Position numbers and translations under genes: made by a program. Below, one piece after another: positions 1 through 64,000 of a DNA stretch of 64,000 bases; position 1 is the first letter of the stretch; each line of letters begins with the position of its first letter. The notes beneath the pieces are model-generated. The model saw only the letters and a list, made by a program, of their open reading frames with translations. It did no database searches and was not told the origin of the DNA. The stretch lies in NCBI GenBank assembly GCA_964057225.1, contig OZ059896.1, forward strand, positions 16,926,001-16,990,000, read 5' to 3'. Source of the stretch: Auanema rhodensis (Eukaryota; Animalia; Nematoda).

Positions 1-3000
1 GTATAGTTTCGGAACAGAAACAAAGAAAAAATTTTGAGAAACGACTCGATTTCTTTTTTTTTTAATTAAAATATTAAAAAAACAATAGAATGAAGTAGAA
101 GAGAAGAAAAAGAAACCAGCGATAGGTCTGAAAAAAAATGAGAAAAAAGAAAATAAGTTTGGTTAAAATATAATATATACAAAACTGGGATATTTTTACC
201 TTTAAACCTGTAATTCAAGGCATATGCTGATAAGCAAAATATATTAATGTGAGCTTAGTAGAGGAAAAACACAAAAATAGCCCGCGGCATTTTGTACTAC
301 AACGAACGAGACTAAGAAAAGATGGAGGGAGAATCGTAGGGGGTAGTGGTGGGGGAAGGGAGAACGATGCACATTTTGAATTTGAAATTGGTATTTTACG
401 AAAGAAATTTTAGCAATACTACAAATATGTGGCATCCGGCTAAGCTTATTCATTGTATGCTTTAGAACAAAGTTGGTTCTTCCACTTCATAGCCTCTCGA
501 CACGGCATTATGGCTATAGGGCTTCCCTCTTCACTCTAGATCTCCTTCAATTTCGGTCTATTTCTCTCTGTATATGGCTTTTAGATTTTCCCTCTCTCTA
601 TTCCTCATGTTGCCTTATTGGTGAGTCTTTTACTTTCTGAAGTTCTTTTAACAAAACTTTCACAACTCCAGCTGTTATTGGGTATAGTAGTTAATGTGTT
701 GCACATTTAAGCTTTGAACCAAAAATCTAAGAGAAGTACGCAGCTATTGGCAGTACATTACGGGTTGTTCCTGAATAAGATCTGTATTGACGAAACGCGT
801 TTTTAGGGAAAAAAAGGAGAAAATATACATATTTATATAAAGAATACTAGTACTTTGAAGACAACAAAACAACAGCTCGAAGCCAGAACGTTAATCAAAA
901 AGGAAAATAATTGAACATATTCCAATAATACATACATAATCTTTTAGAATTTGGATGAAAGTTCATATGATGATGCTAAAACAAAAGATTCAAGATTTAA
1001 GATACATACTCGAATAAAGTAAAAGGTCCGGCTGAGGAATGACACGAATACTGAGAGGACGACAAGACAATGGGACAGGAAAAGAGTACATGAAGCATAT
1101 TGAAAACTTGAAAAACAATAACTTCTACCAGATGAACGAGGTCAGATTAGGAGGTAGACTGACAGAGAGAGAGAGAGCGAGAGTCAAGCAAATCAAGACA
1201 AATTAGAAAGATATGGAAAAGTTGCGAGAAAGTAATTTGGAAAATGATGAAGGTGGAAAGTCAAGAACGACAGAATGGGATTAGGTGGAGATGAAAAATA
1301 GTGAATAAGGAGGGCAGATATCTACGTTTCATTTTTTGGAAAAGGAGACGAAAACGAAGCACAATCAACAACAGCTCGATATGAGCCAAGAACGAGAACG
1401 CCGACGACGATAGCAGAAGAGTGAAGCTGAAAGCTCAGATGATAGTAGAACAACGGGAAAAAGAAGAAGAAGCAGAAGAGAGAGATGCAAAGAAAGAAAG
1501 TGAGAGAGAGAAAGAGAGAGCAGACGGAAGATGAAGGGTGAGACAGACAGAATGAGAAATAAGAGACGAGGGCAGTCGAGAACAATATATGTATGTATAT
1601 GTATATATAGAAATATATATATATATATATCAAGGAAAAGATCTTTGAGAGGAATACGAGAGTGAGGGAGTGAGTGAATGAGTGAGTGAGCGAATGTGTG
1701 AGGGAGTAAGAGTAAGGAGAATATGAGAGAGATAGGAAATAAAGCAAAAAAAAGGAGGGGTGGGCAAGTAAGGGAAGGTTGAGGTTGTCGTGGAATTTGA
1801 GAAAAAGCGTGACCAATATTGCCCTGGAGGTCAATTCCATTTATTGGCTAGAAGGGGAGGCTGACTGCAAAGTTTTAACTACCAGAAAACGAGATAATTC
1901 AAGTTGATTTTGGGGAAAAAATTGATTTGAATTTAATTCAGTTCATTTTCATTCTCCCACTATCACTTTTTAAAAAATTGATATTCTGAGCAATCTGGGC
2001 TTAAATGCATATTTCAATTAAAGTTTCAAATGAAAAAAGCCGAATGTTTGTGAAAGTGATATGAGAGGTGGATAAGAATAAGATATTTTTAAATTTTGAA
2101 TGAAAACTACAAATAAAAAAAGAAGAATTTACATACATATATGTCCGAATTTCGCCGTTTTTTTCAAAAAGAATTAAAATTTTTTTTTCAAAAAAAAAAA
2201 AGAAAAAAGAAATACGAAAAAAAAGGATAAAAAGATCGTCATTATGAGATATGTGAAAGAGGACAACAACAGCAACTTAGTTAAAGAAGTCAATACAAGC
2301 TTATAACTTCACGTTTATCTTGAAGCTGGTCAATACCAACTTAGTGTGTATAGGTCCAGAAGTTATGAATAGGTTTCGGAAGCGTGGGCGCCACACACAG
2401 GAAACTCAGCGCTCAAACGAGTTTTTCTCTTTTCCATCCCGTTCAATTGTGAGATATCTCTTAAGGCATTTTTTCCCTTTTCCTGCACAATTGAAAGTTA
2501 TGGAAAAACTTTCTAAGAGAAACGATGAGCATATGAAAAAGTATTTTTCTATCCAAGTGATAAGAAAGGGCATGATAGGGATTGGTGGGCGAACGTGCTT
2601 GTTAAGCTTTAGCGGCTAAAAGTCTTCCAATTTCCTTTATCAATTAATTTTTGCTCATTAGAAAAAAATAATAAAATAGATTTCTTTATGTGTGATATCA
2701 TTTCTGGAAATCTTTTTTTAATCTCAAAACAATGAAGTAAAATAATGAAAATACATCATTACGATCATCAAAATTACTAAAATGGCCAAAATAATATAAT
2801 TTTCAAATAAAAAAAGATAAAGATAATTCATCTGTGTGGATAATTTGATGAATATTTGCAAATTTATATTTCAATTATCTGTTAAAGTTTGAAAGAGAAA
2901 AAAAGAAATTGTTACATCATCCTTTGTTCTCTAAGTTTGAGAAGATTTTACATCTGATACTATTTCCTCTCATTCTGTCAACTTTTAAACTTTGGAACAT

Positions 3001-6000
3001 CTTAAATTTCAACTTGGTCAACTGGAAAATGAACTTCGCCACGAAGTACATTAAGCAATTTTGAAACCCAAAATTAGCTTCTCTCTTTCACAATCTTTCT
3101 TTTTCTTTTTGCTCTTCTTCTCTCCTTCTCTGATTTTCTCACTCCTCTAAAAAATCTATAAATAGCTGTTTTACACACACACACACACATACATACACTA
3201 ACTATTCACATAAAATAGTGGAAACTGTAACCAAAGCCTCTTCACGAAGCCGAAATTGAGTGAAGTATAGACATCTACATGTATGTATGTAACGCTCACT
3301 TCAGTTCATCTTGGGAACTTTCTATAATTCATTGCTACCCTACGTCGCCACCTACTACACCTACTCTTTAATTATTTTCTTTCAAGCTCATCAGCTTCTC
3401 ACATTCGACATCTTCTCGTACTCTACAATTCTTAGCTTGCTTCCGGAAAAAGGAGATTTTCAGGAAAATCTGGATTAAGTGAAGATAAATAAGTTTAGTT
3501 GCATACTAAGACGATTTTTAACTGATGAAACACGTGTTATATGACGTCAAACGGAAATATTCTCATTTGGAAATTTGTTTTCGGAGTCGTAAAGTACACA
3601 AGCTTGCTGGCTTTCAAATCATATTTTCGTTATTAAACAACGGAAGAGAAAATGAAAGTTTTTAAATGAATGATGTGAAAAAGCATAGTAAATACGGATA
3701 ATAAAGCTAAAGAAGTCTACTCACATCATTATTATCATAATCCAAGTGTTTCCATATTTAGTTTTTTCTTGTTCTATGAAGGTTCTGTTGTTCTTTGTTC
3801 GTAAAAAAAGAGTTAAAAATGAAATTTACTCAAATATGTAAAGTTGTTACATACATGTATGTATGTAAGGAACTTACATTTTAAATAATATTGAAGTTTA
3901 AACTTAAAAAAATAATAATTGTTGTAGAGTATTGAACATAGTTTCAAAAGAAATATGAATGAATATGAAACAAATATAATTTAATCCTTATATATGAATT
4001 TACTTACATATATTCTTCATTTATTAATTTTTTTTAAAGAGATTGATACTAATTAGGAAATAATTTTATAAATTCTATTAGTTTCTTTTTGGAAATATTT
4101 TTCACAATAACTGCAAAAATAATATTAACAAGTGATAAAATAGTTGTAGATTATTAAACATTTGATCATTAAATAAGCTGATGAAAATGAATAAAGAACA
4201 AGTTTTCCTACCAACTTGTATATTTGAACATATAATTATAATTATCTGTATATATATATATATTATATTAATCTTAAGAAATACAAAATTTAAATCAATG
4301 AAGCTTGCTTTGATCTGAAATTTTAAAAATATCCTGACAAACTATGGAGAATATTGAAAAAAATCTGATCAATTTCAAACATTAAACTTTTATTTATTAA
4401 GTAGAAATTTGAAGAAAAAAGAAATTAAGAAAATTCATAATAAAAATGAAAGAACTCTCTAACTAATTATATGTATCTACGTATAAGTTTTCCAAAGAAA
4501 TTGAGAAATATTCTTTTTTTTCTCAGACTGACTTATACCTATTTTCAGATATGAAATATGATAGGTACATGCTGAATTTTGAAATTCAACATCAGTCAAG
4601 TAGTCAAGTAGTTGAAAAGCCTAAAGATTTCAGAAGAATGATCGAGGTGACGTCGTTCTTTTTTTGAAATCACTACGTTTGAATTAGAAAAAAAAGGGTC
4701 TAGTTCCCAACGGGAATCAGAATTCTCACGACTGAAAGAACTCACACAATTTAGCAGAAAATAGGAAAAAAAACGAGAATGACAGAAAGAAAAGAGAGGA
4801 GGAAAGTGAAGTGATATAGAGGGAAAACGAGACTGAGAGAATACAGGAGGGATTTGGTGAATATGAAGAAGAATTGAAGAATGAATGAAACAGATTCAAG
4901 GGGACGAGAGGCAATAGTGTGATTGGAATATCATTGATGTCTGATTCTTTAGTGATTCTACTAGTTTTTTATGTATATGAATGAGAATTTTCAATTCAAA
5001 AAAAATGGTTTTGATGTGTTTCACCTGTGCGCAAAGTTGCAGCAGAAGTGGCAGCAGTAGGAATATCAAAAGCAGCAACACAAATTTTGTGTTACAAATG
5101 ACATAAAAGACCATTTGTATCCTAGAAAATGAAAGTTTCTGTTGTATTTTCTATTTTCAATATTTGCATTGGAATATATATATAATATATAAATCTTCTT
5201 AGTTAATTATCTTATATTAAAATGAGCTAAAACACAAAATATACACTCAAAAACCTTATAAAAACATTTTCTCACATTTATATTTGCTACCGAATGTCAA
5301 TTTTTTCTTATTGTTATTGTAGAAAGAAAAGCAGAGAAATAATGATATAAGATAGACGGACATATGAGTTATGTGTGGGTGTATCATAATTGTTCTCAAA
5401 TAAAAAGTTCAAAAAAAAAAAAACAAAAAAAAAATGTTTTATCTCGTTAATTTCTAGAAACGGAAGAGTTTTCTCTTTCTTTTTTCTCTTTTTTCTTATC
5501 ATATTGCTGCTCTTATCATTAACTTTTTTTGTATTTCATCGTAGAAAGTTTCTTTAATATCAGCTGCTGTTGCTAAAACAAACGAAAACTAAAAAATCAT
5601 TGAAATTTGACAAAAAAGTGAATGTGATTCAAATATATTGAAGGATAATAGATAAGAATAGATGTGATATCTTCGTGGTGTGCCAAGCAATCGTTTGAAG
5701 AATCTTATTGCTACTCGGTAATGGCTCGAAACAGAGCTCTCTGCTGCAACTTCCGGTCTATACGGGTCCACCCCCGCCTTTGCATTCCTATCTCTTTTGC
5801 GTATGCCCTCTCTCGTGACTCATTTCCCAGATTCTCATAGTCTATTTCAATCTGTCTTCTTGTCTAAGCTTTTTCTTTCTCTTCTTTCTCTTCCTTTCAT
5901 ACTCTTTGTTATAGATAGTATATTTATCTATGAAACAGTTTAATTTTAATTTATTCTTCATAAAAATTTTGATTTATAGAAGCATCACTAGTTCAATTTG

Positions 6001-6992
6001 GGGTATGAACAAAAGAAAAATTAGACTGAATCTCAAAGTGCATCAATTAAAAATAAAATTGAGCATAGCTTTAACTAGTACAAGTTATCATTAAAATTAA
6101 AAAAAAACAATGAATCTCATAAGAAAATCTATATAAATATATATTTTTTAAATAAAGAACATAATCAAGTATAAAATATTATAATGAAATATAGTTAATA
6201 TAGAAATATCAGTGATTATCAAAAGTAGACACATGGGAGCAATATGCAAAAGCTACTCTCGTGTGTATTTCTGGACAGTTCAAAAACGAAAATTTCTATT
6301 CGTAAACAACGCTTCAGTTAGAGTTAAATAGAAGTCAATAAGAATAATCTGAAGTAAAGAAATAGGAAAAATGGAAAGAATATAGCATAGACACTGATTG
6401 ATTGAAGTTATTTTTCTGTTTTATTTTTGTTCGTAAACGATACACAAGAATGAAAAGCAAACCTATTCTCATAAAAAGCTTACGAGTCTGAAAAATATGA
6501 AATCGGTCTTAAAAACAAAAAAAACTTAAAAAATTGGCATAGCACTGTAAGTTTCAACAGTATCACCTGTTGCAAATAGCCATTGAACAAAACATTCAAG
6601 TTTGTATGATGTTTCAACCCGCTTGACCCATATGTACATGCATGTGTGTAAGAGGTGACAATCGTTTTTTTTTGTTTGATCAACTTAGGTTTTTGCATTA
6701 TTGTTGCTAAAAAATGAGAGAATTAAAACTTGATGTTGGGTTGGGGGGTGAAGTATGGCAGAGAGAGAGGTGTGGTACATGGTGTGAAGCGAAGAAGAGA
6801 GAAGACCAAATTTGGCAGTATTGATGCAAAAGATGTAAATAGATGTGAACAAGGCATTTCGCTCAATGAAAAAGACTATAATTTTCATTTTTGATTCCTT
6901 TTTTTATACATCAACGTCATCATCGGCAGCATTATCATCTTAGTTTTCATTGGTTGTGTTGCAAATATTTGGAAAGAAGAAAAATACAGAGT

Positions 6993-6994
<2 letters not shown>

Positions 6995-7040
<46 letters not shown>

Positions 7041-7066
7041 ATCTCTCTCTCTCTCTCTCTATCTCT
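6995..7066. repeat. (CT)n/(GA)n microsatellite
   Basis: Direct reading; similar tracts occur at ~20563-20620, ~21835-21890 and ~49505-49570. Confidence 0.9.
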
Positions 7067-8339
7067 ATCAAAATAGTATAGAACTGTATTACAAGGAGGA
7101 AAAGAAAAAAAACACGTTTTAGGAGAGCCACTTACTTTCCATTTCAGTTTCAATCTGTTTTTTAAATTTTATTTTATTTTTATTTTTTGTCTTATTTCCT
7201 CTGCTTCGTTTTGCTTTAGGTCAAAATATGAAATATAATAATTGGGGTAAACGAAGAAAAGGTTACCGAAAAGAATCCATAGAATACACAGAGGTGGTTT
7301 TGTGGTAGAAGGAGTTTGAAAGTTGAAGTAAGTTGCAGGCTGTTGCCCATCTCAAGTTCGTTTAGCAATTCTTTTTTTCCAGAATATGCATTGTTCTTGG
7401 ACATTTTTGCAGAAATCGTCAGACGGAAAATGTGAAATACCTAGACTTTCTTGCACAAAAGTTTAATCTCATCTTTCGGCCAGTCTGCGATACATTCTTT
7501 GACAAATGCCACCTTAGTTTGAGATTCGTGTGATTTAAAGTGCAGACACATTTTGAAAAATTGGCTCAGACTTCTGAGATTGATAGAAGAAACGGAAGAC
7601 GGAAGTGATATATGATGAGATGCAAACGGATAGCACTAAAGAGAAGAAGCGAAAAGACGATATGAAAAGAGTATGATGACATCATATAGACGATGAAAAG
7701 ACATATACACAGACATATAAACAGAAATCAGATGTCAAATTGTGAATTGAACAAGAAGTATCAACTGTTGAATGATGTACAGCAAGAACAACCGTTCCAA
7801 CACTCTTCTTATTTTAAAATGAGTTTAAATAATCACGCGGCACATATCATCATCACAGCCGATAAAGCTTAGAAGTAAACCCCAAAAATTGATTTTAATG
7901 CTGAAAATTGGCGTGATCGTGTCATATAATTTGATAAAAATTGATACCAATTTTGACGTTAAAATATTAAATTTCAAAAATTTATTTGTATTAATAAAAT
8001 AATTTTAATTTTCACAAAACATTGTCTTTAAATACGACATTGACGTCAATATCGTTTTATTGTTCAAAAGAAATTATTATATAGATAATAATGAAATGAG
8101 AGAAAGAAAAGAAAATCTAAAAAAAAATCAAAGTTTAAAATTTAATATTATATATACATATATATACATATGTCTGTTATATATATATTACATATATATA
8201 TTACATATAGATAGATGTATGTATGCTATATGTAGTTGAATAGATTATATTTTAAAAAAACTTTAAAAAGATATTATTATTAAGATAATAAAAGTAAAAT
8301 ATACACATTTTCTTATATTAGAAATTATAGTATTCATAA

Positions 8340-8344
8340 TGATT

Positions 8345-8385
<41 letters not shown>

Positions 8386-8400
8386 AATGACGATGATGAT
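8340..8400. repeat. (GAT)n trinucleotide microsatellite
   Basis: About 20 near-perfect GAT units in non-coding sequence. Confidence 0.9.
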
Positions 8401-10956
8401 GGAGATAATGTAAAACTTATAGAAAATTATAGGAATAACATCAGTATATGATGTCGAGTTGCTGCTGATACTTGCTTTGATGGCGCTAATGATATGGAAG
8501 AGAACTCACCTGCTTATTCTAGCTCAAAGTGCTGAGCATAATCACATCGTAAGCATATACTATATCATATTCTATAACAGTTTAAGAATAAGCGGGATAG
8601 AAAGAGAAAAACCAAAATGACGACTCATTTCGATTTTAAAGATACAAGCCGTAGGCGCTTTGTAGGTTGTTAGAATCTTGTTTCGATGAGATATGAAAGA
8701 ACATCTACAACTACATATTAATGTGAAGATTAGATGATATAATGAACTAATTATTTACTGAAAATTTCAAGATTATTATGATTTTGAAAGAATTTATCTT
8801 CAAATTTTTTCAATAAATGTCGTTGTTTAATCAATAATTATATTTGTTAGTTGAAATTTGTATCTTGGACAGACTTACGAAGCTTGTAACTATAGAGGAA
8901 GATCAATGAGATCGTAAACTGATTGAAAATATAAAAAATCGGCGAAAAAAAAACACGAAGAAATTGAAAACAATTATAATTAAATAAACAATTTATTAAA
9001 TTGAACACACAGAACAGCCAGTAAACAAGCTAATGTATGTAGTAGTAGTATGTATGTATGTATGCTTAAAGAAGTATGTAATATTAGGAAAAATAGAGAT
9101 GAAATCAATAAATTAAAATGACTAGATGGCAATAACTGCTACATAACGACCATTATTTTAGGAATGTTTTTTCATCAGTATTATCATCAAAAACTGAAGT
9201 TTTTGATATTTATTATTAGAAATATTTCAAATTTTAGGTCAATGAAGCAGTGTGAGCGATAGGCAGATGCTTATAGAAGTTCTACTTCAATTTGAAGATT
9301 GTTGGAACAGCGGATTTAGGTAAAGGACACGCTTAAGTTACTGGTGTAAGTCGAGGGTGAATGGTGGATAGATGGAAGAAGGGTAGGTGGACGTGCAAGC
9401 GATTTGGTTAATTGGGAATTAAGGGAATAATGAATATCATTTAGATGTAATGCTTGAATGTGAGTATCAATAAGCAAACTGGGTATTGAGATCATATAGA
9501 AGCATAAGGAAGTTGACGTCACTGGGGACAAGCACGATGATAGATAGACCGTCGAAAGAAATTTTCTACTCAAATTGCAGCTACAACGTTACAATATGAC
9601 TATATGCTAGTTGAAAAAATATTAGTGAAGGAAGAAGTATTTGTACGAATGCAATTCATACACAACGTATTCCAGATAACGTAAGTGACAGCTTGATAAG
9701 GCAGACAACTATAGAAAAGTTTTTTTCGAGACTGAACCGAGAGGATTTGTAGAAGAATGAAGATGGAGCGAGAAGAAAATGAAGATATAACGACGAGAGG
9801 GACATGAGTATTTACTGATGTTGCGGCTGAGAAACATGATGGTAAAGGGTGAGATTTCTGGTATGCTCAGATAAAAATCAGAATAAAGTTCTTTGCCTAA
9901 TAACGAAACAAGAAATCTTTCTCTTTTTATAAAAAAAACAAGAAAACAGAGATATTTTGAGTTAGAAAACTGAAGAACACTCTGAATCACGAAAGTGAAT
10001 GTGATACATGTTCCGTCAAATAGAAACAAAACTGTCAACAAATTTACTACTTAAGATATCAAAAATTAATTTGATTTTTTAACTTTTTTTTAAAACAATC
10101 AGGAACGCTCACATTATCATATCTACAAAAGCGAATGATGATGATCATGATAATGTGGCGGGCAGTAATAGATGGATGCTTCATCTCAATGTTTCATCCA
10201 AAATTTTAATTTTGTATTCAAAGTTATTTTCAAATTTTTTCATATGGCAACTATAACAAAACTCAATAGGAGTATACTAATAGCCTAAACAGAAATCCAG
10301 TTATTTCAAAATGGTTCTGTTTTTGGTTTAGATATTGAAATAATTTTTAAATACAAAATTGAAAATTCATGAAACGCTACTACTGCACTTCTTATGGCAC
10401 GTGAATTCCGGCTTTTGTGGTAGATTCAATCAAGAATTTCTTGTAGTAAGGAAATCTTAATTCAATACTAAAAGCGACTTTAGAGACGGACTACAAGATA
10501 AAAAGAGAAAATGCAGAAATTAAGAGAGATAAAGGAAGGAGGATGAGAGAAAAGATGACTGAGAAGCAATGCTATCAGAACATATGCTCTATTTAGATTG
10601 TATCGTTGAATAATATGCAAAATAATATATATATAATATAAATTTTTTTTTTTTGAAATTTCTTTCAATCTCAGTGGTTCAGCGACATCTTGAAACTGCT
10701 CAGTTACAGGGAAATGTGGGGAAATGGGAAGAAAAACAGATGATTTGAACTGCAACTATCTACACTCGAGAGAAAATCCAAAGTTCAGCTAGCACATCTG
10801 AAAGATAGAATATATTATTTGCAAATATTTTCTTATTCTAAGAAAATTAAATTTTTCTTAAAAATTAATTTTTAAATATAGCAGTGATCATGCTTGACCA
10901 CTTCTGCAGATGATAAAATATATTATTAACTCACCGTACATGATCCGGTCTTCGAC

Positions 10957-13900
10957 TTATTGAAGCCGCATGTCAATGACTTCCCAGGACTGTGAATCCT
11001 GAAAATGGACTAAAACAATGAACATTTCTTTATCATTAAAAAAAGCTTTTGATTCTTTGAATTGATATTCAAAGTCAAAAACTGATTTTGAACAAACCTG
11101 ATCATCATTATTTGGAACGAGTGAGATCTCGTGACTGCTTGCATTACTTCCATTACTGGAATCGGAAGTGTTGTGTCCATCTTCGTCTTGTCGGTGATCA
11201 TGACCCCTTCTGCAGACGATAAAATACTTATAAATTTATTTTCATATTTGATATTCACCTTCTAGCGTTCATGAAAAAGTTTGCAACTGTTGTTGGATCC
11301 AAACCTAGCTGCTGACTGATAGTAAGCTGCATCTCCCTAGAGGGTCTCTTAGTCTCTTTGAATATAGCCTGAAGAGTTCTTCGCTGAATATCAGTGAACA
11401 CCAAACGTGGCTTTTTTGGTACTGGTGGCTGATCGCATTGAACTTGTTGTTCTTCCTTTCTCTTACAAGCTGAAATTAAGAAATATATTAGAAATATAAA
11501 GTATTATATATTAATTTTTGGTTTTCCTTTTTGGAATTTTTTGAATAGTTATGCTAGTTGAAAATGATCTCCCCAACTAAAACCTAAAGCATTCTTTCAA
11601 CGTTTCGACTAAAAATTAGAGATGATGAAATTCTATTGTTTTCCGGACATCACTGAACATCCTCAATAGCAGTGTCGAAATACATGAATCAGTCCCAACA
11701 ATTCAAAATGCTTTTTCACATAAACTTCATGATTATACTGTAATTCATGTTTGTTCATCAACTCGTTAGTTTTACCATGTAAAGTGAAGAATAAATCGAA
11801 AATGAAAGCTGCTCATAGTTCGACATTGACGAAAAACGCCGGCAGAATGGCAATGACAGAAAGTCATAAAAAGCTTTCAACAGCCGGCGATTTAAGCATC
11901 TAAGCCTCTTGTGTTCAAGCCTTTTTACTTGTACAATATAAATCATGTGCATCTGTCTAGCAACTGCTATATATTCGGTATTGGTAGCCATCTGACATGT
12001 ATTATTCAAGTTCCGATTAAAAAAATATTTTTGAAAAATATGACGAAATTCTGATTGAAAACTGTTTTAATTCCCAGAATTATTGTTCAAAAACAACCGA
12101 ATCAGCACGATAACTCATAAGAACTGATTAGTTCACGTGGAAAGATAGAAGACACGTGAACCGCGTGGAAAACGTGAAGCAGTCAGTCATGCGCTGAGCT
12201 TATCTGTTATGCGCTGATAATAGTACCGTAATCTTTGTCAAAACAAATTTTTGAATATTTGCAAGAAGAGGAATTGAAGAATTTCACATTTTCCCTGTGA
12301 CAATGTTTGGTCTTCTGAATGGTTTTTCTGTTTCTATTTCTTCTTTTTCGAACATGTGTATGTATATACTTGTATTCTAATGCTTTCTATGTACTAATTG
12401 CAAGAAAAGACTAAGAGAACCAGCAGTAGCAGAAGAGGAGAAGCCCTTCATTGCCAACCAACAGAGAAAAGGCTTCTCGCGCAAACGGAATAGCTCTCGT
12501 TTCTCTGATCCAACCATATACTGGATGAAATACTCTCGTTCAACATGCCTTGAGGAGAATGAGGACGGCAAGACTAGAATAAGGAAAAGAACGTAAGCAT
12601 GGGGACAAGAGAGAGAGAAAAAGGGAAAGGAAAAGAGAGAAAAGGGGGAATGAGTAGCATTTTGGCGTCTGAATACTCTTTTCAGCTACCATATTTCTCT
12701 CAACTCGATCGATTCCCAATTTGCTTGACAGCCACAAAGCTTTTCCTACTCTTATGCACATAGTCTTGTCTTTCATTCCAACATTTTGAGTTTCAAATGC
12801 GAACTTTTACTCACAAAGTGTAAATAAGGCTAAGGCTTTGCAAGCGGATTTCGAATATTCGGATCAGTCAATACGACAGTGTGTACAGGCACCCATTCCA
12901 GAAAGGAAAAGCAAAAATTCAATAGGCTGTAGTGAGTAAAGCGTTGAGAAATTCAAGTCCACTCCAGCTTATTGAACCATTTTTGGTATCACGCTCTCAC
13001 CTATTGATTACCGATAGAATTTAAGTGAAATCTTTTAAGTAATCAGTTACAGACAATACCATGAAATATAATTGGATTAAGAATATAAATAGTTAGATAT
13101 TCTATAAAAAATAAAAAATAATAATTGATAGTAATAATCAATAAAATTTATCAAATATTCTGAACTATTACAAAAGTTTTTGCTTAATTACATAGTAGTC
13201 GAAGACTTTTTTTTCTCAAATTTTCATTTTTTGACCAGATTTTCAATTTTTTTCAACTTATTTATTTGCCTTTTTTCTTAAATTCTTATTCATTTATCAA
13301 AATTGATATAATCAATATCATTTATCGATTTTCAATATTTTTTGTTTTGATCAGTCTATATTCTATTGGATGGTCCCTGGTCATCCTGGCAATTCCATGG
13401 TGAAAGCGGAGAGCCACGGCGATTGAATGCAGAGAGAGGAAGAAAGTAGGAGAAGGAAGCCTCGAGACCAGTTAGCCATCTATGGGGAATTGCCAAAGGC
13501 CGTCCGACCCGTCAAAGCATCGCCTCATCCATTTCGAACTAATCAATCTTTCTCACTATCGGACCGGGCGAGACACCAGACGTCAATGTGTCTTGAGCTG
13601 TGGTCTTCAGAAGATTGCTCAAAAATGGAAAGACAAAATAGACAAACAGCGTGAAGAAGAGGAGAAATAGAAAGATCAACTGAAGGAGAAAAGAGAGTGA
13701 CAGAGAGAAGAAAGGATTGAGAAGTAGGATAAGAGAGGAAAAACGAGAGATTGATTCCACAAAGAGATCATACATATATGCAGCTCGATAGGCAATTTGA
13801 TAGATAATAGATATACCACCAGAAATACAACGATTAAGGTTGAAGCACCGTTAAGCTTATTCATGAGCTCTCGGCAAGTTGGTTATGTCTTGTTCATTCT

Positions 13901-16900
13901 CTGTGTTTCACGTCATGTTTAAGCTCACAAATTGCCAAGAAAAAACCTTATATGACTGCTGTTTGTTCAGTAGAAATTTGAAGCAGTGGCTTTCTCTTTT
14001 TTCTTCTTTAGGAACTTGAGCTTCGAAGGTGCGAGATTTGCATTGCGACCTAAAGTCAGAATGGCTGGATATATTCAGAAGAAGAGAACATGAAAATGGG
14101 ATAAAAAGAAATCAGATTTTTGGTAGAAGTTTGGATAACAATGGCAATATATTGTATAAAACAGACATATGCAGATTTGAGAGATGAAAATGTGATAAAT
14201 TTAGAATTCGAATTTGTCATTCAGATTACGTCATGACGAATATTTTTTAAACTTAGAGAGAGGGAGAGAAAAGCTTCATATTTCAAGTTGCAACTCTCAT
14301 CTATTGTTTCATTTCTTCTTCTTCGACCATGTTCTATATCTTTAGACTTTACCCTCCCTTTGTAAGTATATGCTTTCCCTCTTTTTCTTACGCGCAAACC
14401 TCAAATCCATGTGATTATGGAGAGAAAAGAGCATTTAAGAGTTAGTAGGGTTAAGAAGAGAAGCACGGAAATATAAAGAGAGAAATAGAGAGAGAGGAAC
14501 AGTGAGATTCACTAAGAGAGAATGAGAGAGAACGATATAGCTAGATAAATATAGCTAGATAGATTACGAAAGACAGAGAGATTGAGATGAGTAGAGTAGG
14601 AGAGAAATTGGAAATGTAAGAGAACATGACGGACATCTGTACAGCATTTGTCATGCTTATTGTGAGTATTCTAATTATACAGAAGATCAATAGATAACCT
14701 CTTTAGCTATCTGTCAGTCCCTCTTTCAATCTTCATTCATTTCTTTTTCTCTTTCTCTTTTCTCTCTTTCTCTGCCTCCCACTCTTCCTATCTCTTTTTA
14801 TCTCTACATGTATTTCCATCTCTCTCCCTCTCTCTCTATCTCTCCCTCTCTCCTTCTTCTTGTGGTCTGTCTCATCATTCAAGCAGTATAATCTTTCTTG
14901 CCTTATATAGGATATAGTATACATTATGAAATAATATATAAATTAACGAGAATATAACTGAAAAGGGACGGCAGATAGTACCAGCTGCCCGTCAGAAAGA
15001 CAGTCGACAGATGGCTGATGGTTCTTGTTTTCAAACTGTTCATCAACTGCTTAGACTTATGTTACAACCCTACTATTTGTATCGTTGTGTCCCTCGTACT
15101 ATAGATAGGTTAGTAACAACACTTTCAATCTGTGAGCAATATAACTAATGAATCAAGATCAAACGTTACCGATTTGAAGAAATATATGTTAACTTGTTCA
15201 AAATTGAGTTACTTAGGAGTATATTTACATTTAAAAACTATTTTTGATTTCCAAACGTTTGAATTTTAGATAAAATGAAAGAAAAAACTTGCCAATCGTA
15301 CCTGCCATACGCAGTGCTGACATTCTCTGGAACTCTGGCTCTTCAAGCCACTTGGCCATTCTTCTAAACGTTTCCCTGCCACTTTTCAACTTAGACCACG
15401 GCTTAGGGTTGCGTAAGAGATCAGACAGTGTTCCTTGTGACCTGGAATAAGTGTTTTTGATTTTATTAGCAATTGACATGTATTAGCTTTGAATCATGGA
15501 GATGGTTATAACCTTTGTTAGGAATATTCATCTCAGTTACTTATTCTTTCCCCTCACTTATAATCTCTTTCTTATTCCTATTAATCTTTTTCCTAATACT
15601 TTTGACTTTTCTTATTGTTTCTTAACAACAATGTTTCTATTTCAATCTTTAGCGTTAAAACAATATGATTTCCTATGGAAGGCAAAAGGAAGACATTAAA
15701 ATGAAGCCAATTCAGTAGACATGGCCATCTACATGCTTCTCTTTCTTTATCTTGAACCATCACTGCAGTTTTTCCTTTCTTTTTCGTTTCTTTGAAAAAG
15801 GCTTTTACCCTCCTCATCTTATATCTTCATAGTTCGAGCAAATATGGAACAGATGTTCAACCTTTATGCTTTTTCTTTTTTTCCGGCTTCTCAAAGATAT
15901 AACTAGAAATACAAGTCAACATCCAAGAGAATCTTCTGAAGGCTTAGCCTGTCTCCAGGCATACGACGTGGTGCTAATGTGTTTTAGAGCAATCAGAACC
16001 CGATGACGGCAGACGGACTCACACAATTTGGTAGGCGCCATTCTTCCATAATCAGGTTAGATGGTCTAACGACTACGGACGATGACAACGACGAAGATAG
16101 AACGACGGCGATAAGCACCAGGGGTGATGATGACAATGATGATGATGATGATGATGAGGCATGTACATACATGGGAGGCTTCAGAGTGTATGGCTACAAC
16201 CACGATGAAAGCAAGCTGCTGTTCATACATATCTCGTTGAAATGAGTTATTACACCTCGCCTTTTTTGTGGTCATCCTAATACTATCTACATCTTTAAAT
16301 AGCTTACTACTCATTTAATTTAGTCAGAAAGTAGATAGATTATACGAAGAAAAACAAAGAAAATAAATCTGTAAACAACATTGATATCCAAAATATATGA
16401 TATATGAACATACTAAATATCTTTCTAACGACACATCATACATCATTTCTTTCAAAAACAATTCTCGTACTCAACAGCTCAAACATTTAAAGAATAAAAG
16501 ATTTACCTGCACAAAACACGTTGAGCGAATATGGCTTGTGGGATTGAATATCTCTTGAGCTCAGCGGATATCTTTTGAGCAAGGTCCTGTAATGAAATTC
16601 TCCTTAAACTAGCCGTGAATTATGATAGTAGATACCCTGGTGTTCAATTCCTCTCCATCATCTAAATCATCCCCATCTAAGCTTCCATTAAGAAGAGGTG
16701 AATCCTTCTTCGATGACGGTGACTGATTAAGCAATCCAATATCATCTGAATCACAATCGCCATTGACATAGCCATTATAGAAACAATCTTTTTCCATCTT
16801 GGGTGATCTGCAAGTATATACAGTATAAAGCTAGAAAAATTAATTATTTCGTCAGGTTAGATGTGCTTGACTTCATTTCCTGTGTCATCGTCAGTCAAAC

Positions 16901-19900
16901 GATTCAAACAACTCTGCATTCACATTTCAAATTGTGCATAATCGGTTAGCAATTTAGCGAAAGCAAAGTAGAACTAAAGAAAGGGAGAACAAATTATTTG
17001 TACTTTGTCTCAAGAAATACTTTTCCAAAAAAAGTGAGAAATATCTTACAACGGGAAGAATAATGTTGTTTATTGCTCAATGAAAACTGAACTTACCGTA
17101 ATTCTAAGCTATTATACGATGGCCCATAGCTAGCTGGAGAGAATGGATTATCAGAGCTATGTGATTGAGGATCATTTTGACCTGAAATTCATGAAAATAA
17201 AGCTAATTTGGGCCTCATGTTGTTTTCTCGAAGCAGAATTCAAGGATTGATGCGTTAGTAATGATGATGTTTCTCTTATTTCCTCATTAACTGCTATATT
17301 CTTCAGAATATATTTCATTCATCAACATGAGACAAGACTTCGTTTCTGCTTATAGCATGAACAATCAAATGAATAACTCTCCGTTGAGTCCCCCTTTTAG
17401 CATTTCCGTCATCTCCTTATTTGCCAAACTGGGAAGGAGGGTTAACTGACAGAAGGAAGACGAGAAGTCGAAACTGAGTATGAGAACGAGATAGATAGTA
17501 GTAATAAAAGAGAGAGATAGAGAGAGAGAGAGAGAGATAGAGAGAAAGAAACAGAGAAAGAAGAGTCTTCTGCAGGTTCAAGCCGAAATACTGACTGACG
17601 GAAAAGGAAAAGAAACTGGAGACGACACTATTTACAGATATTCATTCAGTGTATGTGAGAATAATAGAATCATATAATTTTCATTCACTGATGATTCATT
17701 TGAATTGTCATTTTCAATTTTTTTTTTTGAAAAAAAAGGATGAAACATCATGTATCTTATGCTGTTTTATGTTCTTCATTCACTCCCTTCTTTCTTTCTT
17801 TTTTTCTTTTCTGACCTCCCCTATGATATAATTACAAAGCTTGAAAGAAGATGATGAGCGGCGAAGCAGTATCCAACGTTTTTTAAGAAAAAAATGCAGA
17901 AACCAATCCCTAACTCTTTTCTTTATTGCCAAAACGATTTTAAGAATTGAAGTAAGGACAACTTGTATTATTCCTTGTCTTTAAGATTGTTTTTATAATA
18001 TAAATACAGTAGTATTCTAACTATTCATACTTCTTCTACTGATTCTAGTAGTAGTAGTAGTAGTTATTCTTGTTAAACCTGTATTTGCAGAAACACTATA
18101 GCATGAAAGCTGAAGCAATATTCCATTGGTAGTGGGAATATATGGAATACGAGTAGCAACATGTATATGATGATCAAGTGAATTGTTCAGAAAATATTGA
18201 AATTGAAAAGAGAACGAAGTGCATATTAGGATTGAAAAATTATAATAAATGAGAGAATATGAAAGATGTTTTGATAGCTTTTGTTAAAAAAGGAAAATTA
18301 AGCAAAAAATTATCAAATAAAATGAAATCCATACCTCCAGGTGAATCCGGATCATCCTCAGCCTTGAGATCATACTCATACTTGATATTAGCTGGATTAT
18401 AAGAGTTATATGTTGATTGATTTGATGGTTGGAAGAAATAACTGAAATAAAAAAAATGTAAAAAGATATTCATTTACTATATATACTATATGTACATTAT
18501 ATGGATATTGATTGACTTTAATATATTTGATGGTTATTTTTGTTTATCAGACAGATAGTAATTAAGACTTACTTGCTGTCTTGCGATCTCGAATCTCGAC
18601 CAGGTGAGATACTAGAACGTCGGTACTTGTCGGAACCACCGTTCGAAGTAACAGTTGAGATAGGGGGTAAGGGTTGCAAAGGCTGAATAGCCGTCAAAGT
18701 TGCATAGTTGTTTGAGAAACTGGAAAATTTGAGATTTTCAAAAAAAGCTTTATATAACCTAAGTTTTAAGCTTTAAGCTTATTATAAGGGGAGCAGCGGC
18801 TTAAACAGAAAGGAAAAAATAGTCCTTTTATTTTTTTTGAAAGCATTTTTTGACTGCACATACAGCAGACACATAGACAGGCACACGGATATACACACAA
18901 ATTACACGTTAAAACAGCCACATATATGGTGAGAACAGGATAGAACTTAAAGCTTGAAGCGTTAGCTATGCTATTTATAGCATGAAAAGTATACGGAAAT
19001 TAACAGAAAGGATAAATAATCAGATGAAATTATATTAGATACCTGTACAATTGAGAATACATATCCTTTATAAGCTTAAACAGTTTTACAATGAACTGGA
19101 AGCCTGTTTTATGCTTCTCTCCGGAAATATCTGATGTTAGCTCTGAACCACAAAGATAGAGCTTTACGCAGTCAACGGATTTTAGTTTTAGAAATAGACA
19201 GTTGTAAAAGAAGAAGATAAAGGAGAACGGAAGACTGAAGCTTCGAGAATAAAAAAAAGCTAGATAGAGTTAGTTGAGCACGTCGTAGTATCCGCCCGAA
19301 AGAAAAAAAGAAAGGGAGGGGAGGCACTGAACGTTTTGGGTGGTCTGCAGCTAGTTTGAGCTTTGACACAATCAGATCCAGAATTGGCTAGTTGACTGAC
19401 TGACTGATTCAGATTGTCAATTTGCTAACTGGGCTCAGCGACGATTTGAAATGAAATGAGAAATAGATTTAGAAAACTAAAAACAGAAGAATTAGAATAG
19501 CGTCGAATTTTTTTGAGCACAGAAGTTTGAAGTTGAGAAGTGCCTTTTGGTTTTATTTTCGTTTCTATGAGCTGAATCAACCCTTTTTAGGCGTTTTTCT
19601 TGCGAAATGATGGGCTGTTCTTGATGGGGTGGAGTTAGGGAGATGGCTATGAGGAAAGAAGATGAAGAGAATGTAGACAAGCATAAAGGGTGGGTGGCTA
19701 CTGGTCTACTAAAGAGTATAGAGAGAGAAAGAAGGAGAATGAGGAAGAGAGAATGAAAAGAAAAAGGGTCAGTTCAAGGCAATGGCAAAACGGCATGAAA
19801 AGAGGGAGAAAGAATGGAATGAGAAATAGGAACAAGCAATGCTTGAGATAGTTGTCAGAAATTATCTCGCAGATTGTCCGTTATTTCATAGAAAGCCTGT

Positions 19901-20560
19901 CTAGATAAAAAATATATGAATGATAGCTTCTCGTCAATGTTTCAAAAGAAGCAAAAGGAGAGGTGTAAGAGAAAAAGATGTAAAAGAGATTAGAAAAGGA
20001 GAAAAGAAGAAAAGGAAAAATGTGTTTTTTTTTGGCTTATTCCTCTTTCCTTGATGCTACCAATCAAGCATCTGAATCAGGAAGACGAATCAAAGCACAT
20101 CGGACTGATAATGATGTTGAAATATGGATGAAGCATCTGATGTCAGTAGATAGAGGGCAATATAGGCAATGAAAAAGAAAAAAAGAAAAAATAGAGAGAA
20201 GATAGAGAGATAGAGAGAGCATTCAAAAGACATTTTCACACAAATTCAACGTGGATATGTGACCATCAGTATACATGAATATGCTACAAATAGTTTTCCG
20301 AATCATCATGATGCTATATATATACAGTTAAATGTTTGTATGGCTGAAGGTTTATGATTTATTTAAGAAATAGATTTTTGATTTTGTGGGGGAAAAAGAC
20401 TCAGAACAACAATTGTTTGACTAGTTTTCAATTTTTAGTATTTAAATTAATTAGTCTTCTAATTTCCTAGCTTGTCTGCATAAAATGACCGGAAAGGCTG
20501 TGTGGGTCTTGGAACTTGATGTTTCTCCTTCTCTTTTTATTCTTTTCTTACTCATTCGCT

Positions 20561-20596
<36 letters not shown>

Positions 20597-21833
20597 TCTC
20601 TCCATCCTTGTCTCTCTCTCACATATGCACATGTATATATACAGGGTTTTGTGGCCTTGTCTCTTCATGCTTAGCTCACTCGAATTAAAGACAGAGCTGA
20701 ACGAAACAAACGATCTCCCTGATGAGATGAAGAAGGCGATGTCTTCTGTCTTTGCAGCTTTTTGAATAGATCATGATCATATCTCGAAAGCATCTGCACT
20801 TAAAGCCATACTATTTTTGTCTCAGGAGGCTAATATGTATTCGTTCACTCTCACTTTCAACATATTTTTTGATGACAAACTAAATATATTTTGAATATCG
20901 TAATGATAAGAAAAAGAATAAGAACATGATGATGAGGATAATGACATTGATAATAGAAATTGACGTGAATGATGTAGAAAAACATAATGATCATCAGAAT
21001 ATTTAATCGTTTAACAAAGAAATATTTATATAAACGATTATATATATATATGCTCGTATATCATAATAATATTATATTATTATATTCAAATGTGTTCGAA
21101 TATATAGAAAAATCATTGATAGAAAAAGATTTTTTTGATACAAAAGGCAAAAATATGAATCATAGTGGCTAGAGAGACCGTCGCAAAAAAATTAGCACTC
21201 TCAGAATAGATAGATTGTTCGTAATACTTTTTTCTTCTTCTTGTATTTTGATTATTCTCACCCATATACACATATCTTTATCTTTATATGTATATATTTA
21301 TGAGAAAACGAGAGTTTGAATGGGTGAGAGAAGTGAGAGGGAGAGAGAGAAAGAGAGTGAGAAAGAGAGTGAGAGAGAGAAGAGAAGTGGTAGTTGGTAG
21401 ATGGCAGGGAAAAACGAGAATAAGGATGGAAGTCAGATTGATGGTCCGAGAATCCCATAAATGGCTAGGTCTTCTAATAATTTCCTTGTTCTCCTCTCTT
21501 TTCTATTTCAAGAGCTATTTATTTTGTCTTATTCTCTTTCTGAGTCTGTCTCTCTCTCTTTCTCTCTTAATCTATCCTTTTCATTCATTTGACTCAATAC
21601 AAGATTAGCATATTCTTACAGAAATCTGTTCGTCTTCTTTATCTTATTAATTAATTATCTAATTTCTAATTAGATGATCATTTTGAATGAAAAACAAAGA
21701 AAATGAGATCTTTTGCTCATTTCACTCACAAGGTGGTTCCCATATTTCAGACTTTGGCTATTTAGAAAACAACCTTCGGTTGGAGCTCGTGCCACCCTCT
21801 GACTACGGCTGTTGAGTTGAAAACTTTTATCTT

Positions 21834-21876
<43 letters not shown>

Positions 21877-24410
21877 TTTCTCTCTCTCTTGTCTACATAC
21901 GGTGAAAAATGACCAAAAAAAGGAAAAGAATTCGAGCAGAATGATAATCTTCAGGTTTTCTTCAACAGCTTGTGCAACTTCAAGTCCAGGTTTTTTGTTT
22001 GTTTCTTTGACATTAGACGGAATAGAGGTAGTTTGAGTAACTGAATGAATGGTGTTCTGGATGTCGGTGGTTGACTGGTTGGCAGGAAACATACTGCTGC
22101 TACGATGCTTCAAGGCATGGTTAAACATGCTATAGCTGTTGGTTTCAATTGATGAAGACGACAGTCGTTGCTCTTCGTCGTCAGTCGTCATAAGAATAGT
22201 TTTTACATGCACTTTCAATGTAGAGATGACTCGTAAACGTTGAAATTTAAAATGAAAAATGAGTTATATGGCTCATAAATCGATTAAATATAAAGTTTTT
22301 TTCTGATGAAAATAGACAAACAAATGAGCAAAAAAAAGGTAAATTTGTCTCTTTCAAATATGTACTTTGACATTTTGAAATTAGAGGAAGAGTCAAGGAA
22401 AATTTGCAAAGGATTGTTGAAGAAACGTTTTGCTATGTATGCATGCGTGTAAAAAGAGCCAAGATCACAGATTGCAGCTCAACTTCATTCAGGTTTTGCA
22501 AAATTTCAAATAATGCTCTAACTTGTTTCATCGTATGATTTTCAAGAAACTATACTAATTAGCTAAATATTCGTTTTAAGCTTTCAATTTGTCCTTTCTA
22601 TATTTATAAATAGGAACGAAACATAGGTGAGCAAAAGCTGTGAATATAACAGGATTTTCAAAAGCTGTTAGTTCAGAAAGCCGTTTCCTAAGCAACAAGG
22701 TATGTTATGGTCAACGACTTCATAAGCTATTCACGTCACGTACAAATGATTCTTTTTTCTTTTTTACAAAATATATATATATATATTCTATTTAATAATA
22801 AATATATTAATTGGATTTTAATTGAAAATACTCATTGACTAAAAACATTTTTTTAAATATAAAAATTTTAAAAATGATAAGAAATATACTTCAAAAATCA
22901 AATTTATATCAGTTTAAGCCTTTCACTGCTAAACTTAAGATTGAAAACAGCCGGTAGTCTAGCACTACAGCACCTTTTCATAGTTTATTGAACCAAAAAA
23001 AAACAGTTATATGTGCACGAAATTGACGTTCAGATCGTGATTATCTGTCTACTACATGTATATTTCATCAAACTAGCTTTATGAATTGGAGTAGCTACAA
23101 GGTTAAACTGTCTGGCCTATCTCTTGATCAGAGCGTATTTCCATAATTGGTCTTGACCAACACGCCAGCATCCGTCTACTTTCTCTGTGTTCCGTCTAGG
23201 GGCCACAGGCAGGCTTGGTCGTATGGCCCCGAATGACATATGGTTCCTCAAGCGGCAAGCACCGGTCGGCCATGGCACACATGCACACAGCAGCCCTCAC
23301 AAGCCACGAGTGAACGAGAATGTTTAAGAGCGATGAGGAGTAGAATCATCATCCTACATACACACGAGAGCATAGATGGCTTTAGATTGAGGTAAAGTAG
23401 TCAGATATTCCGGATTTGAAATAATTTTTGTGAAAATGAAAAAAGAAAAACGTCATTTTTCAAAGGAAATTGTGGCATCAACATGCGAGACAGTGACTTA
23501 TCGGCAGGATTTAAACAATTTTTGTTTTAAATGTTTAATAGAAATAAGTTGTTTTAGCAAAGTGAAAAGCTTCTAAAATTCCAAATATACATGAATGTAT
23601 ATATCTGTAGCTATATTTCTCACTAATTCATGATCAGAAAAGTATCTTATGAAATAGGAAATGTAAACAACATATACATATAGCTAGGATCTATCTTAAG
23701 TCATGATTGGATGAATGCTGATTTTTGATTTTAAATTTGGTGAACATATAGAAAAAAACTAATTTTCCTGTTAGATTGAGCTTGAGAGAAACTGGGAAAT
23801 ATGGATTTTAAACTGTTTAAGCTTCAATATATTTCTACTTTTAGAAGTTATATCGTTAGGTTAGCATCACAAGACACACGTTACATGAACAACCACAATA
23901 GCACAATCTACATTTCTTATATATCATACATATATGATATATAAGGAAGAAAGTTAAAAGATGTCGAGATAGATAGGGTGAATCAGAAAAAAGTTATTCT
24001 TTGCAAAATTGTGAAAATGGGCAAAACTGTTCAGCAGCAGAAGATTTGAAATATAATTCATTCTTCTTTGCAAGCTTTAGGTAGAGATCCAACAACAACA
24101 AATACAGCAAAAACGTCAATTTAAGTAGCGATAGATAGAGAATATAACTTGTGACTTACCCGTAAATGGTGGCAGCGTGTGGACTACCACGGTGATGTGT
24201 TCCACGGCCTCCAGATCCGTTAGGTCCTGCATACTCCAAGAACTCTACATCGACATTGTGAGGACTTGAGCTACCGTGTGGACTGGTCTGTGCTGGATGT
24301 GGGCTCGATAAACGACGTCCTAGATGGTGTAACGGACTGCTTAACGCTGCGCTAAGAAGAGGATCCGCAGCCAGCGACGGACCAGCGCCACCGCTCTCCA
24401 AGGCCTCCAT
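10957..24410 (-). CDS. ceh-48: ONECUT-class CUT + homeodomain transcription factor (HNF6/ceh-48-like), about 10 exons
   Basis: Phase-consistent exons: 24410-24160 (MEALESGG...), 18719-18573 (YATLTAIQPLQPLPPISTV, matching the HNF6 TP box), 18441-18335, 17181-17097, ~16807-16637, ~16587-16507 (DLAQKISAELKRYSIPQAIFAQRVLCR), ~15442-15302 (SQGTLSDLLRNPKPWSKLKSGRETFRRM, CUT domain), ~11469-11260 (KKPRLVFTDIQRRTLQAIFKETKRPSREMQLTISQQLGLDPTTVANFFMNARR, ONECUT homeodomain with F48/M50), 11209-11098, 10998-10957 (TAA). Family is certain; the symbol is inferred from the ancestral-like sequence. Confidence 0.93.
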
Positions 24411-27400
24411 GGCTATCTGTGAGCTCTTCGTGGCTTGCGGCCTGACTGACGACCAAGCTATAAGAGAGATTGGACACTGCTAGCAGACGGAGACGACGAC
24501 GGCGATTAAAGGGGGAGGAGGACTGCCTAGCAAGCTGGCTCAAAAAGGGTGAACGAGATTGAAGAGAATGAGAGAGAGTTAGAGAAAAAGAGTAAGTGAG
24601 AATGAAAGGCGTGGTAATGGAGGTTGGGCAAGAGACAAGACTAGAGGAGAACAGACTCAACTAGGCCAAGCCAAGGCCGAGCTGGTGGCAGTTGAGGGGC
24701 TGGACACTACAGCGTGTAAAGGAGAGAGACAGAAAAGGAGAGAGAAAGATAGAGAATTTGCACACAATGCTTTTGAAGGAGCCGTGACCACACGCTACTG
24801 AAGACAGCGACGCCCAATGAACTAAACAAGAATAAGAAGGGTGAAGGAGAGAAAGCTGAAATGATTGCGCCAGAACTAAGCGGATGTACAACTTCATAGA
24901 GAAAGGCAGGAGTAAGAGGTAGAACATAAGAGTACATGAGAGAGTGTAGAGCACAATAAAGAGAGAAAGAAGCTATGGAGATATAGAGCTTGGAAGAGGA
25001 GAAGTTGCCATACGCGTGAAAAGGGAAAAAGGAAAGATGAGAAGAAAAATTGTACAGAAAAATAGGTAAGAGTTTATGAGAGAAAATAATGGAAGGCAAT
25101 AAGAGCAGGAGATTAGAAGACGAATGTTGGAGGAACAAGAAAGCGGGTAATAGAAAGAGAAAGAATGAGATTAAGATAGAGAGCGATTGGAAGAGTGTGA
25201 TGAAGTATTGTAACTGAATAAAAACCTGGACAGGGAGCACAGACAAACTAAAAAAGAAGAAAAACATAGAGAAAGGACGGCATGCTCCTCATCGTCGTTG
25301 GAAAGCGCGCGGCGCAACCGCTTCGCGTGCTCATTCTCCCTTCTCAGACAGGCTTGAAAGGGAATGCTGGAAAAGGATAGAGAAGTAGGAAGTATATAGA
25401 TAAAAAAAGGGAAAGATGGAGAGTCAAGTCATTATCATAACAGTTAAATCTAAAGTGCAAAAACAAGGCCGGTTTCAGATGTTCACATAAGTTTTGAGCT
25501 CTTAGTTCTGATGCTCTCGGATATCTGAATTCAACATTCCAAAGTACATTAACTTAGGTTCTCTAGTATATTTACAGTTATAACTGATGAACTATGACTT
25601 TCATATACTCAAATCATTACTTTGCACTTAGCCTCCTAAAAAATTGAAAATAATACTATTCAGGTAGCAGCTTATTGGTGAACAATCTCTTATTTCTGCT
25701 TTTATTCTTGCTAAGCTTTTATGTTGAATAGATAAAGAAAAGAGAAGGAAGGAGGGAAAGAGAGAAATAGAAGGGGGGAGTTGGAAAAAGGGAATGAGAA
25801 AGAAAGAAAGGCAGACAGAATGAGAGAGAGAGGGGAAGAGGTTGCTGGATAGAAAGGAAGCTTAGTGGCTGGTCAGATGTGTTGTTCACCGCGGTGTCTG
25901 ATACTAAAGTAATTGAGGGTTCAGATTCAAGAACTATTAACATATTATTCGTATAAACAAATTAAAATATAAATTATTATTATTATTATTCAATATAAAT
26001 ATACATTATGTGATTATTATCATATAATTGTAAGAATTATTATAAATTTATACAGTTTCTAAATAAAGTTTATAAGAGAAAAATTGTCTTTAAATTCAAA
26101 ATTTCCTATTTTATAAGATTATAAATTTATAAATCCACAACAACTTCTTTTAAATATCAAAGTTTTGAACTGATTCTCATCACTAATTTTATATTTAAGA
26201 ATTACTTTCATTTATCTTCAAGATTTATACCTTTTTCTTAATTTTTAAAATATCTAATTGAAAATCAGATTTTGTTTCTGCCATATATGACTGTCAACTA
26301 ATTCCATCTCTTTTTCTATTCGACACTTCACTTATTCAAGAGTCATACAAGATTTTTTAGTTTTATTCTTTTCTCCTCCATCTCTTTTTCTATCTCTTAT
26401 TCCCTCTCCATCACCCTCTATATCATATTCTCTCTCTTAACCATTTTCTCTCATATCTACCATGATCAGACAAAGCTACGCCTTAGACCAGTAATCATCC
26501 CAAGCACAGTGGGATTTTCAAGTGGCAAAATGGACAGATGGTACAGTGCACACAAAGCACACATGTACGGAGCATTCAAAACATAGAAAACGGCTCAAAA
26601 AATATCATTATCCTCATAGAAAATAACAACAAAATTGAGATTCCAATAATTTTCATAAAGAATTGTCTGAGTGTAATTTCTAATTTCTGCACGAAAGACA
26701 AGAAATGATAGATGAGAAACGTGAATAATGCAGAAACATACATATCATTATTTCCACCAAAAAAGAAATAATCAAACATCATTCTAAGGAATTATTAAAA
26801 AAATTAACTATTCAATATTCTATTATTTAAATTTATAATAACTCAACTGTTTTTAAACCAACAAAAAATAATAAATAGTAAGTATAGTACATATAGTTAA
26901 TGAGCAGAATGACTATTGACTAACCATTTGTTCATAATTGGCACTTGGTCATCATCATCTATTTTCTCTATATTATTATATAATTTATATTTACTAATAT
27001 CTATAATAATCACATAAAATATTTTTTTATACAAACTATTCAAAAATAATTTTTTTTGGAAATAACTTAGATTGCTCATTTATCTAAAGAAATCGTATGT
27101 AATACTTGTTTATATTCCTGAGTTTAACCCAAAGAATTGTTAATATTTTAAAACTTAATAAGCTTAATTAATAAAAATAAAATAAATTTATTTCTCTAAA
27201 AACGAATAAAAATATTTTGAATCAATGTTTTGGAAAATAACAGTAAAATGATAATGATGTACCCGGAATGTCATAGAAGAGAATAATGGTTTTGAGATGT
27301 GTGAGCCAGGAAAGTTTTAAGGCAAAGCTTAAATACTAAATCAAGTTCTAGAAGAAATGAACAAAGTAGGCAAAAAATATTTCAAATTATTGCGTGAATT

Positions 27401-27452
27401 TGAGATGATTTTCATGATTTCTCTATAAATTTTCAAAAAGCTACGCAAAATA

Positions 27453-30400
27453 TTAGCAGTATAATGCAAGATATGGCACTTTGTGTCTCCAATCTGTTGG
27501 ATGTCCTCGCATATTCCAGCCAAGAAGTTGTAACTCTGCCTATAAAATCATTATCATCATCGGAATGGATAACTTGTTTAGCTTACCGAATTTGCGGTGA
27601 ATACATCTTCATCTGATAATTCAGGTACTGTATGAAGATTGATTTGACCATCACAAGACGTCGTAGAGTGATCCTTCTAAACATTTTCATTAAGTTGGTC
27701 AAGTTTTCTATTATTGATCTTTGCACGGTCAAGTAGAAGTGTTTTGATGTGAGTGACCGGATGAATCAAAAATTAATTTAAGATGAAGCATATGACGCTT
27801 ACCATTGTACACTTCATAGAACAAGCAAGACGTCTTCCCTCTTCTAGAATAGAAACAAAAATTCGAACTCCATTTTTATGAAGAGTTGGGTTTGGTGCCT
27901 AGAAAATGAAAAAAGGTTGATTTTTATATTTTTCTGCTGAAAACATTCGTACTTTGATGTATAAAATATTTGGATCATATGCAGATAAAGCAATCCGAAC
28001 AGGTTGATTCCAAATTGGAGCAACATTGCTTTCAACTTCTACCTAAGAATATCTTGGTTTAGATTTAGTATTATTTAATTTTTATATTATAAATCTTATT
28101 CTTTGTTTCTTTTTAACTCAAAACATTTATTGAATACATTCTATTTACCTCTAATCCTTGATGATCTTTTCGATGAAACGCGACACGTAGCCAGACACTT
28201 TCGTCTAATGATGGCAATTCTTTAGTTCTTTCAGCTAATGCCGATATCATAGCTGATGTTACCATCTAAAAATTTGAAAAAGAAAGAAAAATAAAATATA
28301 TTTCTCATGTTGTAATAGTTAGTCTAATGATATTAATGATCAGAGATCATACCTTTCTTGAACATGCAAAGACCATATATGGAGCTGCTACAACAATGTC
28401 TCGAGGATGAACGGATAAATCAACATCCAAATATCTAAGATATTATTTTTATTTATGAATATGTTTTAATTAATAAATTATTTACTTTCGAGAATTAAAT
28501 GAATGAGTATAAGCTATAGGAGAAGAAGATTCCGATCGATACCCAATCAGCAAAGTTGGCTGACAAACCTGAATATTAGAATTGTTTAAAAGCATTTTCT
28601 TCATAGTTGTAAGCTTAATTCATCAAAATTGATGAAAATATGTTTAATATACCTGATGACGTTCAACAGTACTGTTATAACAATAGGATTGACAATATCT
28701 TCCATCCTGATCACGAGCTTCAAGCTGAACTTCTTGAACCATGCCAGCTTTAGGCTTTGGTAACGGTAAATACATAGTTCCCTGAATTCATTAATAAAAA
28801 TAATAAAACGTTTATTAGAAAGTATTGACAAGTAGAAACTTACAGAAATTTCAGGAAATGATACTTTATCATCTTGAAATACAGTTCGATTTGTTCTTGT
28901 TTGTAAATTAAAAATAGTAATTTGAGCATTACTCGATTGAATTCCTATAATTAATTTTATATTTTATTATAAATTATAAAAAACATTATAATACCATTTC
29001 CATCTTTATCAATTAAAAATGTTTTCGTCCATACAGAATCTAATGGAGATACAGGTGTCTGTTCTGTTGTTCGTAATTTCATAGAATTACGTAAACGAGG
29101 TGGTATCATACATATTCCCTTTAATATTGTTTTTATTAAATTAACTAATGATTAATGATAATACTTGCTGACAAACGGAGTTAAAACAGATAGGTTGACC
29201 TTCATATCCAGTGCAATTACCTCCTAACACAACCTGAAATCGTTTTGTGTGACAGTGACTTGGAGAGTTAACGAATCATACTTTACTTCGACAACGCCAT
29301 CTAGAAACATCACACCAATAGTAGGGTGAATCACAATTTTCTCGGTCAGGAGTACAATGACGAACTTTCTCGTATTCATACCTTAATAATCAATAATTAA
29401 TTTAATTTGATAACAATGATTTGAAGAAATAATCATTTTGAAAGTAAAAGTTATATCTGATTAAACTTCATCAGATGTAACTTACCATTCATCTGTATAA
29501 CGATTACTTAAACCATCTCGATTTTGAATTCTAAATGGTTTCATTTGAACATCAAATGAATGCAATTGATTACAAACATCCTAAAAAGAAAAAAAATATA
29601 ATTAATTCAAGAAAAATTATTACTTTAGCCCATTGAGTTTCTCTTTCAGTTCTAGTTTGTTGTTTTTGTCGAAATTGCTCCCATAAATAGTCAATAAAAG
29701 CATGATGCATATAAAACATTGGATCATTTGGACTAACTCTAAAGTTGAAAATATTTTCAAATTCTATAAGCATTTACGAAAGTTTTATACAAACCTTATA
29801 ACAAACATGAATCCACCAACCCATACATGGCTTAATCCGTGAATACTTTCAAAGGTTTTATCGTGACAGAATGTTAAATCTCTTGAAAAAAAAAGTTGTA
29901 AAAGGTGAAAAAAAATAAAATATTGAATGAAAACGAATTACTTGAAGTGTTTCCGCGATGTAATCCAATCTGCATCTGTTGGAGTCATCAAACGATCCTG
30001 AGGTCGTCCACCGGTTGATCTGCAATTTTAGGATTATGTTCAAATAAAAACGAGAATTAACAAATAAAAACACCTGTACAGCTTTTTTACTGGTATTTGG
30101 CTTAAGGGCATAAATACGTTAGTGTCCCAATCCTTGAAAGGTCCGGTTTTCACGTAGCCATTACCATTACCAAGAAGTTCATCCGTAAATAGGACGGTGT
30201 CAGAAGAATCTGGTAAACCTGAACAGTTGTATGTTTCATACAATACTTCTAGAAGCTCATCTAACCTTCGTCGAGAGTTGAATCCCAATAAGGCAGACTG
30301 ACTGATGGATTTTCCTGTTGCAATGCAATTTCAAATTGCCTTAAAAATTCTCGATGCCAAGGTAGAAAAGCGGCTCCCCAATGAGCACCTAATAAATGAC

Positions 30401-31504
30401 ATTATAGTTTTATAATGTTTAAGCTTTCTAATAAGATGTTTTGATAAACTTCTGGTTTTTAATCTTTTACTGAGCTATAACTATTATGTTGATGAAGTTT
30501 TTCTTAACATATTGATTGGATAATCACAAGAATATCGTTCATTTCATCACCAAATTCAGTTTTCCGGATTCTCAAAGAAACACATGTTCATCAGCAACGT
30601 CATGTTCAGACAACGCTATTCTGACTCATCATTCTACTGTTTGAATCCATAATCGTTTTCTCCAAACTAGTTGTTGAACATAATCATCCCATCTTCGTCA
30701 TCAGAATGATTATCAAAGAAAAAACATCAAAACTGACGAGGTAACATCTATTTCCTTAAGCAATTTCTAGGTTGCTATTCAATCCCTCACTCTCCCCAGT
30801 TATTGCATTTACCGAGTTTCTCTTTTTTCCTTTCACTTTTACAATTTGAAAAGGAACAAACATGTATATTACCTGGCGCACTATCTGGATAGTGAACAAG
30901 AGTATGAAGATCCCAAGCAGTTATATTATCAATCATCCGCATCTTCAGAGCATTCATTGCACCAACCAGAGCATCACGTTCAGATTTGCTCAACATTCGA
31001 ATCTCTTTACGTATGGACTTATCAGTTGCTCGTTTCTGAAATTCGATTAGAAATAACATATTTGATCATCATGGATGACATATATCATTTTATTTCTTGT
31101 TTTAAGAAATTCCATAACTCATTTTTTTAAATTTTCATCCGAAAAAACGTGAAAAACTTACACGCCGTCGTGCTTCCTTGACACAATTAGTTCGCGTACA
31201 TTTTTCAATGCTAGACAAATAGCTACGCTGTCTATCTTGAAAAATAATTTTTAACGCAAAATTATAAAAATTTCAAGAACTTACGTGATGTTGATTCCCA
31301 AGTTTTGAGGTTAGAATCACGTTCCTTCAACCAATGTTTACGATGATCACATACGAAATCCATTTGTTGAGCTGTGAGAAATCCATTGTCAGGCGGCCGA
31401 TTGCAATCGTCATTCTGATGAGCTTCAGAATCAGATGAGGAATGCAGAAAGGATTCGGAATATTTAGTAAATAGTAATAACAAAAACAAATAATTGACGA
31501 CCAT
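27453..31504 (-). CDS. Secreted tyrosinase (type-3 dicopper oxidase), multi-exon
   Basis: Signal peptide [18 protein letters not shown]; [11 protein letters not shown] motif; CuA region [29 protein letters not shown]; LPYWDSTLD; CuB region [15 protein letters not shown]...[23 protein letters not shown]; Cys-rich region followed by a C-terminal domain ending [14 protein letters not shown] at 27453. No ShK domains recognised. Confidence 0.93.
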
Positions 31505-31876
31505 TATGACATTTGCGAGAAATAATACCTAATGTCTAGAAGAAATAGTTTTCTTGAGAACTCTGAATAGAAGAATATATAGTAGATGATTGAAATATAA
31601 AACTTTTAAAAAGAAATTATGACAAATATAACGACAATAAGCTATTTAGCTGTAGATATACGAAGAAATAGATACATGCTATTGAACAAAGCAGCTTCAA
31701 TCTTCAATTAAAAAAAAAGGAGTTGTGTGGGGCTTGTCTATGAATGGACAAGAACAGAACATCTGCAAATGAGAATCAGGACGATGTTCATCTTGAAAAA
31801 AGGTGAAATGAGATACATAGAATCATGATTTGGCAAGGTTATCGCTTTGAAAACAGAAAAGGGATAAGAGAGAGAC

Positions 31877-31911
<35 letters not shown>

Positions 31912-34900
31912 GTATATATATATATATAAAGAATTTGGGTAAAGCAGGCTGTTAATAGAAAGTAGAAGTGTGAGATGAAATACAGAGAATGAATAGAGAA
32001 AATTGAAAACGACCTTAAAGATTAGCAAAAGTTCAAAAGATGTTTCAAAAATATAGTATAAACCTAAAAAAATGTTAAATTTGAATATATGAAGTGTCGA
32101 AGAAGACGACAAAAAAAAGAAATAATAAACTCGTAAAACTTATTGATATGACATTTATCATATAATCATACATGTGGGTTTTACACGGCCGTCTCACCAT
32201 CACCAATGTCATTCTTTAGATTCAGAATGCCCATGGAGAAAAGGACAATACCGACGACTGAGTGATAATGTGAAATGCCAATACCAACATCATCATCGTA
32301 TATAATCGGTTTACACGAGAAAAGGAAAAAGGACAACGACAAAGAGGAAAGGATGGTTGATGATGATCAAGCCATTGCTAAACAGCTTTCAAGACTATTC
32401 AAGGAGAATCGAACAATGTACCTATCGGCCAATAAATGTCTGTAACTATATGATATATACTATATGTATATTCATGGATGTAATAGGAAAAACGAGAGGT
32501 AAGAAATTAGGCGGAAGAAACATCACTTTCTCTCTTCTTGTTTCTTATTAACAGGCTAATTTTGGACTTTTTTTTTACTTTGATCAGAAATGGGTGCGGT
32601 TCGTTGTAACTGTTTGTCGTTGTCGGTGTCGTTGTCATAGTCGACCACCACTCGTCGTTGTCGTCGTCGTTTGAGCCGATATCAGACAACGTTATGGGTG
32701 GAGTACGTAGACAACTGTTACGTCGCCGGAGGCTACACAAGCCGAACAAGATTACGAAATGAAATCATTTCGTCCACACCTATACTGTGCTTTCATCAAC
32801 CGCCATCGTCGGCACTGCTTGTGTGATGGACAAGAAGATCATGATCTACCTCATGGAAGACAAGAAGAAAAGCATAAACAACATAAATCATAAGATACAT
32901 GTTATAAACATATGTCAAATACATTTAATAAAGAGGATATCAACATGGACAAACACAAAAAAATGAAAAAGTTGGTAACGTTGCTGAATGACAATGAAGC
33001 CTGTTTATCAACAGTATGTCATATGGATCGCGAAGGTCACCCTACAAACATCACAGAGAAAAAGGAAATCACCCAAGAATTACAAAAATGTTCGAATGAG
33101 ACACATGTATTGTATTGGAAATGCTGATTGAAAATGGGTTTTATTTTTCAAATTTCAATCTTGTCCATCATTCCATTCTTACAATTTCTCCTCCCACCTT
33201 CAGACCATCAGAAGTTAACGAGAAAGAGGAGGCGTGATTGGTAGTGTATGCATGCATGCATGAATGCTACTGCGTTATGACAAGGTACATTGGAGAAACA
33301 TGACACATCAATGCATGCCAAGAACAAATCTGAATTCATTTCCGTAATTGTTTTCTGATGGAAAAAACGAATCCCGTCTTCATTTGCTTTCTTCCACTTG
33401 TCCTGTCTTTCACAACTCCCTATCGAGAATTTCCTCCATTTCGTTTTTCCTTTGCCTTTTTCGAAACGAGTTCTAGGCATTCCAGCTGTATATGGTGGAC
33501 ACTGACTTCCATAAACGTAAAAAAACGTTAACACGAATCTTGTGATTGAATTTGACGGCTTTTTTAAGCGAAAAATCAAAATATTTTTCTATAATACAAT
33601 CATTTATACATGTAATACATGTATAAATGATCTTCATTTTTACATATATTGACGTTCAAAGTTCACGTCATTCACGTAAAAGTAATTAGGTCATTTATCT
33701 GTTACGAGAAAGCATGAATGGTTGTTCTGTTGTATTTGTTAATTTTTAAAAGTTACATCATTCACCTATATGTACGTTTATATGTTTTTATACATTTAAG
33801 TGAATAATTAATTAAAAATATAAGAATATTAGTAAGGTTTAATTAATTATATAAATTTAAATATTAAAGATATATTAATATATAAATGATTCTTTTGTAA
33901 TAAAAATTTATATATTAATTTCATTTTTTTTATCATTTTTACTTCTAATATAATATAATAATAAGTAATTAATAAACAAATAGTATTGTTGTTACTGAAA
34001 CTTGTCATTAAAAACAGGCTATCTATACATACCATTTTATTTCATTAATATATAAATAATAAAAACCATATAATTTGTATTATTACATGTATATTGTAAA
34101 AATTTAAATTTATAATAGTATTATATATTATAATATATTTTAATCTTAAAAAAGTTATAATTAATTATTTTCTACTAAAATATCAAACATCTGCAAAAAA
34201 TATATGGGGAATACCCCCCCCCCTTTCATCTTCACCCCTCATGTTATATAAGAAGATGATAAGTTAAAGTATTAACAGATCAGCTTTTTTTCATTACGTC
34301 TGTTCTTTTTATGTATTCTAATAGTCATTAAGAAAAAAAACCTGCTTATTTGATGTTAAGGCCATGCAAAATCCAGTAAATCCAATCATACTTTGACCAT
34401 AGAGTGTCAGAAAATGGTTTTAATCAATCTTGCTTTTTCATCTTCTATAAGCTTCAAGTTGAAAATACAGATATATGTATATGTATTATATATATTTATA
34501 TTTATTTATATAATATATAAATACATTATATATTAACTTAAACTAGTAGATAACTAGCAGAATCAATGGATATATCAAAACAAGTATTTGATAAATTGCA
34601 GTAATATTCTTTGGATTTCATCTCGTTTTTTAATTTTTCAATCAAAATGTTTGTTGAAATGACATGAAATTGAATGGACAAGTTAGTAAATATGCCCTAA
34701 ATCTTTCATTTTTGAGCTCTTCCGGCGTTTTTTCCAAAGCACATCATGTAGTTACATACGTGCACATGATGATGAATGTCCAAAAAGCTAAATATAGATA
34801 CGAGAAAGCTTGTTCATGAGATATATGCAGTTTGGAAAGAGCAAACATAAAGTATAATCTGCAAAAGCATAGATAGTCTTAATTATATTATTTTTTTATA

Positions 34901-35350
34901 TTTTTTAAAATTAAAATTGTTAAAAAAAGGAAATAAAAATAAATATATATTCATTATTAATTTGATTATTATCTAGAATAGTTAATAGACGGCTTTGTAC
35001 ATCTTAGAAGAAAAAAATAATTGAAAAATCAAAACTCAGATCAGATTTGAACTACTGTCATTCCGAATTTAAAAAATTTAATTTCAAAATAAAACAATAA
35101 ACTAAAACTTTTTTCATAATATAATAATAAAAAAGTTTGTAATAATTATAATAATGTCAATAAAACCATATAATTCAAACATCATTCGTAAACGGAAATG
35201 ATTGAGATATTAGCTTTTTTAACATTGATGAAGCTTGTTCAAAAATTTGCAAAGGATTACATGAAAAGTTGTAGATTTAAAACAAATAACTCAAATTAAT
35301 ATAAAAGGATTGAGAGATGATAGATCCTCACTTTATACTCACAATCCGAA

Positions 35351-37036
35351 ATGAAAACTTTCATTTCCGGTGGATTTTTGTTCCTCATATTTAACATATA
35401 TCAGGTATTTACTTATATTTTCTAAATGAGTTTTGAATTGTAACTAATATTTTAGGTTGAAGCATGTTGCAGAGAAGGTGGTTTATGGTCTGAATGGACA
35501 GGTAACGAAGTAAGCGATTGCCCTGAAACATGTGGAGGTATTTGAGTGCATGTGATTGTTTATTTAAATTATTTTAAATATTTCAGCATTTGGAACATAT
35601 AAGAGAACTAGAATTTGTTTATCCGAAGATAATGAATGTCCATGCATGTAATTATCAATATTTATTATAATCTATAGGATAAAATATATTTTTTGTAGAG
35701 GAGAAGATGAAGAAGAAGCTGTATGTGATCGTACTCCATGCAATTATCCAAGAATGTTAACCTGTGCAACAGGATTCTCTCTTGGATTATACAATCAGAA
35801 ACCAGCATGTATTAAGCCGGTATGTTTTTTAAAATTGATTTCAAAGAAACAACAAAATTACAGAATGAAGTAGCACCTGTAGCTGTTGTTGCTCCATCTC
35901 TATGCTCTGAGTGTTGTCCAGATAACGGTGAAAATGCTCAAATTAGTAAAATATTCTTAATGTATTATCTGTAGGTATTTGGAGTGAGTGGGTAGGTCAG
36001 GGTATCTGCAGTGCAACATGTGGATCATGTGGAGTTCTAACTCGAACAAGAAAATGCTTATCCGAGTCATACAACTGTCCTTGTGTGTAAGTGTTTACTA
36101 CAAAAAAATTATTGACAACATATTCTGTATTAAGCGGACCAACTGAAGACAAATTTCCATGCAACAGTAAGGCTTGTGTTAACACAACTCAGATCTGTTG
36201 TGATGGATTTGGTTTACAATATAGCGAAAAGAGTGGAGTTTACGAATGCTTAGCAGTAACACCTGTGATAGAGAAACAAATCAAAGTTTCTGGTTGCTGT
36301 GATCCAGGTTTTCGCTACTAGAGATTTGCGTAGATTCATAGAAAATATGATTGCAGAAGGTCTCGGTTTATGGAATAGCTGGAGTGAGTGGTCATTGTGC
36401 TCAGCCAGTTGTGGAATGTGTGGTATCCGTGTACGATCCAGAACTTGTGCCAGTCAAATGCATGGATGTGCTTGCGTGTATGTATCTTATCAAAGTCGTT
36501 TGCATAAGCTGATTAACCGGCTATTTCGCTTTCAGTGGTGAAAATAAGGAGCAGAAGCTGTGCGGATCTAGTCAGTGTCAGTCCGGTGATACATGCTGTA
36601 CACCAGCTACTGCTGCTTTTGGCTTTGATGGATCAAAGATCTGTACCTTGAAGCCAGAAGCTCTCCCTATACCAACAACAACACCAACTAGTATAACTAC
36701 AAAGGCCATAATAGGCAGTTGGTCAGCATGGGTAGAAGTTGCTGGAGCGACATGCAGCGACACTTGCGGATCTTGTGGGAAAATAGCAGCTAAAAGAACT
36801 TGTCTTCCTGCAGGAGCTACATGCAGGTATGTTTCAACAGCTTAAAACATACAACAATTGGGAAGAAGCCAAGAAACTGAATTTATTATTTCAGTGGGTC
36901 ATCTTCCGGAACCATTATATGTGCTACACAAGTTTGTGCCTTCCCCCGACCAACATGCTGTTCAGGCTTCAAAAAGTCTTTCAACGAAATAGTTCGAGCA
37001 TTTATCTGTGTTTTGGACAATGTGCAAACAAATTAA
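35351..37036 (+). CDS. Secreted thrombospondin type-1 (TSP1) repeat protein, 4 repeats
   Basis: Signal peptide MKTFISGGFLFLIFNIYQVEA; four WSxW...CSxTCG.CG...R.R.C units (GLWSEWTG, GIWSEWVGQGICSATCGSCG, LWNSWSEWSLCSASCGMCG, GSWSAWVEVAGATCSDTCGSCG); short GT-AG introns; ends ...DNVQTN-TAA. Confidence 0.88.
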
Positions 37037-37315
37037 GGAAAATCAAACAGTAGTTCGAATCTCGTGTATTTTTTTTTGAAAAAATGAGTGAAAACTCTGA
37101 TAACAATGTGTTTTCTTTCGAAAAAAAATAGCGTTAATGACATCACTACACAAGTATTTTAATAAATCGTTGATGTTCTTATAATTATTATTTATTATTA
37201 TAAATATGAATACAATTAAATAAATATATACAAAACAAAAATAAAATTAATTAAAAACATTGAATAAAGAATATTCAGTTAATTTTGATTTTAATTATGT
37301 ATATTATCCGATATT

Positions 37316-37909
37316 TTAATAAAATACTGGAAATTTAACCATTTCTGTTGGATAACATTCTTCTGTTACACAGATATGTTTATCAGGACAGAGTTCATTA
37401 ACACATGGACCAATAGCAGTTGATCCTTCGATTTTACGATCTAAATGATTGTGTTTTTTGATGTTTTTGATCAAATATTATAGAATTTCATTCAAAAGTT
37501 GTAATAATATTCGTTAAAGAAGATATTTTACCTGGAGGACGGATGCACTCATTTTCATGGCAACTATGGTTTTCAGGACATTTATTGTCGATACATGGGC
37601 CAACACGAAGCACTGAAAGATGATTTATTTGTTAAAAAATAATTATGAATTACACAAAAAAATTTTTAATAAACTATCAAAATCTCACTCTTTTTCATAT
37701 CAGGACGGCAAGTTAAGTTCTCACAAAAAAATGCTTCAGGACATTTTCCGGCAATGCATGGTCCTATTGCCAGCATATTCTTATAATCTAGAGTATATCT
37801 ATTAGAAGCATAAAATTATTGTATACTTACATAAATCTGGCTTGATTCCATATGATCGTATAGATTGAATAAAGATTAGAACGAACCAAACGAACCACAG
37901 CTTGAGCAT
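37316..37909 (-). CDS. Small secreted protein with three nematode CC-type 4-Cys domains
   Basis: MLKLWFVWFVLIFIQSIRS signal peptide, then one domain per exon: AIGPCIAGKCPEAFFCENLTC, VGPCIDNKCPENHSCHENEC, AIGPCVNELCPDKHICVTEEC; all introns phase 1. Confidence 0.8.
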
Positions 37910-38998
37910 TCTTGAAATGACCACGACGAAGTTGAGCTGAGGTGGGCTGAACAGAGATAGGCGAACATATTTTCGATTCTTATTTACTCTAACATCTCGT
38001 CATTTATTTGTTAGTCACATAGTGGCTATTTCAGGATTTAAGAAAAAAATATTGTTTAAGAATTAGTTTGAATTTGAAATGCTGCAGCGACTAATCTCCT
38101 ATAATAAAACATTACAGGATGTCACGAGACTGACTGTAGCAACATCTCTTCATTTCTAAAGCACATAGCACATCAGCTCACACCCACATAACACATCAGA
38201 TGATCATTTTCAATACTGACCTGTAGCCCACACAAAAAATTTATCTTAAAGTTCACAGAGAATTGGCTTTTGGTATGTGAGTCATTCATTTCTTCTTGTT
38301 CCGGAACTATACTTAATATATTTTCCCTTCTACTTTTGGGAATTTCAATGGAAAGAGAGATTAAAAGAGAATAAAATAGATGGAGAGAAAGAGAATTAGT
38401 AAAGATTGGAATTCAATCATCCATATCCGATAACTTTTACTTTTATTTTACTATAGGAAGTATGCTAAAGTAGGTAAGATAATTGACATATTTTCGGCTT
38501 TAATTACAAATAGAAAAGATATTTTTATACTTATCTTAACTATTCACATCACATTTATTTATACATTAATGTTTATTTTATAACTTTATATTTTCTTTCA
38601 TCTTACTCTCATTTTATTTATTAATTTAGTTTTATTTAAGCCGACATTATCTTAACTATTTGTAATATACATGACATTCATACAAAGTATTCAATTAAAC
38701 ATCTGAATTTGAATATATAAAAAGAGATTTTTATGTATTTTCATATTTTATAAAAAGGTAAAACAATTCAGAGAGAAAGAGAGAGAAATTAGAGAAAATA
38801 ATGAATAGAACTGTTATATTCTGAGTCATTCATTGCGAGGGGGAAATTGCTTCCTAAACCATCCGATGAGATACTTTTTCTATTTTGTTATCATTTTGTT
38901 TAATTTAACAAGACAAATACACAAAAAAATACATTCTTTATTCTCTTCATTTGTTCTAAGAAATGAGATGATTCGTTTGTATTACATCAATAGCCTTT

Positions 38999-39711
38999 TT
39001 AATATCCACTAGCTTGTACAGAAGACTGCACAGAAGCAGTATTTTGTTGGACAGCATCAGCTGGTTGTTCAGCCATGTTATTCTGAATGGGCTGAGCTCC
39101 TCCTCCAACTGGTGTTACCTGCTCATCTCCATATTGATTGTTACGCTTACGTCTGTAAACATATCAGATGTATTTGTTATTATGAAGTGGGTTTTGAATA
39201 AGAAGATGTTGAACTAGATTCGTACCTGTATCCACTATGCGATACATCAGCATGGCTCATTGGAGATTGTTGAACAGCTTCTGGTGATTGCTCAACAGCA
39301 TTACTGAAAATCATGAGTGTGAAATATAAATTTGAAACCAGCAAAAAAACAAAATGTAGCAAATAGTCTATGTAATTTCTTACTCGACGTAAGTCTGAGC
39401 TCCGCCACCAGCTGGAACAACTAACTCGTCTCCGTAAGCATTTCGTCGACGACGACGATATCCACTGGCAACACTCTTAGCACTAGATCCTGCAGTCTGA
39501 CTAACGGAGCCACTGTCTTGTTCGGGAGCGGTGTTAGCTTGAAGGTCAGAAGCACCACCTACCTCAGGAACAACTTGTTCATCTCCATAGCTATTTGAGC
39601 TTTTAGCTTTAAAGAGAATTATATAATATATAAATATATATTAAGAAAAGTTATACCTTCTAATAATATAACAAATAGTAAAGAAATAGTGATTGAATAC
39701 AAAAACTTCAT
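38999..39711 (-). CDS. Small epicuticlin-like secreted protein (3 YGDE...SGY units separated by polybasic sites)
   Basis: Four exons: MKFLYSITISLLFVILLEA-KSSNSYGDEQVVP...SGY-RRRRR-NAYGDELVVP...SGY-RRKR-NNQYGDEQVTP...ASGY-TAA. Confidence 0.85.
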
Positions 39712-39765
39712 GTTTAACTAGAGTTATAAAGAAAGGATTTTTGAAAATATCATACAAACATTTCG

Positions 39766-39774
39766 TTTTATATA
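39766..39774 (-). promoter_or_regulatory. TATA box of the small epicuticlin-like gene
   Basis: TATATAAAA on the - strand ~55 nt upstream of the ATG. Confidence 0.55.
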
Positions 39775-40627
39775 CTGAAATGATGAAGAAGAAGTGGAAC
39801 CAGTTCTTCTAAGGTTAATAAGACCTCAACAAGCGTCACACCTGTAAATGAGGTACGGAACAATCGTTAAGTACTGTTGGTGGTTAATTTGTTTTTTTTT
39901 TCTCTCTTTCACTCATCATTCATTCTATTCTAACCATTATTATTATTATTATTATATTTATAGTTACTATTATTATTGTTAGTTCAGTTCGACAATCTAA
40001 TAGTACATTACTTCATCTTTACCTTCTTTACATGCCGCATTCACTTCCTCGTTCTCGTTCTTTCCGCTCTCTTCATCACACATCTCTTCTATCTTCTCTA
40101 ACCTCTCCTCAAACACTAAACGAAATAAATATAAAAATAATATTATGATGATGATGATGTCATCTAATTTTGCATACCTGCTTCCGCTGAGGAAAAAGCT
40201 GCTTCAACTATCGGGTTTATGCGTCATCATATAACAATAACAAAAAAAAAACATCAAATTCTCTATATTTTCCTCATGTCCTTGTATTAACAACAAGTTA
40301 AAAATAAATAAAAAAACTTTTTGTTTTCTTTCTGTCAATTCATAAGAAATGAATTTAAAACAACAAAACTAATATCATCATGATGATTATCACAGTGTAT
40401 TATCATACATAATACAATCAAACTTTAATAATTTATATATTAAAGTTCATTGTTATTTGCATATTTAGCAGAATTTTCTATTCTTTAGCATATTTTTCAT
40501 TTTCCTACAAACTTATCAATCATTTTAAAAAACAATGAAGACCTAATAGTTAAGCTACGAACCAGTAGACGGTTTTTCTTTTGTATATCGCGCTGCAATT
40601 CCTGTTCTTTTTCTCATTCAACGGTCA

Positions 40628-40661
40628 TATATAAGGATATATAAGACAAAATAAGATCAGT
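40628..40661 (+). promoter_or_regulatory. Tandem TATA boxes plus initiator-like TCAGT of the large epicuticlin-like gene
   Basis: TATATAAG at 40628 and 40638; TCAGT at 40657, ~29 nt downstream of the first box; ATG at 40674. Confidence 0.6.
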
Positions 40662-40673
40662 ATCATCGCAGCA

Positions 40674-43600
40674 ATGCGCTCCTTTTATTATATACTTCTT
40701 CTGCTATTGAGTACATTAGTTCTAGTTGAATCAAGAGCTTGTAAGTTTTATATTATAGCTTATTGCATACGTACAGACAACTATATGTTATGAAATTTAA
40801 AGATATTCTACTGTTTTTGAAATTCTTTCATGTTCTTCTTCGTCGTTTTTTTCAAAAATCAAAAACATCAATTCACTTTTTATCATTTCAATTACTATTA
40901 ATTAATTCACTTTCTTCAATTCGGGTTTATCACACCACTACTTTATTCTTTGAAAAAAATTAGAACAAACTACTTCAACGGATTATGCTGTGGCATCTCA
41001 TTTTTTGTTTTTTATAGTGTTCAAAAGACAAGCAGAAGAAGAAGGAGATGTTGCCGTTGAAGGAGAGGAAGGAGGTGGTACAGGACCAACATCTGTAGCT
41101 CCGGAAGAGGAAGAACCAACTGAAGGAGAAGGCGAAGGCGAAGGAGAAGATGATGTTACTACACCCGCTCCCGTAACCGATGAGGCTCCAGTAACTGATG
41201 AAGCTCCAGTAACTGATGAAGCTCCAGTAACTGATGAAGCTCCAGTAACTGACGAATCTCCAGTTACTGACGAATCTCCAGTAACTGATGAAGCTCCAGT
41301 AACTGATGAAGCTCCAGTAACTGACGAAGCACCCGTCACTGATGAAGCACCAGTCACTGATGAAACTCCAGTAACTAAGAGTTATGTCGACGAGCCAATT
41401 GCTCCTAAAGGAGATGTTGGATACGAAGCCGTCAAAGAAGATAACCAAGCCGAAATTGACCAATATGCTAACGCCAACATCAAGGTTGTTCCATCCGGAT
41501 ACAGAAGTCGTGTGAGAGCCAAACGTGAGTACAACGACGAGGAAATCACCCCCGCTCCAGCAACTGATGGATACGAGCCACCCGTCGAAGTCACCGAAGC
41601 CCCAGTTGACCAAGGATACGGAGAGACTCAACCACCAAGCGTTACCTCTGGATACAGAGCCAAGCGTGAGTACAACGACGAGGAAATCACCCCAGCCCCA
41701 GTCACTGATGGATACGAGCCAGCCGTCGAAATTACCGAAGCTCCAGTTGAGCAAGGATATGGAGAAACTCAACCACCAAGTGTCACCTCTGGATACAGAG
41801 CCAAGCGTGAGTACAACGACGAGGAAATCACCCCAGCTCCAGTCACTGATGGATACGAGCCAGCCGTCGAAATTACCGAAGCCCCAGTTGAGCAAGGATA
41901 TGGAGAGACTCAACCACCAAGTGTCACCTCTGGATACAGAGCCAAGCGTGAGTACAACGACGAGGAAATCACCCCAGCTCCAGTCACTGATGGATACGAG
42001 CCAGCCGTCGAAATTACCGAAGCCCCAGTTGAGCAAGGATACGGAGAAACTCAACCACCAAGCGTAACCTCTGGATACAGAGCCAAGCGCGAGTACAACG
42101 ACGAGGAAATCACCCCAGCTCCAGTCACTGATGGATACGAGCCAGCCGTCGAAATTACCGAGGCCCCAGTTGAGCAAGGATATGGAGAGACTCAACCACC
42201 AAGTGTCACCTCTGGATACAGAGCCAAGCGTGAGTACAACGACGAGGAAATCACCCCAGCTCCAGTCACTGATGGATACGAGCCAGCCGTCGAAATTACC
42301 GAAGCCCCAGTTGAGCAAGGATACGGAGAGACTCAACCACCAAGCGTTACTTCTGGATATAGAGCCAAGCGTGAGTACAACGACGAAGAAATCACCCCAG
42401 CTCCAGTCACTGATGGATACGAGCCAGCCGTCGAAATTACCGAAGCTCCAGTAGAGCAAGGATACGGAGAAACTCAACCACCAAGCGTTACTTCTGGATA
42501 CAGAGCCAAGCGTGAGTACAACGACGAGGAAATCACCCCAGCTCCAGTCACTGATGGATACGAGCCAGCCGTCGAAATTACCGAAGCCCCAGTTGAACAA
42601 GGATACGGAGAAACTCAACCACCAAGTGTCACCTCTGGATACAGAGCCAAGCGTGAGTACAACGACGAGGAGATTACACCAGTCGCTGTTACCGATAGAT
42701 ATGAGCCAGAAGTTGAAATCACCGAAGCTCCAGTTGAGCAAGGATACGGAGAAACTCAACCACCAAGTGTAACCTCTGGATACAGAGCCAAGCGTGAGTA
42801 CAACGACGAGGAAATCACCCCTGCTCCAGTCACTGATGGATACGAGCCAGCCGTCGAAATTACCGAAGCCCCAGTTGAGCAAGGATACGGAGAAACTCAA
42901 CCACCAAGCGTCACCTCTGGATACAGAGCCAAGCGTGAGTACAACGACGAGGAAATCACCCCAGCTCCAGTCACTGATGGATACGAGCCAGCCGTCGAAA
43001 TTACCGAAGCCCCAGTTGAGCAAGGATACGGAGAAACTCAACCACCAAGCGTTACTTCTGGATACAGAGCCAAGCGTGAGTACAACGACGAGGAAATCAC
43101 CCCAGCTCCAGTCACTGATGGATACGAGCCAGCCGTCGAAATTACCGAAGCCCCAGTTGAGCAAGGATACGGAGAAACTCAACCACCAAGTGTCACCTCT
43201 GGATACAGAGCCAAGCGTGAGTACAACGACGAGGAAATCACCCCAGCTCCAGTCACTGATGGATACGAGCCAGCCGTCGAAATTACCGAAGCCCCAGTTG
43301 AGCAAGGATACGGAGAAACTCAACCACCAAGCGTAACCTCTGGATACAGAGCCAAGCGTGAGTACAACGACGAGGAAATCACTCCAGCTCCAGTCACTGA
43401 TGGATACGAGCCAGCCGTCGAAATTACCGAAGCCCCAGTTGAGCAAGGATACGGAGAAACTCAACCACCAAGCGTTACTTCTGGATACAGAGCCAAGCGT
43501 GAGTACAACGACGAGGAAATCACCCCAGCCCCAGTCACTGATGGATACGAGCCAGCCGTTGAAATTACCGAAGCCCCAGTTGAGCAAGGATACGGAGAAA

Positions 43601-44907
43601 CTCAACCACCAAGCGTAACCTCTGGATACAGAGCCAAGCGTGAGTACAACGACGAGGAAATCACCCCAGCCCCAGTCACTGATGGATACGAGCCAGCCGT
43701 CGAAATTACCGAAGCTCCAGTTGAGCAAGGATACGGAGAGACTCAACCACCAAGCGTTACTTCTGGATACAGAGCCAAGCGTGAGTACAACGACGAGGAA
43801 ATCACCCCAGCTCCAGTCACTGATGGATACGAGCCAGCCGTCGAAATTACCGAAGCCCCAGTTGAGCAAGGATACGGAGAAACTCAACCACCAAGCGTAA
43901 CCTCTGGATACAGAGCCAAGCGTGAGTACAACGACGAGGAAATCACTCCAGCTCCAGTCACTGATGGATACGAGCCAGCCGTCGAAATTACCGAAGCCCC
44001 AGTTGAGCAAGGATACGGAGAAACTCAACCACCAAGTGTCACCTCTGGATACAGAGCCAAGCGTGAGTACAACGACGAGGAAATCACCCCAGCTCCAGTC
44101 ACTGATGGATACGAGCCAGCCGTCGAAATTACCGAAGCCCCAGTTGAGCAAGGATACGGAGAAACTCAACCACCAAGCGTAACCTCTGGATACAGAGCCA
44201 AGCGTGAGTACAACGACGAGGAAATCACCCCAGCTCCAGTCACTGATGGATACGAGCCAGCCGTCGAAATTACCGAAGCCCCAGTTGAACAAGGATATGG
44301 AGAGACTCAACCACCAAGTGTCACCTCTGGATACAGAGCCAAGCGTGAGTACAACGACGAGGAAATCACCCCAGCTCCAGTCACTGATGGATATGAGCCA
44401 GCCGTCGAAATTACCGAGGCCCCAGTTGAGCAAGGATATGGAGAGACTCAACCACCAAGTGTCACCTCTGGATACAGAGCCAAGCGTGAGTACAACGACG
44501 AGGAAATCACCCCAGCTCCAGTCACTGATGGATACGAGCCAGCCGTCGAAATTACCGAAGCCCCAGTTGAGCAAGGATACGGAGAAACTCAACCACCAAG
44601 TGTCACCTCTGGATACAGAGCCAAGCGTGAGTACAACGATGAGGAAATCACCCCTGAGCCAGAAACTGGTGGATACGATCCAGCCGTCGAAATTACCGAA
44701 GCCCCAGTTGAGCAAGGATACGGAGAAACTCAACCACCAAGCGTTACCTCTGGATACAGAGCCAAGAGAAACAGCTATGGAGATGAGCAAGTCACTCCTG
44801 GTCCAGATGAGGGTTACGAAACTGAGGCTCCCGTCGAAATTACCGAAGCCCCGGTCGACCAAGGTTACGGAGAGACTCAACCACCAAGTGTCACCTCCGG
44901 ATATTAG
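40674..44907 (+). CDS. Large epicuticlin-like secreted polyprotein (~1320 aa)
   Basis: Exon 1 40674-40740 (MRSFYYILLLLLSTLVLVESRA, signal peptide); intron 40741-41017; exon 2 begins L-FKR-QAEEEG. It contains an acidic region, 11x (A/S)PVTDE, 23x a 47-aa unit EYNDEE...SGYRAKR and a final NSYGDE...SGY-TAG unit. AATAAA at ~44945. Confidence 0.9.
41167..41376 (+). repeat. 18-bp coding tandem repeat, 11 full copies plus a partial one, (A/S)PVTDE
   Basis: GCTCCAGTAACTGATGAA units; (41365-41167)/18 = 11. Confidence 0.92.
41527..44904 (+). repeat. 141-bp coding tandem repeat, 23 copies plus a divergent 24th
   Basis: First EYNDEE codon at 41527, terminal NSYGDE at 44770; 3243/141 = 23. Confidence 0.95.
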
Positions 44908-45107
44908 ATAGTAATTTATTCTTAATTTAATTTAATTTAATTTAAATAAATATTTTCTCTCAAGTTGTGTTTCTTTTATTAAAAACTGCATATGTTCCAA
45001 TAATTCAATGAAAAATCAATTAATTTGTGAAATTTTTATTATTATGCTTTGAGCTTACGCATTACGAAAAACCTGATTAGTATTGAGATACGCTGACGCT
45101 GTTCAAA

Positions 45108-47561
45108 TTAGCTTCTGTATCCTGAGTCGACGACTGGAGCTTCGGTCTCGGCAACTGGTTCTGGTTCTGGAGCTGGAGCTGGGTTACATCCTGTGACAAC
45201 TGGAGCAGCGGTTGGAGCTGGAGTCTCTTGTACGACAACAACTGGAGCTTCCTCTACAGGAACAGATTCGGTGACTGGAGCTACTGGTTCTGGAGCTGGG
45301 GTGACTTGTTCATCTCCGTAAGCGTTTCTCTTGGCTCTGTATCCGGATTCGACAACTGGGGCTTCGGTGGCAACTGGAGCTGGGGCAACGTTGCAGTCTG
45401 GAACTGGAACTGGAGCAGCGGTTGGAGCTGGGGTCTCTTGTACGACAACAACTGGGGCTTCCTCTACTGGAACAGATTCGGTGACTGGAGCAACTGGTTC
45501 TGGAGCTGGGGTGACTTGTTCATCTCCGTAAGCGTTTCTCTTGGCTCTGTATCCAGATTCGACAACTGGGGCTTCGGTGGCAACTGGAGCTGGGGCAACG
45601 TTGCAGTCTGGAACTGGAACTGGAGCGGCGGTTGGAGCTGGAGTCTCTTGTACGACAACAACTGGGGCTTCCTCTACTGGAACAGATTCGGTGACTGGAG
45701 CAACTGGTTCTGGAGCTGGGGTGACTTGTTCATCTCCGTAAGCGTTTCTCTTGGCTCTGTATCCGGATTCGACAACAGGGGCTTCGGTGGCAACTGGAGC
45801 TGGGGCAACGTTGCAGTCTGGAACTGGAACTGGAGCAGCGGTTGGAGCTGGGGTCTCTTGTTCGACAACAACTGGGGCTTCCTCTACTGGAACAGATTCG
45901 GTGACTGGAGCAACTGGTTCTGGAGCTGGGGTGACTTGTTCATCTCCGTAAGCGTTTCTCTTGGCTCTGTATCCAGATTCGACAACTGGAGCTTCGGTGG
46001 CAACTGGAGCTGGGGCGACGTTGCAGTCTGGAACTGGAACTGGAGCAGCAGTTGGAGCTGGGGTCTCTTGTTCGACAACAACTGGGGCTTCCTCTACTGG
46101 AACAGATTCGGTGACTGGAGCAACTGGTTCTGGAGCTGGAGTGACTTGTTCATCTCCGTAAGCGTTTCTCTTGGCTCTGTATCCAGATTCGACAACTGGG
46201 GCTTCGGTGGCAACTGGAGCTGGGGCGACGTTGCAGTCTGGAACTGGAACTGGAGCAGCGGTTGGAGCTGGGGTCTCTTGTTCGACAACAACTGGGGCTT
46301 CCTCTACTGGAACAGATTCGGTGACTGGAGCAACTGGTTCTGGAGCTGGGGTGACTTGTTCATCTCCGTAAGCGTTTCTCTTGGCTCTGTATCCGGATTC
46401 GACAACTGGGGCTTCGGTGGCAACTGGAGCTGGGGCAACGTTGCAGTCTGGAACTGGAACTGGAGCAGCGGTTGGAGCTGGGGTCTCTTGTACGACAACA
46501 ACTGGGGCTTCCTCTACTGGAACAGATTCGGTGACTGGAGCAACTGGCTCTGGAGCTGGGGTGACTTGTTCATCTCCGTAAGCGTTTCTCTTGGCTCTGT
46601 ATCCGGATTCGACCACTGGGGCTTCGGTGGCAACTGGAGCTGGGGCAACGTTGCAGTCTGGAACTGGAACTGGAGCAGCGGTTGGAGCTGGGGTCTCTTG
46701 TACGACAACAACTGGGGCTTCCTCTACTGGAACAGATTCGGTGACTGGAGCAACTGGCTCTGGAGCTGGGGTGACTTGTTCATCTCCGTAAGCGTTTCTC
46801 TTAGCTCTGTATCCTGAGTCGACAACTGGAGCCTCGGTGGCAACTGGTTCTGGAGCTGGAACTGGGTTACATCCAGGGACAACTGGAACTGGAGCGGCGG
46901 TTGGAGCTGGAGTCTCTTGTACGACAACAACTGGGGCTTCTTCTACTGGAACAGATTCGGTGACTGGAGCAACTGGCTCTGGAGCTGGGGTGACTTGTTC
47001 ATCTCCGTAAGCGTTTCTCTTGGCTCTGTATCCAGATTCGACAACTGGAGCTTCGGTGGCAACTGGAGCTGGGGCGACGTTGCAGTCTGGAACTGGAACT
47101 GGAGCAGCGGTTGGAGCTGGAGTCTCTTGTACGACAACAACTGGAGCTTCCTCTACTGGAACAGATTCGGTGACTGGAGCTACTGGCTCTGGAGCTGGGG
47201 TGACTTGTTCATCTCCGTAAGCGTTTCTCTTGGCTCTGTATCCAGATTCGACTACTGGGGCTTCGGTGGCCACAGGTTCTGGAGCTGGAGCTGGGTTACA
47301 TCCAGTGGCTACTGGAACTGGAGCATCAGTTGGTGCTGGAGTTTCTTGCACGACAACAACTGGTGATTCCTCAACTGGCACTTCTTCAGCTGTTACTGGA
47401 ACTGGTTCTGGAGCTGGAGTAACTACCTCATCTCCATAAGCATTTCTCTTCACAACTATAATAACATAAAACTAAAAATGAAACGAAGAAAATAGACAAA
47501 TAGTACCGTATCTTCCGCTAACTAAAGCGGTCAAAGCGAGAAGAATGAAGATGCCTCGCAT
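45108..47561 (-). CDS. Epicuticlin-like secreted polyprotein (~800 aa; EPIC-1-like), 11 units of ~70 aa
   Basis: Exon 1 47561-47507 (MRGIFILLALTALVSGRY, signal peptide); intron; exon 2 from 47455 (VVKR-NAYGDE...). Each unit reads NAYGDEQVTPAPEP...C...VESGY-RAKR; ends DSGYRS-TAA. TATAAAA at 47602-47608 on the - strand. Confidence 0.9.
45111..47444 (-). repeat. ~210-bp coding tandem repeat, 11 copies
   Basis: The YGDE-encoding CATCTCC(G/A)TA recurs at 210-bp spacing (219 bp at two variant units) from ~45311 to ~47430. Confidence 0.95.
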
Positions 47562-47992
47562 GTTTGCTGCCGAGTATGTTTCAATACTGTCCGCCCCAGC
47601 CTTTTATATCGCACTATTCCGACCTTTGAATAAGACAAACCGGAATGACTGTGAACGGTTCCCTGATGCTTACTTTGTAACAATCAGCGAAAAAGTTATT
47701 TCGGTTCTGTGACGTTATGAAATATGAAGATGTAAGTACATGAGAGATGAACGATAGGATTCAGCATTTAGGTTCTAGGTGACGTTATTGCTTAGCTTGG
47801 TCACTTGAAGATTTTATGATATGGCTTTCTCTCGTTTTTTTTTCTGTTATTTCATCCATGTCTATCATGTTTTGCAATATTTCAACATGTCATCTTGATG
47901 TCGCAAAATATATTGAGTGATAATATAATATGCTTTTCTACAATTTGCATATCTTGAATGAAAAATTTATTTTGTTTTCCTGCATAAGGACA

Positions 47993-49506
47993 TCAATACT
48001 TATCGGCAAGTAAAGGATATTCACATACGTAATTGATCTTCTTGCTAGCTTGTCGTAATCCCCAGTATCCGAAAATCACTTGTTTATTGTCTTCATATTC
48101 TACATTTGTATACAAAACACCACCAGAATTGCCAGTTATATTTCTTGTATCATTTTCAAGTCCTATAATCATGAAAAGTAGAATCGTCTTTCATATAGTT
48201 TATATATCATTACCTTCGATGTTAGGCCTCCATCTTGTATATTCCATTTGATAATCTCCTCTTGCTGCGATTGAAGACGTTAGTTCCCACTTAGATTGAT
48301 CGTTGGAATAATGAATTGAAGTCCATATAATACCGAGAGGTGTGGGATTATTAGGTAATTGTTTAGCAGCCAAACCTACAACCATTTGTATTGATTTACA
48401 TAAATTCTCTTTTCTTTTTGACTTACTAGCAACGAATTTGTTATCGCCATCGCTAAAGATTTCAGCTAAGTGACCGTGATAGGTTGCGCATGATTCTTCT
48501 GCATTCTTTTGAGACAATTCATGTGAAAACGCTTTGAAGCAAGATTTTCCATATATGGCCCAAGTATTATCTGGACATCTCATAGCCTTTTGATCTGCCT
48601 TATTATCTTTAAATAGACCAAATATGTGATGAAAACTCTTAGTTATCTTTAGCACTAACGAAATTCACAAGCTCTTCCAGCAGATTGTTCTTCCCCTCCT
48701 ACAAGAATAGCTGTCGTAGCAGTAGCATATTTAACATTTGGCTGAAATAGAAATAGTTTTTTCCCAAAAAATGTTCTGTGCTATTTGTAATTTAATTGAT
48801 TGCTGAAATGCATTTTTTAGCAAAAAAATCATTTTCGCAGTAATAAGAGTAAGAAACTATCAAATCAACTTCTCTCTTCATCTTTTTTTAAAGTTTTTTT
48901 GTTACCTTTAAACCAAATTGTCCTATATATTCTTGCACTTCTTCGTTTTTAGTCATGCCATGTCCTCCATGATTTAACAATTTTCCTTTACGACCAAATA
49001 AGTTCAAAAGTAGGCAGTTTCCTACTTTATTCTAAAATAAGATCTCGTTTCTTTTTTTAGTATAATTGTTTTGAATTTTTTAATAAATAAACAGAAGAAT
49101 TATATGTTTGTTTATAAAAGCACAAGTCTATACATCTGCAGGCCATCGACGTCACAGCTATCATATCATAATGATCTAACATCATTATCAACACTGTGAC
49201 CTCATAGAAATATCTATGTCAAAACGTCACGCGATAAAATATATTTTTGTCTTTAAAAAAATTAAATGATCTGAATCAAAATAAAATCATATATGAACTG
49301 TTTTGAAGATTAGTTTAAGGAAAAAAATGGACAATTCATTACTTCCATGAATACTACACAATGATCGTTTACTACAGCACTATGATATTGCAAACCCCAG
49401 CATCGCTGTTGAAATTCCAAATCTGAATAAGAAAAAGGTTAAATGTATTTCTTTTGTCTTCATCTTTAAATCTCTCTCTCACTCTTGCTCTCCCTTGCTC
49501 TCTGTA

Positions 49507-49572
<66 letters not shown>

Positions 49573-50511
49573 TCTTCCTTTCTTATTTGTGCCTCTATAA
49601 TTTTCTGATTTTACCCCTTTCTATCTCTTTCTCTTGTTTTTTTCTCAACCTCTCTTATTCCCATCACAATTCGTGTTTCTTTCTGCTTCTCCGTCTGGAT
49701 GGGCATCTAAAAAAATGATGAAAGCCCTCAAGGACACACCACCCATGGCTTATTAGGGTTCCAGTAGCACCTCAAGAAAAATTAAAATCTCTCTCATAAT
49801 GCAATTCTCTCTCAACTTTTTCTAAATTCATCATTGTACCTCTTTTCTCTCGTCTTTGTTAAGAATCGTTTTTATTTATTTATTCCATTTCATGTTTCCT
49901 TTCTGTCTTTTCGCACTAACTATCCATTTAGGGCAAGAGAAGTAAATGAAATGACAAAAAATTGAAAACCGCTTAATAGTTCTCCTAGACTGAAACTCTC
50001 AATTGTGCGCTGTAAATTGACAGCAAACCAAAAAAAATTTGTTTAAGTCTATGTATGAATACATGTTATTTTTGTGAAAATAAAAGCTTTTTTCTCAATA
50101 AAATATTCTCTTCATACATGTTGATTCCTGATCTTCCACTAACATCTACACCTTTTTTGGTCAGAATCTAATGATTTTCAATGAATTCTTTGTCAAAAAT
50201 CTCAATCATCTTGCCTGCTTTCATACAGTGTGAATGAAGAAAAAAATGGGTTTTAAACAATTAAATGAGAAGAAGACAATTTCATCTCTTTTATTTTCTC
50301 TAAATAGGCACTTAGGGAGAAATATGTTTAATCATTTTGAGAACCTTTCTACCAAAAAAAAGAGATTTTTATCTGTTAATTTTTTTGAAAATTCGAAAAA
50401 TATACCTCGTCTTGGAAGAATGGCATCATCTGGATATGTGATCGAGGAGAAAGCAAATGGTAGCCAATAGTTGATCACTACTAATATGGATGAAACTTTT
50501 ATCCAAATCAT
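47993..50511 (-). CDS. Secreted C-type lectin-domain protein with an N-terminal Cys-containing extension
   Basis: Exon 50511-50406 (MIWIKVSSILVVINYWLPFAFS, signal-like) joins in phase to DLEFQQRCWGLQY..., NKVGNCLL..., PNVKYA.... The CTLD reads CPDNTWAIYGKSCFKAF...AEESCATYHGHLAEI...WTSI...YTRWRP...NYVCEYP-TGA. The 5' exons are less certain than the CTLD. Confidence 0.75.
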
Positions 50512-50933
50512 TAGAGTATCTCGTGTTGGTGTTTTTGTTGTTGCTGTTGTTGTTAATTGTGTATAGTACAACTACCAAAAGAGTAACAGCACAGCAGCAC
50601 TAGAAGTGTAGCAATCCGATGGGATTACGTCGAATGAAACACATTTTCTCAACGATAATTTTTATTTCTCTGGGAAATTTGCTCATGCCATTAAACACGT
50701 ATATCATATAATAAATAAAGTAGTTTATTCAATACATGACTATACATATATCATTCACACAAATAAATTAGAGATCATCAATATTCAATATAATACATTA
50801 CCATTATAATGTGATCATTAACAAATTATTTCACAAACAAATGGTGAAAATGAAGCAAATATGGATGGGGAGGGCGAAAGAAAAATGAAGGCATAAATGA
50901 GAAGATGAAAGGAAAAGTTAGGCTTTTTCTTCC

Positions 50934-53900
50934 TCACTGCTTTCTCTCTTTTTCATCTGGATCCGTTCGGCATATACCTGTCTTGCGCATAGCTGCTACC
51001 ATCTCGTTGCCTGATTCTTTCGGAATCAGTTTGAATAGGGGATGTCGTCGTAACATCTTCTTGAACTCAGATTCATCTCCCACAATTCCAATTATAGTTA
51101 AACGTGCTGAAAGTATTACACATAAGTTGTTATTTTCTTCGAGATAGTTTTCTTTATGAGACTTCTCTCGTTTTTGATCTTTGATTAAGTTAAGTGAGAA
51201 CACAAAGGGCAATAACCGGGCTGGCAAGGGAAGCCTATCGAGGGACGGTGAAGATGTGAAGAGAAGAGAGAATTAGAGGGACAGAGAGTGAGAGAGGGAA
51301 ATAGAGAGAGGGAGGGAGGATAGAGAGGGAAGAAGGACGAGAGAGAGAGAGAAAGAGAGAGAAATAGAGAGTGAGAGAGAGAGAGAGAAAGAGAGAGAAA
51401 AAAGTACCTAAGAGAAAGAAAGATAAGGTTTTGGAAAGATGTAGGAACATAGCCAAGACTATTTCAGCGACTTAAGTTAAACTTCACAGTCTGCTCTCCG
51501 TATTAACACTTCTGGCCATGACAATGACCCCAAAGAGATAAGCTATTGTTGTTACGTCATTTGAAATGATTTGATTTTTTTTGTTATAAGCAAGTTCAGA
51601 TTGGGTTCGAAAACAGATCACGCCCATTAAAGGTATGAAATGTTCAATGATTTCACATATAAGGAGAAAAAAATTTTGTGACTGATGGCCGAATGGTGGT
51701 TTATTATATGTAGCAGAATGAATTGCATATTATTTGATTTTGTGGATCATTTTAATTCGTACGAAAAACATCTCGCATTGACATACTCATGTCACAGCCA
51801 ATTTCTCAGCTAGACAGGTCATGAAAAATAGCAAATTGAATTACTGTTTCAAATAAAACGCTTTCTAATATAATTCAAATAAGGTTGGCTGACCTTGCAA
51901 TTCAATTTAACAGCCTATATTCTTGGAATACGTCATTCACCGAACTACAAGGGATGGTCGAAGTTCGACCTCGAGAAGCTATTCCAAACTTTTCAGATCA
52001 CAGGTATAAATTTTAGGGTCACATCAACACAAATTTTAAAAATACGTAATCAAGGATCGGGTTGATACGAATCAAATTAGTAAAAGAGAAAATGATAAAT
52101 CATACTTATATCGTCAATTGGTATTCCTAGCTCTGAATAATTTTTTTCTGATAAATCTATGTCATAAGCACAACCAACAATCATCTTGTTATTGATTTCA
52201 ATATCATCTAACAGCCTTAAACAGTTAATATGTGTATAAGTTCTTAAAACTTTGATTTTCTTTTTTTTTGTTGCCATCCTTTCCCAAGAAGGAAGTTACA
52301 AGTTGATTACGTAAGGAACCTACTTCTGCCTGCATTCTTCATAGTTCAAATTGCTAAAATCGGCTGCTTTTCCCATATATGATAGAGTTGTCTATAAGAA
52401 CAAAAAAATCTCAAATTAACTTCCTCGGTTTTCAGTTGTTCATTCAGAAACAAAAAAAACGGAACGAAGGTCTATACAACTTTCCAAATACTTACGGAAC
52501 ATCCATAGATAGCGGGAAGTGGAAACAGAGTGTAATGTCTGCTGTTCCGTATTCCATGTACCTTCAGATCATCATCTTCTTTCTTGCTCTAGATATACAG
52601 GTGATATAAGGAAAATGCAAGTTCGTGCAAACATACAAGCTCCAGGAGATCTGTAGTTACTTTGGAATGGGTGTTACCCTTTTCAGGAGTATAATCATGA
52701 ACTGATGTGGCTTGATTGAAAAACGGCCGCAAGCCTGACTTTTCCAAGTCATCTTCAAAAAAAATGCTTATATAATTAAAAAAAACTTTAATACTAAAAC
52801 ATATATTAAATAAAATGAAATATAAATTCTTACTTTTCAGTCCTTCATAAAAATATGTTAATGGATAAATAGTTACATCATCACTTTGCTCAATGATAGG
52901 CTCCGACATGCATCGTATTGAAACTTTTAAACCATGACAATCTCGTGTACGAAATTGTTGACAAATTGTCAAAATTGTGCACGACTCACAATCTCGGATA
53001 AAAACGCTGCAACGAATTAGTATAAAGCCTATTTTCTTTTTCATCCGGTTTGTCTATGTTCTTTATTTATTATTTTTGAAACATGCTCAACTCTGTTGCT
53101 TCTTGAAACTGATTGCAGTGAAAATAAACAACAGCTTCTGGTTTAGCTATTGATATCAGTTTGTGAACACAATGAACGACATGTGAGAATCTTACAAGTT
53201 ACGTTAATGAATTTTTGCGCTGAATGTTCTATTTGCTGACAGGAATTTTCGTCTTATAACAATCATCAAGATGACGAAAGTTTAATGGCTAACCTTATTA
53301 TTTTATTTAATTCTTCCTCTCTCTCTCTCTCTCTCCCAGAAACTAGTATACGTTACAAGAAAAAAGTAGTATTATAAGAAATGAGGGAACCACAAAATTC
53401 TAAGAAAACAGTTTTCTTTCACACACGGTATACATAAATTTGTTTTGATATTGTCGAAATAATCCAAAAAGAAAAGAAAACGCGTAAATGTTTATAAATA
53501 TAAGAATGATGAGGATATTATAATGATGATAATGTTCTATTAAATTTAACTAATATACTCATTAAATTATTCTCATTAAAAATATGTTACTTATCTAAAT
53601 CATAATCATTTATGTAATATATTTTATTTCTATTTTTTCATTTGAATGAGAATTTTACTTTTTTTTCATGTAGAGGTTTGAAATTGCACAAAAGGGCATA
53701 TTTTAATTGTATGATATATCATAATGATTGAAGCAATTATTATGAATTTTTAAAATAGAATATTTCGGACTTACCTCCCGGTACAAGGACCAAGAATAAT
53801 TAAACAATCTCGACAATCATCTATATTAATGGAAGCTGTGTGGCCCAGTATAATAATTGTACTTTCCTAAAACAGAAAAAAAATATTTTGGGTAAAAGTT

Positions 53901-54309
53901 TTTTTCAGTTATAATATATACTTATGGAAAATGATATATATATATAATTTTAATTCTGTTATCATATTCTGCTATTAATACAAATAATCACCTTGCAATT
54001 TTCAATCACTGCGGGGTCTCCATTAAAATCTTTCCTCAGCTCTGTACCATTGGCAACGTCTTTCAAAATTAGATTAGCAACATTGGAAGGTTCGCGTTTA
54101 TCCCTGTAAATATCATGATGATCTCATGAATTAAAAATATTGATATCTAATGCATATAATATATTACGGAAGATGTTTATGGAGAATGTACAAAGGAAAA
54201 CGTACCAAGAGAACTGAGTTTCCTGCGTATGACTCGAGTTTTCTTTGACTTTATACTGATCTTCCCGTTTGGGACGTCTGGGCTTATGAACACAGCATAT
54301 CCAAGGCAT
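50934..54309 (-). CDS. rpi-2: XRP2 / retinitis pigmentosa 2 ortholog (TBCC-domain ARL3 GAP)
   Basis: QFSW-DKR; IENCK-ESTIII...[28 protein letters not shown]...CQQFRTRDC...EPIIEQS (TBCC beta-helix with the arginine-finger QQFR motif); VHDYTP. The last exon is probably 51106-50934 (TTTCAG acceptor, in phase); the C-terminal exon structure is less certain. Confidence 0.85.
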
Positions 54310-55233
54310 ACTGATGAAAAGTTATGTCTTGAGCCTCGACTAACAGCCTTATTGCAGGTGTAGCAATGGCTTAATCGTCTGCTCAAGGCTTTTCTCGAAT
54401 GAAACTGTTGCCATGGAAACATTGCCGTCGTCCCTCCCTCCACATGGCTACGTGAATTCTCTTCACAGCAGGATAAATAATCCTAATACGAAGAATATTT
54501 CTGGTTATTGATAACTTTCAGTATCTTCGCGAAATGCGAATTAGGAACAAAAGATGAAAAGCTGAAAAAAATGTTCATGAGGTGATGATTATAAGATGTA
54601 TAGAAACAAAAAACAACAACGTATATATATATATATATATGCAAATATATAAAATATATGCTATATAAATATATATTTTTTACCAGATATAGGATTATTT
54701 GAACTGCCAATTTCTAATTCAACTTTAAAATGTCAAAAAAAAAGCAAATAAACATCAGAAAACTACGATGCTACAAGTATTTTCAGGAAAAACAGCGGAC
54801 ACTGCCAAATCACACCCATTCGTGCGTCAGACCGAAAAATCCGTGTTATATCTAGATTTGTTTGAATTTTTCATAACTTTGCCAGACAAAGTTTCCTGTC
54901 TCTTAAAGATGTCTATTGTTAGCGGCTTTCTATGAAAACAACTAGAACTCCAAACGAACTTTTTCCAAAATACAAACTGCATCCAAATTCCACAAACAAC
55001 GGAGTAAAGTTTGTGCATTCACCAGAAATATTCATAAATAAAAAACGAAATTGAAAAAACAATCTCTTTATATTATTCCCACTTCAACAACCAATTAACA
55101 TCAACAAAAATCGCTAGTATCCCTTTCATCAGTTAGCATTCCATTCCAATTTTTTAAAAAAAAATATTATACAAGATATAAAAAACGATTTTGAAATTTA
55201 GGTTATATACAAGTGAGAGAAAATACTAGAGAT

Positions 55234-55886
55234 CTATTCAGTCTTTGGACAGTCACGGGAGATATGTCCAGTTTCCTGGCAATTGTAACAGCGCTTGGCA
55301 TCAACAGATCCAGTCTCGCTGCACTCACGGGAGATATGTCCAGACTTTCCGCAATTGTAACAACGTCTACCATTTCCTCCACCTGCTCCTCTGTCTCCTA
55401 AACAGTACACAGTTAAAATCAAATATTATCAAAAAAGCTAACCGTAGTTGCCACCGCGTCCACCACCAGATGGGCATTCTCTGGCAAAATGTCCAGTTCC
55501 CTTGCATTGATAGCACTCAACATCAGAGTTTCCTCCTCTACGATAAGATTGACGTCCTCCTTGATCTTGAGGGCATTCACGGGAGAAATGTCCAGTCTCA
55601 CCACAGGAGTAGCAGGCTGTAAAATAATTTATAGATTGTCATCCCAGAATAATCTCCCCTAATCGCGCACTTCGTCACCTCCGGCACCAACAAAACACAT
55701 TATACAAATAAAATCTAATTTTTTGGAGGAAGCGAGAAGAATTACCTAAGAAGCGCTCAACAACCCAAAACACCACCAACATCGTCCTCCTCCTCCTCCT
55801 CCTCCTCTGCGTTCGTCCTGATAGTTGGGACAGTTACGGGAAATGTGTCCAACGGTTTGGCATTTGTAGCATTCAACGTCAGACAT
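55234..55886 (-). CDS. CNBP/GIS2-like protein with five CCHC zinc knuckles and RGG linkers
   Basis: Exons 55886-55781, 55616-~55443, ~55398-55234 encode CYKCQTVGHISRNC, CYSCGETGHFSREC, CYQCKGTGHFAREC, CYNCGKSGHISREC and CYNCQETGHISRDC. TTTTCAG acceptor (trans-splice-like) 7 nt upstream of the ATG. Confidence 0.92.
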
Positions 55887-56262
55887 GGTTAACCTGAAAA
55901 TAATTGCGATAGACAAATTACGAACAATAATATTATAATTTTAGTTAAAAATACAAGATATACTATACAGAATTAATTCTTATAATTATTATATACCCAA
56001 AAATATAGTTGAGACCTCGTGAGTTTGTCTCTGATGTGCATGTTATTACGGTATGTCACCGCATTTTCAAAATAGTCATCGTTTAGCATTGGAGCGAGTT
56101 AAATTGTCGTTAGAGCATTACACTAAACCTTTATTGTTAAATGCAACCAATAAACCATTGTGGCACTGATAATATTGTTTTATTTTTTCTTCATTATCAT
56201 TCTTATAAATATGTGTATTTAATATTTTTTTATATAAATAAATGTTTATTGCTCATTAAGCT

Positions 56263-57296
56263 ATGGATACTATGCATGATGAGAAAAGAGAGGCTATTCC
56301 AGCCCTTGGATATTATCCACATGAACCAATTAGTACTGGTGTAAGTAATTACTAAAGAAATTTTATTCGAATTTAAAATCAGCATCTTATTGTTTTAGAC
56401 AACTCTTATTGCTATGGAATATGACGGTGGAGTAGTTGTTGGAACTGATTCCAGAACTAGTGCTGGGTTAGTTAATGTCACTGTTTTACATATTCAATTT
56501 GGTATTTTAAGTTCATTCATTTCTTCCCGTGCTACCAACAAAATTACCCCAATTACTGATAATTTGGTTGTTTGTCGATCTGGATCTGCTGCTGATACTC
56601 AAGCAATTGCTGATATTGCCAAGTACTATTTGGAAGTATTCAGGTACCTTTTACAGTATTTAATAATTATAAATATTTCCTCTAGTCTGAAAGAACGTTC
56701 ACCTATTTCTGTTTATCGTTCAACTCAAATCTTTCGTTGGTTCTTGCACAAATACAGGTAAATTTATCTTGTTAAATAATTTTTATAAAGATGAATTTAA
56801 GAGATCAACTTTCCGCTTCCGTTCTTGTCGCTGGTTGGGATGAACAAGAGGGAGGACAGGTAAGTATATGTGTTATCATTTTATTTCAACTCCTTTCTTA
56901 GCTTTATGCTATTCCTCTTGGTGGATTTGTCTCCAGACAGCGTTGCACTGCCTCTGGATCTGGATCTACCTTTGTTCAGGTTTGTAGTGTTTTTTGTTCA
57001 GTTTTGATTTGATTTGCTTAGGGATTCTTGGATAATGCATGGAAGCCTAACATGACCAAAGAAGAATGTAAAGCTATTGTAAAACAAGCTGTTGGTCTCG
57101 CTGTATTCAGAGATGGGTTAGTATTCACTTCATATTCTTATTTGTTTTTGCTTCTCTTAGATCATCTGGTGGAGTTGTCAGAATAGCCACAATTGATAAG
57201 GAAGGTACTAACCTCGAATTATACCGTCCAGATAAGCCAGGATTCCCAAGTGTTCTTCCTCCTCCATCTCATGTGACCTTTGCTACTCAGAATTAA
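56263..57296 (+). CDS. pbs-1: 20S proteasome beta-1 subunit (PSMB6 ortholog)
   Basis: Propeptide ...PISTG then TTLIAMEYDGGVVVGTDSRTSAG, CRSGSAADTQAIAD, ASGSGSTF, RDGSSGGVVR; short introns; TAA at 57294-57296. Confidence 0.96.
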
Positions 57297-58008
57297 CAAT
57301 TTGAATAAGGTGCAAAGTGTAAATTAATGGGTTATGTGAACTCTTATCGAACCAACTTTTCTCATCTAATTATTTATTGTATACAGATAAAATAAAGGTT
57401 GTCTTTACTCCGAACCCCTGTGTACTTGTGAAAGGGAAATAACCTAAAAGTATTTCAACGAGTTTGTCTCTTTCCAGAAGTCAACTTTCGATTTTATTTT
57501 ACCTTTCATGAGGTTGATGACAGGCATAAGGCAATTATAATATACGGCCTAGTTGTATGCGGTCATTGCAAACCAAATTGACTATTCCAGAAACTGACCA
57601 GTATCACGACCGGATTTTTCATTCAAAATTAGCTTTCTAAATTTTGTGACACATGGTCATGATTGGCAATCTCTTTTAGATTATGATGACCTGAAATTTT
57701 AGAATTCAAGATAGTGGCATTAAAAAGTATTGTATGTTTATTACTAATATTATCGGATATTTCATAACAATATACAATATATATTCATATACAATAGTGA
57801 TATAATAAAGCTATTACTTTAAAAATATGAAAGAGTTACGGTATTCGGGAACATTTTTAAAATATTAGCTTTTTTGTAACATGAGAATATTTTTTGGTTC
57901 GAAATCCTTTGGATTTTCTCCAAATAATTGCAAGTATGGATCTTAAAGCGTTAAAGAGATTACGTTTGTATACATTAACATTGGATTTTACACTAATTCC
58001 ACTACAAC

Positions 58009-59060
58009 TTAAAACCTGCAGTCGACAAACTGAAGTATTCTTCCAAGTATGGTCCAAGTGTATTGACTGCCGCCAACATTAGTACAGGTAGCCAGGAGAC
58101 TTGGCGCAGCAGATATAGATGCCCGTTGCTAAATTTCTCATGTTTAAAATGTTCAAAGTTGCCTTTTTGTCTTAGAATATTCAAAAAAAAGTAATATTTT
58201 CCATATATAGATATCTTATGTTATGCGTTAAAAAGACAAGGTTTCCATAGGTGAATAAGAGCTGCTTTAGGATTGCCTTAGTAACACGAAACTAGTGTAA
58301 GGAAGCCAAAGCATCATCGTATAGTCGAAATATTTTCCGTAAGAGAGACTACGAAAAACTTTGGTATTGGAAAAACTATGAAAACTGAAAATTTGCTGAG
58401 AAAAACAGAAAATAGACTATATACACTATTTTAGTGATTATAACCTAAAGCGATCCTAAGTTACCGAAGTTATAATTGACTATTTTTTGTTTCCTCCCTT
58501 TTTAGCGAATGAAACAAGTATTTTCCCCTCACAATAAAAACACAATTTCTGTTTTTTTGCTAGAACATTCAATATTGAATAGTATTTTATTTTAATTTCC
58601 ATATGATATGTGCTAACCTGATCATATCCTTCTACGGTGGCGGGCTGACCACCTGTTGAACACGTTATTGCCACTGTGGCTCCTTGGGCATGGGTATTTC
58701 CAAAGGACACATCGCTATAGTCGAATCTGGAAGGTTGAGCTTAGTATGATTCTAATGTTAGGACAATTTTTCGAAATTATTACATCTCGCATCATTTGCG
58801 ACGTACCTGTACTGATCACTTTGATCAACTGCAGATACAGGATAGAGTATCAAATCAGAACAACGAGCTCCGACTTGGGCTGAAAATCACTTCAATAAGA
58901 AACTTGTTTTGTAATATTTTGAAAGAAAAGGCGTGAGTAATTCCATACGAATACGTGATAAGTTGACATTACCTGGATCACTGCTTTGAACAAAGCCTGG
59001 AGGTGCACAGCAATAAACCAGAGAGAAGAGAGAAAGAAGTATGGGAATGGGCGAACCCAT
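58009..59060 (-). CDS. Small secreted Cys-containing protein, nematode C6-domain-like
   Basis: MGSPIPILLSLFSLVYC-CAPPG..., ARCSDL..., GATVAITCSTGG..., LLATCTNVGGSQYTWTILGRILQFVDCRF; four phase-consistent exons. An alternative last mini-exon at ~57690 (RSS-stop) is possible. Confidence 0.65.
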
Positions 59061-59316
59061 TTTTGTAGAAAAGTCGGACAAAATCAGGTAAGTTCCTTAA
59101 AAAATTTGCAAAGGTATGCTTTAAAATTCGAAGACTAATAAAGATGATTCCTCAAGTTAAATGTAAGAATTCAGTTAATTAGTGGAAATAAAAAAGCCAT
59201 TTTGGTTATCGAATTGACCAGGTTCATGATCAACTTTATTAAAAAAGAAAAGTTGGCAAGGAAAAAAAAATATAAAACGATGAGACTGAATTGGACTAGT
59301 TCTTTTTGAAGTAATA

Positions 59317-59494
59317 GAACAGGGGATAGCTCCTATAGTCTCTGGATCTCCGGATTCGTTCGCTTCCAGCCTATGCTCTTCTGGGAGGGGCGGGCTAGAA
59401 TTTCGGTGAACTATCCATGTATGGACTACCTCCTCTTCTGGAAGGCCGAAATCATACAGTGGAAACAGAAAGCCGGTTACTACTGTCCGTTTTT
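59317..59494 (+). ncRNA. Candidate ~175-nt structured RNA, family not recognised
   Basis: GC-rich island in AT-rich intergenic DNA; the 5' and 3' ends can pair; two internal stems rich in G-U pairs; ends in a T5 run. Confidence 0.3.
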
Positions 59495-60408
59495 AAATGA
59501 AATTATAGACATAAAGAGAGAGAGAGAATGGGGGAAAAGTAATTTCTGAACGCTTTCAATTGAGTTGTGAATTAATAGAAAATATTTTGTGAAAGGTAAA
59601 TTAAAGTTCTAATTCCATATGATAAAATTTGAAACATAAGTATTTATGTAATAAAAATACTTTTTTTTTTATAAATTTTCAATTACGAAGTACTTCGAAA
59701 ACCGAAAATTCTTATTCTATTCATTGTGTTCCATCATTGAAAATGTTCGTTTCACATGGATATGCACGTGAAAACGTACTCCATTATGTGTTTTCTCATT
59801 AAACTATCGACGAAACGGTTGTTAACTATAGTAGAATGATTAAAGTATTAAATTTAAAAAATTAAAATAGCATTCTTGTTCATAGAACTTTAATAGATCA
59901 TCAATCAAAGATATTAATCACAAACGCTAGGTTAAAATTTCAAATAGTTATAATAGTTAGGAATCAAAGTGCCTATTATTACTTCTATGAACCATAATTT
60001 AACTATAAAAAGCAAAACTTAACTTTAATGAACGTTATGATTGTAGTATGAAACGGAAATACTTTTTTTCATTACATTTCAACAAGGAAGACTGATTTTT
60101 TGATATCAACTGTACCAAATATCGAAAAGGCTTTGGTTTTCGTTTAAAGAACTCTTGGTCTCAAAAATGAATTTTGCGCAAATGACTTTTCTTTGGTTAA
60201 TAGAAATTATCGCTCAATGAAAGATCGCTTTGTGGCATCTGTTTCGTCTCATCTAGTGTTTTTCTTATCTTCGAAACAGACACTATTTCTTCATAAATCG
60301 GACAAAAACGAGACTATACAACACATCTTGCCAAAAAAGGACAACGGAAAACAGCAGCATAGATCACCTTTCAACAACTTTCAGCGTGCATTATTACAAC
60401 AATCTTGA

Positions 60409-60415
60409 TATAAAA
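60409..60415 (+). promoter_or_regulatory. TATA box of the Pro/Arg-rich peptide gene
   Basis: TATAAAA ~43 nt upstream of the ATG at 60452. Confidence 0.65.
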
Positions 60416-60451
60416 GGATGATTGTAGACTTGAATAATCAGATCAAGCATC

Positions 60452-60912
60452 ATGAAGCTTTTCCTTGCCTTGGTAAGTATTCTAGTTGACATTCCCTGAT
60501 ATTAACTTGTTCACTTCAGGTACTATTCTTCGTCGCTTTCGCCACCATTGAGGCTAGACGCAACCGTTTGGACAGAGGTAAATCAACTTCTTTCTTTGAA
60601 ACTTTGTTAATATTGCATTATTTTCAGTTGACCGCAACCTCCGTGGAGACCCATGCGACATTATGTGCCCAAGAAGAGACGGATGGGACAGATGTGAAAT
60701 TGTCAAGGAGCGTGGAGAGACCTCTGTAAGTTATACTAACCTTTCTACTAAACATTTAAAATCATTCAAATTTGTTATTATAGGTTAGATGCACTGATAA
60801 CAGACCAGACCCACCACCAACTTTCGGACGTCCACCAATCGGACGCCCACCAGTCGGACCCCCACCAATCGGACGTCCACCAGTTTCAGGACCATACGGA
60901 CCACGCGGTTAA
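60452..60912 (+). CDS. Small secreted peptide with a 4-Cys domain and a Pro/Arg/Gly-rich tail (antimicrobial-peptide-like)
   Basis: Four exons with canonical sites give MKLFLALVLFFVAFATIEA-RRNRLDRVDRNLRGDPCDIMCPRRDGWDRCEIVKERGETSVRCTDNRPDPPPTFGRPPIGRPPVGPPPIGRPPVSGPYGPRG-TAA; TATA box upstream, AATAAA at ~60964; codon usage typical of highly expressed genes. Confidence 0.85.
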
Positions 60913-61169
60913 AAAACTTAATGATTCTCATTTAAAACCTTAAAGCTTTTTTCAATGAATTAAAATAAATTTTTACTTTTCAACTTATTTTTCTTTGACT
61001 CATAAGTAATAAGAGACTAAAATATAAATAACAATTTTATTCAATGAATTATAGTAAAGATAATTATTTATAATGGGAATATGATAAAACTTTTTCCCAA
61101 TAATATTACATATTTAAGTCAAATTGAAAAATATTTTTAGAAAGCTTTTTCATATGATGAAGGTGAATA

Positions 61170-63343
61170 TTACTTAGACAAAGCTTCTTCCTCGAGATCT
61201 ATACGTTGATTCATGGCAAACTGAAAATATGAACGATTGAATACAGAAAAGAATAAAACTTGATTATTACTTGGAATTGACAACTGCCTTTGCTTAAGAG
61301 ATGAACTTCTCTATTTGACACTGTGGCAACTTGTTTTGTCTATAAAAATTTCAACAGGTTCGATTGAAATGTGCAATTTGAACGAACCTCCTTCTTACAT
61401 GTTGGTGAATCAAGAACTGAATGGAAAACTTCCGAGATCTGAGCACAAACTGTATAAACTAAGGCATTATCTCTACGTCTGTAAAAGAAAATATTGAACT
61501 AATTCATTATTGAATGTTGAAAAATCATATTTTTGTGCTAAGATTATAGCGTTTCCCTCTTTTTAGTTACATTTACGTATTGAAAAGTATTATTATGATA
61601 GATCTACCGACTGATGGTCAAAGGGAGTAAGATAGAGAGAAAAAGAAAGAATTAGTGAATGAATGAGGGAGAGAAAAATCTATTCTTTTCATACTATTCA
61701 TAACTCTCAACGCATCAATATGTCAATTCATCACTTTCTCATTCAATGTCTCTATTCTCTTCATTCTTGTCCGTTTAGTCTACCCTTGTTTACTCTTAAA
61801 ATTAGGAATAAATTGTTCCTATTACAAACTTTCGAACTAAAGTTGTTAAAACTGAATGAAAACCGTTCACTTGCCAAAGATAAATAACGATATTCTAACC
61901 ATACGTATTAAATATAAAAATAATTTTTCTTTGGATAATGTATCGTATTTCCGGTAAAACGTTAAATGTTTTCAAAGGAATTGAAAAGAAAACTCTTTCA
62001 ATTTATTAAGAAAACCCCTTATTCTCACTGGATGACATGTATTGTGATTAGTGGGCTAAGATTGAAAAGAATGAGCAAATACAGGTTTTGCCAGGCTTCC
62101 TACAGGGAATTACTGGGCGACTAACTGTTGCAATTTCGTGATCACCGTCATTTCTCATTAAAATATTTTGAAGAATATAGAAAGAAAAAATATTATGAAA
62201 ATGCGATTTTACCTGCGAATAGATACAGTTACAGGTCCAATTAATTTACTTTTAACAGAATAACTGCCTCTGTAATTCATTTCTTCGATAACGATAGAAG
62301 CTGTTGCTCTGTAGTGAGGAGGAACCTGAATCAAATAAATGGTAAAAACTACATGAAAACAACTTTTAATAGGGGAAATATTAAAGCATACCTGGATATT
62401 ACTGTCAACACCCCAGCTGAGAACTTCTGTTTGACAGTTCTCTGTCAGATTATTGAAGTGCATTTCATGCTTAAAGCCAGCTTTAAACTCAGCGATTTCA
62501 CCTGAAAACATGAAAATTTATAATTAATCTTGTGATTTGAAGAAAGAACAAGTCATTTCTTTCAAACAATAGTAGATCTTTCTCTATATATACACAAATG
62601 GATTGATTCTATGTTGCTTTTGCAAAAACCTATTAAAATTTCAATGGGAATTGAAGAAATTAAACACCAATTAGAAGAAATAATTCGAAATTGAGAGAAT
62701 GAGAGTGGCCAAGTGAGCAACCTAATCCATTGGGATTAAAAGCTGAAGGTTTCAGAAGAGCAAAAGAAGCTGACTGAATACATAGTTTGAATAATAAATA
62801 AGTGAATTGTGATAAATTAAATAATAAGTTATTATAAGTTATTAATAAAACATCATCAAAAACATATTTCTTCATTATTTTAAGAAAAAAGTTTAATAAA
62901 GCAGAATTTTATTATGTACTGTCGAGTGTTGCTATCTCAATTTCTGATTTTTGAATATTAACGAACAAAAATATCAGATTGGATAGTTAAATATTCTAAC
63001 TTTAATTATGAAAATATAATAATTAATGATCAAATTATTATTTAAAATAAAACTAATGTTGTACTTACATGGAGTTTTTAAAGTTAATTCAGCTTCAGCT
63101 CCTATACTATAACCTTGCTCTCGGGCTACAGCACATAGGGATTCAGTTGTTCTTTCCGTTTTGAATGAATATTCTTGTTGACTGAAATAAGAAATATCAA
63201 TCTGAATTCAATAATAATTAATTAACTGACCGATCAGTGTTGTTAGTGTACACAGATTTGAACAACGTGTATGGCTTGGCTCCAGCCGGTAGCATAGTTT
63301 CATATTTGGGATCTTCATGAACAACAACCAGATGTTTACGATT
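61170..63343 (-). CDS. LIN-24-like aerolysin/ETX-MTX2 family pore-forming protein (5' end outside the window or unrecognised)
   Basis: Exons encode TLFKSVYTNNTD-QQEYSFKTERTTES...GYSIGAEAELTLKTP-CEIAEFKAGFKHEMHF...LSWGVDSNIQ-VPPHYRATASIVIEEMNYRGSY...GPVTVSIRR...KGSCQFQ-FAMNQRIDLEEEALSK-TAA, with the alternating amphipathic hairpin and VPP motif typical of beta pore-forming toxins. Confidence 0.8.
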
Positions 63344-64000
63344 CTGTAAAAAAAATATGTTGAGAGTTATAAGAAGGCCTTTCCCCCAAGGTTTGCTCTC
63401 AAATAAAGAACGAGACTTTTCTCTTAGCTTCTCATATGACAGAGATGAGATATTGAGTCTTAAGCTATCTTTGCCGTTTCTCTTTCCTGTGTAAGCAGGC
63501 TCAGATAATTACGGAAATGGCAGTTATTGTGGAAGTAGAACTCATTGGTGGCATTGCTAAGCCCTTTTAAAGCATGGATTCGGTCATTTTTCATGAAATT
63601 TCTTCAACAATGTATATTTCGTGGTATATATGCATACATATCAACCAGCCAGATAATCAGGGCAGCATTGTTGACACTTTAAAACGTGTTTCAACAAGCT
63701 AATTGATCCTCCGTTTTCGAACAGCATAGTTAAGACATTGAAACTATAATTAAGTGAAAATATAAGAATGTAAATATAAACTAGCTGTAAATTTTAGTAT
63801 TTCTTATTCGCTTTTTTTTGAAGAATAATATACGAATATTTATGTGAGGAGTAGCTGAGTAATGCTGACCCGTCTCCGGTTCTTATTCTTTCTCTCATTA
63901 TAGTTTATAAAACGCTTTATAAATTCTCATTCATCATTCATAATATCAATATTAATCATTCTTATTTAGTTTTAACCTAATCGTTTAACAAGATGTATAT

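What the first reader, a model, noticed from the sequence alone, without database searches (positions are those of the whole stretch)
55617..55780. CNBP intron 1 holds a stop-codon poison donor buried in a G-rich hairpin: candidate autoregulatory splicing switch
Seen (- strand): the productive donor is weak (CGAT|GTTGGT, 55780). 35 nt downstream is a stronger donor, CTTAG|GTAAT (55745); using it extends the frame (CWWCFGLLSAS) to an in-frame TAG right at the junction. That donor lies in the 5' arm of a predicted long stem: UCUUAGGUAAUUCUUCU-CGCUUC-CUCC (55751-55725) pairs with GGAG-GAAGUG-AGGGGAGAUUAUUCUGGGA (55682-55642). The intron is 164 nt and GC-rich, whereas neighbouring introns are ~45 nt and AT-rich, and GUUGGUG and GUGUUUUG motifs each occur twice. 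Known: CNBP/GIS2 knuckles bind G-rich (GGAG-type) single-stranded RNA and act as chaperones, and nematode RNA-binding and ribosomal protein genes autoregulate by unproductive splicing plus NMD. Inference: excess protein binds the G-rich arm, frees the poison donor and sends its own mRNA to NMD.
Basis: partly seen in the sequence, partly recalled or inferred. Interest (0 to 1): 0.78.

Follow-up and report, generated by a model that had tools for sequence, protein, structure and literature searches.

The report
Conserved poison splice donor in CNBP
The first intron of a nematode CNBP (zinc-knuckle RNA-binding protein) gene holds a second, stronger splice donor 35 bases in that is used in real transcripts, adds a premature stop and is conserved in hookworm and Caenorhabditis, so it is very likely a dosage-control device; the RNA hairpin proposed to gate it is not supported.

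Summary
Spliced contigs from four public runs confirm the productive joint 55616|55781. One run (X1) also holds the predicted poison joint 55616|55746, at about 5% of local depth.

Orthologous loci in Caenorhabditis bovis and Ancylostoma duodenale share the layout: a weak proximal donor, a 35-39 nt G/U-rich extension with an in-frame stop, then a strong TTAG|GTAA donor. The extension is as conserved as the exon-1 coding sequence, while the rest of the intron is not.

The C. elegans orthologue K08D12.3 is already listed as an endogenous NMD target with an identifiable NMD isoform (PMC12129023). Unproductive splicing of nematode CNBP is therefore real, conserved and partly known.

The hairpin is the weak part:
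- It folds no better than shuffled sequence (z 0.09 and -0.27).
- It is absent in C. bovis.
- Its 3' arm is not conserved.

Autoregulation by CNBP is inferred, not shown. I think it more likely acts on the conserved GGA/GGU tract around the proximal donor. No snoRNA or other Rfam family lies in the intron.

The scan has two unchecked notes of similar candidate splicing/NMD switches elsewhere in this genome.

The parts
55781..55886 (-). Exon 1 coding part (ATG 55886-55884; first CCHC knuckle and Gly-rich linker)
   Evidence: Translation; Pfam zf-CCHC; RNA contig X3 record 7 reaches 55894
55785..55807 (-). GGA-repeat tract at the end of exon 1, next to the productive donor; candidate G-rich protein-binding site
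   Evidence: Sequence; GGAGGAGG is also present at the exon-1 end in C. bovis and A. duodenale
55775..55780 (-). Productive (proximal) donor GTTGGT, weak: -1 U and +4 G
   Evidence: Joint 55616|55781 in contigs of X2 and X3 and in the X1 loose end; compared with 8 confirmed donors
55746..55780 (-). 35-nt poison extension, 86% G+U, ending in the in-frame TAG (55748-55746)
   Evidence: homologous 39-nt and 35-nt extensions with in-frame TGA in L002 and L001
55740..55745 (-). Distal (poison) donor GTAATT, preceded by TTAG
   Evidence: Joint 55616|55746, skipping 129 nt, GT..AG, in X1; GTAATTC is identical in A. duodenale and GTAAATA in C. bovis
55725..55751 (-).
   Evidence: Paired in the MFE fold; duplex -21.7 kcal/mol, p about 0.013; not conserved
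55642..55682 (-).
   Evidence: no homologous sequence in L001 or L002
55617..55624 (-). Acceptor TTTTACAG shared by both donors
55443..55616 (-). Exon 2 (knuckles 2 and 3)
55398..55442 (-). Intron 2, 45 nt, 24% GC
   Evidence: Joint in all four runs
55234..55397 (-). Exon 3 coding part (knuckles 4 and 5, stop TAG 55236-55234); the 3' UTR runs to about 55051-55071

Best explanation
Intron 1 of this nematode CNBP orthologue carries a conserved unproductive-splicing device.

Shown:
- The weak proximal donor at 55780 gives the full five-knuckle protein.
- The strong distal donor at 55745 adds a 35-nt G/U-rich extension whose in-frame TAG truncates the protein after knuckle 1.
- Both joints occur in RNA.
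- The extension, its stop and the distal donor are conserved across clade V nematodes.

From the literature: the C. elegans orthologue is an NMD target.

Inferred:
- The distal-donor mRNA is degraded by NMD here too.
- The ratio of the two donors sets CNBP dosage.
- The most likely regulator is CNBP itself. It would bind the conserved single-stranded G-rich tract (GGA repeats plus GGUGGUG) that flanks the proximal donor, hinder U1 there and shift splicing to the distal donor, giving negative feedback.
- The long hairpin is not needed for this model.
For: -: productive joint 55616|55781 in several runs. Poison joint 55616|55746 in X1 at 59 against about 1150 depth (about 5%), plus an unspliced contig at about 3%.
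- the in-frame TAG gives a 46-aa product.
- C. bovis and A. duodenale have a weak GAG|GTG.. donor, a 35- or 39-nt G/U-rich extension with in-frame TGA, then TTTAG|GTAA. Extension identity is 65-68%, equal to the exon-1 CDS (64-69%). The only co-linear intronic BLAST hits lie in the extension.
- the gene order proteasome-beta / CNBP / XRP2 is shared, so these are orthologues.
- (PMC12129023): K08D12.3 is among 17 genes with an unambiguous NMD-eliciting isoform.
- (PMC10500230): CNBP prefers G-rich single strands, with the first described motif GTG(G/C)GGTG. This resembles the conserved GGTGGTG and GGGGTG of the extension.
Against: - The poison joint was seen in only one of four runs, as one contig with 21 nt laid on the upstream side (the rest is in a masked repeat).
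- No NMD-deficient data exist for this species.
- Nothing here shows CNBP binding or any change in isoform ratio with CNBP level.
- The element was not found in clade III or IV orthologues.
- I could not see the C. elegans isoform structure itself, so that it uses the same donor pair is an assumption.
Confidence: 0.5

Rival explanations
1. Same conserved AS-NMD device, but the donor choice is set by other trans-factors (a G-run or GU-rich binder of hnRNP F/H or CELF/UNC-75 type, SR proteins on the GGA-repeat exon end, or general U1 availability), not by CNBP.
For: - The conserved element is G/U-rich, with G-runs and UGUUG-like words that fit several RNA-binding proteins.
- No datum here ties CNBP protein to the site.
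Against: - RNA-binding proteins that are NMD targets commonly autoregulate (established knowledge; rpl-12, AtGRP7/8 in PMC2602770).
- The element matches CNBP's known G-rich preference.
Confidence: 0.22
2. One reading: a long hairpin (55751-55725 with 55682-55642) hides the distal donor. Excess CNBP binds the G-rich 3' arm, opens the stem and exposes the poison donor.
For: - The stem is in the MFE fold.
- The arm-versus-rest duplex is -21.7 kcal/mol against -14.8 +/- 2.8 in shuffles, p about 0.013.
- The 3' arm is oddly GC-rich (54%) for this genome.
- A weaker complement exists in A. duodenale, p about 0.05.
Against: - Whole-intron z = 0.09 and stem-region z = -0.27.
- C. bovis has no such duplex (p 0.62; z +0.74).
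- The 3' arm has no homologue in other species.
- RNAalifold gives -4.8 kcal/mol.
- The arm was chosen after looking.
Confidence: 0.12
3. Splicing noise: a cryptic consensus donor near a weak real donor is occasionally used and cleared by NMD, with no regulatory role.
For: Low share (about 5%) in one run only.
Against: - The distal donor, its spacing (35/39/35 nt), an in-frame stop and the intervening sequence are kept in three lineages.
- The rest of the intron has diverged completely.
Confidence: 0.1
4. The long, GC-richer intron hosts a small RNA (H/ACA or C/D snoRNA, or a mirtron-like hairpin).
For: - The intron is 3-4 times longer and GC-richer than its neighbours.
- An ACA lies 21 nt upstream of the acceptor.
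Against: - No Rfam match in the intron even at E up to 10.
- No conservation of the intron body.
- The only intron-covering contig runs into exon 2, so it is pre-mRNA.
- No excess folding energy.
Confidence: 0.03

Closest known systems
C. elegans K08D12.3 (CNBP/ZNF9 orthologue) as an endogenous NMD target
   Same: Orthologous gene by protein similarity and by the shared gene order proteasome-beta / CNBP / XRP2. That K08D12.1 is pbs-1 and K08D12.2 is rpi-2 is from my memory. It is listed with an unambiguous NMD-eliciting isoform (PMC12129023).
   Different: The papers I could read give no isoform structure, cis-element or regulator. I found no described conservation of a poison donor or an autoregulatory model. 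This window is a different, unnamed clade V species.
C. elegans ribosomal protein genes rpl-12, rpl-3, rpl-7A, rpl-10A (unproductive splicing plus NMD)
   Same: Alternative splicing gives PTC isoforms that smg genes remove; conserved intronic sequence; feedback by the encoded protein for rpl-12 and rpl-10A (from memory: Mitrovich and Anderson 2000; Takei et al. 2016). They sit in the same 17-gene list as K08D12.3.
   Different: Unrelated proteins and cis-elements. Feedback is not shown for CNBP.
Arabidopsis AtGRP7/AtGRP8 autoregulation
   Same: An RNA-binding protein with a Gly-rich region promotes a cryptic intronic 5' splice site. The mRNA then keeps the first part of the intron with a PTC and goes to NMD (PMC2602770). 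The layout is nearly identical.
   Different: RRM proteins in plants, where binding to their own pre-mRNA has been shown; here it has not.
Structure-gated 5' splice sites (tau exon 10 stem-loop, SMN2 TSL2)
   Different: In those cases the stem is conserved and validated by mutation. Here it is neither conserved nor above chance.

Membership tests
CNBP/ZNF9/GIS2 zinc-knuckle proteins | Small protein made almost only of tandem CX2CX4HX4C knuckles with Gly/Arg-rich linkers | tested here: met
   147 aa with five knuckles; PF00098 in all three exon pieces; 65% identity to C. bovis CNBP, 50% to Ascaris HEXBP
CNBP/ZNF9/GIS2 zinc-knuckle proteins | Orthology to C. elegans K08D12.3 by synteny | tested here: met
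   Divergent proteasome-beta gene and downstream XRP2/TBCC gene in the window and in C. bovis. The C. elegans gene order itself is from memory.
Unproductive splicing coupled to NMD (AS-NMD) | An alternative splice event that occurs in RNA and introduces a premature stop | tested here: met
   Joint 55616|55746 in X1; in-frame TAG
Unproductive splicing coupled to NMD (AS-NMD) | The PTC isoform is stabilised when NMD is inactivated | not testable with these tools
   No NMD-mutant data for this species. The C. elegans orthologue is reported as an NMD target.
Unproductive splicing coupled to NMD (AS-NMD) | Conservation of the poison site beyond neutral intron sequence | tested here: met
   three clade V lineages. 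Not found in clade III/IV.
Autoregulated RNA-binding-protein genes | [quoted passage not shown] | not testable with these tools
   Only indirect: the G-rich element fits the CNBP preference
Structure-gated splice donor | A stem around the donor that is more stable than chance | tested here: inconclusive
   z 0.09 and -0.27, against a targeted duplex p about 0.013
Structure-gated splice donor | The stem is conserved or covarying in orthologues | tested here: not met
   C. bovis none; A. duodenale has a different distant partner; RNAalifold -4.8 kcal/mol
Intron-hosted snoRNA | Match to a snoRNA model, or box motifs with a conserved fold | tested here: not met
   No Rfam hit in the intron at E up to 10; intron body not conserved

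The most novel reading that the evidence does not exclude
CNBP, known as a G-rich single-strand binder and G-quadruplex unfolder acting on translation and transcription, also acts in the nucleus as a splicing regulator of its own pre-mRNA. It would read a conserved GGA/GGU tract that straddles a weak donor and divert splicing to a poison donor. In this species an added hairpin would tune access to that donor.
Probability: 0.3. Interest if true: 0.6.

Novelty: new member of a known kind. Interest (0 to 1): 0.45.

Why it matters
CNBP dosage matters: haploinsufficiency and the CCTG expansion in human CNBP intron 1 are linked to myotonic dystrophy type 2, and how cells set CNBP levels is poorly understood. 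A conserved poison donor with a defined 35-39 nt cis-element gives a compact, testable handle on CNBP homeostasis in C. elegans. It also explains why K08D12.3 keeps appearing in NMD-target lists. If CNBP itself reads the element, that would be a first splicing role for this protein.

Tried and rejected
- Rfam scan of 54500-57000 at E up to 10: nothing in the intron. The only hit is a chance SNORA48-like match in the 3' UTR at E 8.
- Exact inverted-repeat search: none.
- Word search with exon 2 alone: only distant short hits, because of the length filter.
- Large HMMER search with exon 3: dominated by multi-knuckle proteins, but it yielded the C. bovis model.
- Profile search including window exons: no closer clade V relatives, and the window's own protein is not in the collection.
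- Metagenome scan with the conserved 23-nt element: one chance hit in a GC-rich bacterial gene, L005.
- C. tropicalis P0123 has no contig on record.
- Clade III/IV loci (Dirofilaria, Onchocerca, Enterobius, Steinernema) lack the element or have the intron elsewhere.
- RNAalifold on three species: no consensus structure.
- Repeated-motif enrichment: not significant.
- I did not type the spliced 147-aa protein into any search tool, so exact look-up of the window's own gene and species was not done.

Full report
**Observation.** On the minus strand the window encodes a 147-aa protein with five CCHC knuckles. Its parts are exon 1 (55886-55781), intron 1 (55780-55617, 164 nt), exon 2 (55616-55443), intron 2 (55442-55398, 45 nt) and exon 3 to the TAG at 55236-55234 (Pfam zf-CCHC in every exon piece).

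The productive donor is GAT|GTTGGT. Thirty-five nt downstream lies TAG|GTAATT, whose TAG is in frame, so the distal-donor product ends after 46 residues. Eight neighbouring introns confirmed by RNA are 42-58 nt and 14-29% GC, against 164 nt and 39% GC for intron 1. Their donors have G at -1 in seven of eight cases and never G at +4, so the productive donor is atypical and the distal one is closer to consensus.

**RNA evidence.** Four coded public runs from one study hold spliced contigs of this locus, so they are RNA. A loose end reading CCAAGTTTG on the neighbouring proteasome gene is the end of a nematode spliced leader.

- The productive joint 55616|55781 is present. X3 record 7 bridges it with the 36 masked repeat letters accounted for; X2 record 5 runs through the joint; and X1 has a loose end at 55616 that continues with the reverse complement of the end of exon 1.
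- Run X1 also has a joint 55616|55746 that skips 129 nt with GT..AG ends on the gene strand. Its depth is 59, against about 1150 for the exon-2 contig that ends at the branch point, or about 5%.
- X1 also has an unspliced contig, 55589-55766, at depth 36 (about 3%).
- Only 21 nt were laid upstream of the poison joint, because the GGA repeat (55767-55816) is masked by the tool.
- The other three runs show no variant. Contigs drop rare forms, so this is not evidence of absence.

**Orthologues.** The exon-3 HMMER search led to a Caenorhabditis bovis model, CAB3409395.1, which is a CNBP-XRP2 fusion call and 65% identical over the CNBP part. Its locus L001 has a divergent proteasome gene upstream and XRP2 downstream. 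The window has the same order, with an XRP2-like gene at 52517-53866.

- In L001, exon 1 ends GGAGGAG|GTGGAG. An in-frame TGA follows at 3121-3123, and a strong TTTTAG|GTAAAT donor lies 35 nt in. The intron is 173 nt.
- In Ancylostoma duodenale (L002), the annotated model misses the true exon 1 (ATG at 1440). There exon 1 ends GGAGGAG|GTGCTA, the 39-nt extension has an in-frame TGA, and it ends TTTAG|GTAATTC. The intron is about 1.1 kb. The productive joint in this species is inferred from frame and homology, not from RNA.
- Extension identity to the window is 65-68%, the same as the exon-1 coding sequence (64-69%).
- The seven bases of the distal donor are identical to A. duodenale.
- The only co-linear intronic BLAST hits fall in the extension; the rest of the intron shows nothing.
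- Dirofilaria, Onchocerca, Enterobius and Steinernema lack the element or have the intron at another place.

The device is therefore conserved at least across Rhabditina.

**Literature.** K08D12.3, the C. elegans CNBP/ZNF9 homologue (PMC3091301), is one of 17 genes for which an NMD-eliciting isoform could be unambiguously identified. It was found de novo and in two or more earlier data sets (PMC12129023). I found no description of the isoform's structure, of a cis-element or of feedback. CNBP binds G-rich single strands; the first motif described was GTG(G/C)GGTG, and it prevents or unfolds G-quadruplexes (PMC10500230).

| Test | Result |
|---|---|
| Whole intron against 200 dinucleotide shuffles | -34.3 kcal/mol; shuffles -34.6 +/- 3.6, z 0.09 |
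| Stem region alone | z -0.27 |
| Duplex of the 27-nt donor arm with the rest of the intron, window | -21.7 kcal/mol; shuffles -14.8 +/- 2.8, p about 0.013 (arm chosen post hoc) |
| Same test, C. bovis | -7.5 kcal/mol, p 0.62 |
| Same test, A. duodenale | p about 0.05, with an unrelated partner about 400 nt downstream |
| C. bovis whole intron | z +0.74 |
| RNAalifold, three species | -4.8 kcal/mol |

The GC-rich 3' arm (54% GC) has no homologue in the other species and remains unexplained. The repeated GTTGGTG and GTGTTTTG words are within chance (p 0.22).

**Mechanism.**

- Shown: there are two competing donors, both are used, the distal one brings a PTC, and the element is conserved.
- From the literature: the orthologue is degraded by NMD.
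- Inferred: the distal-donor mRNA, with a stop at codon 47, a downstream intron and about 500 nt of effective 3' UTR, is an NMD substrate here too. A 5% steady-state share may therefore hide a much larger share of splicing events.
- Inferred: because what is conserved is the G-rich tract around the proximal donor (GGA repeats in the exon, GGUGGUG and G-runs in the extension), the simplest feedback model is that CNBP binds there, hinders U1 at the weak donor and hands the intron to the strong distal donor. Other G/U-binding factors could do the same.

**Comparison and novelty.** The layout matches AtGRP7/8 in plants (PMC2602770) and the C. elegans rpl genes that share the NMD-target list. As a phenomenon, nematode CNBP being an NMD target is already on record. 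The conserved donor pair, its G/U-rich element and a CNBP feedback model were not in any paper I could find.

I rate this as a new member of a known kind, of moderate interest. The hairpin part of the finding should be dropped unless closer relatives show covariation.

**Limits.**
- One study, contigs only.
- No NMD-deficient data.
- Three species for conservation.
- The species of the window was not identified.

Noticed in passing
window 56259-57400 (+): A proteasome beta subunit gene (pbs-1-like) is divergent from CNBP. It has seven RNA-confirmed introns of 42-58 nt and a spliced-leader end (CCAAGTTTG) joined at 56259. Only about 365 bp separate the two genes' 5' ends, so a shared bidirectional promoter is likely.
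   Followed up: partly
window 55894-55900 (-): TTTTCAG lies just upstream of the CNBP ATG, and the mRNA contig ends at 55894. This suggests the CNBP mRNA is trans-spliced there too.
   Followed up: no
window 52517-53866 (-): An XRP2/TBCC-like gene lies downstream of CNBP. The order proteasome / CNBP / XRP2 is the same as in C. bovis.
   Followed up: partly
L002 1440-2968 (Ancylostoma duodenale KN736966.1): The public gene model (P0157) misses the true first exon with knuckle 1 and instead takes intronic pieces as exons. One of these (1937-2011) contains the 12-nt complement of the distal-donor region.
   Followed up: partly
L001 3001-5256 (Caenorhabditis bovis CADEPM010000008.1): The public model CAB3409395.1 fuses CNBP with the downstream XRP2 gene. 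The real CNBP stop is at about 3585.
   Followed up: no
L004 2286-2450 (Dirofilaria immitis): The filarial CNBP has a good proximal donor (GAG|GTTAGT), with TAG as the next in-frame codon, and a consensus AAG|GTAGGT 59 nt downstream. Whether this is an independent poison donor is unknown. It is not clearly shared with Onchocerca.
   Followed up: partly
window 55642-55690 (-): A stretch of 54-60% GC inside an otherwise AT-rich intron, holding GGAGG and GGGGAG words.
   Followed up: partly
window 55009-55060 (-): A weak SNORA48-like Rfam match (14.9 bits, E 8.1) just beyond the contig-mapped 3' end of the CNBP mRNA (about 55051-55071). I take it as chance.
   Followed up: no
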